Part shown: positions 1-64,000 of the stretch, in pieces | Numbering within the stretch: position 1 is the stretch's first letter | Layout of the letters: every line of letters begins with the position of its first letter | Notes under the pieces: generated by a model | The model's input: only the letters and a program-made list of their open reading frames with translations | Databases searched by the model: none | What the model was told of the DNA's origin: nothing | Source: a virus | Virus record (IMG/VR): IMGVR_UViG_3300005529_000005 | Coordinates: 4,499 to 68,498 of that record | DNA length: 64,000 nt | Direction: 5' to 3' (one strand) | Position numbers and translations under genes: made by a program

Positions 1-2
1 TC

Positions 3-407
3 GGCAAGCGGTGGTACGTCAACGTGCTGGCGCTGGACGGGACGCCGATCGTCACCCGGGGGCTCGTCGGGTCGGACACGGGCAAGCAGCTCTCCGCGCT
101 CTCCTGGGCGGGCGGGACGGCGACGGCGACGACGGCCGCCCCGCACGGCTACAAGGTCGGGCGCCCCGTCATGCTGACGGTCTCCGGGGCGACCCCGTCG
201 GGCTACAACGGTCTCGTCCAGTGCCTCCCGACGGGACCCTCCACGCTGACCTTCCCGCTGGCCTCCGATCCCGGGACGGCGACGGTCTTCGGCTCGGTCA
301 GCTACGACGTGAACCTCGTGGGCGGGCTCGGCGACGAGGCCGGCAACCCCTTCACGTCGACCCTCGTCTACCGGGCGCCGGCGAAACAGTTCGAGGTCTC
401 CCCGTGA
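3..407 (+). CDS. Baseplate-associated tail protein (5'-truncated) with small beta-rich insertion domain
   Basis: Frame is open from the window edge (GKRWYVNVLALDG...); lies upstream of the hub; ends FTSTLVYRAPAKQFEVSP; internal TATTAAPHGYKVG segment. Confidence 0.6.
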   Translation, partial: GKRWYVNVLALDGTPIVTRGLVGSDTGKQLSALSWAGGTATATTAAPHGYKVGRPVMLTVSGATPSGYNGLVQCLPTGPSTLTFPLASDPGTATVFGSVSYDVNLVGGLGDEAGNPFTSTLVYRAPAKQFEVSP

Positions 408-940
408 GCGACCCCCGCCTGACCTGCCACTTCCTCGACGACGCGGCGCACTCGGCCGCCGAGGACGCGCGGATGGCGCTCGCCAGGACGCGCGAGAAGG
501 ACCCGGCGTGGATGGCGGCGAACAACGCCAGGTACGGGTGGGCGACGATCGGCGACGTCGTCAAGCCGTGCGCGATGTGGCTGGTCCCCTGGTACTTCGA
601 CCCGAGAGACCCGACGCACGCGTCCCGGCGCGCCGCCGCGCTGGCCGCGATCGCGGACGGGACCTTCGGCACGGGAGAGCGGAACTACTACCTCTCGCGC
701 CATTACTGGACGACGTGGTCGGACAAGCGCGCGCCGATCAACGTCGTGTGCCCGAACGGGCGCGAGTGGTGCGTCGACGCGAAGTCCTCGAACGGCGACG
801 GCTGGACGGTGACCGGCGAGCCGCCGCGAATCACCTGCTCGCCCTCGATCCTCGTCCCCGGCTACCACGGCTTCCTGCGCGACGGCGTCTTCACGCCCGA
901 CCTCGACGGGAACCGCGGCGGCGGAATCGGGGTGCCGTGA
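404..940 (+). CDS. Hypothetical protein with C-terminal DUF6527-like domain
   Basis: GTG overlaps the upstream TGA (GTGA); C-terminal WTVTGEPPRITCSPSILVPGYHGFLRDG resembles DUF6527. Confidence 0.55.
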   Translation: MSDPRLTCHFLDDAAHSAAEDARMALARTREKDPAWMAANNARYGWATIGDVVKPCAMWLVPWYFDPRDPTHASRRAAALAAIADGTFGTGERNYYLSRHYWTTWSDKRAPINVVCPNGREWCVDAKSSNGDGWTVTGEPPRITCSPSILVPGYHGFLRDGVFTPDLDGNRGGGIGVP

Positions 941-944
941 AGTG

Positions 945-1481
945 CTACAGCAGGCGCCCAAGCGACCGAGCGAACTCGACCGCGTCCCGCGCGCCCTTCT
1001 TCAGGTTGCACGGCTCGCACGTCAGTTGGACGTTTCGCGCGACGTGCTTTCCTCCGCGCGTGATCGCCTGGACGTGGTCGACGTGGAAGCCGCGCTTCAG
1101 CGATCGGGGGCAGTAGGCGCACCGACCCTTCTGCTGCCTGAAGATGCGGGCTACGTCCTCTCGCGAGACGGCGCCGGGCGCGCCTCGCTTCGCGGCGCGT
1201 CGATTCCGGGCGGAGGTCCGGGAGGACTGCGTCGCCTTCTCGGCGTTCTTCTCGCGCCAGCGCGCCGTCGCCTTCGCAGCCGCGCCGGGATGATCCTCCC
1301 GCCACCTTCGGGTGTACGCCCTCCGGCGGTCGCGGTTGCGCTTCGCCCACGCGCTGGTCTTCGCCCGCCCGCGCCGCCGTTGTTCTTCGGTGAGAACCCG
1401 AACGGTCTTCTTGGGAGGATTGCGCTTGCGGTACGCCCGCATGTAGGCGTTCCAGCGTTCCTTCTGTTCGGGGGTTCGCAT
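945..1481 (-). CDS. HNH endonuclease
   Basis: CAYC...FHVDHVQAITRGGKHVARNVQLTCEPCNLKKG, a zinc-binding HNH signature, after a basic helical N-terminus. Confidence 0.9.
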   Translation of the reverse strand: MRTPEQKERWNAYMRAYRKRNPPKKTVRVLTEEQRRRGRAKTSAWAKRNRDRRRAYTRRWREDHPGAAAKATARWREKNAEKATQSSRTSARNRRAAKRGAPGAVSREDVARIFRQQKGRCAYCPRSLKRGFHVDHVQAITRGGKHVARNVQLTCEPCNLKKGARDAVEFARSLGRLL

Positions 1482-2517
1482 GCGGTATTATAGGATCGTA
1501 ATCAGCGATCCATCCAGCGGCCAGGTCTACACGCCGCCCGGCTTCTCCGGGCTCCTCGGCGGCGCGAGCTACACGTCCTTCGTCAACGGTCAGTCGCTCC
1601 CCGGCGCGTGGAACGTCGAGCTCGACGTCCCGGTGATCGGTCAGGCGACCCCGCAGGGTCAGGCGCTCTGCCGCGTGTGGGGGATCAGCCGTCAGGAGAT
1701 CGGTCAGGCGAACAACCTCAACGGCAAGAACATCCAAATCTTCGCCGGGATGCAGAAGGGCCTCCCGCTCGCGAACCCCGCCCAGGCCGGGCTGATCGTA
1801 CAGGGGACGATCTTCCAGGCGTTCGGCAACTGGATCGGGGTCGACCAGAACATCGACCTCGTGATCGTCCCGGGCTTCGGCACCGCCGCCCAGCCCGGCG
1901 GCCTCGGCACCCTCGCGAAGCCGAAGAACCTCGTGCTGAACTGGAAGGCCGGGACGCCGCTCGGCGCCGCGCTCCAGACGTGCCTCTCGACCGCCTTCCC
2001 GAACCAGAAGGTCACGGTGAACGTGAGCGCGCAGCTCGTGCGGCCGTACGACGAGGTCGGCTTCTTCCCGACGCTCGAGCAGCTGGCGCAGTTCTGCCGG
2101 GAGGCGAGCCTCGACATCGTGAAGACGGCGACCTACGCGGGCGTCTCGATCGTGGCGGCGCCGAACAACGTGATCTCGGTCCTCGACAACGCGCAGGCCG
2201 CCGCCGCGCCGGCGGCCGCGACGCAGATTAACTTCCAGGATCTCATCGGCCAGCCGACGTGGATTCAGGCGCCGAGCATCCAGCTGAAGACCGTGATGCG
2301 CGCGGACCTCTCCGTCGGCGGGTCGATCAAGATGCCGGCGGCGGTCGTGACGAACACGGCGGCCGCGGCCTCCTCGCTCCTCAACCAGCAGGCCACCTTC
2401 CAGGGGACGTTCCTCACGGTCAGCATGAGGCACGTCGGAAACTTCCGTAACCCGTCGGCGGACGCCTGGGTCACCGTGATCGACGCGGCGCCGAACCAGG
2501 TCGGGAGCAACACCTGA
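1480..2517 (+). CDS. Baseplate hub protein
   Basis: 345 aa directly upstream of the spike; IQIFAGMQKGLPLANP and IGQPTWI segments typical of myophage hubs. Confidence 0.7.
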   Translation: MRYYRIVISDPSSGQVYTPPGFSGLLGGASYTSFVNGQSLPGAWNVELDVPVIGQATPQGQALCRVWGISRQEIGQANNLNGKNIQIFAGMQKGLPLANPAQAGLIVQGTIFQAFGNWIGVDQNIDLVIVPGFGTAAQPGGLGTLAKPKNLVLNWKAGTPLGAALQTCLSTAFPNQKVTVNVSAQLVRPYDEVGFFPTLEQLAQFCREASLDIVKTATYAGVSIVAAPNNVISVLDNAQAAAAPAAATQINFQDLIGQPTWIQAPSIQLKTVMRADLSVGGSIKMPAAVVTNTAAAASSLLNQQATFQGTFLTVSMRHVGNFRNPSADAWVTVIDAAPNQVGSNT

Positions 2518-3239
2518 TGGCCGACAACGCCCAGAAGACCCCGATCGCGCGCTCGCTGGAGGCCTTCGGTCACCGGAAGGTCCTCGGCGTCCTCGCTCAG
2601 GTCGGGAAGGCGCTCCCGGCCTCCGTCGTCTCGCGCGTCGGTCAGATCGTCACGGTGAAGTTCGAGATCACTACCACCCCGAACTCCCCCTACACGCTCC
2701 CGCCCATCACCGTGCCGCTGGTCGGCTCCCAGTACGTGCGCCTCCCGATCCAGCCGGGCGAGCTCGGCATGGTGATGACGGCGGACGCCTACCTCGGCGG
2801 GATGACGGGTCTCGGCGGCGGGACGGCGGACCTCTCGCGCCACGCGAACCTCTCCTGCCTCGTGTGGACGCCGCTCGCGAACAAGAACTGGACGCCGGCG
2901 ATCGACGACGACTCGCTGGAGCTGATCGGCCCGAACGGCGTGATCCTCCACAACAACGCGAAGACCGCTATCCTGAAGGTGACGACGGCGGAGTGCTCGT
3001 GGACGCCTCCCCCGGGCATCCCGATCCAGCTCAACGGCAACGTGGTGCTGAACGGGAACCTCCAGATCAACGGCTCCATCCAGAACTTGACCGGCGGCAC
3101 CTACGCGGGCGACCTGAAGACCTCGGGCAACGTGATCGCGGGCGTCGGCACCGGGGACCAGGTCGGGCTGAAGACGCATACGCACGGCGGGGTCTCGACC
3201 GGCAGCGGGACGTCGGGCGCGCCGACGCCGGGGAGTTGA
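2517..3239 (+). CDS. Baseplate central spike (gpV/Gp138-like)
   Basis: N-terminal OB-like region, beta-helical middle, C-terminal LKTHTHGGV HxH metal-binding apex motif. Confidence 0.85.
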   Translation: MADNAQKTPIARSLEAFGHRKVLGVLAQVGKALPASVVSRVGQIVTVKFEITTTPNSPYTLPPITVPLVGSQYVRLPIQPGELGMVMTADAYLGGMTGLGGGTADLSRHANLSCLVWTPLANKNWTPAIDDDSLELIGPNGVILHNNAKTAILKVTTAECSWTPPPGIPIQLNGNVVLNGNLQINGSIQNLTGGTYAGDLKTSGNVIAGVGTGDQVGLKTHTHGGVSTGSGTSGAPTPGS

Positions 3240-3241
3240 GC

Positions 3242-3625
3242 ATGAGGACCTACGGACGAATCTTCGCCTTCAACCCGGACGGCTCGAAGCGGAACCCTCA
3301 GCCGGCCGGCTACCCGTACTGGGTGGAGGTCACGACCGACGCGAACGGCTTCGACGACGACGTGTGGCTGACCACGCTCTGCCAGAACTTCCTCCTCAAC
3401 CTGGGCGAGTCCCCGTTCTACGCTCAGTGCGGGCTCCCCGCTCAGCCGACCATCGTCCAGCAGGTGCAGCCGGACTTCTACGTATCGAGGATCCAGCAGC
3501 AGTTCGCGCCCTACTTCGCCAACCTCGTGATCGCCAAGCAGGCCAGCAACCCGCCGACCTACAAGGTGAACGTGACGAAGCACAACGGGTCCAAGGTCTC
3601 GCTGTCGGTGCAGATACCGCAGTGA
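3242..3625 (+). CDS. Baseplate wedge/sheath-initiator-like protein
   Basis: 127 aa between spike and baseplate J; LLNLGESPFYAQCGLP segment; call rests mainly on synteny. Confidence 0.55.
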   Translation: MRTYGRIFAFNPDGSKRNPQPAGYPYWVEVTTDANGFDDDVWLTTLCQNFLLNLGESPFYAQCGLPAQPTIVQQVQPDFYVSRIQQQFAPYFANLVIAKQASNPPTYKVNVTKHNGSKVSLSVQIPQ

Positions 3626-3655
3626 CGTGGTAGCATCGGCTGAGGAGGGGCTCGC

Positions 3656-5104
3656 ATGGCCGCCGACATTCCCGTCATCATGACCGCGGCCGGCGCTCAG
3701 CCGACCCCGCCGGCTACGCTTCTCGCCGACCTGATCCAGATCGTCCTCGCGACGAACTCGGGCTACACGGCGAACCTCCCGGGCTCGCTCGTGGAGGACG
3801 TTAGCTCGACCGAGGTCGCGGGCCTCGCGGTGGCGGACTCCGCGCGCGTCGAGACCATCAACTCGATCAGCCCGAACGGGGCGAACCTCTTCATCCTCTC
3901 GCAGCTCGGCCAGGTCTACATCGGCCCCGGCGCCGCGCCCGCGCCGCCGTCGAACACGTCGGTCGAGGTCACCTTCACGGCGCTCGACCCGAACACGTCG
4001 GCCCCGCTCTCGGGCTACGTCGTCACGATGGGCTTCGTGGTCTCCGACGGGACCTACCAGTACATCGCGCAGGACAACGGGGTGACCAACTCCAGCGGTC
4101 AGGTCACCGTCTTCTGCGTCTCGCCGACGACCGGCTCCTGGGCGGTCCCGACGAACTCCGTCACCACCATCGTGACCTCCGTCCCCTCGACCGTGTCGCT
4201 GAGCTGCGCGAACCCGACGCCGGGGACCTCCGGGGCGGCCGCGGAGACGGCGGAGCAGTACCTCGCCCGCGTCATGCAGGCGGGGCAGGCCGTCTCGACC
4301 GGGTCGACGACGCTCCTGAAGACGCTTCTTGGCCAGGTCTCCGGGGTGCAGCAACGCCTGATCTCGACGCGCCAGCAGACCGGGTCGTGGGAGATCATCG
4401 TCGGCGGCGGTGACCCGTACCAGGTCGCGGGCGCGATCTTCGAGTCCGGGCTCGACGTGTCGACCCTGGTCGGGTCGACGCTCCTCGTGACGAGCATCAC
4501 CCAGGCGAACCCGGGGGTCGTCACGACCAACCTCAACCACGGCTACACGACCGGGCAGACCGCCCAGATGAACGGCATCGTCGGCATGACGCCGCTGAAC
4601 GGCGTCAACGTGACGGTGACGGTCCTGACCGAGAAGACCTTCAGCATCGCGGTCAACACGTCGGGGATGCCCGCCTACGTCTCCGGCGGGATCGTGACGC
4701 CCAACCTCCGGAACCAGTCGATCAACATCTACGACGCGCCGGACGTGATCGTCGTGGTCTTCGTCCAGCCGCCGCAGCAGACCCTCACGATCGCGGCGAC
4801 GTACTCGACCACGGCCGCCAACTTCGCCTCCCAGGCGGCGGTAGCGCAGCTCGCCGCGCCGGCCATGGCCGCCTACGTCAACTCGATCACGGTCGGCGCC
4901 GCGCTGAGCCTCCTGATCCTCGAGGCCACGTTCCTCGCCGCCGTCTCCTCCGTCCTGCCGTCCTCGCAAATCTCCGCGCTCAACTTCGCGGTGTCGATCA
5001 ACGGCGTCCCGACCACGCCGTCCCTCGGCTCGTCGCTGATCCTCGGGGACCCGGAGAGCTACTTCTTCGCGACGACGGCCGGCATGGCCGTGTCGCAGGC
5101 CTGA
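3656..5104 (+). CDS. Baseplate J-like wedge protein with inserted beta-rich domain
   Basis: 482 aa; TPGTSGAAAETAEQYLARV resembles the J-family G..E+D..YR.R motif; internal ITQANPGVVTTNLNHGYTTG domain. Confidence 0.8.
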   Translation: MAADIPVIMTAAGAQPTPPATLLADLIQIVLATNSGYTANLPGSLVEDVSSTEVAGLAVADSARVETINSISPNGANLFILSQLGQVYIGPGAAPAPPSNTSVEVTFTALDPNTSAPLSGYVVTMGFVVSDGTYQYIAQDNGVTNSSGQVTVFCVSPTTGSWAVPTNSVTTIVTSVPSTVSLSCANPTPGTSGAAAETAEQYLARVMQAGQAVSTGSTTLLKTLLGQVSGVQQRLISTRQQTGSWEIIVGGGDPYQVAGAIFESGLDVSTLVGSTLLVTSITQANPGVVTTNLNHGYTTGQTAQMNGIVGMTPLNGVNVTVTVLTEKTFSIAVNTSGMPAYVSGGIVTPNLRNQSINIYDAPDVIVVVFVQPPQQTLTIAATYSTTAANFASQAAVAQLAAPAMAAYVNSITVGAALSLLILEATFLAAVSSVLPSSQISALNFAVSINGVPTTPSLGSSLILGDPESYFFATTAGMAVSQA

Positions 5105-5108
5105 CGCG

Positions 5109-6188
5109 ATGGCGCCCGCACCCGTCACGCTCCGCAGGGCCGCCGCGACCGTGATTCCGGTCGCCGGGCGCGCCGTCGTGGCGATGTGGGGTCCGCTGGT
5201 CGGCGGCTTCATCCAGAACCCCTACCTCGCGGCCGACCAGGGGATCGCGGAGGTCGAGACCCTATACGTCGACCTGAGCGGCAACCCGGCGGCGCTCCGC
5301 GAGACCGCGACGACGTTCGCGGTCCAGCCCGGCGAGACCTTCATCCTCGTCGGCAACCAGACGACGAGCGTCAGCGTCAATGCGGTGACGCAGGGCCACA
5401 AGTTCGCCGGGGTCGCGATCCAGCCGGCCACGCCGTTCCCGCCGAAGCCTCTTCCCGGGACGTTCCCGCCGAGCGGCCCGACGACGCTGATCGCCACGAT
5501 CCCGTCCTATCTCTACCAGGAGTACAACGACGACTCGGACCTCGAGGCCTTCGTGGGGGCCTACAACGTGCTGGCGCAGGTCTACGCGGCCTGGTTCGCG
5601 AACGTCCAGCTTCCCGTCTACACGAGCCCGACGATCACCGGCGCGCTCCTCGACTGGGTGGCGCAGGGCATCTACGGGATGGTGCGGCCGTCACTGGCGT
5701 CCGGGCTCGCCCACGTCGTCGGCCCGCTGAACACCTACGCCTTCAACACGCTGACGCTGAACCGCCGCAAGACCATCGGCCCGACGAACGTCACGGTGAC
5801 CTCGGACGACGTCTTCAAGCGGATCATGACGTGGAACTTCTACAAGGGGGACGGGAACGTCTTCAGCATCCGGTGGCTGAAGCGGCGGGTCATGCGCTTC
5901 CTCACCGGCGCGAACGGGTCGGCCCCGAACATCGACAACACGCTAGCGATCAGCGTCTCCGTCGGCGCGGGGATCATCTCGATCAAGATCAACGCCGGAA
6001 CGCGCACGGTCGTGGGCGGGTCTCTGCTCAACCGATTCGGCTTCAACAGCCGCGTCCCGCTGAACACGCTGACGACGCGCTTCGTGCCGAATTTGAATCA
6101 GTTTCCGCTGCAGAACGTGCTAAAGGAGGCCATCCAGGCGGGCGTCCTCCAGCTGCCGTTCCAGTACCAGTTCGTGGTCACCACCTGA
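5109..6188 (+). CDS. Baseplate wedge protein (DUF2612/gpI-like) with extra N-terminal domain
   Basis: Follows J; GALLDWVAQGIYG and DDVFKRIMTWNFYKGDG segments; first ~105 aa are paralogous to 8248..8559. Confidence 0.65.
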   Translation: MAPAPVTLRRAAATVIPVAGRAVVAMWGPLVGGFIQNPYLAADQGIAEVETLYVDLSGNPAALRETATTFAVQPGETFILVGNQTTSVSVNAVTQGHKFAGVAIQPATPFPPKPLPGTFPPSGPTTLIATIPSYLYQEYNDDSDLEAFVGAYNVLAQVYAAWFANVQLPVYTSPTITGALLDWVAQGIYGMVRPSLASGLAHVVGPLNTYAFNTLTLNRRKTIGPTNVTVTSDDVFKRIMTWNFYKGDGNVFSIRWLKRRVMRFLTGANGSAPNIDNTLAISVSVGAGIISIKINAGTRTVVGGSLLNRFGFNSRVPLNTLTTRFVPNLNQFPLQNVLKEAIQAGVLQLPFQYQFVVTT

Positions 6189-6201
6189 GGGGAGGCTGGG
6201 T

Positions 6202-6846
6202 TTGAGCAACGTCTTCGTCTTTGCGAACAATGCGTCGAGCGCGCTCGCCGCCCCGATCACGAACGTCGCGACCTCGGTCACCCTCTCCGCCGGCACGGGG
6301 GCGCTCTTCCCGAACCCGAGCGTCGGACCGCCACAGCAGCAGTTCGGGCTCACCTTCAACGACGCCGCGACCGGCCTCCTGACGGAGATTTGCTACTGCA
6401 CGGCGCGGTCGGGCGACACGCTCACGATCGTCCGAGCGCAGGAGGGGACGGTCGCGCTCTCGTGGCTCGCCGGCGACCTCGCCGCGAACCTCGTCACCGC
6501 CGGCATGATGGCGGCGATGCAGCAGAGCGCGGCGCTCAACCCGACGCGCCAGGTCACGACCTCGGGCGCCTTCACGATGACGACCTCGGACGCGGGCGGG
6601 GCCGTCGGCTTGAACCGGGTCTCCGGCGTGTCGGCGAGCTCGACGACGCTCCCGACCGGGGCGACCGCCGGGCAGCTCTACGCGATCGAGGATCTCGCCA
6701 GGAACTTCCAGGCGGCGCCGGTGACGGTCAGCTACCCGGCCGGTCAGACGGGACCCAACGGCGCGACCGAGCAGGTCCTCAACGTCAACGGCCAATGCGC
6801 TTACTTCCGCTACTACGGGAGCAACCAGTGGAGCTACAAGGCATGA
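6202..6846 (+). CDS. Tail fiber proximal/adapter protein
   Basis: FANNASSALAAPIT...EICYCTARSGDTLTIVRAQEGT is a common tail-fiber N-terminal module. Confidence 0.6.
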   Translation: MSNVFVFANNASSALAAPITNVATSVTLSAGTGALFPNPSVGPPQQQFGLTFNDAATGLLTEICYCTARSGDTLTIVRAQEGTVALSWLAGDLAANLVTAGMMAAMQQSAALNPTRQVTTSGAFTMTTSDAGGAVGLNRVSGVSASSTTLPTGATAGQLYAIEDLARNFQAAPVTVSYPAGQTGPNGATEQVLNVNGQCAYFRYYGSNQWSYKA

Positions 6847-8243
6847 CGATCTTCCGCCGCGCCCTCGCGGGCCTCTTCGCGCTCTTCCTCGCCTGCGCTC
6901 CCGTCGCGGCGCAGTTCGCCGACCAGGCGACGTGGGTCGGCAACGGCGCGGGCTCCGCCAACGCGCAGACGATCACCGTCCAGAACGCGACGAACCTCGC
7001 CGACCTCCTCGGCGTGAAGCTCGTCTACGTCCCGGCGGCGACGAACACCGGGCCGGCGACGATCAACATCAGCGGCAGCACCGGCTCCCCGTTCGGCGCG
7101 CAGAGCGTCCGCAAGCTGACGAACTCCGGGCTCCAGGCGCTCACCGGCTTCGAGCTGGTGAGCGGCCAGCCCGTCATGGTCATGTGGGACGGGACGTTCA
7201 TCGACATCCTGTCGGCGGGAACGCCCGTCGTCACGATCGCGCCTCCTCAGGGCTACCTGACGCCGTGCCAGGTCTCGTCGGGCTCGCCGGTCTCGGGCTG
7301 CACGGCCGGCCAAATCTACCAGACCGGGGACGTGGTCGCCGCGACGGCGCTCTACTACGAGCCGGCGGTCGGCAACCAGATTCCGATCTACAACGGGTCG
7401 GTCTTCGTCGAGCAGCCGTTCTCCGAGCTCACCCTCACGATCCCGTCGAGCCGTCTCGCGAACACGATCTACGACGTCTTCGTCACGACGACCTCCGCGG
7501 GCGCCTACAGCTCGACCGGCTCGCCGACCCTCTGCTTCGGCCCGGCGTGGACGACGTCGACCGCGGGCTCCGGCGCGCGCGGAACGGGCGCGGGTACCGC
7601 CCAGGTCGGTCAGACGAACGGCATCTGGACGAACACCGTCTCGATCAGCTGCGTCAACGGCGCCTCGACCTACACGGTCCCGGCGAACGGCGGGACCTAC
7701 GTGGCCTCGACCTGGATGGACGGGACGGCGGGTCAATGCACGTCGCACCTGACCTACGGCCGGAGCCGGAAGCGGTGCTACTGGAACGCCTGGAACCAGC
7801 AGCCGATCTACCTGAAGGCGGGGGACACGACGGCGGGGACCTTCGTCGACTCGTCGACGACCTACCAGCCGATCAACAACAACACCGCCAACAGCCTGAG
7901 CATACTGATCGGTCTGCCTGGTCAAGCGGTGAACCTCGAGCAGTATCTCTCGGCGCTATACAACTCGCTGCCGGTCAACTCGAACGCCTTCTTCTATCCC
8001 GGCATCGGCTACAACAGCACGTCGGCCGCGAGCGGCTACGCGGCGCCGGTCGACTACGTGATCCAGTCGTGCGCGGGGTGCTCGAACAACCTGCACTTCT
8101 CGATGACGGCGAAGTACGTCACCGTCCCGGCGATCGGCGTCCAGACGATCACGTCTCTCGACCAGATCGGCTCGGGCTCGGGCAGCATGACGGTCACCGG
8201 CGGCGAGGCCGGCAACCTCCTGACCGCGGCCTGGGGGGGCTGA
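6843..8243 (+). CDS. Tail fiber-like protein with predicted Sec signal peptide
   Basis: ATG overlaps upstream TGA; MTIFRRALAGLFALFLACAPVAA-Q leader; AATNTGPATINISG...MWDGT fiber domain; T/S/G-rich. Confidence 0.7.
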   Translation: MTIFRRALAGLFALFLACAPVAAQFADQATWVGNGAGSANAQTITVQNATNLADLLGVKLVYVPAATNTGPATINISGSTGSPFGAQSVRKLTNSGLQALTGFELVSGQPVMVMWDGTFIDILSAGTPVVTIAPPQGYLTPCQVSSGSPVSGCTAGQIYQTGDVVAATALYYEPAVGNQIPIYNGSVFVEQPFSELTLTIPSSRLANTIYDVFVTTTSAGAYSSTGSPTLCFGPAWTTSTAGSGARGTGAGTAQVGQTNGIWTNTVSISCVNGASTYTVPANGGTYVASTWMDGTAGQCTSHLTYGRSRKRCYWNAWNQQPIYLKAGDTTAGTFVDSSTTYQPINNNTANSLSILIGLPGQAVNLEQYLSALYNSLPVNSNAFFYPGIGYNSTSAASGYAAPVDYVIQSCAGCSNNLHFSMTAKYVTVPAIGVQTITSLDQIGSGSGSMTVTGGEAGNLLTAAWGG

Positions 8244-8247
8244 CCTG

Positions 8248-8559
8248 ATGGGCGTCACCCCGGTCCCGACCCTCACCAGCCAGGTGACCACCGGCGGCAC
8301 CGCCGTGGCCGTCGTCAGCGCGAACCCGAACGGCGGGATCATCCAGAACCCGATCGACGCGGCCGACCAGGCGATCGGCGGCGGCAACATCGAGCCGCTC
8401 TACGTCGACCCGACCGGCGCGCCGGCGACGACGACCGGGAACGGGACGACCTTCCGGATCGAGCCCGGCCAAATCTGGAACGTCATCGCCGGTCAGACGA
8501 CGTCGACGTCGATGAACGCTCCGACGAGCGGCCACAAGATCGCGGGGGTCCAATGGTGA
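8248..8559 (+). CDS. Small tail-associated beta protein
   Basis: 103 aa; clearly similar to the N-terminus of 5109..6188 (GGxIQNPxxAADQ...LYVD...GHKxAGV). Confidence 0.65.
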   Translation: MGVTPVPTLTSQVTTGGTAVAVVSANPNGGIIQNPIDAADQAIGGGNIEPLYVDPTGAPATTTGNGTTFRIEPGQIWNVIAGQTTSTSMNAPTSGHKIAGVQW

Positions 8560-10853
8560 AGCGTCTCCTCGCGGCGGCGCTCGCCGCGCTCCTCCTCGCC
8601 GGCGCCGCCCTCGCTCAGCCGTCCGGCGGAGGGCCGGGCCCAGGCCCGGTCCCGTCGCCGTGGCAGGTGAACGGCGCGAAGGTCTACCTCCCGAGCCAGC
8701 AGTGCGTGGTGATGCCGCAGTCCGTCACGGGCGGCTGCGAGGGCAACAACACGATCAACGCGGCCGGCATCTACGTGAACGGCTCGCCGGTCCTGACCGT
8801 CGCGACCGGCGCGTCGATCACGATCAACACGTCGACCATCGTCGGCGGCGTGTCGGGTCGCGTGCTGTACGACAACTCCGCGACGGTCGGCGAGTATACC
8901 CAGGCGCAGCTCACCGCGCAGATCAACCTGGCGACGGCCTCGCTCTCCGGCGCGCTCCCCGCCTGGCCGAACAACACGACGACCTTCTTCCGGGGCGACG
9001 GCAGCTACCAGACCTTGAACTGCGCCGCGCTCACGAACGCGAGCGCCTTCTGCTCGGGCACGAGCGCGGCGAGCCTGACCGGGACGCTGAACGCGGCGCA
9101 GATGCCGGCGCTCACCGGCGACGTGACGAGCTCGGTCGGGACGGTCGCGACGACGATCTCCGCGAACGCCGTCACCTACGCGAAGTTCCAGCAGGTCGCG
9201 GCCTCCTCCCTCGTCGGCAACCCGACGGTGAGCCTCGCCAACGCCCAGGGGATCACGCTCGGCGCCACGCTCTCGTTCTCGAGCTCGACGCTCCAGACGG
9301 GCGCGATCTCCGGAGACGTGACCTCCTCCGCGAACTCCTTCGCGACGACGGTGGCGAAGATCAACGGCGTCACGCTCGGGTCGACGACGGCGACGGCGGG
9401 CAACGTGCTGATCGGCTCCGGGACGCAGTGGGTGACGCAGCCCTTCTCCGGCGCGGTCTCGCTGACCTCCGGGGGCGTGACGGCGCTCACGTCCTCCGCC
9501 TTCGCCAACCCGGCGAGCCCTGGCGTCAACCTGACGGGGACGAACGGCGTCGCGACGACCGCGCTCCGCTCGGACGTGGTCCTCGTCCTCGACCAGTCCA
9601 TCGCCCCGAACTGGACCGGACAACACCAGTGGACCGTGGCGCGAACCGTGGCGTCGGCGTCGGGCGCGAACCTCGACGACGTCGTCGTCCAGGCGGCTAC
9701 CTCCACGCTGACCGGCACGACGACCGTGACCAAGTTCAACAAGGTCACGGTCTACCGGCCGATCTTCACCGACGCCTCCGCCGGGACGGTGACGGACGCG
9801 GCGAGCCTCTACGTCGACAACTCCCCGAGCTGCACCGGCTCCCTGACCTGCACGAACCAGTGGGCGATCCGCGTCGGCGCCGGGAACGTCTCCTTCCCCG
9901 GCTCGGCGAACGTCCTCGGCACGATCACGTCCGGGACGTGGAACGGCTCCGTCGTCGACATGGCGCACGGCGGCTCGGGCGCGAACCTGACCGCGGTGAA
10001 CGGCGGCCTGATCTACTCCAACGCCTCGACCATGGCGGTGCTGGCGGCCCCGGGGAGCGCAAGCCTGTGCCTGGTCTCCTCCTCCGCCACGGCGTTCGGC
10101 TGGGCCTCGTGCTCCGGCGGCGCGGCGGTCGCGTCGGTGTCGAACAGCGACGGCACGCTGACCATCAGCCCGACGACGGGCGCGGTGGTGGCCTCGATCG
10201 CGCTCGGCCACGCGAACACCTGGACGGCCGCGATCACCGACACGGTCGCTCCTCCGCAGATCATCCTCGGCGTGAACACGACGACCGGGGGCGCGATCAA
10301 GTTCTTCGGCGCGACGTCGGGCAACGTGACGCTCCAGCCGGCGGCCGCGGCGGGTACGAACACGACGCTGACGCTCCAGGGCGTCACCGACACCATAGCG
10401 GTGCTCGGGACGAACCAGACGTACAGCGCGACGCAGACCTTCTCCGGGACGCTGAACGTCTCCGGGACGTTCCAGTCCGGCGGCAACACGATGACGTTCC
10501 CGGGCTCCGCCGGAACCTTGGCGGCGCTCAACATCGCCGACCAGACCGTGACCGGCGGCGCGAACGTCACGACGCTCGCCCTCTCGACGGGCAACGTCAC
10601 GATCGACGCCGGCTCGCGGCCGATCCAGTCGATCACGAACGGAGGCGCCTTCACGATCACGGCGCCGGCGAACGACGGCTCCTGCATCCTGATCATCACG
10701 AACAACGCGAGCGCCGGCGCGGTGACCTTCTCCGGCTTCACGGCCGGCTCGGCGACGGGCGCGACCCTCGACACCGTGAACACGCACAAGTTCTCGGTCT
10801 TCATCTGGCGCGCGGGCGGTACGTCGGGCTATTCTATATACGCGCATCAGTAG
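8553..10853 (+). CDS. Long beta-structured tail fiber/adhesin-like protein with predicted signal peptide
   Basis: MVKRLLAAALAALLLAGAALA-Q leader; 766 aa T/S/A/G-rich with LTGDVTSS/ISGDVTSS fiber repeats. Confidence 0.7.
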   Translation: MVKRLLAAALAALLLAGAALAQPSGGGPGPGPVPSPWQVNGAKVYLPSQQCVVMPQSVTGGCEGNNTINAAGIYVNGSPVLTVATGASITINTSTIVGGVSGRVLYDNSATVGEYTQAQLTAQINLATASLSGALPAWPNNTTTFFRGDGSYQTLNCAALTNASAFCSGTSAASLTGTLNAAQMPALTGDVTSSVGTVATTISANAVTYAKFQQVAASSLVGNPTVSLANAQGITLGATLSFSSSTLQTGAISGDVTSSANSFATTVAKINGVTLGSTTATAGNVLIGSGTQWVTQPFSGAVSLTSGGVTALTSSAFANPASPGVNLTGTNGVATTALRSDVVLVLDQSIAPNWTGQHQWTVARTVASASGANLDDVVVQAATSTLTGTTTVTKFNKVTVYRPIFTDASAGTVTDAASLYVDNSPSCTGSLTCTNQWAIRVGAGNVSFPGSANVLGTITSGTWNGSVVDMAHGGSGANLTAVNGGLIYSNASTMAVLAAPGSASLCLVSSSATAFGWASCSGGAAVASVSNSDGTLTISPTTGAVVASIALGHANTWTAAITDTVAPPQIILGVNTTTGGAIKFFGATSGNVTLQPAAAAGTNTTLTLQGVTDTIAVLGTNQTYSATQTFSGTLNVSGTFQSGGNTMTFPGSAGTLAALNIADQTVTGGANVTTLALSTGNVTIDAGSRPIQSITNGGAFTITAPANDGSCILIITNNASAGAVTFSGFTAGSATGATLDTVNTHKFSVFIWRAGGTSGYSIYAHQ

Positions 10854-10883
10854 AGTGCGCTCCTCCCGACCCGGAGACCTCCC

Positions 10884-11729
10884 ATGAGAGAGAAGATCAG
10901 CGGGGCCGCGATGTGGCTCTGCAGCCTCACGCTCGCCGGCGTGCTCGCGCTGGGGATGTTCGCGCCGCGCTCGCACGCGGCTAATCCGCCGATCGACGCG
11001 GAGACCTTGCGACTGTTCGCCGGTCAGCAGCGTTGCGCGCAGATCGGCCCGCTCCCGTGCGTAGCGCCGCTCCCGCCGCCGGCCGGACCGCAGACCGTGA
11101 CGTTCAACGAGAACGTCGACACGACCTCCTGCGGCACGAGCTGTAGCTTCACCAGCGAGGCGATCAGCGCGACTTGCCCTAATCGGGTGGTTGTCGGGGC
11201 GCTCTCAGGCGTGAACACGGGTAGCACGAGCAATCAGTCCGTCTCGGGGACTATTGCCGGCGTGACGCTGACGCAGGCCGTCGCGCAGACCAACAACAAC
11301 GGTACGAACGGCTACTGGTCCGCTGTCGTCTACGCGGCCGTGCCGAGCGGAACGACGGCGACTTTCGCGCTCACCTTATCCGTCTCTACGATCCGCGTCG
11401 GGCTAGGCGTCTATACGCTCTGCAATCTCAACTCCACGACGGCGAAGAACACGGTAGGGGCGAACAACTCTGGTACTACGGTGACGCTGAATGTGAACAC
11501 CGCGGTCGGAGACGTGGCAGTCGGGTCAGGACACAATGACGCTGGAAGCACCTCGACTTGGTCCGGCGCTACGAAGGACTTCGACGACAACGTCGGAGCT
11601 ACCGGCTCCATCACGACGGGGGCGCACTTCGCCGAGACGGCAGCGCAGACCCCGCGGGCGGTGAGCACGACGTGGGGGTCATGCTCTGGCGGCAACTTCT
11701 GCTCTGGCGCGCTCGCGACGTGGCACTGA
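10884..11729 (+). CDS. Secreted beta-sandwich protein (possible tail tip/lectin-like domain)
   Basis: Hydrophobic leader ending RSHA-A; Pro linker; T/S/G-rich beta domain with Cys pairs. Confidence 0.55.
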   Translation: MREKISGAAMWLCSLTLAGVLALGMFAPRSHAANPPIDAETLRLFAGQQRCAQIGPLPCVAPLPPPAGPQTVTFNENVDTTSCGTSCSFTSEAISATCPNRVVVGALSGVNTGSTSNQSVSGTIAGVTLTQAVAQTNNNGTNGYWSAVVYAAVPSGTTATFALTLSVSTIRVGLGVYTLCNLNSTTAKNTVGANNSGTTVTLNVNTAVGDVAVGSGHNDAGSTSTWSGATKDFDDNVGATGSITTGAHFAETAAQTPRAVSTTWGSCSGGNFCSGALATWH

Positions 11730-11731
11730 CC

Positions 11732-12862
11732 ATGCGCGCCCTCATCGCTCTTTGCGCGTGGCTCCTCGCCGCAGGCGTCGCGCTCGCGCAGCAGACCATC
11801 CCGGCGCTCTCCCCGGTCGGCTCCCAGAACACGAGCGTCGTCACCTATCAGGCCGGCGCCAACTGGGTGCCGTCCGCCTACGCGATCACCGGCTTCTGCT
11901 CGACGTGCTCCAACGGCTCAGGCGGAACGACCGCTACGAAGTCGTGGCAGTTTCAGGCGCTCGTCGGAACGACGTGGCAGACGCTCGACACCCAGACGAA
12001 CGTCTCGTTCACCAGCAACCAGAAGCTCACCTTCCCGCTCACGGGCGCGCCGGCGGGATCGCAGTGGCGTCTCGTCATCACGAGCAACAACGACCCGCTG
12101 ATCAACGTGGTCGAGCTCGACGTGATCGGCTCCCCCTCGGTAGCCGTCCCTCCTCCGCGACCGCCCGTGACCTTCTCCTACGGATGGACGAGCCCGGGCT
12201 CGCTTCCGACCAACGACGCGATCCAGGGGTCGTGCGGGTCGCTCGCGTGCTGGACGTTCCAGGTGGCGACCTGGGCGCAGATGCAGTCGTCGCTCCTCGC
12301 GGGAGGATCGTACGACCTGTGGGTCGGGGACTCGATCACGGCGCTGTGCGACGTGAACCAGGCCTCTCCCTTCGGCGTGAACATGGCCATCCCGGGCAAC
12401 ACGGTGAACGGCCTGATCAACGAGCTCGCTCAGATCAACAGCGGGTTCGGCGGTCAGACGGCGGGAACGTCGCTGCCCGTGGTCCACGCCCTCATCATCA
12501 ACATCGGCGTGAACGATATCGGAACGCTCGGCAGCGACGCCGCGACGATCGAGGGGAAGCTCCAGGCCCTCTTCAACTCGTGGAGCGGACCGCTGATCTG
12601 GACGGGAATCTGGCCTACGCCGTCGAACACCGGATGGAAGACCGAGATCGACCAGGTCAACGCCTGGGCCTCGTCGTTCCTGGCGACCCGCGCGCACACG
12701 CACGACGTCACCGCTCAGATGAACGCCGCGCTGTCGTCGGGCGGGTTCATGATCCCGAGCTACGAGCTGGTGGTCGGCGGCACCGCCGGCATCCACTACA
12801 ACGGCTCCGGATGCACGGCCGCCATGGCGGTGACCGCCGCGTCCCTTCAGCAGCCGTTCTGA
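11732..12862 (+). CDS. Secreted SGNH/GDSL esterase with N-terminal discoidin (F5/8C)-like domain
   Basis: Leader MRALIALCAWLLAAGVALA-Q; KSWQFQA...WQTLDTQ...WRLVITSNN..VVELDV module; SGNH blocks VGDSIT, AIPG, NIGVND, GIHYN. Confidence 0.75.
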   Translation: MRALIALCAWLLAAGVALAQQTIPALSPVGSQNTSVVTYQAGANWVPSAYAITGFCSTCSNGSGGTTATKSWQFQALVGTTWQTLDTQTNVSFTSNQKLTFPLTGAPAGSQWRLVITSNNDPLINVVELDVIGSPSVAVPPPRPPVTFSYGWTSPGSLPTNDAIQGSCGSLACWTFQVATWAQMQSSLLAGGSYDLWVGDSITALCDVNQASPFGVNMAIPGNTVNGLINELAQINSGFGGQTAGTSLPVVHALIINIGVNDIGTLGSDAATIEGKLQALFNSWSGPLIWTGIWPTPSNTGWKTEIDQVNAWASSFLATRAHTHDVTAQMNAALSSGGFMIPSYELVVGGTAGIHYNGSGCTAAMAVTAASLQQPF

Positions 12863-12906
12863 GCGCCCTCTTGTAGCGCACAGCCTCCCCGTGCGATGAT
12901 CCCCTC

Positions 12907-12934
12907 CTCCCTCCCCCTTTTGCGGGGGAGGGAG
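12907..12934. promoter_or_regulatory. Perfect 11-bp stem-loop in intergenic region
   Basis: CTCCCTCCCCC-TTTTGC-GGGGGAGGGAG upstream of 12956; function unknown. Confidence 0.4.
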
Positions 12935-12955
12935 ATCGCAACAGGGAGCCTTTCC

Positions 12956-13372
12956 ATGAAGTCCGTCCTCGTCGCGGCCGCGCTCGCGGTCGCCCTCGTC
13001 ACACCCGCCCTCGCCGTCGACTTCTCCGCGCCCGTCACGAAGGAGGACGGCGAGCCCTACATGGAGTGCCTGAAGCCGGACCCGGCGAACGCGAACAACT
13101 GCCTCGCGCCGACGGTACCGATGACGCTCGGCCACATGGTGGCGAACGCGCTGAACGTCCCGGCGCCCGGCCTGAAGAACGACGTCATCGTCGCTCGAGG
13201 CCTCCTCGCGATGAAGATCCGGGAGGCGAGGAGCGTGGACCTCACCGCGCAGGAGCGCGACCTGATCAAGGCGTGCCTGTTCGAGTCGGTCGAGCGCCTG
13301 AGCTACCGCCCGGTCGCGGTCGTCCAGGCGCTCCGCGCGATCGACCCCGCCTCGCTCGAATCGGCCAAGTGA
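12956..13372 (+). CDS. Secreted hypothetical protein
   Basis: ACAGGGAG RBS; leader MKSVLVAAALAVALVTPALA; Cys pair ECLKPDPANANNC. Confidence 0.65.
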   Translation: MKSVLVAAALAVALVTPALAVDFSAPVTKEDGEPYMECLKPDPANANNCLAPTVPMTLGHMVANALNVPAPGLKNDVIVARGLLAMKIREARSVDLTAQERDLIKACLFESVERLSYRPVAVVQALRAIDPASLESAK

Positions 13373-13384
13373 GGAGGCGCGCCC

Positions 13385-14167
13385 ATGTCGTCCCTCCGCT
13401 CCCTCGTCGACGCGCACGGCGTCATCGCCGAGGGTCAGGGCTCGCCGGGTAACCCCGACGCGGCCGTCCTCGCCGCGCAGCTCGCGCTCTCCCAGGCCGG
13501 CTACCGCGTCGAGCAGGACGGCGTCTTCGGCGCCGGGACGCTCTCCGCCGTCGAGCGGCTCCAGCGTCAGCACGCGCTGACGGTCGACGGGAAGATCGGG
13601 GACGCGACCGCCGACCTCCTCGACCAGCCGCACGGTGCGCTCGTCGCGGTCGCTCTGCCGATCACGGTCGACGTCCCGGTCGGCGCGGCGACGGTCACCT
13701 TCCCGCACGACGACACGGCGTCGCTGCTGGCCTTCTACGGCAGGCCGTGGGCGGACTCCTCCCTCCTCGTCCCGGTCACGCTGCCGTTCCGGCTGACGTA
13801 CGAGGGCAAGCCGTTCGGCGAGAAGGTGAGCTTCCACCGGAAGGCGGCGGACCGCCTGGCGGCGGCCTTCGCGGCGGTGTGGGACAAGTACGGCCACGAC
13901 CTGGCCGCGCTCGACGCGACGGGCGTCACGCGCTTCTCGGGGACCTACAACTATCGTCCGATCCGCGGCTCCTCGCGGCTCTCCTGCCACGCCTTCGGCG
14001 CCGCCATCGACCTGGACGCGGAGGTTCTCCCTCTCGGCAAGCCGAACCCGGAGCACGGCGGGATGCCGCTCGACGTCGCCGCGTGCTTCAAGGCTCAGGG
14101 GTTCTTCTGGGGCAACGACTACCTCGGCCGGAAGGACCCGATGCACTTCCAGTCCGCGCACGAGTGA
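13385..14167 (+). CDS. Endolysin 1: peptidoglycan-binding domain plus M15-family Zn peptidase
   Basis: QLAL...DGVFGAGTLSAVERLQ...LTVDGKIG PG-binding motif; SCHAFGAAIDLD and DPMHFQ M15 motifs. Confidence 0.9.
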   Translation: MSSLRSLVDAHGVIAEGQGSPGNPDAAVLAAQLALSQAGYRVEQDGVFGAGTLSAVERLQRQHALTVDGKIGDATADLLDQPHGALVAVALPITVDVPVGAATVTFPHDDTASLLAFYGRPWADSSLLVPVTLPFRLTYEGKPFGEKVSFHRKAADRLAAAFAAVWDKYGHDLAALDATGVTRFSGTYNYRPIRGSSRLSCHAFGAAIDLDAEVLPLGKPNPEHGGMPLDVAACFKAQGFFWGNDYLGRKDPMHFQSAHE

Positions 14168-14174
14168 CCTCGTC

Positions 14175-15068
14175 ATGATGCACCTTTTCCCCTCGCTCGC
14201 GCCCGACTACGCCGCCTGGATCGACCACGCCCAGGTCCGCCCCGAGGTCGAGGGCGAGCTGGACGAGGTCTGCAGGAAGGCGCTGATCCCGGGCCTCCCG
14301 AAGCTGAAGGCGGGCTGCGACGAGCTCGGCGTTCCCCTCGTGTGGGCGGCGGCGAGCTTCTACCGGGAGGCCGGCTACGACTTCCGCGACTCGCCCGCGC
14401 AGGGCGACCGGTGGGACGCGCGCTCGATCCACGTCCCGGCCGGCCTCGGGCCGTACCGGAGCTTCACCGACGCTCAGGTCGCCGCCTACAGGATCGACGG
14501 CATCGAGAAGTACGCCGGTCAGTGGACCCTCGAGCTTGCGCTCTTCCTGTGGGAGCTTTTCAACGGCTTCGGCTACCGCGACCGCTGGCGCATCCGCTCC
14601 CCCTACGACGTCGCCGGGACGACGATCCAGCAGAAGGGGAAGTACATCGCGGACGGGCAGTTCTCCTACGGCGTGATGGACCAGCAGCTCGGGTGCCTCG
14701 CGATGTACCTCGGGATGGTCGCGCTCGACGCCTCGCTGGCGCTCCCGCGTCAGGCCGGGGTCGCGACGGTCGCCGCGCCGGCGCCGCAGCCTTCGCCGTC
14801 GCCGATCCACGTCGTGCGCGATGTCGCGTGGACGCAGGCCGCGCTCGACAAGGTGATGACCGACGACGCGGCCTTCCTCGCGCTGGTCAAGCGGTCGGGG
14901 ATCGACGTGCTGCGGGTCGACGGCGACCTCGGCAAGAAGACGCGCACGGCGGTTCGCGCCTTCGAGCAGTATCGCGGGCTCGAGGTCGACGCGGGACTGC
15001 CCGGGTCTCAGGTCGTCGGCGAACTCGACAAGATCCTCGGCGACGGATGGACGCCGCCGAGCGCGTGA
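14175..15068 (+). CDS. Endolysin 2: lysozyme-family protein (COG5526-like) with C-terminal PG-binding domain
   Basis: ELFNGFGYR...SPY..AGT..QKGKYIADG...DQQLG; C-terminal VDGDLGKKTRTAVRAFE. Confidence 0.8.
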   Translation: MMHLFPSLAPDYAAWIDHAQVRPEVEGELDEVCRKALIPGLPKLKAGCDELGVPLVWAAASFYREAGYDFRDSPAQGDRWDARSIHVPAGLGPYRSFTDAQVAAYRIDGIEKYAGQWTLELALFLWELFNGFGYRDRWRIRSPYDVAGTTIQQKGKYIADGQFSYGVMDQQLGCLAMYLGMVALDASLALPRQAGVATVAAPAPQPSPSPIHVVRDVAWTQAALDKVMTDDAAFLALVKRSGIDVLRVDGDLGKKTRTAVRAFEQYRGLEVDAGLPGSQVVGELDKILGDGWTPPSA

Positions 15069-15100
15069 GCCGGAAGGCTCGAAACAGGGGAGAGGGAAGC

Positions 15101-15664
15101 ATGAGGGCTCTTCGGAAGGTCGCCATCGTCGCGGGGCTCGCGCTCGTCGCGGCGGCCAGCGTCGCGATCGCGCAGACGGCGGGGACCGGCGCGGCCGCGC
15201 CCGGACCCGCGCCGGCGGCGGTGGTCGACACCGGCACCTACGCCGGCCAGGCGCTCACCTGGGTCGTCACGACGTTCGGCGGGACGGTCGGCGCCGCGCT
15301 GACGGCGCTCCTCCTGCGCTACCTGAAGAACGCGGGCATCCAGGGCGCGGATCTCCTGCGCAGCCGCCTCCAGGAGATCATCGTCAACGGGCTGAACATG
15401 GCCGCCGCCGACGCCGCGAAGCGGCTGGAGGGGCGCGGGAAGGTCGAGATAAAGAACGAGGCGGTCGGCCAGGCGGTGCGCTACGCTCAGGTCCACGGCG
15501 CCGACATCCTGAAGCAGCTCGGCCAGGACCCGATGGCGCAGACGACCGTCGACGCGATCAAGGCGCGGATCGAGACGGTGATCGTCGACCCCGCCACGCC
15601 GACGAACCCCTCGCTCGCCGCCGCGCCCGCGCCGAAGCCTGACCAGCAGGCGTCGAAGGGTTGA
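15101..15664 (+). CDS. Holin-like membrane protein
   Basis: Follows the endolysins; hydrophobic leader plus one TM segment, then charged helices (LQEIIVNGLN...AVRYAQ) resembling LLH-type holins. Confidence 0.5.
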   Translation: MRALRKVAIVAGLALVAAASVAIAQTAGTGAAAPGPAPAAVVDTGTYAGQALTWVVTTFGGTVGAALTALLLRYLKNAGIQGADLLRSRLQEIIVNGLNMAAADAAKRLEGRGKVEIKNEAVGQAVRYAQVHGADILKQLGQDPMAQTTVDAIKARIETVIVDPATPTNPSLAAAPAPKPDQQASKG

Positions 15665-16371
15665 CCACGATGCCGCTGACGCACCGCGCCCTCGCGCTCC
15701 TGGTGGCGGCCCTCTACGGAGAGGCGGGCGCGCCGCCGGTGACGTGGCTCTACCGCGCCCCGGACGACGCGCCCGTCATGTTCGCCGTCGTCAGGATCGG
15801 TCGCTATCTGATCGTGGTGACGCGCGGCTCCCGGACCTTCATGGACTGGGTCCACGACGCGATCGCGCTGGCGCGCTCGCCGCTCGACCACCCGGAGTTC
15901 GGGCTCGTGCACGTCGGCTTCTACGACGGGATCACGGTCGCCTGGGAGATCCTGGCGCCGATGATCGGTCCGGACGACGTCGTGATCTTCCTGGGCCACT
16001 CCCTCGGCTCCCCGCACGCGGAGTTCCTGGCGGCGCACATGCTGACCCAGATGAAGCGCGTACCGTTCGTCGGGCGGTGGGCGCCGCCGAAGCCGGGCTT
16101 CCAGAAGTTCGCCGACATCCTCGCGCCGGCGCCCGGCTTCGCGTACGACAACTACGACGTGATCGGCTTCGACCCCGTCGTCGAGCTCGCCTGGACGACG
16201 CGGGACTTCCCCTACGTGCACACGAGCCCGCTGACCCAGGTGACCCGGGCGCCCTCCCAGAACATCCTCCTCGACCTCGGTCCGCAGTTCGCGTGGCACC
16301 ACTTCGAGAACTACCTCGCGGCCACGCCCGAGACCCCGGTCGTTTTTCTCGGGAGTGTTGCCGGCGGGTGA
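15661..16371 (+). CDS. Lipase class 3 (alpha/beta hydrolase)
   Basis: VVTRGS..FMDWVHD, LVHVGFYDG and the GHSLG nucleophile elbow. Confidence 0.85.
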   Translation: MTTMPLTHRALALLVAALYGEAGAPPVTWLYRAPDDAPVMFAVVRIGRYLIVVTRGSRTFMDWVHDAIALARSPLDHPEFGLVHVGFYDGITVAWEILAPMIGPDDVVIFLGHSLGSPHAEFLAAHMLTQMKRVPFVGRWAPPKPGFQKFADILAPAPGFAYDNYDVIGFDPVVELAWTTRDFPYVHTSPLTQVTRAPSQNILLDLGPQFAWHHFENYLAATPETPVVFLGSVAGG

Positions 16372-16454
16372 CGGTCCAGCGCGCTCCCCGGTGATAGCCT
16401 CCGGTTGCCCCGGCCTTGGTCGGGGGGAATCAACCCAACACGAGGAGAACGCTT

Positions 16455-17180
16455 ATGATCAGGAAGACCCTCACGGTCGCGATCGCGGCCACCCTCTTCG
16501 CCGGCGCCGCCGGCGCCGCCGACCTTCCGCTGAAGTCCCCGGGCCTCGCGAACGTGCTCGCCCCGTACACGGGCTCCGGCCTCTACGTCGGCTTCAACGC
16601 CGGCGGTGGCGGCGGGAGCGCGAGCGCGGCGAACGCGAACGTCGTCTCGCTCCAGGGCTTGGTCGGCGTGACCATCGGCTACGCATGGTCGCTCCCCAGC
16701 GCCCAGTCCTTCGTCGCGGTCGAGGCCGACTTCGACCTGATGAACCTCAACACCGGCGCGAACGCCGGCGTGACGCTCAACGGCCCGGCCGACTTCGAGC
16801 AGCGCATCATCTTCGGCTTCCCGCTCCAGACGGCCGCGCAGTTCTTGCCCTTCCTCGGCAACCTTCTCAGCAACACCACGCTGCCGCCGTTCGCCGCGCT
16901 CCCGGCCGGGGTGACCGCCGGCAACTCGCACATGTACATCTTCGGCGGGATCGACGAGAAGGACGTTTCCGTCAACTTCGGGCTGGCGTCGAACAAGGCC
17001 TGGCTGATCGCGCCCACGTTCGGCTTCGGCAACCGCGTCCAGCTCTCGAACGGCTTCGCGATGGACTCCTCGATCGAGGCGCAGTTCGACTCGAAGGGTC
17101 AGTGCGTCGGCGCTACGGTCGGCCTGATGTGCGGCAACATCGGAACGAACTACGTCGCGAAGATCAAGTTCCTGTACTGA
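16455..17180 (+). CDS. Outer-membrane beta-barrel protein, Omp25/RopB-like
   Basis: GAGGAG RBS; signal peptide then ADLPLKSP; YTGSGLYVGFNAGGG strand; C-terminal aromatic residue (KFLY). Confidence 0.8.
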   Translation: MIRKTLTVAIAATLFAGAAGAADLPLKSPGLANVLAPYTGSGLYVGFNAGGGGGSASAANANVVSLQGLVGVTIGYAWSLPSAQSFVAVEADFDLMNLNTGANAGVTLNGPADFEQRIIFGFPLQTAAQFLPFLGNLLSNTTLPPFAALPAGVTAGNSHMYIFGGIDEKDVSVNFGLASNKAWLIAPTFGFGNRVQLSNGFAMDSSIEAQFDSKGQCVGATVGLMCGNIGTNYVAKIKFLY

Positions 17181-17225
17181 TCAGCACTGACAGCGTCCCG
17201 CAGGACGTGTAATTTACCTCCCTGA

Positions 17226-17265
17226 GGCCGCCGGCGATTCGCGCGCCGGCGGCCCTTTCCTTTTC
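17226..17265 (+). terminator. Rho-independent terminator
   Basis: GGCCGCCGGCG-(7 nt)-CGCCGGCGGCC followed by CTTTCCTTTTC, downstream of the OMP gene. Confidence 0.7.
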
Positions 17266-17280
17266 TGGGGAGAGGGGAGG

Positions 17281-17523
17281 ATGGATTGGACGTGGCTCTG
17301 GGATCAGGCGAAGCAGGCGAGCCCGTTCGTCGCGGTGTTCTGCCTCGGCGCGTGGGCCGTCGACCGAAGCGTCTTGTGGCGCCGTCACGTCCAGGACATC
17401 AAGACGATCGAGAGCATGGCCCGGAGCACGACCCGTGCTATGCTCGCCCAGGCGAAGAGCACGGCTCGGCTCAGCTCGAGCGTTCAGCGGCTCCTCGACA
17501 ATGTCCGCAATGGGCAGCGATGA
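17281..17523 (+). CDS. Small membrane protein (possible holin/antiholin)
   Basis: GGGGAGG RBS; one N-terminal TM segment then a coiled coil. Confidence 0.6.
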   Translation: MDWTWLWDQAKQASPFVAVFCLGAWAVDRSVLWRRHVQDIKTIESMARSTTRAMLAQAKSTARLSSSVQRLLDNVRNGQR

Positions 17524-17735
17524 AGCGCGTCATGCAGGGAATCGGCGACCTCCTCCGCCTCGCGTTCTCCCCGCCGGCGCACCCGATCGCCGCCGAGGTT
17601 GAGCAGGCCGCGCAGCAGGCTGAGAGGCAGAGCGCCAAGCTCGACGAGTTCGCTACGATGATCGAGGGCATGAGGTCCCAGGGATCGTCCGCGCGGCCGA
17701 AGAAGAAGCAGCAGTCCAAGACGAGGCGGGGATGA
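17520..17735 (+). CDS. Hypothetical protein
   Basis: ATGA overlaps at both ends; basic C-terminus. Confidence 0.55.
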   Translation: MKRVMQGIGDLLRLAFSPPAHPIAAEVEQAAQQAERQSAKLDEFATMIEGMRSQGSSARPKKKQQSKTRRG

Positions 17736-18190
17736 TGCACGGGGAGTGGCCGCTGCCGGGGTCGGTGATCGAGGCCGGCAACGGGATGATCTTCATCCTG
17801 GAGGGCTGCATGCTGATCTCGGCGGCGCTCTACTTCGCCTCCCAGGTCAGGCTGGTAGCGCGCTCCGCCTACGACGTGAAGTCGACGCGCCTCCAGATCG
17901 CGGCGCGCGTCTACGCTAGGACCAAGGCCTCGTGGGCGGCGACGATCATCTTCTTCGGGCTCTTCCTCCGCACCGGCGACGTGTGGTGGGTTCGGCACCT
18001 GCAGAACCACGGAGGGGATCCTGGCTGGTTCGGCCCGCTCGCGCAGCCGATCATCATCGCGTCCAGCGTCCCGATCATCTGGGGCGCGATCTGCTGGATG
18101 CGCGCCGTCCTCCCGCTCCGGTTCTCACCGTGGGCGTGGGTCGCGGTCACGGCGGCGGCGATACTGTTCGGGGTGTGGATGGCGGTCTGA
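17732..18190 (+). CDS. Polytopic membrane protein
   Basis: About four hydrophobic segments; coupled to the upstream stop. Confidence 0.65.
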   Translation: MMHGEWPLPGSVIEAGNGMIFILEGCMLISAALYFASQVRLVARSAYDVKSTRLQIAARVYARTKASWAATIIFFGLFLRTGDVWWVRHLQNHGGDPGWFGPLAQPIIIASSVPIIWGAICWMRAVLPLRFSPWAWVAVTAAAILFGVWMAV

Positions 18191-18209
18191 GGAGCGCCGA
18201 GGGGGAGCC

Positions 18210-18641
18210 GTGGCGGGACGCAAGAACAGCGTTTCACTGAAGGAGCACTTCGACGCGCTGCGCCGGGCGGACCTCGCCCGCGCCAAGGCCGAGCGCCGGG
18301 CGGATCGGCGCGTGCGCAAGGCTGATCAGGTAGCCATCAAGCTCGACCGAAGATGGACGCGCGAGCGGCTGAAGACCCACAACAACCTGCTGACCAAGTG
18401 GCAGGACGCTACCGCTACCCTCGTCGGGACGCTCGCGCGCAAGGACGCGCTGGACGCTCTCCACGCGGAGTTCGAGGCCTACAAAGAGATCACCGCCAAG
18501 GCGCTCACGCTGGCCGAGGGGAACGCCACCGGAAAGAGGAGCGGCTTCGACGCGGTGAGGACCGGCATATCGTTCGCCGCCGGCCTCGTCGTGGCGCTGA
18601 TCACGGCGTACCTGTTCTTCAAGAGCGGGCACTCACCGTAG
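18210..18641 (+). CDS. Coiled-coil protein with C-terminal membrane anchor
   Basis: GGGGAG RBS with GTG; ends ISFAAGLVVALITAYLFF. Confidence 0.6.
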   Translation: MAGRKNSVSLKEHFDALRRADLARAKAERRADRRVRKADQVAIKLDRRWTRERLKTHNNLLTKWQDATATLVGTLARKDALDALHAEFEAYKEITAKALTLAEGNATGKRSGFDAVRTGISFAAGLVVALITAYLFFKSGHSP

Positions 18642-18712
18642 GCCGGCCGGAACCTTTAGACCCTGGCGCCAGTTGAGGTCACGCCGCAACCCTGCGGGCG
18701 GAGACCTGCCCC

Positions 18713-18910
18713 GTGCTTGGCACCATCCTGATCGTGATCCTGGTCCTCTTCCTCCTCGGAGGCCTGGGCGGCGTCGGCGGTCCCATCGGCCCGATCGGGC
18801 CGACGAACCGGTGGCAGTACGGCTACGGTTACGGCCACGGCGGCGTCAGCCTGATCGGCGTTCTCCTCGTCGTGCTGGTCGTGTTCCTGCTGCTCGGCCA
18901 TAGGTTCTGA
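18713..18910 (+). CDS. DUF3309-like small membrane protein
   Basis: LGTILIVILVLFLLGG...WQYGYG.GHGGVSLIGVLLVVLVVFLLLG. Confidence 0.75.
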   Translation: MLGTILIVILVLFLLGGLGGVGGPIGPIGPTNRWQYGYGYGHGGVSLIGVLLVVLVVFLLLGHRF

Positions 18911-18911
18911 C

Positions 18912-19028
18912 GTGCCCGCCACCATCACCCCGTACCTGATCGGCGTGTGGTTCTGCGTCGGCTTCTTCACCGGCTGCGGGTGGGCGCTCGCCCTCTGGCT
19001 GGTCGGGCGGCTGCTCGCGAGGTTCTAG
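18912..19028 (+). CDS. 38-aa hydrophobic peptide
   Basis: GTG right after the DUF3309 stop; YLIGVWFCVGFFTGCGWALALWLVGRLL; below the ORF-track cutoff. Confidence 0.45.
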   Translation: MPATITPYLIGVWFCVGFFTGCGWALALWLVGRLLARF

Positions 19029-19711
19029 CCTCGCTCCCCCTCGGGAGGCTCGACCGGCTCAGCCGGCTCAGCCGGACGCGCGACCAGAGAGGCGAGCTCG
19101 GCCTCCATGTCGTCGCCCGCCGCTCCGTTCGCTCCATCCCGCCTGAGGAACGCCGGCGCTCGGCGCCCGTAGGCGTCCGCCCCAGGCTCGCGCCGCGGCG
19201 CCGCCGCGCGCTCTATCTGGACCTGACCGTTCCACACCGCGATCGCGTGGCGCGCGCGCGTGACCTCCTCGTGCAGCTTGGAGCGGTCGCGGTTGATCGC
19301 CTCGACGTACTCCGCGAGCCCGTCGGAGGCGGCGAGCAGCGCCGTGTTATTGTCCGCCATCCGCGTGAAGACGCTGACGCCCTCCTGGAGGAGCGCGCCG
19401 TGCTCGCGCAGCAGCTTATCGACCTCGCCCGGGAGCGCGGGGCGCGGCGGACGCGGACGGTCGGCGGCGGCTCGCTGCTCGAGCTGGTAGCGGTAGTGGT
19501 CGTCGGCGCTCGCCTCGATCTCGGCGGAGAGCGTGCGGCCGCCGAACCAGAGGGATCCTCCGCAGATCAGGAAGCCGACGATGGCGAGGAGGAAGAGCGG
19601 CGCGGCGCCGCCCGGCGCGAACCAGGCGACGAAGGTGAAGGCTCCGCCGACGGCGGCGCCGAGGATCGTGCCGACGACGGCGGCGGTGATCTTGAGTCCG
19701 TACGAGGTCAT
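19025..19711 (-). CDS. Membrane protein (2 TM) with coiled-coil cytoplasmic domain
   Basis: GGGAG RBS; two N-terminal TM helices. Confidence 0.65.
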   Translation of the reverse strand: MTSYGLKITAAVVGTILGAAVGGAFTFVAWFAPGGAAPLFLLAIVGFLICGGSLWFGGRTLSAEIEASADDHYRYQLEQRAAADRPRPPRPALPGEVDKLLREHGALLQEGVSVFTRMADNNTALLAASDGLAEYVEAINRDRSKLHEEVTRARHAIAVWNGQVQIERAAAPRREPGADAYGRRAPAFLRRDGANGAAGDDMEAELASLVARPAEPAEPVEPPEGERG

Positions 19712-19845
19712 TGTCGGGTTCTCCCGTTCAGCGTTGATGACGACTCGAACGCAACAAGCTACTTGCGCGCCGGCCGGATGCGGCCGATAAATACCGCGTC
19801 GGCGACCCGTCCACCATCTTCAGGTCGCGGACGTTCTCCCACCCT

Positions 19846-20289
19846 TCAACTGCCGCGGCGGCGTCCCCCGCCGCGGCTCCGTTTCTTCGGCGCTGATCCG
19901 TAGAGCCTCTCGCCCTTCGGACCGATCGTCACCGTCATGCGCCCGGCGGCGACCTCACCCTCGGCGAAGTCGGTGAACATCTGCGTCAGCATTTCCGTCT
20001 GGTAGGCCTCGACGACGGCGGGGTTCCGTCTGAAGAGCCTCTTCAGCGCGTCAAGACAGTGGGCCTCCGGCGCGCTCACCGCGAAGAGCGCGGCCGCGGC
20101 CTCGATCGACCCGTCGCCGGCGCGCAGCACGAGAGCGTCTATCAGGAGGACGTTCTCCGTCCCCGGGGCGAACGGCTCACAGAGGGCGACGCATCTCTCG
20201 ACCAACTCGTCGGTAGACATCAGCCGCAGCCGCATGACGCAGGCCTTCAACTCGTCGCGGAGCGCGTCCAGGGATCGCTGGTCGCTCAC
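19846..20289 (-). CDS. Hypothetical protein
   Basis: GTG overlaps the DUF5131 stop; non-shadow composition. Confidence 0.55.
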   Translation of the reverse strand: MSDQRSLDALRDELKACVMRLRLMSTDELVERCVALCEPFAPGTENVLLIDALVLRAGDGSIEAAAALFAVSAPEAHCLDALKRLFRRNPAVVEAYQTEMLTQMFTDFAEGEVAAGRMTVTIGPKGERLYGSAPKKRSRGGGRRRGS

Positions 20290-21188
20290 CGGAGCGCCTC
20301 CGGGAACTGCTGAACGCGCAGGTCCTCCGGCCACTCGGCAGGGTCGGCACCGGCGCGGTCCTTCAACCGCGTCGCCAAGTACGGGAACGGCATCGAGCCG
20401 ACCTGCTTCTGGAAGTAGGCGACGCCGGCGGCGGCGCACTGGTCGCGCAACGAGCGCGCCCACGCGAGGTCGTAGACGCGCGGCTCGTGGTCCTTGCCCT
20501 GCTTGCTCTCGCCACCGCTGATGACCCAATCGACGCACTCGAAGGACATGAGATCGTAGGCGGACCATTTATGCCCGTCTGGGTCGGCCAGCCAGGGCTC
20601 ACCGTTGGGGGCGCCTCTTGTCGTGGTCAGATGCCAAAGCCCCCCGGCGCGGGGCACCGGCAGCATGATGGGGCCTAACTGCGGCTCGATCGACAGCCCG
20701 AGCCACGGGATGCGGAGCTTCGCCTTGAGCGCGAGGGCGCGCGGCACGTCACGGTCGGCCTCCTCCTGGTTCACGACGGTGATGATCAGGCCGGCGTGCT
20801 TCGGCCAGGTGCCGTGCCAGATCTGCGCGAGCCGCTTCTCGATCACGCTGACCCGCTTCGTCACGATCTGGAGGCGGAGGCGTTCGGCGGCGTGGATGCA
20901 ATTCCACGCGTGGTCGAACCACTCCAGCGGGACCTCGACGTCGAACAGGTCCGACATCGATTGAACGAAAGCGCGCGTACCGGGCTGCTTGTCGTTGAGG
21001 CGACCGATCAGCCGTTCCGCGCTGGCGATCTTCCGGCGGGGCACGCCGACGCCCCAGTGCGCTCCGCCGGTCCGCTGATCCCATTTTTCAGCGTAGCAGT
21101 GATCACACCCGGGACCGACCTTCGTACAACCCCACCAGAAGTTGACGGTCGCGTCCGTCCAGCCGATCGCGGTCTTCGCGCCCATCAC
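20286..21188 (-). CDS. DUF5131 (phage Gp37/Gp68) family protein
   Basis: TAIGWTDATVNFWWGCTKVGPGCDHCYAE (CxxxxxxCxxC), FVQSMSDLF, LSIEPQLG, WVISGGES. Confidence 0.92.
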   Translation of the reverse strand: MMGAKTAIGWTDATVNFWWGCTKVGPGCDHCYAEKWDQRTGGAHWGVGVPRRKIASAERLIGRLNDKQPGTRAFVQSMSDLFDVEVPLEWFDHAWNCIHAAERLRLQIVTKRVSVIEKRLAQIWHGTWPKHAGLIITVVNQEEADRDVPRALALKAKLRIPWLGLSIEPQLGPIMLPVPRAGGLWHLTTTRGAPNGEPWLADPDGHKWSAYDLMSFECVDWVISGGESKQGKDHEPRVYDLAWARSLRDQCAAAGVAYFQKQVGSMPFPYLATRLKDRAGADPAEWPEDLRVQQFPEALR

Positions 21189-21509
21189 CGCCTCCCCTTC
21201 CGCTTCGCCTTCTTCGCCGGCCTCTTGGCCGGGACTGCCTCGACGGCCTTCCTGACCTCGGTGGCCGGCGCGCGTGGCGGCGCCGTCTTCGCGAAGCTGG
21301 CCTCGCGCATCGCGCGCAGGCCGTCATACTTCGAGCTCGGTTGCTCCTTCGACATCACGGGTCTCCCTGTTGGCGTCCGCCGCTTCGCGCAGCAGGATCG
21401 CGAGGTAGAGGGCATAGTCGGGGTGCCGCGCGAAGACGCGGCGGTCATCGGTCAGGACGCCGGCGGCGGCGGCGTGGAGCCGCTCCCTGAGCGGTTCGCG
21501 GTGGGTCAT
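21185..21509 (-). other. Two small hypothetical ORFs (21185..21355 basic; 21324..21509)
   Basis: Tandem overlapping ORFs in the leftward operon. Confidence 0.45.
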
Positions 21510-21979
21510 CGGTCCTTCCTCCGGTTGAACGGCCGGGCGCCTGACGGCGGCCAGCGGCTCGCGCTCCGGAGGGGGCGCTTGGGCCAAGTCCTCGCCACCC
21601 CCGGCGCGGGCCGGGGGCGATTACGGGGTGGCCTGGTTAATCTGGGGTTAACGGGAGGGCGTCCGGCTGAGAACTCGCCGTAGAGCCGCTCCGCGAGCCC
21701 GAAGGGGTCTATAGCGAGGCGGGAGAAGAACCGCTCCTCCCCGACCCGGTGGAGGGCCTGAGGACCGTCCAGGTGGCAGCTCGAGCAGAGGGGAACCGCC
21801 CACCGGTCGTCGGGCTTCTCCTGCATCCCGGTCTCCCGCTTTCCCCGGTCAGGGCACGCCGCGCGAAGGTGGGCCGCCTGGACGCGCGGGGGCGCCCCGC
21901 AGGAGCAGCACCGCCGCCCCCGGAGGAAGTCGAGGAAGTCCGGGTCCTCGACGCGCGGCTGGCGCTGGCGGAGCGTCAC
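21506..21979 (-). CDS. DUF968-like Zn-binding HNH-fold protein
   Basis: FLDFLRGRRCCSCG...AAHLR...KPDDRWAVPLCSSCH. Confidence 0.75.
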   Translation of the reverse strand: MTLRQRQPRVEDPDFLDFLRGRRCCSCGAPPRVQAAHLRAACPDRGKRETGMQEKPDDRWAVPLCSSCHLDGPQALHRVGEERFFSRLAIDPFGLAERLYGEFSAGRPPVNPRLTRPPRNRPRPAPGVARTWPKRPLRSASRWPPSGARPFNRRKDR

Positions 21980-22087
21980 GCTTTCTCACCAACATTGGGC
22001 TCTGCGGAGGGCGGGGAGAGCACCGATCTCCATCGACTTGGGCGCGAGGCCGTTTGCAAGCCGCCGTTATGGGATGCCTTCACTCTC

Positions 22088-25012
22088 CTAGGATCGCTCG
22101 GCATCGCCGCCCTCCGCAGAACCCAACTTCTCACCATGAATGCGATCCGGCCAGCACGCTCGGATCAGTCGCTCTGTCGGGTCAACACTCCATGACGTGC
22201 CGCAAAGCTGCGGGTCGCGGTCTCTGTTCACGTCGCGACCCATCGAGTCGTCGAAGCCATGTTCGACGATCTTGAGAAGCCCATGTCGAATTAAATCCCG
22301 CAGTTCGCGCCGAAAGTAGGCGCCGTCGAGACGATCAGACGCGCAATCGCGGAACCGAGAGACCGGGCCGCGGATGTCGCAAAATCGTATATGCTCGTCG
22401 ATCTCCAGTAGTATCGGCAGCGACGACGAGCGAAACCGGATGCGCTGTGCCATCATCGTTGCTTCGGCGGTCGCTCGCACGCTTCTTCCCATCGCTTGCG
22501 CCATTCCTCTTTCGGGAACGAGCGCGCGTAGAGGAAGCCAATTATTTCGCCCAAGCTGAACCCGCCGCGGCACCCTCGGCCGGCGAGGTCGACCATCGCG
22601 GACTGCGGAGCGTAGACGTGGCAGTAGACCTCGTAAGCCCGCAGGGCGACCGACGCGGGAATGACGGGGCGCAGATGCGGTCGCACGAAGTCCTGCGTTT
22701 GTACGGGATGAAACTCGGTCATCATCAGTCCTCCTCCGGCGGGATCAGCCAGCCGATGTCCTCGTTCTCGACGCCGCACGCGCGGTCGATCTCCGCCTGG
22801 ACCGCGCGGTCAGCGAAGCTCTCGTCATCGGCGGCCTCCGCCTCGGGCGGCGGGAGCGGAGTCGAAACGACTCCGTTGAGGACCTCCCACGTCCACTCGC
22901 AGACGCGGCTCCACGCGACGCCGACCGCGCGGTCCCACTTCCCGGGATAGTCCGGGCCGTCGTGGCGGGCGCCGACGTGGAAGGAGACCTGGCCGGTCGG
23001 CAGGTCGAAGTAGACGACGTGGTGGTGCGGGTCGTCGGGGCGGCTGCGCTTCATCACCTCGTCGATCCCCCAACCCCACCGGAAGGGCGGAGGGTTCATC
23101 CCGGCGAGGATCCTGGTCGCGTTCTCCACGCTCCAGTCCTTCCGCTCGTAGGACGCCGATATGTGTCCCGGGCCGCGCCGGTACTTCTTCGCGCGCTCGG
23201 AGGTCTTGCACGCGCGGAAGAGGTTCACCGCGATCAGGCCCATCGGCCCGACCGCCTCCAGCTTGGCGTAGAGGGCCTTCGTCGCGTCGCCGCTCGACCC
23301 CTTGTAGACGGCGACGATCTCGTCAAGCGTCATCTGCGTTGCTCCACGTCACCGTCTCCCGCGCGAGGGCGTAGGTTCCGACGCGCGCCTCACCCGCGAC
23401 CGGGGCGATCAGCGCCGCGGCGACGATCTCCTCCGGCCGGAAGTTCTCCTGACGGAGGACGGCGTCGTAGTCGAGGTATCGCAGCGCGCCGGCCGCGACT
23501 GCAAAGGCGCTCATTCTCCCCTCCCGTAGTAGGCGGTCAACGGTTGCTTCCCTTCGATGTCGTGCTCCCAGGCGGCGAAGGCCTCGTCGGCGTCCGAGCT
23601 CGGGATGAACTCCGCGATCGCGTCGGCGCCGAGCGAGTCCCCGTCCCACATGAGGTCGTAGATGCGCTGACGCATCGCGGCCCGGAGACGGTCCGCGCGA
23701 TTCTCGGCGAACAGCCTGAGCGCCGCGACCGAGTCCTTCGGTCCACCGCTCTCCTCCATCCGGCTCGCCAGCACGAGTAGGAGCTGGATCAGGCTCCGGT
23801 TGCCCCTCACGTTCGGCCCCCGGTCAGGATCACGGCGGAGTCGGTCTCGACGTGCCTCGGGACCTTCTTCCACCGCTCGGCGATGGCCGGGAATTTCCCG
23901 GTGATCGTGGCTACGACCGCGTCGGCCGCGAGGTCGTGGGCCATCATCTGGTACATGTCCCGCTCCGCCTCGGTCTCCTCGATGCGCGACGCGCGCGCGA
24001 GCGCCATCCTGACGGCGGGCCAATGGGCGACGGCGGCGGCCGCGAGCCCTTGCTGGAGGCCGACCTCGACGAAGCCGAGTCGAGCCTTCTGCCGTTGGGC
24101 GGCGTTGACCTGATGCTGAAGGCTCCGGAGCGCGGTGTGCGCGGTCTCCGGGAGCATCGCGCGGAGGTCGGCGGCGACGGCCTTCAGGACCAGATAATCG
24201 CGGTGCTCTGGCGTTCCCGGGTTCGCGCGCGCGCCGGCGAGGCGAAGCGCCTCGACCAGGCGCTCGACCACAAGGATCTTCTCAGCGTCCATGACGTCGT
24301 CGCTCATGCGCTCCTCCAGGCCTTGGCCTTCATCCCGCTCTCGTTCGCTCGCCGCTCTCCGGTCGGGACGATCCGGGGCGGGTCAGCCTTCGCCAGCTCG
24401 GTCACGCGCGGGCGGACGGAGAGGACGCTCCGGCCGACGGCGGCGGCGGCCTCGTCAGCGGTCAGGCCGCGCGCGCCGGCGGCGGCGATCGCGGCGTAGA
24501 CCCTCTCGCGCAGGATGGCGGCATCGCCGGTGACCCGGCGCGCGGCGTCGCGCGACGTCGTGGGCTCCTTCCAGCCGGGCTCTCCCGGGTAGCGGCCGCG
24601 GCCGTCGACGAACGCTTCGGCAAGGCGGCTCACGGCGCGCTCCTCAGTCGCCAGAACGCGGGCGTGTAGTAGGCGTACATCGACGAGCCGTCAGGGAGCC
24701 AAACCGCGCCCCCGCACCACTTTCCCGCGACGATCTTTCCGTCGGCGGCGATCCACTCGATGGGCTTGTCCTTCGGCGGCATGGCCTGCACCGTGGCGGT
24801 GAAGTCGGTCATCCTTGCTTCTCCTCGATGACGGGTCCGACGTTGATCCGGACGACGACCGCCGACCCGCGGCGGCGGAGCGCCTCGGAGAGGTCCCCGT
24901 AGATGATCGCGGCCTCGTACGGCGTCGAGAACTCGAGGACGATCTTGACGGTCGGGCGCCGGCGCCCGAGCTCGATCTCGGCGGTCTTCCCCCTGACGGC
25001 GAAGTCGGTCAC
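22088..25012 (-). other. Run of small hypothetical early genes (approx. 22088..22456, 22453..22725, 22725..23333, 23323..23514, 23511..23810, 23807..24307, 24304..24633 wHTH-like, 24630..24812, 24809..25012)
   Basis: Head-to-tail ORFs with 1-4 nt stop/start overlaps, typical of phage early arms. Confidence 0.6.
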
Positions 25013-25593
25013 GCTGACATTCCTCCTTCACGCTCCAGGGTCCCGCGCTCCACGCCGATCGCGTGCTCCAGCCAGCCGAGCACGTCCTTCTTGCTGGCCT
25101 CGAACGTCGCCTTGTCCCGCATGGCGTCCATCGCCTGGGATTTCGCCCGCCGCACGATCACCCTGACCTTGCGGTCGCCGGCGCGGTGGAGGCTGATCCG
25201 CGCGTACTCGTCCTCGGTCCGGATGAACGTCCCGAGCCGCTGAGCGTCGCGGCGCGCGTGGACGCCCTCGAACTCAAAGTCCTTCTCGTCGAACCACCCG
25301 GTCTCGATCAGGATCCACTTCCGCATGTGCTCGCTGGTCGGCCAGCGCGCGGCCATCGTCTCGGGGAGGTTGTCGAAGGCGTCGCTGAGCTGCGCGAAGT
25401 AGCCGTTGTGGCTCTTTCGGGAGCGGGCCTCCGCGATGACGAGCGTGTACTCCTCACCCGCGTGGAACTGGCGCTTCGCGACGTTGTCGTAGCGCGGGTT
25501 CGGGTCCATGACGTGACGGCGGGAGACTACGCCGTCCTCGTCGACGATCTGGACCTCTCGCCAGGTGAAGTTGACGGGGAGCGTGCGGCTCAC
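25009..25593 (-). CDS. NinB/DUF1367-like recombination accessory protein
   Basis: ARSRKSHNGYFAQLSDAF...WILIETGWFD...SQAMDAM; located near ERF and exonuclease. Confidence 0.5.
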   Translation of the reverse strand: MSRTLPVNFTWREVQIVDEDGVVSRRHVMDPNPRYDNVAKRQFHAGEEYTLVIAEARSRKSHNGYFAQLSDAFDNLPETMAARWPTSEHMRKWILIETGWFDEKDFEFEGVHARRDAQRLGTFIRTEDEYARISLHRAGDRKVRVIVRRAKSQAMDAMRDKATFEASKKDVLGWLEHAIGVERGTLEREGGMSA

Positions 25594-25778
25594 GACGCAA
25601 TCTCCTTCGCCAACTGTGTGATCGAGACGCGCTCGACCGGCGTCCCGCGCACGTATCCCCCGTACCATTTAGCGGGCTTAAATTGCCAATCTCCGTCACC
25701 GTCAAGCTTGAACGGGTGGAAGCCTCTCGCCTCTAACGCGCGGACGAGCTTCTCCTCCATGTCTCGCCAGTCGCTCAT
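25590..25778 (-). CDS. Hypothetical protein
   Basis: Coupled small ORF. Confidence 0.45.
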   Translation of the reverse strand: MSDWRDMEEKLVRALEARGFHPFKLDGDGDWQFKPAKWYGGYVRGTPVERVSITQLAKEIAS

Positions 25779-26248
25779 AGCGGCTCCCACTCGATCAGCA
25801 GGCCTCGAAACTCCTTCGGCAGGAGCTTGGGCTTTCCGGACCTCAGTCTCAGGCCGTGCTCCTCGCGCCAGAACTCCCGCATCTCGTCCCAGGAGCGGAA
25901 GCCGTCACGGCGGGCGAAGGCGTTCAGCGTCTCCTCGGAGACGAATAGGTCTCCGCCCTCGATCGAGACGCGCTCCGCCCGGCCGAACGTGATCGTGATC
26001 CTCCTGACGCGCGTGCAGCGCGCCCGCCCGATCAGCCGCGCGTGCTTGGTCCTGAGCCCGAAGTAGAGCTGTATCTCCTCCCCGGGACGGGCGTGGCGCT
26101 TCTTGCCCTCCGCGCGGATCGTCTGAAGTTTTGGCTCGACCGCGGGGTCTACGTAGGCCTCGGCGTGGATCACGGCCGCGCCTGAGCGTAGGCCGAGCCC
26201 GACCTCGATCGCCGGGATGAACCGGCGCTTGTACGAATAGGCGACCAT
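25775..26248 (-). CDS. ASCH domain protein
   Basis: AYSYKRRF...KLQTIRA...HARPGEEIQLYFGLRTK...FARRDGF. Confidence 0.8.
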   Translation of the reverse strand: MVAYSYKRRFIPAIEVGLGLRSGAAVIHAEAYVDPAVEPKLQTIRAEGKKRHARPGEEIQLYFGLRTKHARLIGRARCTRVRRITITFGRAERVSIEGGDLFVSEETLNAFARRDGFRSWDEMREFWREEHGLRLRSGKPKLLPKEFRGLLIEWEPL

Positions 26249-26430
26249 CAGCGGGCGCTCCTCTTCTTCATGTCGCGAAGCTTCTCCGCGCAGCGATCGC
26301 ACTTGATCGAAACGCGCGTCGGGCGCCGCTTCGCGGTCACCCATTGATCGTGACCGCAATCAAGCTGCAGGCACCAACGCAGAGCGTTCATGGGTGATTG
26401 CTTCACCGCGAGGATTCGTGAAGGCTTCAC
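26248..26430 (-). CDS. Small Zn-ribbon protein
   Basis: LDCGH...KCDRC. Confidence 0.45.
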   Translation of the reverse strand: MKPSRILAVKQSPMNALRWCLQLDCGHDQWVTAKRRPTRVSIKCDRCAEKLRDMKKRSAR

Positions 26431-27101
26431 CGGCCCCTCCTCGCCTCGATCCGCTTGACCAGCTCGCGAAGCTCCCAGTCGAACTTCTCGACCTCGTTCT
26501 CGATCTGACGGCACGTCGACTCGTCCCGCTCGATCCGCCAGGACGGAGGGTTCGGGAAGCCCGGCCAGTAGACCATCAGGTCGCACCACCGGCGCCCCGA
26601 GAAGCAAAGCTCCCCGTGGCACTGCCAGCGGTGCTCGGACGGGAAGCGGCCGTTGTCGACGAGCTCGACGAGGAGGTCAGGCTGCATCGTCTTGATCTGG
26701 ACCATCCCGTCCTTCCCGACGAGCGAGTCGGGGGAGCACCCGACGACGATGTCGCCGCCGAACTTCCTCATCGTGCGCCGGACGAAGCCCACGCGCTCCA
26801 GCTCGACGCCGCGCGTGAAGGCGTAGTGCTCCAGCGCCTCCGGCTCGAGCGCGACGCCGCGCGCCATCGCGTCGTTGGAGAACGTCTCCATCGGCTGACG
26901 GGTGATCTTCTCGGCGGCGAGGCGGTAGAGGAGCTTCGACCGCATCCTCCGCTCCTCGCTCCCCGCCATGACGGCGGAGAGCACGGAGGCGGTGACGAGC
27001 CCGAGGCGGAGGGCGTACCAGTCCTCGCCGCGCTGCTCGCAGTCGAAGGTCTCTATGACCTCAGGGGGCGGCTTCCGGGCCGCGGTGGTCGCGCGCTTCA
27101 T
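26427..27101 (-). CDS. YqaJ/lambda-exonuclease family protein
   Basis: QRGEDWYALRLGLVTAS, GCSPDSLV, VQIKT (E-x-K replaced by Q-x-K), QCHGEL...WCD. Confidence 0.9.
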   Translation of the reverse strand: MKRATTAARKPPPEVIETFDCEQRGEDWYALRLGLVTASVLSAVMAGSEERRMRSKLLYRLAAEKITRQPMETFSNDAMARGVALEPEALEHYAFTRGVELERVGFVRRTMRKFGGDIVVGCSPDSLVGKDGMVQIKTMQPDLLVELVDNGRFPSEHRWQCHGELCFSGRRWCDLMVYWPGFPNPPSWRIERDESTCRQIENEVEKFDWELRELVKRIEARRGR

Positions 27102-27301
27102 CTTCCCTCCGGGTGTTCAAATCTGATCAGATTTCGTGGGTCGATCAGGCCTACGAAGGCCCTATGCTGAGACTGGAACGCTACCGCGCGCTGGCCGCGC
27201 ACCACCTGCGCGCGGCGCAGGAGTTGCCTGATCCAGGGGACCGCAGGCTCCACCTGTCCATGGCGATCTCCTGGGCCTCGCTGGCGACGAGGGAGCGGGA
27301 C

Positions 27302-27508
27302 TCACCGCTGCTCTCCGACGCGCGGGCGGTCCCGAGCGCGGACGCAGTCGAGCGTGATGTCGTCGATTGAGTACCCGGCCCGATCCGCGAACATGGCGAA
27401 CTGAGCCCGGTCCTGGATCGCGTCGCGGCATACCTGCATGGTGTCGTAGCTCGGCCCGAGCACGTCGAAGACGCGCCCGAGGTAGAGGAGCGTGATCCAG
27501 GTCTTCAC
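27302..27508 (-). CDS. Hypothetical protein
   Basis: GTG coupled to the ERF stop. Confidence 0.45.
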   Translation of the reverse strand: MKTWITLLYLGRVFDVLGPSYDTMQVCRDAIQDRAQFAMFADRAGYSIDDITLDCVRARDRPRVGEQR

Positions 27509-28464
27509 TGCTGACCTCCCTTGGCCTTCTCCTCCGCGAGCTTCTTCGCGTTCGCCTCGTAGCCGCGCAGCGCGTCGATCGCCGCATCGAACCGCGCGAC
27601 CGGCAGGTCGTCGAGCTTCTCCATCTCCGGGTGACCCTTCGGCCGCGTCTTGTTCAGGTGGGAGATCAGCCGCTCGACCTTGCAGCCGACCGCCTCCGCG
27701 AAGTCCCGGATGCGCGCGGCCTGGTCGACGTCGATGGGCTCGCCCATGACGACCGGGCGCCCGGAGCCCTTCCCGTCGTCATCCTCCTGCCGCGTGACGA
27801 TGTTCAGGACGGCGCAGGCCGTGTGGCGCTTCGCGTAGCTGACGGCGGACGCCCACGCCTGGGCGTTGTTCTTCGACCCGGTGGTGTCGGCCGGGAGGTC
27901 GAAGTAGCAGGAGTCGTCGGTGTAGCCGTAGCCAGAGAGGAGCGCGGTGACGCGCACGCGGCCGTCAGCGGCGGTCCCGATCCGGTGGCGGATGTGGAGG
28001 CCGTGCTCCGCGAGGATCGGGTTGACGATCGGCATGATCGTCTCCCACTTCGCGTAGGGCGTGTTCTGCGTCACGGCGCCGTCGCGCTTGCCGGTGGCCG
28101 TCTTCTCCTGGACGATGATCTTGCCGTCCCGGGTGATGACCGGGAGCGCGGGGATCACGCGCCCGAGCGCGTCGTCGAAGGCCGTCTTCGCGTTGCGGTC
28201 GAGGAGGCGCTCCTGAAGGGCGAGGAGGCGCTCCAGCTTCTCGGGGTCGACGGTCGGGTTCGTCGCGAGCCGCTCGATCACCGCCATGATCTGGAGCGGG
28301 TCAGCGATCGGGACGACGCGCGCCGGCTCCTCGCGCGCGCGCGCCGGGGTCTTCGGCTTCGGGTCTACCTTCGCCGGGAGCGACGGCTTTCCCTGCTCCT
28401 CGGGGGGCGTGAACAGGAGCGCCTCCGCGTCCTGCTCCTTCGCCTTGGTCTTCGCCTTCGTCAT
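27505..28464 (-). CDS. ERF-family single-strand annealing protein
   Basis: YAKWETIMPIVNPILAEHGL...GSKNNAQAWASAVSYAKRHTACAVLNI. Confidence 0.9.
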   Translation of the reverse strand: MTKAKTKAKEQDAEALLFTPPEEQGKPSLPAKVDPKPKTPARAREEPARVVPIADPLQIMAVIERLATNPTVDPEKLERLLALQERLLDRNAKTAFDDALGRVIPALPVITRDGKIIVQEKTATGKRDGAVTQNTPYAKWETIMPIVNPILAEHGLHIRHRIGTAADGRVRVTALLSGYGYTDDSCYFDLPADTTGSKNNAQAWASAVSYAKRHTACAVLNIVTRQEDDDGKGSGRPVVMGEPIDVDQAARIRDFAEAVGCKVERLISHLNKTRPKGHPEMEKLDDLPVARFDAAIDALRGYEANAKKLAEEKAKGGQQ

Positions 28465-29298
28465 GGGTCTCTCCTCTCGTTGAGCTTCAGGTTCTCGCAG
28501 GCCCCGGCGTCGGCCGGGAAGATCCTGCCGTCCCTCCCGCGCGTGTAGACGCACACGCGGGAGCCGTTTCGCACGACGTGGACTCGCTCGGACCTCGACG
28601 GGCCGCCGAGGAGCGTGAACGCCACGGCGATCTCCAGGAGGACGATCAGGAGAAAGGCGCGCATGTCCGCTCCTTCCTGACCAGTCGCCACCGGGTCCTA
28701 CGAGCGCCGAACGGCCACCACCAGCGGAGCCGCTCGCGGAGCCACGCCGACTCGCCAGCGTCAACGAGGGCGAGCTCGCGCCCCCGGTGGTCGAGGACGC
28801 GGACGGGGTTCTCCTGAGGGGTGATGATCGCCATGCCCGCCCCCATCGGCAGCGGGAGGGTGACGGTGGACGCGCCGCCGCTCTGAACGAGGCGATAGGG
28901 TCCGTCGCTCTTCATTGCTTGCGCGCCTCCAGCATCGCGTCCGCCATCTCGTAGGCAAGGCTGGCGGCCACCTTCGCGATCGAGGTCCCCGGCGCCGCGT
29001 AGGTGCCGCGGTCAGCCAGCGAACGAAGGTGCGTCACGGCTACCGGGAGAGCCTCGGCGGCGAAGTAGTCGCGGAGCGTCGCCTCCGACGCCCATCCTCC
29101 TGCCCCCGCGACTCCCTTCGGAATGTCGGGAGCGCGGTACGGGCAGAACGACATCTGACAGTCCGTCTCGGCCTCGGAGTGGCACACGGGACAATTCCCA
29201 GGTGGCCGCGCGGCGCCGGCCACCCTGAGCGGGCAGTTGTCAGCGTCTCGGCAGTGCGCCGCGTCGAAGCATCCGTTGACGCATTTGATGGGTGCCAT
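28461..29298 (-). other. Three small ORFs (28461..28664; 28646..28915; 28912..29298 with Cys-rich N-terminus and TLRDYFAA...AYEMADAML phage motif)
   Basis: Coupled ORFs; the TLRDYFAA motif is a widespread phage protein module. Confidence 0.55.
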
Positions 29299-30230
29299 CA
29301 CAGCACCCGCGACTTCGGCCGGCGCCCGATGCTCGCGCCCGCCATCGGCGTCTTCCAGTCGGTCGCCTTCGCGTAGGCGTTGACGGCCTTCTGGATCGCG
29401 TCGAGGCTCAGGAGCGGCCAGAGCTTGGCCTTGTCGAGGAGGTCCCGGTCGGTGATCTCCGCGTAGGTCTCCGTCGCCACCGTGCTCGTGATGCCGCCCT
29501 CGTGCCGGGTCCGCATGATGTCGGCGGGCCGGGCGAGCGTCGCGATGTGGGTCTCGACCGCCTTCCCCGCCGTGACCGTCGCCTCGACCTTCGCGGCGTC
29601 GGCCTGGCGCTCGGCGGTGTCCGCGACCTCCGCCTTCGCCTGCTGCTGCTCCGGCTTGCGCGCGCGCTCGGCGGCGAGGCGCGCCGCCTCGGCTTCCTCT
29701 TCCGCCTTGCGGCGCGCGGCCTCCGCCTCCTCGGCCACGCGCCGCGCCTCCGCCGCGGCGCGATCGCGGGCGGCCTGCTCCTCCGCAAGCTTGCGCGTGT
29801 CGTAGTCGGTAAGCTTGGCGTTCAGCACGTCGGCGGCGCCCGGCTTGGCCTTCCTGTCCCGCCGGAGGCACTGGTCGATCAGGCCGAAGAAGAAGCTGTC
29901 CACGGCGCGCCCGCCGTCGAGGTAGGGCGTCTTCTCCTTCCCGTGGAATCCCTCCAGCGTCTTCGAGGCGTCCCGGAAGCGGCGGATCAGCCCGACGACC
30001 TGGGTCTTCATCGCGTCGTCCGCGATGTCGCGGAGCGCGCCCGTCTCCGGGTCACGCATCAGCGTCGTAGCCTCCGCGAGGAGCGCCCTCACCTTCTCGG
30101 GCCATTGCGCGTACTCCTCCTCGAGGAACGCGGTGACGACGCCGGCGAACTCGCCGCCCTCCGTGGAGATCAGCCGGCCGAGCGGCGGGTTGTTGCCGCC
30201 GATGGCCTCGCGCGGGTTCTGGTCGGTCAT
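29298..30230 (-). CDS. Coiled-coil phage protein (possibly Gam/Gp157-like DNA-end-binding)
   Basis: IGGNNPP N-terminus, long Ala/Glu/Arg coil, AIQKAVNAYAKA...GASIG C-terminus; upstream of ERF/exonuclease. Confidence 0.5.
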   Translation of the reverse strand: MTDQNPREAIGGNNPPLGRLISTEGGEFAGVVTAFLEEEYAQWPEKVRALLAEATTLMRDPETGALRDIADDAMKTQVVGLIRRFRDASKTLEGFHGKEKTPYLDGGRAVDSFFFGLIDQCLRRDRKAKPGAADVLNAKLTDYDTRKLAEEQAARDRAAAEARRVAEEAEAARRKAEEEAEAARLAAERARKPEQQQAKAEVADTAERQADAAKVEATVTAGKAVETHIATLARPADIMRTRHEGGITSTVATETYAEITDRDLLDKAKLWPLLSLDAIQKAVNAYAKATDWKTPMAGASIGRRPKSRVL

Positions 30231-30241
30231 GACGTGGCTCC

Positions 30242-30682
30242 TCAGAAAGGGGTTTCTTCGTCAGGGGCGGCGGCCGACGGCACGTCGAGTCCCTGAGCCT
30301 TGACCAGCTCCTCCGTCGTCATCGCGGCCGGGAACGGCGGCGCCGGCGGCGGCTCGGCCGCGGGCTCCTCGTACGCTTCGAGGACGAGCGAGTCGAAGGT
30401 CACCATCGCTCCGCTCTTGGTCTTCACCCAGACCTTGTCCTCGTAGGCGGCGACGACCTCTCCGAAGTCATCATAGTCGTGGACGTTCCTGACCACGTCG
30501 CCGGGCTCCCACTGACGGCGGTGGACGCCGACGATCTCGGAGAACTCGACGATCGGGGAGGCGTGAGCGCCCACGATCTCGAACGACATGTAGGTGTCTT
30601 CTGGCCTGGCGGTCCGCTTCGCGACCGCGTGAAGGATGACGACGTCACCCTTCCGGATTTGATAGTTCTGGGGAAGGCTCAC
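30242..30682 (-). CDS. Hypothetical protein (two SH3-like repeats)
   Basis: IRKGDVVIL and WEPGDVVRN modules; first gene of the leftward arm. Confidence 0.6.
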   Translation of the reverse strand: MSLPQNYQIRKGDVVILHAVAKRTARPEDTYMSFEIVGAHASPIVEFSEIVGVHRRQWEPGDVVRNVHDYDDFGEVVAAYEDKVWVKTKSGAMVTFDSLVLEAYEEPAAEPPPAPPFPAAMTTEELVKAQGLDVPSAAAPDEETPF

Positions 30683-30840
30683 CGCTCCGATCTCCTCTGT
30701 TGCTCAGGACGACCGGCGGGGCCGGACCGCGGGCGCGGTCCGATCATCCGCCGCCCCTGATTCGGTTGCGACGCCCGCCCAGGGTAGAGAAATTCCTCCC
30801 CGCTTGTAAGAGGGGTGGGGACAATGTTATCAGCGGTGAC
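30683..30840. promoter_or_regulatory. Divergent early control region
   Basis: Strand switch point; GGACCGC-GGGC-GCGGTCC inverted repeat (30724-30741); TTGTAA-N18-TATCAG possible sigma70 promoter just before the ATG at 30841, with no SD. Confidence 0.5.
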
Positions 30841-31101
30841 ATGATCGAGAACGTGATGCGTGCAAATCTCCGGAGCATCGTCGCGGCGTACCGCGCGGCG
30901 ACGGGCTCGACGCTCGCCCAGGTGAGCAAGCGGTTCTACGGAAACGCCGGATTCCTCGGCTCCTTCTTCTCCGGCAAGGGGAGCGTCTCGCTCCAGAAGC
31001 TCGACGCGATGCTCGCCGCCATCACGTCGGAATGGCCTCCCGGGGCCGAGTGGCCCTACTGCCGCGCCGTCATCATAAAACCTCCGCGCCGTCGGCGGTG
31101 A
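30841..31101 (+). CDS. Cro-like HTH regulator
   Basis: TLAQVSKRFYGNAGFL...SVSLQKLD and WPPGAEWP, typical of alphaproteobacterial phage Cro-like proteins; first rightward gene. Confidence 0.7.
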   Translation: MIENVMRANLRSIVAAYRAATGSTLAQVSKRFYGNAGFLGSFFSGKGSVSLQKLDAMLAAITSEWPPGAEWPYCRAVIIKPPRRRR

Positions 31102-31171
31102 TTTCTCTCCCCAACCTTTCGCGACGCGACTCTTGTGCACCGATTCTCGAATCGTCTATGCGTCTCTCGCT

Positions 31172-31378
31172 ATGGCGATTCGCGTCTCAGGCATCGACGA
31201 TCTCCCGCTGGACCCCGCTACCGCGGCGTGGCTCTGCGCGATGTCGCTCGCCACCGGGGACACGGTCGGTCACCTGATCGCCTCGATGCTTCGCGACATT
31301 CGCGAGGACGACGAGGCGTCCCACCGCTTTGAACCCGTCGTCATCATCGGAGGCCGTTATGGCGAAGAAAGACAGTGA
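31172..31378 (+). CDS. Hypothetical protein
   Basis: LDPATAAWL...ASMLRDIREDDEASH. Confidence 0.55.
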   Translation: MAIRVSGIDDLPLDPATAAWLCAMSLATGDTVGHLIASMLRDIREDDEASHRFEPVVIIGGRYGEERQ

Positions 31379-31760
31379 AGCCGTGAAGCCGTCGGAGGTC
31401 TCTCAGCAGACCCCGAAGGGCAAGCTGAAGACGCTGATGTCGGCGGCGCGCAGCGCGTACAAGGACGCGCGCGCGATCGCCGGCGGGTACGGCGAGAAGG
31501 TCGCGCAGCTGGTCGAGCACGAGCACCTTCACAAGAAGGCGTGGGCCTCGGTCGTCGCGGAGGACCGGATGACCCCGGAGAAGCTCGCCGAGTTCTACGA
31601 CACGCAAGCGTACTACCGCGACGTGCTCGGCCTGAACGAGCGCGCGGAGTCGGCGCCCAAGCTCCGCCTGGAGCCCGACAAGGAGGACGCGGAGGACGAC
31701 GGCGAGGAGAAGAAGACCGGCACGGTCTCGCCGTTCCCCGCCCCGGCGACGCGGCAGTAG
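31359..31760 (+). CDS. Helical DNA-binding protein, possibly GapR/DUF2312-like
   Basis: GGAGG RBS; helical core ending YYRDVLGL and an acidic tail. Confidence 0.45.
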   Translation: MAKKDSEAVKPSEVSQQTPKGKLKTLMSAARSAYKDARAIAGGYGEKVAQLVEHEHLHKKAWASVVAEDRMTPEKLAEFYDTQAYYRDVLGLNERAESAPKLRLEPDKEDAEDDGEEKKTGTVSPFPAPATRQ

Positions 31761-31763
31761 GTC

Positions 31764-32294
31764 GTGATCATCCTCGGCATCGATCCCGGTCTCAGCGGCG
31801 GCCTCGCGCTCGTGCGCGTGGACGTCGCCGGCGGGATCGACCTGTTGGCGGCGGTCGACGTCCCCACCACCGGGGAGAAGGCGAAGCGGCGGGTGGACGT
31901 GCCGCGCGTCCTCGAGTTCGTCCGGTCCCCGGGGCGGACGCCCGACCACGGCTTCATCGAGCGGGCTCAGGCGATGCCAGACCAGGGATCCTCGTCGGGG
32001 TTCGTCTACGGCCGCGCGGTCGGCGCGCTGGAGGCGTGCGTCGAGGGCCTGATGGTCCCGCACACGGTGATCGAGACGACGGCGTGGAAGAAGGCGCACG
32101 GGTTGATCAAGCGCGAGAAGGAGGACAGCCGCCAGCGCGCGATCAAGCTCTTCCCGCGCTTCCGCGGCTTCGAGCGCAAGCGCGACCACAACCGCGCGGA
32201 GGCGGCGCTGATCGCCTGGTTCGGCGCGATGCTCCTCCGCAGCGGCGCGGTCAAACGCGCGAGCGAGGCGGAGCGGGAAGCGACCTTGGTATGA
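31764..32294 (+). CDS. RuvC-like Holliday junction resolvase
   Basis: ILGIDPGLSGGLA, FIERAQAMP, WKKAHGL, DHNRAEAALIA. Confidence 0.9.
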   Translation: MIILGIDPGLSGGLALVRVDVAGGIDLLAAVDVPTTGEKAKRRVDVPRVLEFVRSPGRTPDHGFIERAQAMPDQGSSSGFVYGRAVGALEACVEGLMVPHTVIETTAWKKAHGLIKREKEDSRQRAIKLFPRFRGFERKRDHNRAEAALIAWFGAMLLRSGAVKRASEAEREATLV

Positions 32295-32425
32295 CGCGCG
32301 AGGTCTCCCAACGCGAAACGTGCGCGCGAGGGCTGGCGGTCGGCCTCGTCGTCGGGTTCTTCGTAGGCCCGGTCTACTTCAAGTGGGTGTATCCCTTCCT
32401 CTATCACCTATTCCTCCCGCAATGA
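32291..32425 (+). CDS. Small membrane peptide
   Basis: 44 aa, one TM segment; ATGA overlaps at both ends. Confidence 0.45.
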   Translation: MTREVSQRETCARGLAVGLVVGFFVGPVYFKWVYPFLYHLFLPQ

Positions 32426-33771
32426 CCGGCGGCGGTCTCCGCTCGATCCGCCCCCTGAAGGCGGAGTCGCTGCGCGGCGTTCAGCCCGCCGAGGTCGGTC
32501 GCGTGCGGCCGAAGTTCGAGTGGGTCGACCCGACGACGCTGTTCGTCGAGGAGGACTACCAGCGTGAGATCGCGGAAAGCGGCACCGCGCTGATTCGGAA
32601 GATCGTCGGCGGGTTCAGCTGGGCCCGGTTCAAGACGCCCATCTGCGTCCGCCTCCCGGACTCGGGGAACATCCTCGTCTGCATCGACGGTCAGCACACG
32701 GCGACGGCGGCCGCGACGCACCCGGACATCGACAAGATCCCGGTGATGGTGGTCTCGGCGGACGACGCCAAGGCGCGCGCCTCCTCCTTCGTCGGCCACA
32801 ACCGGGAACGGCTCGCGCTGACGGCGCCGATGATCTACCGCGCCGAGCTCGCCGCCGGGGAGCCTCTCGCGCTCACCGTCGCGCGAGCGTGCAAGGCCGC
32901 CGGCGCGACGGTGTTGCCGACGTCTATCAGCCTCAACCGGGCGACGGAGGTCGGCGCCACGATCGCGGTCGGCGCGCTCAAGGCCATCGTGAAGACCGAC
33001 GGGGAGGACGGGCTCGTGCGCGTTCTCCGCGTGCTCGTCGCGGCGAAGCGCGGCCCGATGAAGGCCGGAGAGATCACGGCGGCCGGCCTGGTCCTGAGGT
33101 CCTTCAATCCCGACTCCGGGATGGACGACGCGCTCTCCGCCGTGATCTCGAGCAAGACGGCGGAGAGTTGGGCGGCGATCGCGGCGACGGCCGTCGCGGA
33201 GAGCGGCGTGACCTCCACCGACGCGACGGCCTCGGCGTGGCTGCGGGCGCTGAACGTGCGCGCGCCTGTGAAGGAGAAGTCGCGCTTTGACAAGCCAGAA
33301 GCCGAATCCGTCAAGCGGGAACCGGAACCTGTAAAGCCCCCGCCCCGACCGGCGCCAAGCGTCCCGCCCCGAGCGGCGTCCCCTGCCAAGCCCGCTGCCC
33401 CTTCTCCCGTCAGCGCAAGCGCGCCGGCGAGACCGCCGCCCCAGGTCAAGCAGGCTCCTCAGGACGCGGTCGGCGAGACGATCGTTCGCAACGGCGTCAC
33501 GCTCTGGCCAGGCGGACGCCTGGTCCACCGCGGCGCGGAGGTCAGGCTCGGGCCCGAGGAGGCGAACTTCGTGACGATGCTGCTGCGCGTGATGCCCGCC
33601 ATCCTCGGCGGCGACCGGATCGCGGCGAAGGTCTACCCGGGCCGCTCGGCGGGTCAGGATCTTCTTCGCGGGCTTCTGCCCGACCTTCAGGCGACGCTCG
33701 CCCGCGCGCGCCTGACCATAAAGGTCGTGACCAAGATCGGCTACACGCTCTTCGACCTCGGGCCCACGTAG
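32422..33771 (+). CDS. ParB-like (DUF6551-like) domain protein with Pro-rich linker and C-terminal winged helix
   Basis: LFVEEDYQR...FSWARF...VCIDGQHTATAA ParB core; C-terminal DLLRGLLPDLQATL...IKVVTKIGYTL resembles an OmpR-type wHTH. Confidence 0.75.
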   Translation: MTGGGLRSIRPLKAESLRGVQPAEVGRVRPKFEWVDPTTLFVEEDYQREIAESGTALIRKIVGGFSWARFKTPICVRLPDSGNILVCIDGQHTATAAATHPDIDKIPVMVVSADDAKARASSFVGHNRERLALTAPMIYRAELAAGEPLALTVARACKAAGATVLPTSISLNRATEVGATIAVGALKAIVKTDGEDGLVRVLRVLVAAKRGPMKAGEITAAGLVLRSFNPDSGMDDALSAVISSKTAESWAAIAATAVAESGVTSTDATASAWLRALNVRAPVKEKSRFDKPEAESVKREPEPVKPPPRPAPSVPPRAASPAKPAAPSPVSASAPARPPPQVKQAPQDAVGETIVRNGVTLWPGGRLVHRGAEVRLGPEEANFVTMLLRVMPAILGGDRIAAKVYPGRSAGQDLLRGLLPDLQATLARARLTIKVVTKIGYTLFDLGPT

Positions 33772-33860
33772 CGGGGATTGCGGGGACCGCTCGGTCGGCG
33801 GAGTGGACGCGCGCGACCGTCCACGGTAGCCGTCGGCGAGAACAGGGAATCGATTCGCCG

Positions 33861-34511
33861 ATGCAGAAGGTCGCTCCGAAGCGGAACGTCCGCCAGCGGA
33901 TGAACGGCCGCGCGCTCCTTCGCGCGCTCCCCGACCGCTGCGCCGCGCTCGCGATCGTGGACCCGCAGTATCGCGCCGTCCTCGACCGTCAGGCCTACGG
34001 GAACGAGGGCGCGCGGCAGAAGGGGCGCGCGGCCCTCCCCCAGATGACCGACGCCGACGTCGCCGGGATGGTCGAGGAGGTCGAGCGCGTCCTGAGGCCG
34101 AGCGGTCACCTCGCGCTCTGGATCGACAAGTTCACCCTCGCGACCTGCCACTACCGGGCGTGGCTCGCGCGCACGGAGAGCCTCGCGGTCGTCGACCTGA
34201 TCACCTGGAACAAGCTGCGGATCGGGATGGGGCGACGCGCGCGCTGCGTCGCGGAGTTCGTGGTGATCGTCCAGAAGGACCCGATCCGCGCGAAGGGCGT
34301 CTGGGGCGACCGCGCGATCCCCGACTGCTGGCCGGAGTATCAGGACCGCTCCGTCCACCCGCACGCGAAGCCGCGCCAGCTCACGGAGCGCCTCGTGCGC
34401 GCCGTCACGCGGCGCGGGGACCTCGTCGTCGACCCCTGCGCCGGCGGCTACGGGGTCCTGGACGTCTGCCGCGACACCGGCCGAGACTTCGTGGGGTGCG
34501 ACCTCCTATGA
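33861..34511 (+). CDS. Amino-DNA methyltransferase, beta class (N4-C/N6-A), atypical motifs
   Basis: IVDPQY (motif IV), HPHAKPRQLTERLV, VVDPCAGGYG (motif I), FVGCDL. Confidence 0.8.
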   Translation: MQKVAPKRNVRQRMNGRALLRALPDRCAALAIVDPQYRAVLDRQAYGNEGARQKGRAALPQMTDADVAGMVEEVERVLRPSGHLALWIDKFTLATCHYRAWLARTESLAVVDLITWNKLRIGMGRRARCVAEFVVIVQKDPIRAKGVWGDRAIPDCWPEYQDRSVHPHAKPRQLTERLVRAVTRRGDLVVDPCAGGYGVLDVCRDTGRDFVGCDLL

Positions 34512-34717
34512 CCCGCTCTGTACTGATCGACGAAATGAAGGAAGGCTACCGGGACGGGCTCGACCCCGATTCGCCCGAGCCGTCGGCGAACCGCTCCGCG
34601 AGCTACCGTCACGGCTTCCAGGTCGGCCGCAACGACCGCGCGGGCGTCCCCGGGAAGGGCGCCGCGCGCAACCTCGTCGACGCGACCCGCGCGCTCCAGG
34701 AGGACGAGAAGCAATGA
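34508..34717 (+). CDS. Hypothetical protein
   Basis: EGYRDG...NRSASYRHGF..GRND; coupled ORF. Confidence 0.55.
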   Translation: MTRSVLIDEMKEGYRDGLDPDSPEPSANRSASYRHGFQVGRNDRAGVPGKGAARNLVDATRALQEDEKQ

Positions 34718-35541
34718 GCGATCCGCGCCCGATGCCGCTCGACACGTCCGCCTACCTCTCCGACACGGGGCACCTCTCGACGATCGAGCACGGCGCCTAT
34801 CTCCTGATCCTCATGGCGCTGTGGCGCTCACGGGACGGCTCCCTCGACGGCAGCGACCAGTATCTCGCGCGCGTGACGCGGATGACGATCGGGCGCTGGA
34901 AGCGAGTCGCGACCACGATTCGCGCGCTCCTCCTGACGAAGGACGGACGGGTCAGCCAGAAGCGTGTCAACCGCGATCGCGACCGCTTAGCCCCCGGTTC
35001 GGAATCCAACTCCGATCAAAAAAGGAGTCCGGGTGAGAATCCGAACCGCGAGGCTAAGCCGTTGAAAAATAATAGGGCGCCTCCCAAACAGGCGCCGCCG
35101 GGCGGAGTCGGCTCTTTCTCTCTTGAAGGGGAGAAGGATTCGAATCCCTCAGTTGATCGAAGAAAGACAAAGGGCCGAATCCTCCCGCCGGACTGGCGGC
35201 CGCGAGACCAGGAGCGGCTCTACGGGCGGACCGTCCTTCACCTGACCGACGGCCAGGTCGACGCGGCGGCCGAGAAGATGCGGCGGTGGGCGGTCTCGAA
35301 CCAGCACCGCGCGGTAGCCCGAAAATCAGACTGGGACATGACCTTCCGCAACTGGCTAGACTCGGAGTCGGAGCGTAGGTCGGCCCACCCCAACGCCCCG
35401 CCGCCGGGCAAGTCCGGCGGGGGAGGCTTCGCCGCAGTTTTCGAGGAGATGCGAGAGACGAACCTCGCGAGACAGGAGGACCACCATGACGACCGCGATG
35501 ACGCTGAGCCCGCCCGCCTCATCCCCGCCCGCCGCGCCTGA
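34714..35541 (+). CDS. Replication initiator, DUF1376/YdaU family
   Basis: MPLDTSAYLSDTGHLSTIEHGAYLLILMALW; C-terminal KSDWDMTFRNW. Confidence 0.85.
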   Translation: MSDPRPMPLDTSAYLSDTGHLSTIEHGAYLLILMALWRSRDGSLDGSDQYLARVTRMTIGRWKRVATTIRALLLTKDGRVSQKRVNRDRDRLAPGSESNSDQKRSPGENPNREAKPLKNNRAPPKQAPPGGVGSFSLEGEKDSNPSVDRRKTKGRILPPDWRPRDQERLYGRTVLHLTDGQVDAAAEKMRRWAVSNQHRAVARKSDWDMTFRNWLDSESERRSAHPNAPPPGKSGGGGFAAVFEEMRETNLARQEDHHDDRDDAEPARLIPARRA

Positions 35542-36364
35542 GGCCGTCGCGCGCGCGCTGACCGCGCTCACGGGGGAGCGCGATCGCGCCGGCGTCCCGA
35601 TCGCCAAGCGCGCGCTGACGGAGCCGGAGAAGGCGCTCCTGAAGCTCCGGCTGAACGACCTGCGGCCGTTCGTCGACCCCGCGAGCATCGACCGCAAGGC
35701 GCAGGAGATCACCGCGATGCTGATGGGCTTCGGCGGCCAGTCGCTCACGGCGGAACAGGCGCGGCTGACGGCGGCGCAGTACGCGCGGACGTGCGCGGAC
35801 CTCCCGCTGTGGGCGGTCTCTCGCGCGTGCCACCGGTTCGCGGCCGGGCAGGTGAAGCCGGAGGAGATCGACGAGGAGAGGATCAGCCTGACGTTCCGGC
35901 CGACGACGGCGCAGCTCTACCAGGTCGCGGCCGCGATCGCGAAGCCCGTCCTTGAGGAGCGGTTCCGGATCAGCGCGGTGCTGCGCGCGACGGTGCTCCT
36001 GCCGAGGAGGGAGCCGACCGAGGAGGAGAAGGCGGCGGTCGCGGAGAAGATACGGGACCTCACCGCGAGGCTCGGCGCGGGGAACGCGGAGAGGGACGCG
36101 GAGCGCACGGGGCGCCTGATGGTCGCGGCGCGGGAGAGCCGCCAGCAGAACGCGCGCCTGATCGAGCGGGAGTACCGCGCGGCGGGGCTCGAGCCTCCCC
36201 CGTGGGTAGGCGACATGCCGCCGGCGTCGCTCTCGTTGATGCTGAGCGTGGGCTACCGGATCGAGGAGGACGCGCGCGGGAAGAAGATGCTGGTCAGACC
36301 CGCGCCGCCCCCGCCGGCCGAGCGCAGGAAGCGCGCCGAGCTCGACGACGAGATTCCGTTCTGA
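35486..36364 (+). CDS. Replication protein (helicase-loader-like)
   Basis: Follows the initiator; ADLPLWAVSRAC...FRPTTAQL; ends DDEIPF. Confidence 0.6.
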   Translation: MTTAMTLSPPASSPPAAPEAVARALTALTGERDRAGVPIAKRALTEPEKALLKLRLNDLRPFVDPASIDRKAQEITAMLMGFGGQSLTAEQARLTAAQYARTCADLPLWAVSRACHRFAAGQVKPEEIDEERISLTFRPTTAQLYQVAAAIAKPVLEERFRISAVLRATVLLPRREPTEEEKAAVAEKIRDLTARLGAGNAERDAERTGRLMVAARESRQQNARLIEREYRAAGLEPPPWVGDMPPASLSLMLSVGYRIEEDARGKKMLVRPAPPPPAERRKRAELDDEIPF

Positions 36365-36396
36365 CCACCGAAAGTTTTGCAACAGGGAGAAGACCT

Positions 36397-37158
36397 ATGA
36401 GAGTAGCCGACCACGTCCTGAAGGTTTTGAGCGCCAGCGCCTTCGACGGCGACAAGCTCGTCCTGCCGCCCCGCCAGCTGGACCGCGACGTCTATCTAGA
36501 GGTCGCCAAGGTGATCGAGGCCGCCGGCGGCAAGTGGAATCGGAAGGCGAAGGCCCACGTCTTCGACGGCTCCGCCGAGGACGCGATCGAGCCGGTCATG
36601 CTGACGGGAGAGGTCACCAGGGTTCAGCAGGAGTTCGGGTTCTTCGAGAGCACGGCCGCCGTGGTCGCGCGGATCATGGCGCTCGCCCACCGGATCGAGC
36701 CGGGCATGCGCATCCTGGAGCCGTCGGCCGGCCGCGGCGCGATCGCGGTCCCGTTGATGAAGGCGGGGGCGGAGGTCCACACGTGGGAGATCCTGCCGAA
36801 GAACGCGGAGACGCTGCGCGCGGCGGGCCTGAGGCACGTCCACGTCGGAGACTTCCTCGCGAGCGACCCAGTCCCCGGGTTCTACCACCAGGTCTTGATG
36901 AACCCGCCGTTCGGCCGGCGCGCCGACGTCGACCACGTCCTCCACGCGGCGCGCAGTCTCAGGAGCGGCGGGACGCTGGTGTCCGTCATGTCGGCCGGCG
37001 TGACGTTTCGCCAGGACCGGAAGACGCTGTCCTTCCACGATCAGGTCAGGCGCATGTCGCTCGGCGTCCACGTCGAGCCGCTGCCGCCGCTGTCCTTCCG
37101 GGAGTCCGGGACCGACGTGAACGCCGTCCTGATCGCCTTCACGCTGGTGGCGCAGTGA
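36397..37158 (+). CDS. Class I SAM-dependent methyltransferase (gamma-type N6-adenine MTase-like)
   Basis: FFEST, ILEPSAGRGAI (motif I), MNPPF (motif IV), FRESGTDV. Confidence 0.85.
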   Translation: MRVADHVLKVLSASAFDGDKLVLPPRQLDRDVYLEVAKVIEAAGGKWNRKAKAHVFDGSAEDAIEPVMLTGEVTRVQQEFGFFESTAAVVARIMALAHRIEPGMRILEPSAGRGAIAVPLMKAGAEVHTWEILPKNAETLRAAGLRHVHVGDFLASDPVPGFYHQVLMNPPFGRRADVDHVLHAARSLRSGGTLVSVMSAGVTFRQDRKTLSFHDQVRRMSLGVHVEPLPPLSFRESGTDVNAVLIAFTLVAQ

Positions 37159-39416
37159 TCGGCGCGGCGACGATCCAGACGGAGGTCCGCCACGCGCACC
37201 TCTTCTGCGGGATCGGCGGCGGCGCCGTCGGCTTCAACCGGGGGAGCGCGCGCGTCGGGAACACGGAGGCGCGCTTCGTGTGCGTCGGCGGGATCGACTC
37301 GGACCCGGCGGCGTGCCGGGACTTCGAGCGCAAGGCGCGCGCGCCGGCGACGTGCCGGGACCTCTTCTCGCTCGACCAGTACCGGGACTTCCACGGGCGC
37401 GACCCGGCGCCCGGGTGGGAGGAGGCGGGACCCGACGCGCTCCACCGCGCGTTCAGGCTGCGGCCGCACATCGTGTTCCTGAGCGCGCCGTGCAAGGGCT
37501 TCTCCGGCCTGCTGTCCGAGACCTCCTCCAAGACCGCGCGCTATCAGGCCTTGAACGGCCTGACGCTGCGCGGCGTGTGGCTCCTGCTGGAGGCCTACAA
37601 GGACGACCCGGTCGAGCTGCTCGTCTTCGAGAACGTCCCGAGGATCGCGACGCGCGGGCGCTGGCTGCTCGACCAGATCGTCGCGCTGCTGCGCGCCTAC
37701 GGCTACGCGGTCGCGGAGACGACGCACGACTGCGGGGAGCTGGGCGAGCTCGGCCAGAGCCGGAAGCGGTTCCTGCTCGTCGCGCGCCACCAGGAGAAGG
37801 TCCCGCCGTTCCTCTATGAGCCTCCGAAGCATCGGCTGCTCGGCGTGGGCGACGTGCTCGAGCGTCTCCCGATGCCGCTGACGGGTGAGGGCGGAGCGAT
37901 GCACCGGATGCCCGCGCTCCAGTGGAAGACGTGGGTCCGTCTGGCCTTCGTGCGCGCCGGCGCCGACTGGCGCTCGCTGAACGACCTCGCGGTCGAGGGC
38001 GGGTTCCTGAAGGACTTCGGGATCGTCCCGGCCGGCCCGTGGCGAAGTGACGTGCTCGGCGTCATGAACTGGACCGACACGGCGGGGACAGTCACGTCCC
38101 GCTCGGGCCCGACGAACGGCCGCTTCGCGGTCGCGGACCCGCGCGCGGGGGAGCTGGCTAGCAAGGACCGTCAGGCCTACGGCGTGGGCGCGTGGGAAGA
38201 CCCGGCCGCGACGGTGACCTCCGCGCGCTCGCCCGGTCAGGGGCGCTTCTCCGTGGCGGACCCGCGCTTCGCGCAGGAGCGGCGCAAGGCCGCCTTCGGC
38301 GTGAGGGGATGGGAGGAGCCCGCCGGCGTCGTCCAGGGCGAGAGCCTGCCGAGCAACGGCTCCTTCGCCGTCGCTGATCCCCGGCCGCCTGAGCCCATCC
38401 GTGGGGGAAAATATCGGGTGACCAGGATGGACGAGCCCGCCGGGACGGTGATCGCGTCCTCGACCACCGGGAACGGCGCCTTCGCGGTCTCCGACCCCCG
38501 GGTGGACGGCCACCCCCGGAGCGTCCAGCTCGGCGTGCGGGAGTGGAGCGAGCCGTCCGGGGTCGTCACGGGTCAGATGGCGGCCGGTCAGGGTCCGAAC
38601 TCCGTCGCGGACCCGCGACTCGGCGGGAAGCGGTTCAACACGACCTACAGGATCGTGCGATGGGACGAGACCGCGCCGGCGGTCGCCGGCCCGGGCGGAC
38701 CAGGCGGGGGGCTGGCGGTCGCCGACCCGCGCGCGACGCACGGTCCCAACGCTCACCACAACAAGATGCGGGTCGAGCCGTGGACGGACCCGTGTCACGC
38801 CGTCACCGGGACCGACCGCGTCGGGAGCGGCGCGCTGTGCGTCGCCGACCCGCGCTGGAGGGACGGCCGCGACGCCTACCTCTCCGCCGGGCACTACGGC
38901 GTGGTCCCCTGGACGCGGCCGTCGCGCGCCGTCTTCGGCCACGGTCAGCACGACAACGGCTTCAACTCCGTCGCTGACCCGCGACCGGATGGGAAAAACT
39001 CGTCCACCGACGAGTCGTGCGGGATCAACGGCTTGGGAGCCGAGTGGACGAGTCCGCGGGAAGAACCCGAGAAGTCGTCCATCCTCCTGCCCGCCCCCGA
39101 CGAGCGCCTCGTGTGCGTCATCTTCGCCCGCGACGGGACGTGGCACCGGCCCTTCACCACGCTGGAGCTGGCGGCTCTGCAGGGCCTCGTCGACCCGGAG
39201 GAGCAGTTCGAGCTCGACGGCCTCTCCGACGCGGCGTGGCGGGAGCGAATCGGCAACTGCGTCCCGCCGCCCTCGGCGACGGCGATCGCGAGCGTGATGG
39301 GAGAGACGCTCCTCCTCGCGTGGGCGGGGGAGACGTTCAAGCTGAGCGCCGCGCCGATCTGGGTCAGGGACGTCGCGGTCGGGCTCTCCGTGCGGCCGCA
39401 GGAGATCGACCAATGA
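37155..39416 (+). CDS. C5-cytosine DNA methyltransferase with eight internal ~29-aa repeats
   Basis: HLFCGIGGGAVG (I), SAPCKGFS (IV), FENVPRI (VI), QSRKRFLL (VIII), RIGNCVPP (X); VADPR repeats in the TRD. Confidence 0.9.
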   Translation: MIGAATIQTEVRHAHLFCGIGGGAVGFNRGSARVGNTEARFVCVGGIDSDPAACRDFERKARAPATCRDLFSLDQYRDFHGRDPAPGWEEAGPDALHRAFRLRPHIVFLSAPCKGFSGLLSETSSKTARYQALNGLTLRGVWLLLEAYKDDPVELLVFENVPRIATRGRWLLDQIVALLRAYGYAVAETTHDCGELGELGQSRKRFLLVARHQEKVPPFLYEPPKHRLLGVGDVLERLPMPLTGEGGAMHRMPALQWKTWVRLAFVRAGADWRSLNDLAVEGGFLKDFGIVPAGPWRSDVLGVMNWTDTAGTVTSRSGPTNGRFAVADPRAGELASKDRQAYGVGAWEDPAATVTSARSPGQGRFSVADPRFAQERRKAAFGVRGWEEPAGVVQGESLPSNGSFAVADPRPPEPIRGGKYRVTRMDEPAGTVIASSTTGNGAFAVSDPRVDGHPRSVQLGVREWSEPSGVVTGQMAAGQGPNSVADPRLGGKRFNTTYRIVRWDETAPAVAGPGGPGGGLAVADPRATHGPNAHHNKMRVEPWTDPCHAVTGTDRVGSGALCVADPRWRDGRDAYLSAGHYGVVPWTRPSRAVFGHGQHDNGFNSVADPRPDGKNSSTDESCGINGLGAEWTSPREEPEKSSILLPAPDERLVCVIFARDGTWHRPFTTLELAALQGLVDPEEQFELDGLSDAAWRERIGNCVPPPSATAIASVMGETLLLAWAGETFKLSAAPIWVRDVAVGLSVRPQEIDQ

Positions 39417-39619
39417 GCAGACGCTATGCCGTGGTTTTTCCCGACGGCTCGATGTCCGTGATGGCTGAGCCCAAGACCGGTCACGAAGCCGCCTCCTATC
39501 GCGGAATGGCGAAGGAGGAGCGTGACGGCTGGAATGAACGGGAGCGTAAATCGAAGTCGAAGAGCTTCGCCAAGCTGGCGACGGTTGAGGTCTCCGACGT
39601 GAAGGAGCTAAGACGATGA
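39413..39619 (+). CDS. Hypothetical protein
   Basis: Coupled small ORF. Confidence 0.5.
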   Translation: MSRRYAVVFPDGSMSVMAEPKTGHEAASYRGMAKEERDGWNERERKSKSKSFAKLATVEVSDVKELRR

Positions 39620-40431
39620 CTCGCGAGACCGCCCCGAGGTTCTCGGGGATCGGCGGCCACCACAGCCACAAGGCGGGGACCGTCGAGTGGATCACCCCGC
39701 CGGACGTCATAGCGGCGCTCGGGCCCTTCGACCTCGACCCGTGCTCCTCGCTAGCCCAGCCGTGGCCGACCGCGGCGCGCGCCTTCACCCGGACCGACAA
39801 CGGCCTGACGCGCGCGTGGGAGGGGCGGGTCTGGCTGAACCCTCCCTACGCGAACGGCGTGATCGAGAAGTGGCTCGCGCGCATGGCGGAGCACGACCGA
39901 GGGACGGCGCTGATCTTCGCGCGGACGGAGACCGACGCCTTCTTCAGGTTCGTGTGGGAGCGCGCGACGGCGCTCCTCTTCATGCGCGGCCGGATCAACT
40001 TCCACTTCGGGGAGCCGTGGCTCGACCAGAAAACCGGTGTCCACTATCAGGTCGGCGATCGCGCCCCCGGGAACGCCGGCGCGCCGACCGTGCTGTGCGC
40101 CTACGGGGTCGACGACGCGGACGTGCTGGCGGCCTGCCGGATCGACGGCCGCTTCGTCCCGCTCCGCCTCCCGCGCTCAGTGGTCGTGTCGATTTTCTCG
40201 ACCTCAAACGAGGAGGCAAAAAGTGTCGTCACCTGGCGGGAGGCCCTCGCCGGCTTCTTCGCCGAGCGCGAGGGGCCGGTCGTCCTCGAGGACCTCTACC
40301 GCGCCTTCGCGACGCACCCGAAGGCGGCGACGAACCGGAACGTCCAGGCGAAGCTGCGCCAGCAGCTCCAGGAGGGACCCTACCGCCGGGTCGGTCCTGG
40401 TCTTTGGGAGGCGGCTGAACAGGGAGCGTGA
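39616..40431 (+). CDS. Phage Dam-like N6-adenine methyltransferase
   Basis: EWITPP...FDLDPC...DNGLTRAWEGRVWLNPPY...ARTET. Confidence 0.9.
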   Translation: MTRETAPRFSGIGGHHSHKAGTVEWITPPDVIAALGPFDLDPCSSLAQPWPTAARAFTRTDNGLTRAWEGRVWLNPPYANGVIEKWLARMAEHDRGTALIFARTETDAFFRFVWERATALLFMRGRINFHFGEPWLDQKTGVHYQVGDRAPGNAGAPTVLCAYGVDDADVLAACRIDGRFVPLRLPRSVVVSIFSTSNEEAKSVVTWREALAGFFAEREGPVVLEDLYRAFATHPKAATNRNVQAKLRQQLQEGPYRRVGPGLWEAAEQGA

Positions 40432-40831
40432 CCATGGCATGCGACGCAGCGATCCGGCACGTCAGGCGGGTGCTGGACGAGAGGTTCCTGAGCATGAACG
40501 CCAGCGACGTCTACGCCGAGGTCAGGTGGTGGACCCCGGACACGATCGTCGAGGCGCTCGACTCGCTCGTCGCCGCGCGGGCCGCGATCAAGGTCGAGGA
40601 CCGCTACCACGTCCTGGGACCGCTCCGGTGAGCGCGGCGCGGGGCGACGAGGTCGTCTACCTCTCCCTGACGGGGGAGACGTGGGACGCCGTGGTCGCGG
40701 CGGTCGGTCCCGAGGACCGCGTCACCCTCCTCGTCGGGAGCTTCGAGCTCGAACTGAGCCGCGTTCCCCTTGACGACACCCGCACTCTTCCTGGATCGTG
40801 GTCCCCGCTCGGACAGGGAGAGGGCGATTGA
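40428..40831 (+). other. Two small hypothetical ORFs (40428..40631; 40628..40831)
   Basis: GTGA-type coupled overlaps. Confidence 0.45.
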
Positions 40832-41430
40832 CCAAGAGACCCAAGCCGGCCGCGGCCGTCGACTTCGACGGGAGGGACGTACCCGCGATGCGGCCCGTCA
40901 TGACGCCGCTGACGAAGATCGTCCCGTACCCGCTCAACCCGCGCACGCACCCGCCCGCTCAGGTCGCGCTCCTCGCCGGCATGATGACGAAGCACGGCGT
41001 CGACCAGCCGATCGTCATGCGCGAGGAGGACGGGTTCATCCTGAAGGGTCACGGGCGGCGCCTCGCGGCGATCGCGGCCGCGATGGACGCCTTCCCGGTG
41101 ATCTGGCGCGCCGGCCTCTCGGAGGAAGAGGCGCGCGCGATGCGCATCGAGGACAACCAGGTCGCGCTGCTCGCCGGTTGGGACCGAGAGTTGATCCACC
41201 AGGAGGTCGTCAGCCTGAAGACGGCGGGCTACGACGTGTCGACGCTCGGCTTCGGCGACGCGCAGCTGGTCCAGTTCACCACGACGCCGGGACCGCCCGC
41301 TCAGTTCCCCGCCTTCGGGGAGAACATCCCCACCGACTTCTGCTGCCCGAAGTGCGGCTACAAGTGGTCGGGGAAGCCGACGCCCGAGTCGGACGGCGAC
41401 CGCGCGGCTCCCAAGCGGAAGAAGGCGTGA
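40828..41430 (+). CDS. ParB/Srx N-terminal domain protein with C-terminal Zn ribbon
   Basis: PYPLNPRTH...VDQPIV...ILKGHGRRLAA...MRIEDNQ; CPKCGYKW. Confidence 0.85.
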   Translation: MTKRPKPAAAVDFDGRDVPAMRPVMTPLTKIVPYPLNPRTHPPAQVALLAGMMTKHGVDQPIVMREEDGFILKGHGRRLAAIAAAMDAFPVIWRAGLSEEEARAMRIEDNQVALLAGWDRELIHQEVVSLKTAGYDVSTLGFGDAQLVQFTTTPGPPAQFPAFGENIPTDFCCPKCGYKWSGKPTPESDGDRAAPKRKKA

Positions 41431-41431
41431 T

Positions 41432-43099
41432 GTGGCTCTCCTCCTGCGGATCAAGGATCCCCAGTTCTTCCGCAAGCGGAGCACCGGGCAACCGGTGCGC
41501 ACCATCGACCTCGACGCGGAGCCGTGTCCGACGATCATGGCGAACGGGATCAGGAGCGTCACCGTCGGGCGCTACGAGCTGGTCGACGACGGGAGGCCCC
41601 CGGTGATCGACGCGACGAAGCCTCCCTACCGCGTCCCGTCCATGGCGGAGATCGCGGCGGTCGAGCCGAACGGGCTGAAGGTGATCTCCACGTTCGCGGG
41701 ATGCGGCGGCTCCTCGCTCGGCTACCGGATGGCGGGCTTCAAGGTCCTATGGGCGTCGGAGTTCGTCGAGCGCGCGCGGCTCGACTACGAGGCGAACGCC
41801 GCTCAGGGGACGGTCGTCGACGGCCGCGACATCCGCCAGGTCGACCCCCTGGAGGTCCTGAGGACGGTCGGCCTTCAGCCGGGCGAGCTCGACGTGCTCG
41901 ATGGCTCCCCGCCGTGCGCGTCCTTCTCGACCTCCGGCAAGCGCGACAAGAAGTGGGGAACGGTCAGCAAGTACAGCGACCGGGAGCAGCGCACCGACGA
42001 CCTCTTCTTCGAGTTCGTTCGGTTCGCGAAGGCGATGCGGCCTCGCGTGTTCGTGGCGGAGAACGTCTCCGGGCTCGTGAAGGGCGTCGCGAAGGGCTAC
42101 TTCCTGGAGATCCTGGCCGCGATGAAGAAGGTCGGCTACCGCGTGGAGGCGCGCCTCCTCGACGCTCAGTGGCTCGGCGTCCCGCAGCAGCGGCAGCGGA
42201 TCATCTTCGTCGGCGTGCGCAGGGACCTCGGCCTCGAGCCCGCCTACCCGTCGCCGCTGCCCTACCGATATAGCGTACGCGACGCTCTGCCCTGGATCAG
42301 CCGCGCGATCCACGACACGTCGGGAGACCGAAGCGTCGGGGAAATCACGAACCGGCCGGCGCCGACGATCACGGTGGGCGGCCTGCAGCCCAACGCCTGC
42401 CACTTCAAGGTCGTCGAGGCGACGGTCTTCCAGAGCGACAAGTACACCCACCTGAAGGACGTGACCGACACGCCCGCGCTGACGATCCGGGCGACGCCCG
42501 GCGAGGGGAAGAAGAAGCCCTTCGTGGTCGAGCGCGTCGTCCAGGGTCCGGAGGTCGACCAGCGCAACGAGGGTCGCGACCTGAGCGACGGCCCCGCGCC
42601 GACGGTCGTCGCCGGCGACGCTGAGAAGCGCACGCCGCGCCAGTTCGTGGTCGAGCAGTTCGTCGTGGAGCCCGAGACCGACATCAGCGGCCAGGCGATC
42701 GGCAAGGAGTACGACCGCCTGAACCCGGGGCAGGAGTCGGACAAGTACTTCAACCTGAAGCGCGCGCCGATCAGCGAGCCGTGCCAGACGGTGACCGCCT
42801 CGGGCGGGATGAACTCCGGGATCGCGAGCGTGACGCACCCGACGGAGAAGCGGAAGTTCTCGATCGCCGAGCTGCGCCGCGTATGCGGCTTCCCGGACGA
42901 CTTCGCGCTCGGCGGGACCTACGCGCAGCAGTGGGAGCGGATGGGGCGCGCGGTCCCGCCGGTGATGATGGCCGCGATCGCGCGCAGCGTCGCCGGCGTG
43001 CTGAAGGAGGCGAAGAATGTGCGGCCTGCTCGGAGCGTTCGATCTCCCCCGGTTCGACGTCGCCGCGCGGCTCGACCTGATAGCGCATCGCGGGCCTGA
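41432..43099 (+). CDS. C5-cytosine DNA methyltransferase homolog with Arg in motif X; predicted carboxymethyltransferase
   Basis: STFAGCGGSSLG (I), DGSPPCASFS (IV), AENVSGL (VI), QQRQRIIFVG (VIII), ERMGRAVPP (X; GNAV replaced by GRAV). Confidence 0.88.
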   Translation: MALLLRIKDPQFFRKRSTGQPVRTIDLDAEPCPTIMANGIRSVTVGRYELVDDGRPPVIDATKPPYRVPSMAEIAAVEPNGLKVISTFAGCGGSSLGYRMAGFKVLWASEFVERARLDYEANAAQGTVVDGRDIRQVDPLEVLRTVGLQPGELDVLDGSPPCASFSTSGKRDKKWGTVSKYSDREQRTDDLFFEFVRFAKAMRPRVFVAENVSGLVKGVAKGYFLEILAAMKKVGYRVEARLLDAQWLGVPQQRQRIIFVGVRRDLGLEPAYPSPLPYRYSVRDALPWISRAIHDTSGDRSVGEITNRPAPTITVGGLQPNACHFKVVEATVFQSDKYTHLKDVTDTPALTIRATPGEGKKKPFVVERVVQGPEVDQRNEGRDLSDGPAPTVVAGDAEKRTPRQFVVEQFVVEPETDISGQAIGKEYDRLNPGQESDKYFNLKRAPISEPCQTVTASGGMNSGIASVTHPTEKRKFSIAELRRVCGFPDDFALGGTYAQQWERMGRAVPPVMMAAIARSVAGVLKEAKNVRPARSVRSPPVRRRRAARPDSASRA

Positions 43100-44390
43100 C
43101 GGCTCCGGGGTCGCGTCGTCCGGGCCTGCGGTCCACGGCCACGTCCGCCTCGCCCTCCTCGACCTGAGCGAGGCCGGCGCGCAGCCGTTCAGGCGAGGCG
43201 AGGGCCTCCTCTCCTTCAACGGTGAGATTTGGAACTGGCGCGCCGTCCGGGAGGAGCTGGAGCGCGCGGACGAGGTCTTCCGCACGTCGTGCGACACGGA
43301 GGTCCTCGCGGCCGCGCTCGACCGTTGGGGCGTCGGGGAGACGCTCCCGCGCCTCGAGGGCATGTTCGCCTTCGCGTGGTCGAAGGGGCGGACGCACGTC
43401 CTCGCGCGCGACCGCTTCGGGAAGATCCCGCTCCACGTCTCCCGCTTCGCGCGGTCCTTCGTCTGGTCGAGCGAGATGAAGGGGCTCGGGCCCGAGCACC
43501 CGTCGGCGCCGCTCCCGCCCGGGACGATCCTCGATCTGACCACCGGGGAACTGGAGACCTGGTACGCGCTCCCGCGGCGCCACGCGGTCGAGTCCCCCGC
43601 GGCGATCGCGGCTGACCTCCGCGCCGGCGTGGCGGCCCGGATCGTCTCCGACGCGCCGCTGTGCTGCCTGATCTCCGGCGGGCTCGACTCGTCGCTGATC
43701 CTGACGGAGGCGCGCCGGCTGAAGCCAGACGTCGTCGCCTTCACCGCCCGCCACGACGACCGCTCCGCCGACCTGAGGGCCGCGCGGCGCCTCTGCGCCG
43801 AGCTCGACGTGAGCCTGGTCGAGGTCCCCGTGGGCGCGCCGACGGCGGACACGCTCGCGGCGGCCGTCCGCGCGATCGAACTGCCGAGCAAGGCCCAGGT
43901 GGAGATCGCGGCGCTGTGCGTGCCGCTCGCTCGCGCGATCGCCGCGGAGGGCTTCAAGGCCTGCCTCTCCGGGGAGGCGGCGGACGAACTCTTCGGCGGC
44001 TACGGCTCGATGTGCATCAAGGGGGCGCGCGCGGACGACGAGGCGTGGCGCGCGATCCGCGTCGCTCAGATCGAGAAGATGGCGCGCGGAAACTTCGTGC
44101 GGTGCAACAAGGCGTTCATGGCGGCGGGCGTCGAGTGCCGCCTCCCGTTCATGGAGCGACGGCTCGTGGAGCGCGTGATCAACCTGAGGAAGGTCGACTG
44201 CCCGCCCGGGAAGAAGGCGCTGAAGGAGGCCGCGCGCGGTCTCGTCCCGCGGTGGGTGATCTCCCGCACCAAGCAGACGTTCCAGGGAGGCGCGGGGATG
44301 GACGAGGCGGCGGCGCGGGCGGTGGCGAACCCGAAGGTCTTCTACGGGGCAGAGTTCCGGTCAGCCTTCGGCGCGGCCGTCGCGGCGTAG
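43017..44390 (+). CDS. Asparagine synthetase B-like glutamine amidotransferase/amide ligase
   Basis: AGGAGG RBS; MCG Ntn nucleophile, HRGPDG, GHVRLALLD, NGEIWN, RDRFGKIPL, SGGLDSS PP-loop, SGEAADELFGGY, ECRLPF. Confidence 0.93.
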   Translation: MCGLLGAFDLPRFDVAARLDLIAHRGPDGSGVASSGPAVHGHVRLALLDLSEAGAQPFRRGEGLLSFNGEIWNWRAVREELERADEVFRTSCDTEVLAAALDRWGVGETLPRLEGMFAFAWSKGRTHVLARDRFGKIPLHVSRFARSFVWSSEMKGLGPEHPSAPLPPGTILDLTTGELETWYALPRRHAVESPAAIAADLRAGVAARIVSDAPLCCLISGGLDSSLILTEARRLKPDVVAFTARHDDRSADLRAARRLCAELDVSLVEVPVGAPTADTLAAAVRAIELPSKAQVEIAALCVPLARAIAAEGFKACLSGEAADELFGGYGSMCIKGARADDEAWRAIRVAQIEKMARGNFVRCNKAFMAAGVECRLPFMERRLVERVINLRKVDCPPGKKALKEAARGLVPRWVISRTKQTFQGGAGMDEAAARAVANPKVFYGAEFRSAFGAAVAA

Positions 44391-44815
44391 AACGCGGTCC
44401 AGAAGCGCCGCGCCTCGTCGACGTGGGGGACGTTCCACCAGCGGTTCAGGCCGGACGGGTGAGGCGCCACGGTGACCTCGCCGCAGTCCCGGGAGAGCCG
44501 GGTCCACTCGAAATAGCCGACGGGTGAGACGCGGAAGGCGCGCGCGACGTTCCAACCGAGCAGTACGACGTGGTCGCGCGCGGCGACGACCTCCGCCATC
44601 GCGTCGGCCCGCGCGCGGGCCTCCTCGACGGGGAAGGCGTCTCCGGCGCCCGCCTTCCCGGGGAACGTGGCGAAGACGTTCGCCCGGTCGAAGGCGGTCA
44701 GGAAGGCGCGGAGGTCGAGGCCGCAGAGGGCGGCGAGCCGCCCCCCGCAGCGTCCGGCCAGCGGCGTAGGGTTGCCGCTCGGGCCGGGCGCTTGACCTAT
44801 GATCAGCGGCTTCAC
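44342..44815 (-). CDS. Uracil-DNA glycosylase superfamily protein
   Basis: LIIGQAPG (motif A), VVLLG..VARAF, PHPSGLNRWWN (motif B). Confidence 0.8.
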   Translation of the reverse strand: MKPLIIGQAPGPSGNPTPLAGRCGGRLAALCGLDLRAFLTAFDRANVFATFPGKAGAGDAFPVEEARARADAMAEVVAARDHVVLLGWNVARAFRVSPVGYFEWTRLSRDCGEVTVAPHPSGLNRWWNVPHVDEARRFWTAFYAATAAPKADRNSAP

Positions 44816-45096
44816 GACTGAAGCCAGAAGGCGAGGGCGGGAGAAGGCAACTCCCCGACGAGGACGATCTCGTCCGAGGTCCACTCCTCGCCGTCGGCGT
44901 CGACGTAAAGCTCCTTCCCGGCGCGATCCTTGGTCCGCTGGCTATCCCAACAGACCTCCGTCTCCCCGACGAAGTCGCAGTCGAGCGACCCGTCGGGGAG
45001 CCGGGAGAAGGACTCCTCGCGCACGAGGGCGTTCGCCTCTACCACGTCGGCGGTCGCGACGATGATCACGCCTGTCGGGCTGAAGGCCTTTGCCAT
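44812..45096 (-). CDS. Acidic hypothetical protein
   Basis: Coupled ORF MAKAFSPTG... Confidence 0.55.
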   Translation of the reverse strand: MAKAFSPTGVIIVATADVVEANALVREESFSRLPDGSLDCDFVGETEVCWDSQRTKDRAGKELYVDADGEEWTSDEIVLVGELPSPALAFWLQS

Positions 45097-45101
45097 GGCG
45101 G

Positions 45102-46070
45102 TCAGCCCTTCGGGGCGGGGAGCGTGACGACGAACTTTCCGTCCTTCCGCTCGCACTTGGCGCCGACGCGCTCGCAGACGCGCCGAAGCGTGACGGCGCA
45201 GGCCTTCCAGCCGCCGATCTTCTTGCAGAGGTCCGCCTCGGTCATGCCCTCGGGTCCCGCCGCGACGGCGGTGTCGAGGAGCTTCGCCAGTTTCGACCCC
45301 TCCCGGAGGCCGTCCGGGCGGGCGGAGACGGGCGTCCGCGCGTTCGCCTTGGCGGCGGGCGCGGCGGCCTTCTTCGCGCGCGGCGTCGCCGGCGCCTTCC
45401 GGGCGGTCTTCGCGGGGGTCTTCGTCGAGGTCTTCTTGGTCGCGGTCTTAGCCATCTCAGTCTCCTCAGGTTGCGCCGCCGTGGCGGGCGCGGGTTTAGC
45501 CGGGGCGGACGCCGTCGGCGGGTCGTAGACGAACTTGCCCGGGCCGACCTGAGTGATCAGGGGGAGCCCGGACTTCTCCCAGGCGGCGTCGGCCGCCTGG
45601 CAACGATCGGCGTGGAGGTCGCCCGCCCGGTGACCGGACGGCCGCTTACACCACGCTCCCGCCCGTACGCCGCACGCGGGACACGCGACGGCGAGCACGG
45701 GATGCTTGTGGGCGGTGAAGTCGGGGACTTCTCCGCCGCTCGCCGGCGCGGGCGCCGACGGTGACTCGGTGATCGGCGGGAGGTCGGGCCCGAGGAGGGC
45801 CGCGTCCACCGCCCGGCCTTGCGCGGCCGCGAGGATTTGGTCGAGCCGCGCGCGCGGGACGCGCGGCGGGAGGGTCTTCGGCTCAGGCTTCACGTGCTCC
45901 TTCTCCTTCCACTTCGTCGGCTCCTGGAAGCGGCCGCGGCGGAGCCGCTCCAGGTTCGCCTCGATCTCCTCCAGCCGTTCGGGCGTCATCCCGATCCAGC
46001 GGTTCAGGACGTCGGGGACGCCGCCGTCCCGCACCTGCTGAGCCCGCGCGGTGATCTCCTCCGGGGTCAT
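45102..46070 (-). CDS. Multidomain protein: Zn finger plus Lys/Ala-rich histone-H1-like wHTH (possible internal start at 45455)
   Basis: CPACGVRAGAWC...H Zn finger; MAKTATKKTSTKTPAK... preceded by an in-frame GAGGAG RBS. Confidence 0.6.
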   Translation of the reverse strand: MTPEEITARAQQVRDGGVPDVLNRWIGMTPERLEEIEANLERLRRGRFQEPTKWKEKEHVKPEPKTLPPRVPRARLDQILAAAQGRAVDAALLGPDLPPITESPSAPAPASGGEVPDFTAHKHPVLAVACPACGVRAGAWCKRPSGHRAGDLHADRCQAADAAWEKSGLPLITQVGPGKFVYDPPTASAPAKPAPATAAQPEETEMAKTATKKTSTKTPAKTARKAPATPRAKKAAAPAAKANARTPVSARPDGLREGSKLAKLLDTAVAAGPEGMTEADLCKKIGGWKACAVTLRRVCERVGAKCERKDGKFVVTLPAPKG

Positions 46071-46357
46071 TTGGGCAGGTCCTTCAGGCGGGTCCGCGCG
46101 CCCGCGTGGGAGACCCACCGGGCCTCGCCGTCGTCGAGGTCCACGTCGTAGCCGCGCTCCGTGGTGGTCTCGTAGGACCTCACGATAGTGCCGGGCTTCC
46201 CGTCGAGGAGAACGCGCGCGCCAGCGGCGGGGTCAGCATCAACTCGTTGGATCGGCGGCTCCCAAAGCCCGCATTTACAAGCGTTCCCGTTCCAAGAATC
46301 GATACCGCCCTTCCGCCAACCGCATCTTTGGCAATGGGGATGAACCGGCTCGGTCAT
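46067..46357 (-). CDS. Small Cys-rich/SH3-like protein
   Basis: CQRCGW...CKC. Confidence 0.5.
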   Translation of the reverse strand: MTEPVHPHCQRCGWRKGGIDSWNGNACKCGLWEPPIQRVDADPAAGARVLLDGKPGTIVRSYETTTERGYDVDLDDGEARWVSHAGARTRLKDLPK

Positions 46358-46362
46358 CGCGG

Positions 46363-46848
46363 TCACCCGACGCGCCGCCGGCCGGCCATATCGACGTCCT
46401 GGAGAACCTCGTCGATCGGCGTGACCTTGTCGCCGATGGCGGCCTGAAGGATCATGCACGCCTGATCGATGATGTCGGCGCCGCCGTGAGGAGGCTTCGC
46501 CGCCATGATCAGCGGGTGAAGGAGCGCGTGCTGAGCCGCGTCCGCCTCCAGCTTGCCGTAGCGGTTGCGCGGAGCCTGAAGCGCCTTCACGACGCGGCGC
46601 ACGACGCCCGCGATCACGCCGAGCGCCTCCGCGCTCTGGCCGAGCGCGCGCTCGACGCCGCGCACGTAGCCGATGGCGCGGTCGAGTCCCTCCTGCTGTA
46701 TCTCCGGCTCGGGGACCTGCCAGTCGAAGCCCGGCGAGCTCGGGAACGTGATCAGCCAGATTCCGCGCCCGTAGGTCAGCCGCGCGCGGACCTCCTTCCC
46801 GTTCATGGCGACCCAGTGGGCGCCGTCTACCTTCTCGATCTTCCACAT
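46363..46848 (-). CDS. Hypothetical protein
   Basis: GGGGAG RBS; MWKIEKVDG... Confidence 0.6.
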   Translation of the reverse strand: MWKIEKVDGAHWVAMNGKEVRARLTYGRGIWLITFPSSPGFDWQVPEPEIQQEGLDRAIGYVRGVERALGQSAEALGVIAGVVRRVVKALQAPRNRYGKLEADAAQHALLHPLIMAAKPPHGGADIIDQACMILQAAIGDKVTPIDEVLQDVDMAGRRRVG

Positions 46849-46886
46849 CTTCGGTTCTCCCTTTGGCGCTCGAAGCGGCACCCCGT

Positions 46887-46912
46887 GGGGCCGGGCGGTG
46901 AGGCCCGGCCCC
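46887..46912. promoter_or_regulatory. Perfect 10-bp hairpin after the DUF932 gene
   Basis: GGGGCCGGGC-GGTGAG-GCCCGGCCCC; no U-tract. Confidence 0.4.
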
Positions 46913-46930
46913 CTAGGCCGCCGCCCGGAA

Positions 46931-48157
46931 TCAGGCGACCTTGTCGAGGATGTGCTTCGCCTCAAGCTCCTGCTGGAGGCGGTCGTCCGTGTTCAGGACG
47001 CCGCGCGCGTGCGCGGTGATGGCCTGAGCCATGTCCCACGCGGAGCGCGGCGGACGGCCCTCCTCCTTCTCACCCTGCTCGAGGATGGCCTTCGCCTTCG
47101 TCAGCGAGAAGTTGCGGGCCTTCAGGAAGGCGATCGCGCCCTCCTCGTCGTCCGCGACCTTCGCCGCCTTGGCGAGCTTCACGCCGGCGACGAGCTTGTC
47201 GGTCGCGCCGTTCGCGTAGGCGGTCAGCGCGGGGACCGCCTGACGGAGCCAGCGGTCGGGCGCCGCCCGGTTGTGGATGATGCGGACCTCCTCGAAGTTC
47301 TCCACGCCCCAGAGGTTCCGGTTCATGCAGACGCCGCGGAGGAAGAACGCCGCGATCTTCGCGCTGCGCGTCCCGACCTCGCTGTTCTGGCAGAAGAAGC
47401 CCCTGAACATGAGGTCCGGATTCCCGTTCGCCAGCTTGCCGACCTCGATCGGGTTGCGGTCGTCGACCAGGAACATGAACACGTCCCGGTCGGAGGCGTA
47501 GAGCGTGGTGGAGTCGGAGGTCACCGGAGCCTCCGGGTCGTAGAGGCGCGTCGACCAGTCGAGCACGCCCGGGATCTTCCAGCGCATCTCGCCGCGCCCG
47601 GTCCCGGCGACGGCCTGAACCGCCTTCACGATCTCGTAGTCCGGGATGCGGCCGTAGTCGGGGCCGGTCGCCGCGTACAGCTGGTCGGCGCCGCCGTAGA
47701 GCTTGATCTCCTCGACCTCGCGGGCGAAGCGGAGCCGGTAGGCGAGGGCGTCCGAGACGATCTGACTCGGAAGCTCCCGGTAGTGAGCGGCGGGCGCCTT
47801 CGCGAGCGCGCACATCTGACCGAACGCCCAGTGGGTCGGGGCGATCTCGCGCGCCTCGACGCGGTCGCCGTGGTCGATCTTCACGCCGACGGTGAGGCGG
47901 TGAAGGTCGGCCGCCGTCTTCGGCTCCGGAGAGATCAGGTCGAAGGCGTCCGTCTTCGTTCGGGTCTGGAAGCTCCCGTCCCAGAACTTCTTCTTGAAGT
48001 CGTGCAAGTCGGTCAGCGACGTGAACCGCTGGTCCGCCGGGCGCGCCATCCACTGCATCGAGACCTCGCCGTTGTGACCGCCGGTGAACGGGTTCACCTC
48101 GTAAGGTGCCCGGGCCGTGGTCGCGCTGGTCTCGTTCTGCTTCGTGATGTCCAACAT
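46931..48157 (-). CDS. DUF932-family protein
   Basis: WMARPADQRFTSL, PTHWAFGQMC, GPDYGRIPD, LYASDRDVFMFL, NSEVG...FFLRGVCMNRNLWG. Confidence 0.85.
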   Translation of the reverse strand: MLDITKQNETSATTARAPYEVNPFTGGHNGEVSMQWMARPADQRFTSLTDLHDFKKKFWDGSFQTRTKTDAFDLISPEPKTAADLHRLTVGVKIDHGDRVEAREIAPTHWAFGQMCALAKAPAAHYRELPSQIVSDALAYRLRFAREVEEIKLYGGADQLYAATGPDYGRIPDYEIVKAVQAVAGTGRGEMRWKIPGVLDWSTRLYDPEAPVTSDSTTLYASDRDVFMFLVDDRNPIEVGKLANGNPDLMFRGFFCQNSEVGTRSAKIAAFFLRGVCMNRNLWGVENFEEVRIIHNRAAPDRWLRQAVPALTAYANGATDKLVAGVKLAKAAKVADDEEGAIAFLKARNFSLTKAKAILEQGEKEEGRPPRSAWDMAQAITAHARGVLNTDDRLQQELEAKHILDKVA

Positions 48158-48248
48158 GGTAGTCCCTTGTTTGAGGGCTCACTGGCCTCGTCAGCACCGG
48201 AGGAAACCGGCGGACCGTCGGGGCGCCGGAGCGCCCCTAGGTTTCGGC

Positions 48249-48766
48249 CTAGTCGCGGATCATCGTGAGGAGGCGGGACGGCGTCATCTTCTCGTCCCGC
48301 GCCTGAGCGTCGGCGGCGAACCAGCCATCGGCGCGGAGGCGCCGGTAGATCGCGCGCGCTTCCTCCGCGCTGATCCCGCGCTCGATGATCGATCGGGTGG
48401 CGCCGATCAGGGCGAGAACGGTCGCGGTCTCACCGTGGCACTCGAACGACGCCCAGCAGACGCAGGGCGCGGGAGCCATCCTGAGCCAGTGGGTAATCAT
48501 GACGCGCTCCTATTGTCGTAGAGCGGGACGCGCGTCGCGTCGTAGGGGTCCGAGGGTGAGCCCGGCCACACGCGGCCGTTGTAGGAGACGTAGCCGAAGG
48601 TCGACCCGCTCGCGCGAACGAGTAGCGCGGGAGGGACCTCGGAGGCCCCGAGGCCCGAGGCGTCGCGCGCCTTGACGAACATCTCGGAGGCCTGCCTCAG
48701 CGAGGTAACCTCATATCGGCGTCGCGCGATCTGGATGAAGAGGGACTCGGTCAGCGTAGTTTGCAT
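48249..48766 (-). other. Two small hypothetical ORFs (48249..48500; 48497..48766)
   Basis: CAGGAG RBS before 48766; coupled. Confidence 0.55.
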
Positions 48767-48820
48767 CTTCAGGTTCTCCTGTCGGCGGCGGGGAGGAATT
48801 TCCCGTCCGGCGCACCGCTA

Positions 48821-48850
48821 TTGAAGGGTGCGGGGAGCCAGATGTACAGT
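48821..48850 (+). promoter_or_regulatory. Putative sigma70 promoter for the CmoA-like gene
   Basis: TTGAAG-N18-TACAGT in the divergent intergenic region, upstream of AGGAGG/GTG at 48876. Confidence 0.4.
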
Positions 48851-48875
48851 GCGGTTTGACCCCCAGGAGGATCAG

Positions 48876-49541
48876 GTGGCTAGGAAGAAGCTCGACGTAC
48901 CCCGTGAGTGGAGCTGGTCGGCGGCGGTCGCCAAGCACTTCGATTCGCACGTTCGGGAGAGCCTCCCGTGGTACGACCTCGCCACCGGCGCCGTCGCCCA
49001 CATCGCGCGCGCCTACGTCCCCCGGGAGGGCGTAGTGATCGACGTCGGCGCCTCCACGGGCAACGTCGGGCGCGCGCTCGCGCCGGTCCTGAAGGCGAGG
49101 TCAGCGACGCTCCGCGCGATCGACTCGTCGGTGGAGATGCGCGACGTCTATCGCGGTCCGGGCGTGCTCGAGGTCGTGGACGCGGAGGAGTTCGACTTCG
49201 CCGGCGCCGCTCCCGACCTGATCGTGTGCTTCCTCGCGCTGATGTTCGTCCCGGTCTCGACGCGGAGGCTCCTGGTCGAGCGCATGAAGGAGGCGCTGCG
49301 CCCGGGCGGCGCGATCATCGTCTTCGACAAGATGGTGCCGAGGCCGGGCTACGTCGGGACCGTCGCCTACCGGCTGACGCTCGCCGCGAAGATGGACGCC
49401 GGCGCCTCCCCCGCCGAGGTCGTGGCGAAGGAGTTGTCGATCGCCGGCGTCCAGCGTCCCATGTCAGAGGGCGAGCTCGGCGGCTTCGTCGAGGTCTTCC
49501 GCTTCGGGGACTTCGCGGGGTTCGTGCACGAGCGCGACTGA
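48876..49541 (+). CDS. CmoA-like SAM-dependent enzyme (carboxy-SAM synthase homolog)
   Basis: WSWSAAVAKHFDSHVRESLPWY, VIDVGASTG, AIDSSVEM, FLALMFV, LRPGGAIIVFDK follow the CmoA pattern ([22 protein letters not shown]...LNPGGALVLSEK, recalled from memory). Confidence 0.8.
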   Translation: MARKKLDVPREWSWSAAVAKHFDSHVRESLPWYDLATGAVAHIARAYVPREGVVIDVGASTGNVGRALAPVLKARSATLRAIDSSVEMRDVYRGPGVLEVVDAEEFDFAGAAPDLIVCFLALMFVPVSTRRLLVERMKEALRPGGAIIVFDKMVPRPGYVGTVAYRLTLAAKMDAGASPAEVVAKELSIAGVQRPMSEGELGGFVEVFRFGDFAGFVHERD

Positions 49542-49759
49542 GCTGGTCAGCCAGGTCTCGCGCGGCGCGGCGGGGGCGATCTCGGCGCGGCCGGCCGGCG
49601 TGATGACCGTCCGCCGCGGCCGAGGCCCGGGCTTGTCGCCACGGATCATCCCGGCCTTGATCAGCGACTCTACCGCCCGCGCGCGTGGGCCCGCGACGGA
49701 GAGTGGGACGCCCTCCGGGCGCCCCACGTGCTCGAGCAGAACGGCCCTCTGCCTCGGCG

Positions 49760-50047
49760 TCACGCGGCCCGCCGCTTGGCCTGACGCTTCCCCTCGGTCC
49801 TCCCGACGACGGTCCCGGTCGGGGCGCCGTCGAAGAAGAACGAGACGGGGACCTGGAGCACGCCCGCGATCTGCTGAAGGCGGCTCGCCCCGACGCGGTT
49901 CGCGCCCTTCTCGTACTTCTGGACCTGTTGGAAGGTCAGCCCGAGACGCTCGCCGAGCGTCGTCTGGCTCATGCTGAGCATCATCCTCTTCATGCGGATG
50001 CGTTTGCCGACCCACGTGTCGACCGGCTGCGGTGACCGCTTCGCCAT
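49760..50047 (-). CDS. XRE-family HTH regulator (alphaproteobacterial chromosomal type)
   Basis: PVDTWVGKRIRMKR...SQTTLGERLGLTFQQVQKYEKGANRVGASRL. Confidence 0.9.
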   Translation of the reverse strand: MAKRSPQPVDTWVGKRIRMKRMMLSMSQTTLGERLGLTFQQVQKYEKGANRVGASRLQQIAGVLQVPVSFFFDGAPTGTVVGRTEGKRQAKRRAA

Positions 50048-50500
50048 CGTTCTCTCCTACGTTGTTCGGGGAGTATTCCCCGAGTGAAACCTATTTCCGG
50101 TAGAAGACGGGTGTCCACTGGCCGTGCGGTATTTTTTTCTCTATCCTCCGAGTCGTCTGGTTCGCCCGGCAGCGGTCTCGACATCAACATCATCGCAGCG
50201 CCTCGGCGCATTGCACTCAGGAGCACCATCGCCGGGCCTTCTGGGCCGCAGGGAGCGGCGCATCGCTCCGACCCTCTTCCGGGTCGTCGCGGCAAACCGA
50301 GGATGGAGACCTGTAGTCCTCGGGGACCTGAGGTCGGGACGCTCGTGCGCGCGAGCGGAGCGCGGCGACCCGGAAGGGGATCACGAACACCACGCCCGCG
50401 ACAAAGGGCAAGGTCGGCGGCGAGGCGCGCGCTGGAAGAACCGGGCGCGCCTCGCCGGCCAAAATGTTCCACGTGAAACATTCCTACCGGAACACCGTAG

Positions 50501-50971
50501 ATGCTCCTGACCGAGGCCGAACACGGTCTGCCGCGAGCCGGGCGCGTCAGGGCGTGGCTGGCGCAATTCCTCGGCGATCCCTGCGGATGCTGCGGGAGCA
50601 AGATGCACGCCGACGACGGTTGGAACTCCCCGCGCGCGCCGAGCCGTGATCACCGGATTCCGGTGGCGCGCGGAGGCTTGGACGTCCTGCAGAACATCAT
50701 CATCCTGTGCCGACGCTGCAACGGCGAGAAGGGGATGCTCGACCTGGAGGAGTTCGCGGCGGTGCGCGCGGGCGTGGCCTGTGACCTCTCGGAGCGAATG
50801 AACACCGAACGCAGCATCATGACCAACTCGAGGAACCCGAAGGCTCTACGTGAGCGTCTCCTCGCTGAGCAGCGCGCCACCTATCTCCTGCGGCCTCCGA
50901 AACGGCGGCGTCACCGGTTCGGACGTCGCCCCTACCAAAACACAGTTGCGCCCTCCGCCGAGCTCGGATAG
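50501..50971 (+). CDS. HNH endonuclease
   Basis: CGCC...SRDHRIPVARGG...NIIILCRRCNGEKG. Confidence 0.85.
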   Translation: MLLTEAEHGLPRAGRVRAWLAQFLGDPCGCCGSKMHADDGWNSPRAPSRDHRIPVARGGLDVLQNIIILCRRCNGEKGMLDLEEFAAVRAGVACDLSERMNTERSIMTNSRNPKALRERLLAEQRATYLLRPPKRRRHRFGRRPYQNTVAPSAELG

Positions 50972-51089
50972 AAGGCGCGCAAATCGCGATCGAGTAGACG
51001 GCCGCCGGGTGCGTTGCTTATCCCCGGCGGCCGTCGTGCGTTCGGCGGGCGTGGGACCGACAAAACGGAAGACGCCCCCCGGCGCCGCG

Positions 51090-51260
51090 GGCACCGGGAG
51101 GCGCTTTCGATACGGCGCGCTGGCCGCTGCGCTACGAGGCCGAAGCCCGGCGGGATTCGAACCCGCGACCTCCGTTGTGCGGCCGCGCTACCAGGCTGCG
51201 CTACCCCCGGGCCTGAGCCCGGTGGGTCGGATTCGAACCGACGACCTGCCGCTGGTCGTC
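51090..51260 (-). pseudogene. Tandem degenerate tRNA-like elements
   Basis: Two GGTTCGAATCC T-arms with perfect 5-bp stems and two TAGCGCAG D-arm starts on the minus strand; no intact anticodon arm or acceptor stem. Confidence 0.6.
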
Positions 51261-51272
51261 CCTATAGCCGAC

Positions 51273-51611
51273 CTACGCCTCGCCAGGCCAGACGCCGCTC
51301 GTCCGGAAGATCCTGAGCTTCACGAGCGTGCGCTGCGCGCGCCTGAGCCGGTCGCGCGTGATCTCGTCCAGGACCTCGATCCCGTGGCGCGCCCGCAGGA
51401 AGAGCCGCGCCCGCGTCGCGATGTCGAGCCAGCTCCTCCGCTGGTAGGCGTACCACCGCGCCGGCGTCATCGCGTTGACCCACCGGTCGTACTCCGCCTC
51501 GACGCGGCGCAGCTCCGCCTCCTGCTCGGCGTCGCTGAGCTTCATCCAGCGGTCCCACTCCGCGTCGTCCCACCCGTCGTCGTCGACCATTTGCTCGCTC
51601 CTCCTGATCAC
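51273..51611 (-). CDS. Hypothetical protein
   Basis: Acidic/Trp-rich N-terminus; GGAGG RBS. Confidence 0.55.
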   Translation of the reverse strand: MIRRSEQMVDDDGWDDAEWDRWMKLSDAEQEAELRRVEAEYDRWVNAMTPARWYAYQRRSWLDIATRARLFLRARHGIEVLDEITRDRLRRAQRTLVKLRIFRTSGVWPGEA

Positions 51612-51740
51612 AGGGCCTCGGGAGCGTCGATCACGGCCACCCGCGCGGCCGGAACCCCTCCCTCACCCTCTAATCGGAAAGCGACGGGAGAACCGGAAAA
51701 GCGGAAGCGCCAGAATCGAAGATTTTTATGCAAATCCTAT

Positions 51741-51986
51741 TCAGGAGAGCCCGAGGCCCCGCTCGACCGCGAGGCGCGTCACCCGTCGCGAGAGCCGGAG
51801 GTAGCGCCTCCGCGCCCCCGGGTCGTCCGGGCGCCGCCTGAGCGCCGCGCGCGCCCGCCGCTTGACCGCCTTCCACGCGCGCGGGACCTCGCGCCAGTGG
51901 ACGGAGCAAATCCACACGTTGTCGGGAGGCTCGACCGCCCTCCTCGTGGTCCTCCCGCAGTGGGGAACGCAGCACGCGAACCGCAT
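51741..51986 (-). CDS. Small Cys/His Zn-finger protein
   Basis: CCVPHCGRT...WICSVHW. Confidence 0.55.
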   Translation of the reverse strand: MRFACCVPHCGRTTRRAVEPPDNVWICSVHWREVPRAWKAVKRRARAALRRRPDDPGARRRYLRLSRRVTRLAVERGLGLS

Positions 51987-52068
51987 CGGACGCCTCTCCC
52001 CGGAAACTCGGCGAAACCTCAAAAATATTCGCCCGCCCCCAATATCCCCGGTAGGATACCCGAAAGCC

Positions 52069-52635
52069 ATGCCCGACCAGACCGACAACCCCCCCGAAGG
52101 ATCAGCGGACCGCCCCGCCAAGGCGCGCAACCGCGGCGGCCGGCCGCCCGGCGCGAAGAACAAGTCGACGCTGGAGCGGGAGCGGCGCGAGCAGCTGGAG
52201 CGGGAGCGGCTGGCGCTCCTCGACGGCGCGAAGGCTGACCAGGCGGAGCAGGCCCTCGTGGCGGCCCAGGCGCGCGGGGTGAAGCTGGCGAAGGACGTGA
52301 TCCAGGACTTCATGCGGCTCTTCGCGGGCATGGCGGCGACGTACCAGCCGCTCCCGCCCGGTCAGGAGATTCCGCCCGGGAAGATCGTGGACGAGGGGAA
52401 GTTCGAGAAGTACGCCGCGCTCGCGGTCGACGCGGCGGCGCGGCTCGCGCCCTTCGAGAGCCCGCGCTACTCGGCGGTGCTGGTCGGCTCCTCCGTGGTC
52501 AACCGGGTGGAGGTCACGGGCGGGATGCCGGACGACTTCGCGGCGCCCGCGGGCGTGCCGACGCACGCGCTGCCGCCAGGGACGATCATCGAGGCGGAGG
52601 AGGACTACGTGCCTCCGGCGGCGGCGACGGGCTGA
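52069..52635 (+). CDS. Terminase small subunit
   Basis: RGGRPPGAKNK motif, AARLAPFESPR; upstream of terL. Confidence 0.75.
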   Translation: MPDQTDNPPEGSADRPAKARNRGGRPPGAKNKSTLERERREQLERERLALLDGAKADQAEQALVAAQARGVKLAKDVIQDFMRLFAGMAATYQPLPPGQEIPPGKIVDEGKFEKYAALAVDAAARLAPFESPRYSAVLVGSSVVNRVEVTGGMPDDFAAPAGVPTHALPPGTIIEAEEDYVPPAAATG

Positions 52636-52648
52636 GGGAGGGTTCAGG

Positions 52649-53002
52649 ATGGCCGGGAACGATTGGCCGCCGGTGTCGAGCGCGTGGGCTCACCCCGAGG
52701 GCACGCGCAAGTACGGGTCGACAGGCCAGCTCTGGGAGGTCCGGAACGGTCAGTGGTGGCGCGTCGACGACGGGCGGCTGAGGGCCGTGGACCCGCCGAA
52801 GGACCGGGTCGGCGCCGTGGTCGAGTACGTCCACCGCGACACGACGAGCGGGGAGTTCTGGCTCGACTTCCGCGTGGACGGTCAGCCCTACGCCTCCGTC
52901 GGCCCCTTCGCGACGGAGGCCGAGCGTCAGCGCGCGCACGAAGACATGATGGGGATGATGCGCTCCCTCGGGGCCAAGGACGTTCCGGTGCTCCCGCAGT
53001 GA
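52649..53002 (+). CDS. Hypothetical protein between terS and terL
   Basis: ATG 13 nt after terS stop; its TGA overlaps the terL GTG. Confidence 0.55.
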   Translation: MAGNDWPPVSSAWAHPEGTRKYGSTGQLWEVRNGQWWRVDDGRLRAVDPPKDRVGAVVEYVHRDTTSGEFWLDFRVDGQPYASVGPFATEAERQRAHEDMMGMMRSLGAKDVPVLPQ

Positions 53003-54345
53003 ACGCGCCCGCGCTCCTCCAGCCGAACTTCCAGACGGCCCAGGTCCAGCTCCCCGTCTTCCACCGGGCGCAGGCCAAGCTGCGCCACGTGATGAAGCAC
53101 AACCGCCTGGTCGTGGCGCGGTGCGGGCGGCGGTGGGGGAAGAACGTCTTCGGCGAATCGGTCGCGTCCGACGACGCCACCCACGGCCGCCTGATCGGCT
53201 GGTTCGCGCCCGAGAACAAGCGTCTCCGCGCGTCGTACGACGTTGTCAGGAACCTCCTCGACCCGATCCGGAAGAGGTCCTCCAAGACGGACGGCTTCAT
53301 CGAGACCATCACGGGCGGGAGCGTCGAGTTCTGGTCGCTCGAGGACCCCGACGCGGGCCGCTCGCGCAAGTACCACCGCATCATCGTCGACGAGGGCGCC
53401 TTCACGAAGCCCGGGACGATCGACTGGTGGACGAAGGCGGCGCGCCCGACGCTGGTCGACTATCGCGGCCGCGCCTTGGTCATGTCGAACACGAAGGGGA
53501 TCGACCCGGAGAACTACCTCTACGCGATCTGCAACGACCCGAAGTACGGCTTCGTCCAGTTTCACGCGCCGAGCCGATCGAACCCGACGCTGCCGCCCGA
53601 CGAGGTCGAGGGCTTCGAGCGCGACTACGAGCCGCTGGTCTACCAGCAGGAGTTCCTGGCGGAGTTCGTCGACTGGTCGGGCGCGGCCTTCTTCTCGCTG
53701 AACAAGATGCTCGTCCACGGTCAGCCCGTTGAGCTGCCCGCCCGTTGCGAGGCGGTCTTCGCCGTGATCGACTCGGCCACGAAGACGGGCAAGAAGAACG
53801 ACGGGACGGGCGTCGTCTGGTACGCGCTGATCCGCAACCACCTTTCCCCGGTGACGGCCGACGGCAGGATCCTCCCGCGCTACTCGCTCGTCGTGCTGGA
53901 CTGGGACCTGACCCAGATCGAGGGCGCGCTCCTCGAGACCTGGCTCCCGGGCGTGATCGACATCGGGCGCGACTACGCGATGAAGTGCCGCGCCGCGCGC
54001 GGGTTCGTCGGGGCCTTCATCGAGGACAAATCCTCGGGCATGATCCTGCTGCAGCAGGCGGCGCGGCGCGGCCTGGCGGCGCACCCGATCGAGTCGAAGC
54101 TGACCGACCTCGGGAAGGACGAGCGCGCGATCTCCGTCTCCGGCTACGTCTACCGCGAGCTCGTCAAGCTCGCGCGGCCCGCCTTCGAGAAGGTCACGAA
54201 CTACAAGGGCACGCCGCGCAACCACCTGCGCGGCCAGGTCGTCGGCTTCCGCGTCGGCGACAAGGACGCCACGCGCGAGGATGACCTCCTCGACTGCTTC
54301 TGCTACGGTGTCGCGATCGCGCTCGGCAACGCGGAGGGGTTCTGA
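52999..54345 (+). CDS. Terminase large subunit
   Basis: CGRRWGK Walker A, IIVDEGAF Walker B, VIDSA...NDGTG RNase-H nuclease, EDKSSG, DDLLD. Confidence 0.95.
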   Translation: MNAPALLQPNFQTAQVQLPVFHRAQAKLRHVMKHNRLVVARCGRRWGKNVFGESVASDDATHGRLIGWFAPENKRLRASYDVVRNLLDPIRKRSSKTDGFIETITGGSVEFWSLEDPDAGRSRKYHRIIVDEGAFTKPGTIDWWTKAARPTLVDYRGRALVMSNTKGIDPENYLYAICNDPKYGFVQFHAPSRSNPTLPPDEVEGFERDYEPLVYQQEFLAEFVDWSGAAFFSLNKMLVHGQPVELPARCEAVFAVIDSATKTGKKNDGTGVVWYALIRNHLSPVTADGRILPRYSLVVLDWDLTQIEGALLETWLPGVIDIGRDYAMKCRAARGFVGAFIEDKSSGMILLQQAARRGLAAHPIESKLTDLGKDERAISVSGYVYRELVKLARPAFEKVTNYKGTPRNHLRGQVVGFRVGDKDATREDDLLDCFCYGVAIALGNAEGF

Positions 54346-54975
54346 TGCGAATCGGCAACGGTGGGTACGGCTGGCAAGCCGTCGGCTCTCCCGCGATCCT
54401 CCTCGACGGGGAGCCGGTCAGCGTCGTCGACCTGGTCTACGCGGACGACGAGGCGGGAGAGGTCGGGCTGATCGACCACACGAAGTCGGTCGACAACGGC
54501 CACGGCTTCCGCGTCTTCCCGCCCGGGAGCGTCAGGAACGGAGCGCCGCCCTTCGAGGTCAAGCGCGGCAAGGTCGAGTTTCGCTTCAACAGGGAGAAGA
54601 CCGATGGATGACAAGCCCAACGGGAACGGCGTCATGGAGACGACCGTCCCGACCGACGGACCCGGCCCTGTCTCGCCGGAGATCGCCGCCCTCGCGGCGC
54701 AGCTCGGCCAGATCACCGGGCCGATCAAGACGGTCGTCGACGCGGTGGTGCGCGGCGTCCTGATCCAGCACAACGGCGTCGCGCCCCACGTCCTCCTGAA
54801 CGCGATCGCGTGGCAGACCGGCAACGTCCTCGCGACGACGCTGCAGGGCGACATGAAGAGCCTCTTCCAGATCAGGCGGGGGATGCAGGAGGCGTTCGCC
54901 GACGGCGTGAAGAAGGCGCCCATGGTCGACCCTCAGGCGCAGAGGGCGACGGCGGCGATCCAACGGCCACGGTGA
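54345..54975 (+). other. Two hypothetical ORFs (54345..54611; 54604..54975)
   Basis: Coupled ORFs between terL and portal. Confidence 0.55.
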
Positions 54976-54991
54976 GGAGCGCGGGGGAGAG

Positions 54992-56680
54992 ATGGGAGCG
55001 GTCGTCGTCCAGGGGAGCCAGCTCGGGAACGCGCTGAGCGAGTTGCTCTGCGCTCCGGACATCGTGCCGGGCGACCAACCCTCCTACGAGCTTTGCAAGA
55101 TCCTGTGGCTCTACCACCCCCTCGGCGCGAAGATGGTCGAGGGGCCGATCACCATGGCCCAGTCTCAGCCGCGGGAGATCAGCATCGCCGACGGCCCGGA
55201 GGACCTCTGCCGCGAGGCCTTCGTCGACCAGTGGGAGAAGGACCGGGCGGACGAGGTCATCTACAACGTGGCCTCCGTGGCGCGCGCCTACGGGATCGGC
55301 TCGCTCGCGCTGCAGTGCGAGGAGGTCCCCGCCGACCAGGCCATCGACCCGGCGAAGCTCCCCGACCTCAGCCTCTCGTTCCCGGTCTTCGACCCGCTGA
55401 ACACGGCGGGCTCGCTCGTGCTCAACCAGGACCCCAACAGCATCGACTTCATGAAGGTCCAGGGGATCGCGGTCGCGGGGCGCCCGTACCACCGCTCGCG
55501 GACCGTGACGATCATGAACGAGCGGCCGGTCTACATCGCCTACACGTCGTCGGCGTTCGGCTTCGTGGGCCGCTCCGTCTTCCAGCGGTCGCTCTTCCCG
55601 CTCAAGTCCTTCATCCAGACGATGCAGACCGACGACCTGGTCTCGAAGAAGGCGGGCGTCTTCATCGCCAAGCTCTCGACCGCCGGCGCGATCATCGACG
55701 GCATCATGCAGTCGATGGCGGTGGTGAAGCGGCTCTTCGTCCAGCAGTCGACGAACGGGAACGTGATCTCGATCGGGAAGGACGAGGAGATCGAGACGCT
55801 CAACATGCAGAACATCGACAAGGCGATGACGACCGCGCGCCAGAACATCCTGGAGAACGTCGCGACGGGGTCGGGCATGCCCGCGATCATCCTGAAACAG
55901 GAGACGTTCGCCGAGGGCTTCGGGGAGGGGACCGAGGACGCCAAGATGGTGGCGGGCTTCGTCTCCGCCTACCGCCGGCAGGTCAACCCGCTCTACGCTT
56001 TCATGGACCCGATCGTTCAGCGGCGGGCGTGGAACAAGGACTTCTACGCGCGGGTGCAGAACCTCTTCAGCCAGTACCGGGGGGTGGACTACGAGGTCGC
56101 CTTCCGCCGGTGGTCGAACTCCTTCAAGGCGCTGTGGCCGAACTACATCACGGAGCCGGACAGCGAGAAGGTCAAGACCGACAAGGTGAAGCTGGAGGCG
56201 ATCATCTCCATCGTGGAGGTCTTCGCGCCGCTCCTAGACCCGGAGAACAAAGCGAAGCTGGTCGAGGCGGCCTACGCGAACATCAACTCGAACGAGTTCA
56301 TGTTCCAGGAGCCCTTCGAGATCGACGTCGACGACCTGAGGGAGTACGTCCCGCCGCAGCCGATGATGGGCCAGGGCGGGGAGGAGGGCGGAGAGCCCGC
56401 CCCGGAGACGCTGAAGGCGGACAGCGACGGCGCGGCCGTGAGGCGCCTGATGCGGCGCTTCTCGGACGGGGACCTCGAGAACCTGATCAGCGTGGTCGCG
56501 GAGAACCCCGAGTGGCTCGCGAAGGTGCGGGGCGACGCGAAGCTGCAACTCGTTGACGGGACAAAGAAGAACGCCGCAACAGGCGCAACAAACGGCGCAA
56601 CAAAACCGTCCCGGGCCGCCTACTTCCGTGACTATCGTCGGCGCACGAGCGCGTCCCCTCGGGCGGCGGGGCGCGGGTGA
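54992..56680 (+). CDS. Portal protein (DUF1073 family)
   Basis: YELCKILWLYHPLGAKMVE, GFVGRSVFQR, NVATGSGMPAIIL; lies between terL and head morphogenesis. Confidence 0.88.
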   Translation: MGAVVVQGSQLGNALSELLCAPDIVPGDQPSYELCKILWLYHPLGAKMVEGPITMAQSQPREISIADGPEDLCREAFVDQWEKDRADEVIYNVASVARAYGIGSLALQCEEVPADQAIDPAKLPDLSLSFPVFDPLNTAGSLVLNQDPNSIDFMKVQGIAVAGRPYHRSRTVTIMNERPVYIAYTSSAFGFVGRSVFQRSLFPLKSFIQTMQTDDLVSKKAGVFIAKLSTAGAIIDGIMQSMAVVKRLFVQQSTNGNVISIGKDEEIETLNMQNIDKAMTTARQNILENVATGSGMPAIILKQETFAEGFGEGTEDAKMVAGFVSAYRRQVNPLYAFMDPIVQRRAWNKDFYARVQNLFSQYRGVDYEVAFRRWSNSFKALWPNYITEPDSEKVKTDKVKLEAIISIVEVFAPLLDPENKAKLVEAAYANINSNEFMFQEPFEIDVDDLREYVPPQPMMGQGGEEGGEPAPETLKADSDGAAVRRLMRRFSDGDLENLISVVAENPEWLAKVRGDAKLQLVDGTKKNAATGATNGATKPSRAAYFRDYRRRTSASPRAAGRG

Positions 56681-56859
56681 CCAAGGTCGTCCAGTTCCGA
56701 GACTTCCACCGGCCTGAGGAGACGGCGCCCCGCGACCGCGAGGCCGAGCGGGCGCAAAGCGCCATCGTCATCATCCTGCCGGTGGTGCGGATCGAGCACT
56801 ACGACCAGTTCCTCGACGACGATCCCCCGCCGAAGAGGAAGAAGCGGAGGCCGTTCTGA
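56677..56859 (+). CDS. Hypothetical protein
   Basis: AKVVQF/IIILPVVRIE motif; coupled on both sides. Confidence 0.55.
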   Translation: MTKVVQFRDFHRPEETAPRDREAERAQSAIVIILPVVRIEHYDQFLDDDPPPKRKKRRPF

Positions 56860-57914
56860 TGGCGACCGGCTCCTTCCAGGAGGTCCTGACCGCCGCGATC
56901 GAGGACATGCTCGAGCACGGCTTCGACTCGGTCGAGCGCGTCCAGCGGTGGACCCGGGAGCTGCGCGTCGCCGCGGAGCGGTCGCTCGTCTCCCCTCAGT
57001 CGGTCGAGGACGAGCTGCGGCGCGGCCTGGCGGCGACCTACCGCAAGATGGTCGACCGGGGTCAGCTGGTCCGCTTCAACCCGGGGGTGGAGCGGTTCAC
57101 CCTGGAGCGCATCCGCCCGGCGCTCCGCTCCGAGCTCGACCGGCGCATCATGGCGTCCGCCGACCTGATCAGGCTCAACCGGGAGGAGGCCGTCGAGAAG
57201 ACGCTCCGCCGGTTCGCCGGCTGGTCCACGTCGATCCCGAAGGGCGGGACCGACGCGGAGACGCGCGCGAAGGTCAGGGCCGAGCAGAAGAAGGCGATGG
57301 GCTCGCTCCCCTTCCAGGAGCGGCGCGTCCTGGTCGACCAGGGGCACAAGCTGGTCTCCTCGCTCAATGAGATCGTGGCGACCGACGGCGGGGCGATCGC
57401 GGGGCGGTGGCGGAGCTTCTGGCGCCAGCCCGGCTACGACTACCGGGAGGACCACAAGGCGCGCGACGACAAGGTCTTCCTGATCAAGGGATCCTGGGCC
57501 CACCGCGCGGGCCTCGTGAAGCCCGGGGACGCCGGCTACACCGACGACGTGACCAAGCCCGCGCAGGAGCCGTTCTGCCGCTGCCAGTACGTCTACCTCT
57601 ACAATCTGCGCGACCTCCCGGACGACATGCTGACCGCGAAGGGGCGCTCCGCGCTGACGGCCGCGCGCGGGATCGAGGAGGTCCGCTCGGCGCGGTTCGC
57701 CCGCGGCGACGCGGTGAGGGCAGACGCGGAGAAGGTCTCGAAGGCGTCGGTCCGCTACGTCGGCCCGTTCTCCCCGCGCCCGCAGGGGCGGCGATGCGAT
57801 GGCTGCACGATGTTCGCCGGCGCCCTCTCGTGCACGGCGGTGGCGGGTCAGATCGACCCCGGCGGCTACTGCGAGATTCACGAGCCGTCGCTCGAGCCCG
57901 CGCTGACGCCGTGA
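56859..57914 (+). CDS. Head morphogenesis protein (MuF/SPP1 gp7-like) with C-terminal HiPIP-like domain
   Basis: ERRVLVDQGHKL, YREDHKARD, PAQEPFCRC; C-terminal CDGC...C...C. Confidence 0.85.
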   Translation: MATGSFQEVLTAAIEDMLEHGFDSVERVQRWTRELRVAAERSLVSPQSVEDELRRGLAATYRKMVDRGQLVRFNPGVERFTLERIRPALRSELDRRIMASADLIRLNREEAVEKTLRRFAGWSTSIPKGGTDAETRAKVRAEQKKAMGSLPFQERRVLVDQGHKLVSSLNEIVATDGGAIAGRWRSFWRQPGYDYREDHKARDDKVFLIKGSWAHRAGLVKPGDAGYTDDVTKPAQEPFCRCQYVYLYNLRDLPDDMLTAKGRSALTAARGIEEVRSARFARGDAVRADAEKVSKASVRYVGPFSPRPQGRRCDGCTMFAGALSCTAVAGQIDPGGYCEIHEPSLEPALTP

Positions 57915-58268
57915 GCGGGGCGTACTCCTGGCTCCTCCGCGAGATCGCGGCGGACCTCGGCGTCCGACCCGGGATCAGGCGCGCGGCGGAGGCTCTCCTC
58001 GCGGAGTGCGAGAGGGGCCGAGATCACGAATTGTTACTCGCACGTCGTAGCGATTCCCGAGCGCGACCCCCTCGCGCCACCCCCGACGCGCAGCCAATTT
58101 CCCGTGTCCAGTTTTTCAGATCGGACGATCCGACACCTTGAATCGTAGGCGATCCGCGTCACGCGCGGTCGCGAATCGCGAAATCGGGAAAGTCGATTTG
58201 GTAAAGTCCTCCCCACGCGCGGGCGAACCCGTCCGGGCGGGCTGTTTGAAAACAGGGAGAAGGAATCG

Positions 58269-58589
58269 ATGACGATCCATCTTGAGAGCGCGCGGCCGAT
58301 GGCGTGGTGCGGCAGCTTCCACGTTCAGTGGTGCGAGCCGAACGATGTATGGCCGCGCGGCGGGTGGTCCCTCTATCAAATCTCGGGCGACGACATCGCG
58401 TCGCGCGTCGTCTACGAGAAGGGGAAGGGACGGACCCACATCGTGAAGGAGCGGCACCCGTGGTGCGGCTACCTGGGAATGGTCGAGACGCTCGAAGAGC
58501 TGCGCGTCGGGATCGAAGCGGTGACGCGGATCGAGTGGAAGCTCAGCGAGAACGGCGCGACCCGGGTCCGGGTGGCGTCCCGCGCGTGA
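58269..58589 (+). CDS. Hypothetical protein (moron-like)
   Basis: Lower-GC upstream spacer with CAGGGAG RBS; followed by a terminator. Confidence 0.55.
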   Translation: MTIHLESARPMAWCGSFHVQWCEPNDVWPRGGWSLYQISGDDIASRVVYEKGKGRTHIVKERHPWCGYLGMVETLEELRVGIEAVTRIEWKLSENGATRVRVASRA

Positions 58590-58594
58590 ACGAC

Positions 58595-58626
58595 GGCCGC
58601 GCTCCTCCGGGGGCGCGGCCCTTTTT
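58595..58626 (+). terminator. Rho-independent terminator
   Basis: GGCCGCGCTCC-TCCG-GGGGCGCGGCC then CTTTTT. Confidence 0.7.
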
Positions 58627-58673
58627 GCGTGCTCGCGCCGATTCGCGTATGTTGCCCGGCGGAGGGTCCCGCC

Positions 58674-58973
58674 GTGAAAGAGCTTCGCCTCACCGACCGC
58701 GAGCTTCAGCTCATCGCGCCCGCGCTTCGGGACCGCCTGAGCAAGGCCGGCTTCGTCGCCCAGGACAGCGAGGGCAACCAGCCGGCCGGCTTCGCCTTCC
58801 CCATCACCCTGAACCTAGTCGGCGACGTCGAGCTTCGCCGCGACGAGGACGAAGGCGTGTGGATATTCCGGCAGGTCGAGCACGGCGACGTGGCGGAACG
58901 AACCGAGTTCGCGGAGCGCGCCCACGTCGAGGCCGCCAGCCGCACGGCCGCCGACATCATCGCGAAGGGCTGA
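58674..58973 (+). CDS. Hypothetical protein
   Basis: GGAGG RBS with GTG. Confidence 0.55.
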   Translation: MKELRLTDRELQLIAPALRDRLSKAGFVAQDSEGNQPAGFAFPITLNLVGDVELRRDEDEGVWIFRQVEHGDVAERTEFAERAHVEAASRTAADIIAKG

Positions 58974-58978
58974 CCCTC

Positions 58979-59956
58979 ATGCCGCTCACCGGGAAGGGCG
59001 AGAAGATCCTCGAGCACCTGGAGGCGGAGTACGGGGCCGAGAAGGGGAAGAGCGTGCTCTACGCCGGCAAGAACGCGGGGACCTTCAGCGGGATCGACGC
59101 GCTCGCGGACGCGGTGGCGGCGATGTGCGACCGCTTCGACGACGCGTGCGCCAGGCGCGACGCCGAGGACGTGAAGAGGTTCCACCGCTACGGCGGGACG
59201 CAGAGCGAGGACCCGAGCAAGGAGAACTACTACAACGCGAGCGCGGTCCAGCAGGCGATCGAGGCGTCGAACCGCGCGGGCCGGCGGATCGGGAAGGGCG
59301 AGGCGAAGCTGATCCACTCTCTCATGCAAGGGTGGCGCGGGCGCGCCGACGCGGTGACGAGCCCGGACTACGCGCTCCTCATGCAGGAGCGGGACCGCGC
59401 CGTGAAGGCCTACGGCAGCGCGCACAGCGCGTGGAAGGAGGGGAAGCTCTCCGCGAAGGAGTTCCTGGCGGCGCGCAACGTCTTCGACCAGGAGACCATC
59501 GACTTCGACCGGGCCTACGCGAAGCAGGCCGGGTGGCTCCCGACGGGGTGGCTGACGCGCTCAGACGCTACTGATTTTCCCACCGACTTCACCTGGAAAG
59601 GCAAGCACTACTACGCCACCGGGAAGAAGGGGACCAATCGCGCCAGCGGAGAAAAATCAGCAGAATATGAATCCGTTGATAAAGAGGGTCACCTCACCGG
59701 AGACCGCGTATGGAGAACGGCATCGGGAGAGACGCGCGGCGACGACCACCGGGTGATCGGCGGCGTCCACGTCGACGCGAACTCCCCCGCCTACGAGGCC
59801 GCGCTCTCGGCCTTCAAGACGGCCTCCGCGAAATTCCGTGAGGCTCAGCGCGCGTATCGCGCTAAGGAGATCAGCGACGCCGCCTTCTTGGCGGCGAAGG
59901 CCGAGTACTCGGCGGCCGAGCGAGAGATGGACCGGGCGACGCCCGCGGGACACTGA
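58979..59956 (+). CDS. Modular head-region protein with duplicated helical domain
   Basis: MPLTGKGEKIL...KGKSVLYA..N N-terminal module, then several short domains separated by RxD motifs. Confidence 0.7.
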   Translation: MPLTGKGEKILEHLEAEYGAEKGKSVLYAGKNAGTFSGIDALADAVAAMCDRFDDACARRDAEDVKRFHRYGGTQSEDPSKENYYNASAVQQAIEASNRAGRRIGKGEAKLIHSLMQGWRGRADAVTSPDYALLMQERDRAVKAYGSAHSAWKEGKLSAKEFLAARNVFDQETIDFDRAYAKQAGWLPTGWLTRSDATDFPTDFTWKGKHYYATGKKGTNRASGEKSAEYESVDKEGHLTGDRVWRTASGETRGDDHRVIGGVHVDANSPAYEAALSAFKTASAKFREAQRAYRAKEISDAAFLAAKAEYSAAEREMDRATPAGH

Positions 59957-61899
59957 TGAAGAAGGCCGCAGGCATCCTCTTCCTGTCTATGCTCGGCAAC
60001 GCGCTCTTCCTGAAGCGCGCGACGAATGCCGACCACGGTCACCCGGGAGAGTGGGACTTCCCCGGAGGTCACCTCGAGGACGGCGAGAGCCCGGAGGACG
60101 CGGCCGTCCGCGAGACCCGCGAGGAGATCGGCTTCCTGCCCGAGGGCACGCGCGTTTTCCACACCAGGACAAAGGGCTCCGCGTCGGTCTCGGTCGGCGT
60201 GGCGGGCAACGGCGCGCCGGCGATTCTCCCTGTTTCGTCCGGCGCGCCGCAGCTCCCTCCGTCCAACCCGGAGGACCCCTACGCGGCCGACTACACGACC
60301 TTCGTCCAGCGCGTGACTAACGAGTTCGTGCCCGAGCTCAACGAGGAGCACGAGGGTTGGGCGTGGGCGCCGGTGCTCGCGCCGCCCGAGCCGCTCCACC
60401 CGGGGACCAGGATCTCGCTCGACCGAATCGGCATGGACGAGACGGCGGTGGCGCGCGCGATCGCGGACGGCCGCCTCTCCTCCCCGCAGCGGTACGAGAA
60501 CGTCACGCTCTTCGCGATCCGAATCACCGGGACGGGCGTCGCCTACCGGAACGCGCTCGACGAGTACGTCTACCGCGGCCCGGAGAACTACCTGAACGAC
60601 GACTTCCTCGCGCGCTGCAACGGCCTCCCGGTCGTCTACCTGAAGCGTAACGGCACGAAGAAGGACGGCTTTCACCCGGCCGGCGCGCTGCTCAATTCCG
60701 ACGAGTTCGCCGAGAGAGTTGTCGGCACGATCGTTTTGCCGTACATTGCAGGCAACGAGGTCTGGGGCGTCGCGCGGATTTACGACGATCCCGCCGCCTC
60801 CGACATGGAGGAGAAGCAGCTCTCGACGTCCCCGGCGGTCTTCTTCCGGGACGTCAGCGTCAACGCCAAGGTCCAGCTTGAGGACGGGTCGACGCTGCTG
60901 ATCGAGGGTAAGCCGAGCTTGCTCGACCACGTGTGTGTGTGCGAGCAAGGTGTCTGGGACAAAGGCGGGCCGCCCACGGGGGTGCGCTCCGAATCACGAG
61001 GGGACTCAGCGATGACGCCCGAGGAAGAGGCCAAGGCCAAGAAGGACGCCGAAGCTGCGGCGGAGAAGGAAAAGGCCGACGCCGCGCGGCGGGACGCTGA
61101 GGAGAAGGAGAAGGCCGAGAAAGAGAAGGCCGACGCGGCGCGCCGCGACTCCGAGACCTCCAACAAGGACCTGAAGGCGATCGCGGACGCGGTCGGCGGC
61201 CTGGCCAAGCGCATGGACGCCTGGGACGAGGCGGCGAAGGAGAAGCAGGCGAAGAAGGACGCGAAGCGCGCGCGCCGCGACGCCGAGCAGAAGACCCCCG
61301 AGCAGCTCGCGGCCGACAAGGCCAAGAAGGACGCCGAGGAGAAGGAGGCCAAGGAGGAGAAGGAGAAGGCCGACGCCGCCAAGGCGGACGCCGCCCTCAA
61401 GGCTGACCTCGACGGCACGAAGAAGCGGCTCGAGGAGATCACGGCCATGATCCCGAAGGCGGTCGGCGACGCGGTCCACTTCACCATGATCGAGTGTCAG
61501 GCCCGCGCCGACGAGGTCTTCCGCGAGTTCGGCGAGCGCGCGCCGATCCCCCAGAACGGCGAGACGCCGATGATCTACGAGCGCCGCTGCGTCCGCGCGC
61601 TGCGCAAGCACAGCCCGACCTGGGCCAAGGTGACCGACGACGCCTTCGGCACGGCGTTCGCCGACGACGCCTCCTTCGGCGTGGTGCGAGACCAGGTCTA
61701 CGAGCAGGCGATCAAGACCGCGCGCGACCCGTCGACCGTCCCGGTCGGCCAGCTGCGCGAGGTCGTGAAGCGCGGCGACGGCGGCCACACCGTCCGCGAG
61801 TTCCACGGGAGCCCGCGCGCGTGGATGGACCAGTTCGCCGGCGCGACGAAGCTGAAGGCCGAGGGCGACTGGAAAGGTCTCCCGGGGCGCCCGCACTGA
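59956..61899 (+). CDS. NUDIX hydrolase / DUF2213 (putative prohead protease) / scaffold fusion
   Basis: Intact Nudix box GGHLEDGESPEDAAVRETREEIG; IRITGTG, LSTSPAV, LDHVCVC..GVWD; K/E/A/D-rich scaffold tail. Confidence 0.88.
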   Translation: MKKAAGILFLSMLGNALFLKRATNADHGHPGEWDFPGGHLEDGESPEDAAVRETREEIGFLPEGTRVFHTRTKGSASVSVGVAGNGAPAILPVSSGAPQLPPSNPEDPYAADYTTFVQRVTNEFVPELNEEHEGWAWAPVLAPPEPLHPGTRISLDRIGMDETAVARAIADGRLSSPQRYENVTLFAIRITGTGVAYRNALDEYVYRGPENYLNDDFLARCNGLPVVYLKRNGTKKDGFHPAGALLNSDEFAERVVGTIVLPYIAGNEVWGVARIYDDPAASDMEEKQLSTSPAVFFRDVSVNAKVQLEDGSTLLIEGKPSLLDHVCVCEQGVWDKGGPPTGVRSESRGDSAMTPEEEAKAKKDAEAAAEKEKADAARRDAEEKEKAEKEKADAARRDSETSNKDLKAIADAVGGLAKRMDAWDEAAKEKQAKKDAKRARRDAEQKTPEQLAADKAKKDAEEKEAKEEKEKADAAKADAALKADLDGTKKRLEEITAMIPKAVGDAVHFTMIECQARADEVFREFGERAPIPQNGETPMIYERRCVRALRKHSPTWAKVTDDAFGTAFADDASFGVVRDQVYEQAIKTARDPSTVPVGQLREVVKRGDGGHTVREFHGSPRAWMDQFAGATKLKAEGDWKGLPGRPH

Positions 61900-61961
61900 C
61901 CTGACCCGACCCGCCTGAACAGGGACCAGACCGCGAACCGCCTCCGAGGAGCAGCGCCAAG

Positions 61962-62840
61962 ATGTCGACCCAGATCACGATCAACCCGTACCAGACGAGC
62001 GTCGGCAACGCGGGCCTCTTCACCGCGAAGTCGGACGGCCTGCGCCAGGGCACCGCGTACCCTGACCCGTCGACCCGCCACCGTCTGCGCGGCGGCCTGC
62101 TCGCGACGACGGAGACCCTCCCGATGTGGGGCGGCGTCGGCGTCTTCGCGAACGTCCCGGGCGGCTCGGGCAACCCGAGCTACACGCTCGGCCCGATCGT
62201 CGGCCGCGCGCTGAGCCTGAACGACGCCGCGAAGCCCCTCGCCGGCTTCTCGGTCTTCGACCAGGCCTACAACATGATCACGTCGCCGCAGTCCCCGGTG
62301 CCGCTGATCGGCCCGAGCGGCCAGGTCAACTGGTATCCGCTCGGCTCGCTCGCCCGCATCGCGGTGGCGTGCGACCCGATCCTGGTCGACCTCCGGGGCG
62401 GCCCGATCGGAGCCCAGGTCTCGTGGGACTTCACGAACCAGCTGCTCATCCCCTTCGAGGGCACGCTGACGGTCTCCTCGGGCACCTACAACAACACGAC
62501 CGGCGTGATCACGCTGGTCATGTCGGCCCCGGTCACGTTCGGCCCGGGCGACTCGGTCACGCTCGCCTCGCTCACCGGCACCGGCGCCTTCGCCTCGCTC
62601 GACGGCACGTGGACCGCGCTCACCGCGTCGGGCACGGGCGTCACGCTCCAGGGTCCGGTCGGCGTCGGCGCCTCGACGATCACGGGCGGCAGCGCCACGG
62701 TCGGCGGCGCGGCCAGCCAGGCGCTCCCGTGCAAGGTGCTCGACGTGCAGGCCACGAACTGCGAGACGGTGAGCTACGCCGCGGCGACGGGCTTCGCGAC
62801 CTGGAACTTCAACGGCGCGTGCGCCGTCATCCAAATCTGA
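61962..62840 (+). CDS. Capsid decoration/cement protein with inserted beta domain
   Basis: Between scaffold and MCP; TLPMWGGVGV, LARIAVACDP. Confidence 0.7.
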   Translation: MSTQITINPYQTSVGNAGLFTAKSDGLRQGTAYPDPSTRHRLRGGLLATTETLPMWGGVGVFANVPGGSGNPSYTLGPIVGRALSLNDAAKPLAGFSVFDQAYNMITSPQSPVPLIGPSGQVNWYPLGSLARIAVACDPILVDLRGGPIGAQVSWDFTNQLLIPFEGTLTVSSGTYNNTTGVITLVMSAPVTFGPGDSVTLASLTGTGAFASLDGTWTALTASGTGVTLQGPVGVGASTITGGSATVGGAASQALPCKVLDVQATNCETVSYAAATGFATWNFNGACAVIQI

Positions 62841-62895
62841 CGGTCAACGGGGAAACGGGAAGGCGCGCTGCGCCGGGGTTTTTTAGGGAGCCACC

Positions 62896-63921
62896 ATGAC
62901 GATCCAGGCCCACGCCTACGTGACGGTCAACCCGTCCTTCATCGAGCCCGAGTACCTGATCCAGTACAATCAGGTGTCGGGGTTCGTGGACACGCTCGCC
63001 GACGAGCAGCTGCGCGTCCGCCTCGCCGAGGACGACCTGCTGGTCTACATGAAGCAGATGAACGTCCGCACGAAGATGGCGGCGGGAGCGGGCGCCTCCT
63101 ACAACGAGCTCCCGGGCGTCGACATCATGACGTCGATGCTCTCGACCCCGACCTACCTCTTCCAGGTCGGCGCGGAGTGGAACCACCACGACGTGGCGGC
63201 GGGCTCACGGTGGGGCTTCGCGGTCCCGGAGGCCTACCGCCTCGGCGGCCGTCAGGCGCACTTCCAGCTCGCCCGCGACGCGAACCTCTTCGGGATGAAC
63301 CCGCAGCTCGGCGAGGGTCTTCTCAACGCCTCTGGAGCGACGCTGGTCAACCTGCCGCCCGACTCGAACGGCAACGACACCGTGGTCACCTACGACAACG
63401 GCCAGATGGCGTTCTTCCTCGCGCAGCAAATCCTGAACGTCAAGACGCGGACCTACCAGCTCGGCCGCGGCAAGAAGTTCACGATCCTCGGCCCGCAGCG
63501 GACGCTCGGCCTCTTCGAGTACAACGTCGTCCAGCTGGTCCAATTCCAGCGGCAGGGCGCCGGCACGACCTCCACGGCGGGGACGCTGAAGGAGATCCTG
63601 ATGGCGAACGGCGACTCGCTCACCTGGTCGTACGACGACACGCTGATCGGCGCCGGCGCGGGCGGCAACGACGCGGTGATCATCGCGATGCCGGAGGTCG
63701 AGGCTCCCCCGGGCAACCCGGCGGTGAACACGAACGAGTTCGCGAAGATCAAGCCCGGCGCGAACGTCTGCCTCACCCAGTACTGCGACATGGCCGCGCC
63801 GCGGGAGATCACGTCGCCGCTGCCGCGCGGCGCGACGGACTTCCTGCAGGAGTGGCGTCTGACCTCCGGGTGGGCGCCGCGCTCCCAGGCGCTCACGATC
63901 GTGTCGATGCAGTATCAGTGA
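62896..63921 (+). CDS. Major capsid protein (DUF2184-like)
   Basis: 341 aa after the decoration gene; VNPSFIEPE, LFGMNPQLGEGLLNA, RLTSGWAPR. Confidence 0.85.
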   Translation: MTIQAHAYVTVNPSFIEPEYLIQYNQVSGFVDTLADEQLRVRLAEDDLLVYMKQMNVRTKMAAGAGASYNELPGVDIMTSMLSTPTYLFQVGAEWNHHDVAAGSRWGFAVPEAYRLGGRQAHFQLARDANLFGMNPQLGEGLLNASGATLVNLPPDSNGNDTVVTYDNGQMAFFLAQQILNVKTRTYQLGRGKKFTILGPQRTLGLFEYNVVQLVQFQRQGAGTTSTAGTLKEILMANGDSLTWSYDDTLIGAGAGGNDAVIIAMPEVEAPPGNPAVNTNEFAKIKPGANVCLTQYCDMAAPREITSPLPRGATDFLQEWRLTSGWAPRSQALTIVSMQYQ

Positions 63922-63959
63922 TCCATCTTTCCGCCGTCAGGCGGGGGGTGTAGAAGGAG

Positions 63960-63996
63960 GGGGAGGACGCGGCCGCAGCCAGTCCTCCCCTTCGTC
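63960..63996 (+). terminator. Possible terminator after MCP
   Basis: GGGGAGGAC-(13 nt)-GTCCTCCCC then TTCGTC; weak U-tract. Confidence 0.35.
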
Positions 63997-64000
63997 GTTT

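Follow-up and report, generated by a model that had tools for sequence, protein, structure and literature searches.

The CmoA-like gene and its surroundings

The window, by which we mean the whole 64,000-nt stretch that was analysed (positions 4,499 to 68,498 of the virus record IMGVR_UViG_3300005529_000005), comes from a complete record of 74,093 bp with direct terminal repeats and a G+C content of 69%. It contains a gene for a CmoA-like protein and, some distance away, a run of predicted DNA-modification genes, with the following features:

40798–41430, plus strand: ParB_N-domain protein, first gene of the module (weak Pfam ParB_N match; homologues precede CmoX in related loci)
41432–43099, plus strand: predicted CmoX-type DNA cytosine C5-carboxymethyltransferase (best PDB match 8YF3, SpCmoX)
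43017–44390, plus strand: predicted CmoY-type asparagine-synthetase-like ligase with an N-terminal glutaminase domain (Pfam Asn_synthase and GATase_6/7; Cys2 present)
44342–44884, minus strand: UDG-superfamily gene, convergent on CmoY (Pfam UDG at threshold)
48821–48850, plus strand: candidate sigma-70-like promoter (−35 TTGAAG at 48821–48826, 18-nt spacer, −10 TACAGT at 48845–48850)
48865–48870, plus strand: Shine-Dalgarno sequence AGGAGG, 5 nt before the GTG start
48876–49541, plus strand: CmoA-like gene, predicted divergent carboxy-SAM (Cx-SAM) synthase, 221 aa, GTG start

Judged by their sequences, the ParB-CmoX-CmoY genes are the published CmoA-CmoX-CmoY module. The window CmoX matched 8YF3 with E = 1.9e-65, as against 1e-22 for ordinary C5-methyltransferases (C5-MTases), and contained the SPPC motif and the Arg350 equivalent, both invariant in a three-way alignment. 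In SpCmoX, Arg350 contacts the Cx-SAM carboxylate, and the wild-type enzyme takes Cx-SAM rather than SAM (PMC12783734); since the window CmoX keeps the equivalent residue, the phage would need a source of Cx-SAM. A large uncharacterised cluster of ligases with a glutaminase domain was noted by Yang et al. (PMC12783734). UDG homologues lie directly after CmoX or CmoY in the related loci L008–L012, co-conserved with the module.

The CmoA-like reading frame was intact, and its GTG start at 48876 suited the N-termini of homologues better than a longer frame opening at 48828. The first-pass annotation had described the gene as set apart from its presumed partners, and this held: it begins about 4.5 kb past the CmoY stop codon and 5.8 kb downstream of the CmoX stop, and it is the sole plus-strand gene there, flanked by a minus-strand run (44342–48766) on one side and a minus-strand XRE-type HTH gene (49760–50047) on the other. 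Because of this isolation on the plus strand no co-transcription is possible, and the gene orientation requires a promoter of its own.

A promoter reading TTGAAG-N18-TACAGT had been proposed for this role. The literal sequence was present, ending 25 nt ahead of the start codon, and its −10 element was conserved in two related ~72-kb phages, but it is a weak match to the sigma-70 consensus (8 of 12 positions). Matches of that quality occurred at 0.17 per kb per strand within the window, giving a chance expectation of ~0.02 for the 109-nt spacer on the correct strand. Scanning 48400–50200 for sigma-70 promoters and terminators called nothing, the candidate lying just under the scan threshold. 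At the aligned position, one of the related phages (L008) read TTGAAA-N18-TACAGT with an identical −10 block, GATGTACAGT, and in the other (L012) the −10 read TACAAT with no recognisable −35. The site is thus best described as a plausible candidate promoter. The divergent spacer (48767–48875) also contained a longer block, running from TATTGAA to GATGTACAGT, that was conserved in all three phages (window, L008 and L012), which may serve both divergent transcription units or act as an operator.

Its distance from its partners (4.5 kb) and its solitary place on the strand would fit a decaying or inactive remnant displaced from the operon. We consider such decay extremely unlikely, as the intact frame showed a strong GC3 codon bias (0.92) and a strong Shine-Dalgarno box, and 35 positions were invariant across relatives of 43–74% identity. 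In addition, the closest relatives, L008 and L012, kept the same displaced arrangement together with the conserved upstream block.

Family membership, fold and tree of the CmoA-like protein

Pfam found only generic methyltransferase domains in the CmoA-like protein. In NCBIfam, the best two matches were the CmoA models TIGR00740 and PRK15451 (E ~5e-12), ahead of other methyltransferase families, with scores below the curated cut-offs (46.2 bits against 193.3, and 45.5 against 285); a search of the whole phage genome likewise left the CmoA models under cut-off. The top PDB sequence matches were E. coli CmoA (EcCmoA) entries, 4GEK (E = 1.8e-11) and 4IWN. Aligning the profile of 143 relatives of the window protein with that of 31 bacterial CmoAs by hhalign gave a probability of 99.9% and E = 3.7e-31 over 219 columns, with the window protein itself only about 22–23% identical to EcCmoA and to SpCmoA, the enzyme of phage S-B43.

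A confident AF2 model built from 45 relatives (pLDDT 92.7, pTM 0.89) showed the CmoA fold, with a Rossmann core, an N-terminal helix and a helical lid. Three CmoA entries ranked first in a Foldseek search with this model (TM 0.76–0.80), and VIA-align gave Z scores of 25.0 for 4GEK, 24.8 for 1IM8 and 23.9 for 4IWN, with an rmsd of 2.2–2.4 over 205–210 residues (2.4 over 210 for E. coli CmoA). The runners-up were the CysG/BelI C-methyltransferases and MM_2633 (Z = 23.3–23.6), and the next group followed at 18.6. The modelled fold places the window protein in a CmoA/CysG structural cluster, and its chemistry is not assignable from the fold alone.

Like E. coli CmoA, the window protein had the N-terminal F-D-x-H...P-x-Y motif, the SAM-binding Asp/Gly/Ser residues and equivalents of both Lys185 and Lys198. 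Six of the seven SAM-binding residues of EcCmoA, as listed by Byrne et al. 2013 (PMC3663124), were kept, with Tyr39, Asp62, Gly64, Ser66, Asp89 and Asp117 corresponding to Tyr33, Asp56, Gly58, Ser60, Asp83 and Asp102. The exception was Asn132, whose column held Phe119; SpCmoA also does without this Asn. The two proteins further differ at the lid, where EcCmoA has Arg199 and Glu203 and the window protein Glu186 and Ala190, and in their partner, which is CmoB in E. coli and a DNA C5-MTase in the window.

These comparisons bear on whether the protein could be an ordinary SAM-dependent methyltransferase, either CmoM-like and esterifying the carboxymethyl group, or CysG/BelI-like and C-methylating a small molecule, with Cx-SAM drawn from the host. 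CmoM esterifies the carboxymethyl group on tRNA. The generic Pfam matches, the nearly equal scores of the CysG/BelI structures and the absence of Arg199 would all suit such an enzyme. The CysG/BelI proteins (9FCL, 9FCE) also showed weak sequence similarity to the window protein (E ~4e-7). However, CmoA came first in every profile comparison, and the CysG/BelI proteins have no link to DNA-modification genes. Moreover, their His121-His122 pair, the importance of which is gathered from the titles of mutant PDB entries only, aligned with Met123-Phe124 of the window protein.

A library search returned 1,228 representative clusters at E < 1e-3, 117 of them at E < 1e-30. In a quick, midpoint-rooted tree built with no outgroup, the window clade had an SH-aLRT value of 100 and a long stem branch, and it joined, with weak support, the S-B43 and Staphylococcus types (SH-aLRT 88), apart from the PaBG and Y3 homologues, which keep Arg199, and from the bacterial clade. 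A single loss of Arg199 is suggested by this weakly supported grouping. One Yersinia genome (G001:C56:3500-4195) carried a second CmoA-like paralogue beside its canonical cmoA, scoring 150 bits and so below the 193-bit cut-off.

The Arg199 column

Arg199 is the only residue contacting the carboxyl group in EcCmoA (Kim 2015, PMC4482062), and it is salt-bridged to the carboxylate of Cx-SAM (Byrne 2013, PMC3663124; Kim 2015, PMC4482062). In an ungapped alignment by eye, the first-pass annotation had placed a Glu at this position, with an Arg eight residues later. The peptide on which it drew, AEVVAKELSIAGVQRP, corresponds to residues 180–195 of the frame starting at GTG 48876, and the two residues are encoded as follows:

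49431–49433, plus strand: codon of Glu186, which aligns with Arg199 of E. coli CmoA
49455–49457, plus strand: Arg194 codon, in the Gly-x-Gln-Arg-Pro loop after helix 179–189

Both placements were correct. A proper alignment might have been expected to restore Arg at position 199, and none did: phmmer against PDB 4GEK, MAFFT and hhalign all assigned Glu186 to the Arg199 column, with no gap over the stretch, and the Arg eight residues past it is Arg194. In the AF2 model, lid helix 179–189 leads into the Gly-x-Gln-Arg-Pro loop.

To place the column in its families, we compared 31 diverse bacterial CmoAs scoring above the TIGR00740 cut-off in 101 Pseudomonadota genomes, 119 relatives of the S-B43 enzyme and 143 relatives of the window protein. 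The bacterial set came from a phylum-wide family search, which was used in place of a contig search with EcCmoA that gave only enterobacterial sequences of at least 84% identity. All three alignments shared an invariant Lys and, ten residues on, a Pro; in the bacterial set, 20 sequences had Pro at this column and 10 had Thr. Because these Lys and Pro anchors are common to the three families, the Arg199 column can be equated without gaps:

Bacterial type: Lys198 anchor, then Arg199, Glu203 at +4, Ile, Leu or Arg207 at +8, and Pro or Thr208
S-B43 type: Lys187 anchor, then Glu188, Arg192 at +4, Lys196 at +8, and Pro197
Window type: Lys185 anchor, then Glu186, Ala190 at +4, Arg194 at +8, and Pro195

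Conservation within each type was nearly complete. Arg199 and Glu203 were invariant in the bacterial CmoAs (31/31); Glu188 was present in 118 of the 119 S-B43-type sequences, and Arg192 and Lys196 each in all 119; and Lys185, Glu186, Gly191, Gln193, Arg194 and Pro195 were invariant in the window type (143/143). Among wider representatives of the window clade, nearly all had Glu or Asp at the position of Glu186. We also considered realigning Arg192 of SpCmoA to Arg199 (R-D-M-L against R-S-M-L) and rejected it, since it would require three inserted and four deleted residues and runs against the ungapped Lys-to-Pro anchor backed by all three family profiles.

SpCmoA (UniProt A0A514ABH6), a validated Cx-SAM synthase, carries Glu188 in this column, and the S-B05 CmoA matches it at 100% identity. 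SpCmoA forms Cx-SAM from SAM and prephenate with a kcat of 2.33 s−1, compared with 0.23 s−1 for EcCmoA (PMC12783734); Arg199 is not mentioned in that paper (Yang et al. 2025) or its supplement. Like the window protein, SpCmoA has the invariant Lys before the Glu and the Pro nine residues after it, and it belongs to a system in which a phage CmoA serves a CmoX with SPPC and Arg350 alongside an AsnB-like CmoY (Yang et al., Nat Commun 2025, PMC12783734). By contrast, it has an invariant Arg192 one helical turn past the Glu, its Lys196 takes the position of Arg194 in the window protein, and the window protein is without the helix-AGF segment before strand 6. The window system also differs in that its CmoA-like gene is not adjacent to CmoX, and in that its CmoY carries a glutaminase domain, unlike the glycine ligase SpCmoY.

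The missing Arg199 is real rather than an alignment artefact, and it is a family trait rather than a defect. Since the validated SpCmoA has a Glu as well, Glu186 is not a warning sign. Phage CmoA homologues near C5-MTase or AsnB-like genes (loci L147–L150) had Arg in this column in Erwinia Y3 and Pseudomonas PaBG, Ser in Staphylococcus SPbeta-like phages and Thr in Pseudomonas SM1; the neighbours of the SM1 homologue are a ParB_N_like_MT protein and a hypothetical protein of 518 aa rather than an annotated C5-MTase. Like the window protein, the PaBG and Y3 homologues adjoin AsnB-like genes (PaBG has ParB and C5-MTase genes beside its CmoA homologue as well) and share a Gly-Val-(Gln/Leu)-x-Pro loop motif, but they keep Arg199 and Glu203 and have Val at the position of Arg194. 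Given the Glu of SpCmoA and the Arg, Ser or Thr of the other phage homologues, Arg199 is, on present alignments, a mark of the bacterial tRNA-pathway clade and not of Cx-SAM synthesis as such.

What the Glu contributes can be considered from the bacterial enzyme. Cx-SAM stays tightly bound to EcCmoA, the low activity of which is ascribed to product inhibition (Kim 2015, PMC4482062), and for this reason the idea that fast phage enzymes have shed the Arg clamp is reasonable as a hypothesis. More tentatively, we speculate that the Arg-to-Glu inversion might be an adaptive trait of a phage Cx-SAM synthase lineage (S-B43, the Staphylococcus Ser type and the window clade), in which losing the clamp relieves product binding and inhibition and so provides genome-scale flux; the Glu might in addition function as a base or eject the product electrostatically. 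If true, this would account for the ten-fold higher kcat of SpCmoA, and Arg199 would be a marker of low-flux tRNA enzymes rather than of Cx-SAM chemistry.

In some of the more remote members of the clade, Val, Ile, Phe or Met took the place of Arg194 as well, and carboxylate binding therefore cannot be assigned to any one residue. Neighbourhoods of such variants, drawn from viral contigs, showed that members lacking Arg194 (Gln-Ile-Pro or Gln-Phe-Pro) still adjoin C5-MTases with the motif X Gly-Arg-Ala-Val, and Arg194 is therefore not indispensable; with P0155 as the query, the scan of viral contigs found no locus. The C5-MTases beside Arg194-less CmoAs (L142:5045-5992, L143, L145 and L146) have Phe-Pro-Cys in place of Ser-Pro-Pro-Cys and keep the motif X Arg (Gly-Arg-Ala-Val), and such a candidate CmoX subgroup would escape the published SPPC-plus-R350 filter.

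Gene linkage and the predicted pathway

Of 24 related viral loci, 16 had a CmoX homologue within ~5 kb of the window-type CmoA, and in most of these the two genes lay side by side. Gene order varied, with ParB-CmoA-CmoX-CmoY-UDG in L010 and L011, ParB-CmoY-CmoX-CmoA in L013 and ParB-CmoX-CmoY-CmoA in L018, and CmoX overlaps CmoA in the Moraxella phage Mcat8. A metagenomic representative of 559 aa (P0206) fuses a complete CmoX, including SPPC and the motif X Arg, to a complete window-type CmoA. No other CmoA candidate was found in the CmoX-bearing loci of the sample. Together with the profile comparisons and the Met123-Phe124 alignment above, this makes an ordinary methyltransferase very unlikely, as a gene that accompanies CmoX in very different phages, with the two joined in P0206, fits a supplier of cofactor better than a second modifier.

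Loci without a C5-MTase neighbour had, directly upstream, a gene for a ~500-aa protein that overlaps the CmoA start (L025:4625-6142, L016:8472-9992, L015:2576-4096 and L030:8514-9998). A central class-I methyltransferase domain was found in the three that were scanned (L025, L016 and L030), the L015 protein being assigned by ORF size and position, and a weak N-terminal ParB_N match was seen in L025 and L016 only. The methyltransferase part had no PDB relative in L025 and no NCBIfam relative in L025 or L030. This protein may represent a second kind of Cx-SAM user, distinct from the C5-MTases.

The first-pass annotation had left open whether the gene encodes a rearranged Cx-SAM synthase or an enzyme making a different SAM analogue, which would change the predicted base. 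Such an analogue could carry another acyl or alkyl group on the sulfonium or come from a different donor, and CmoX would then install a base other than 5-carboxymethylcytosine. The lid does differ from that of EcCmoA (Arg199 is replaced by Glu and Asn132 by Phe, and a shortened helix leads into a Gly-x-Gln-Arg-Pro loop), the window clade sits on a long stem branch, and some loci pair this CmoA type with a ParB-class-I-MTase fusion rather than CmoX. Nevertheless, the Arg contacting the carboxylate of Cx-SAM is retained in the partner CmoX, a carboxylate is also required by the partner CmoY as an ATP-dependent amide ligase, and SpCmoA makes plain Cx-SAM with the same Glu. We know of no other SAM-analogue synthase of the CmoA fold. 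A different analogue, for which no positive support emerged, is in our view very unlikely.

The rearranged synthase, on the other hand, was well supported by family, fold, neighbourhood, the CmoX-CmoA fusion and the shared Glu of SpCmoA, and we think it quite probable from the sequences that the gene product is a divergent Cx-SAM synthase belonging to the CmoA-CmoX-CmoY system already published. This reading is based on family membership, fold, column equivalence, conservation and gene linkage, from which we infer the enzymatic activity of the window protein, the role of Arg194 and the dependence on prephenate. The protein would bind SAM in its Rossmann-fold pocket under the helical lid and, with prephenate as the CO2 donor, carboxylate the SAM methyl group to give Cx-SAM. 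The phage CmoX (41432–43099) would then use Cx-SAM to carboxymethylate cytosine C5 in DNA, and the glutaminase-bearing CmoY (43017–44390) would turn the carboxylate into an amide. In the lid, an invariant Glu occupies the place of Arg199, as in the validated S-B43 CmoA. In the window clade Arg194, in the loop that follows the lid helix, may supply a positive charge instead; in the S-B43 type the Arg lies one helical turn past the Glu.

The Arg199 oddity had been regarded as the main caveat to the pathway. The oddity is real, but given the Arg of CmoX, the need of CmoY for a carboxylate and the Glu of SpCmoA, the caveat largely dissolves, and with it the main doubt on the predicted pathway of this 74-kb phage is removed. 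Arg199 was proposed in 2013 as a signature of Cx-SAM-binding proteins, yet neither the one validated phage enzyme nor a very large phage clade conforms to it. As the curated CmoA models score far under cut-off for this clade, its usual annotation is a generic methyltransferase. Fast, weakly product-inhibited Cx-SAM synthases would be of practical value for enzymatic carboxymethylation and DNA labelling, and, once the clade is recognised, the prediction of DNA hypermodification derived from 5-carboxymethylcytosine can be extended to many further phages, among them phages of high-GC hosts.
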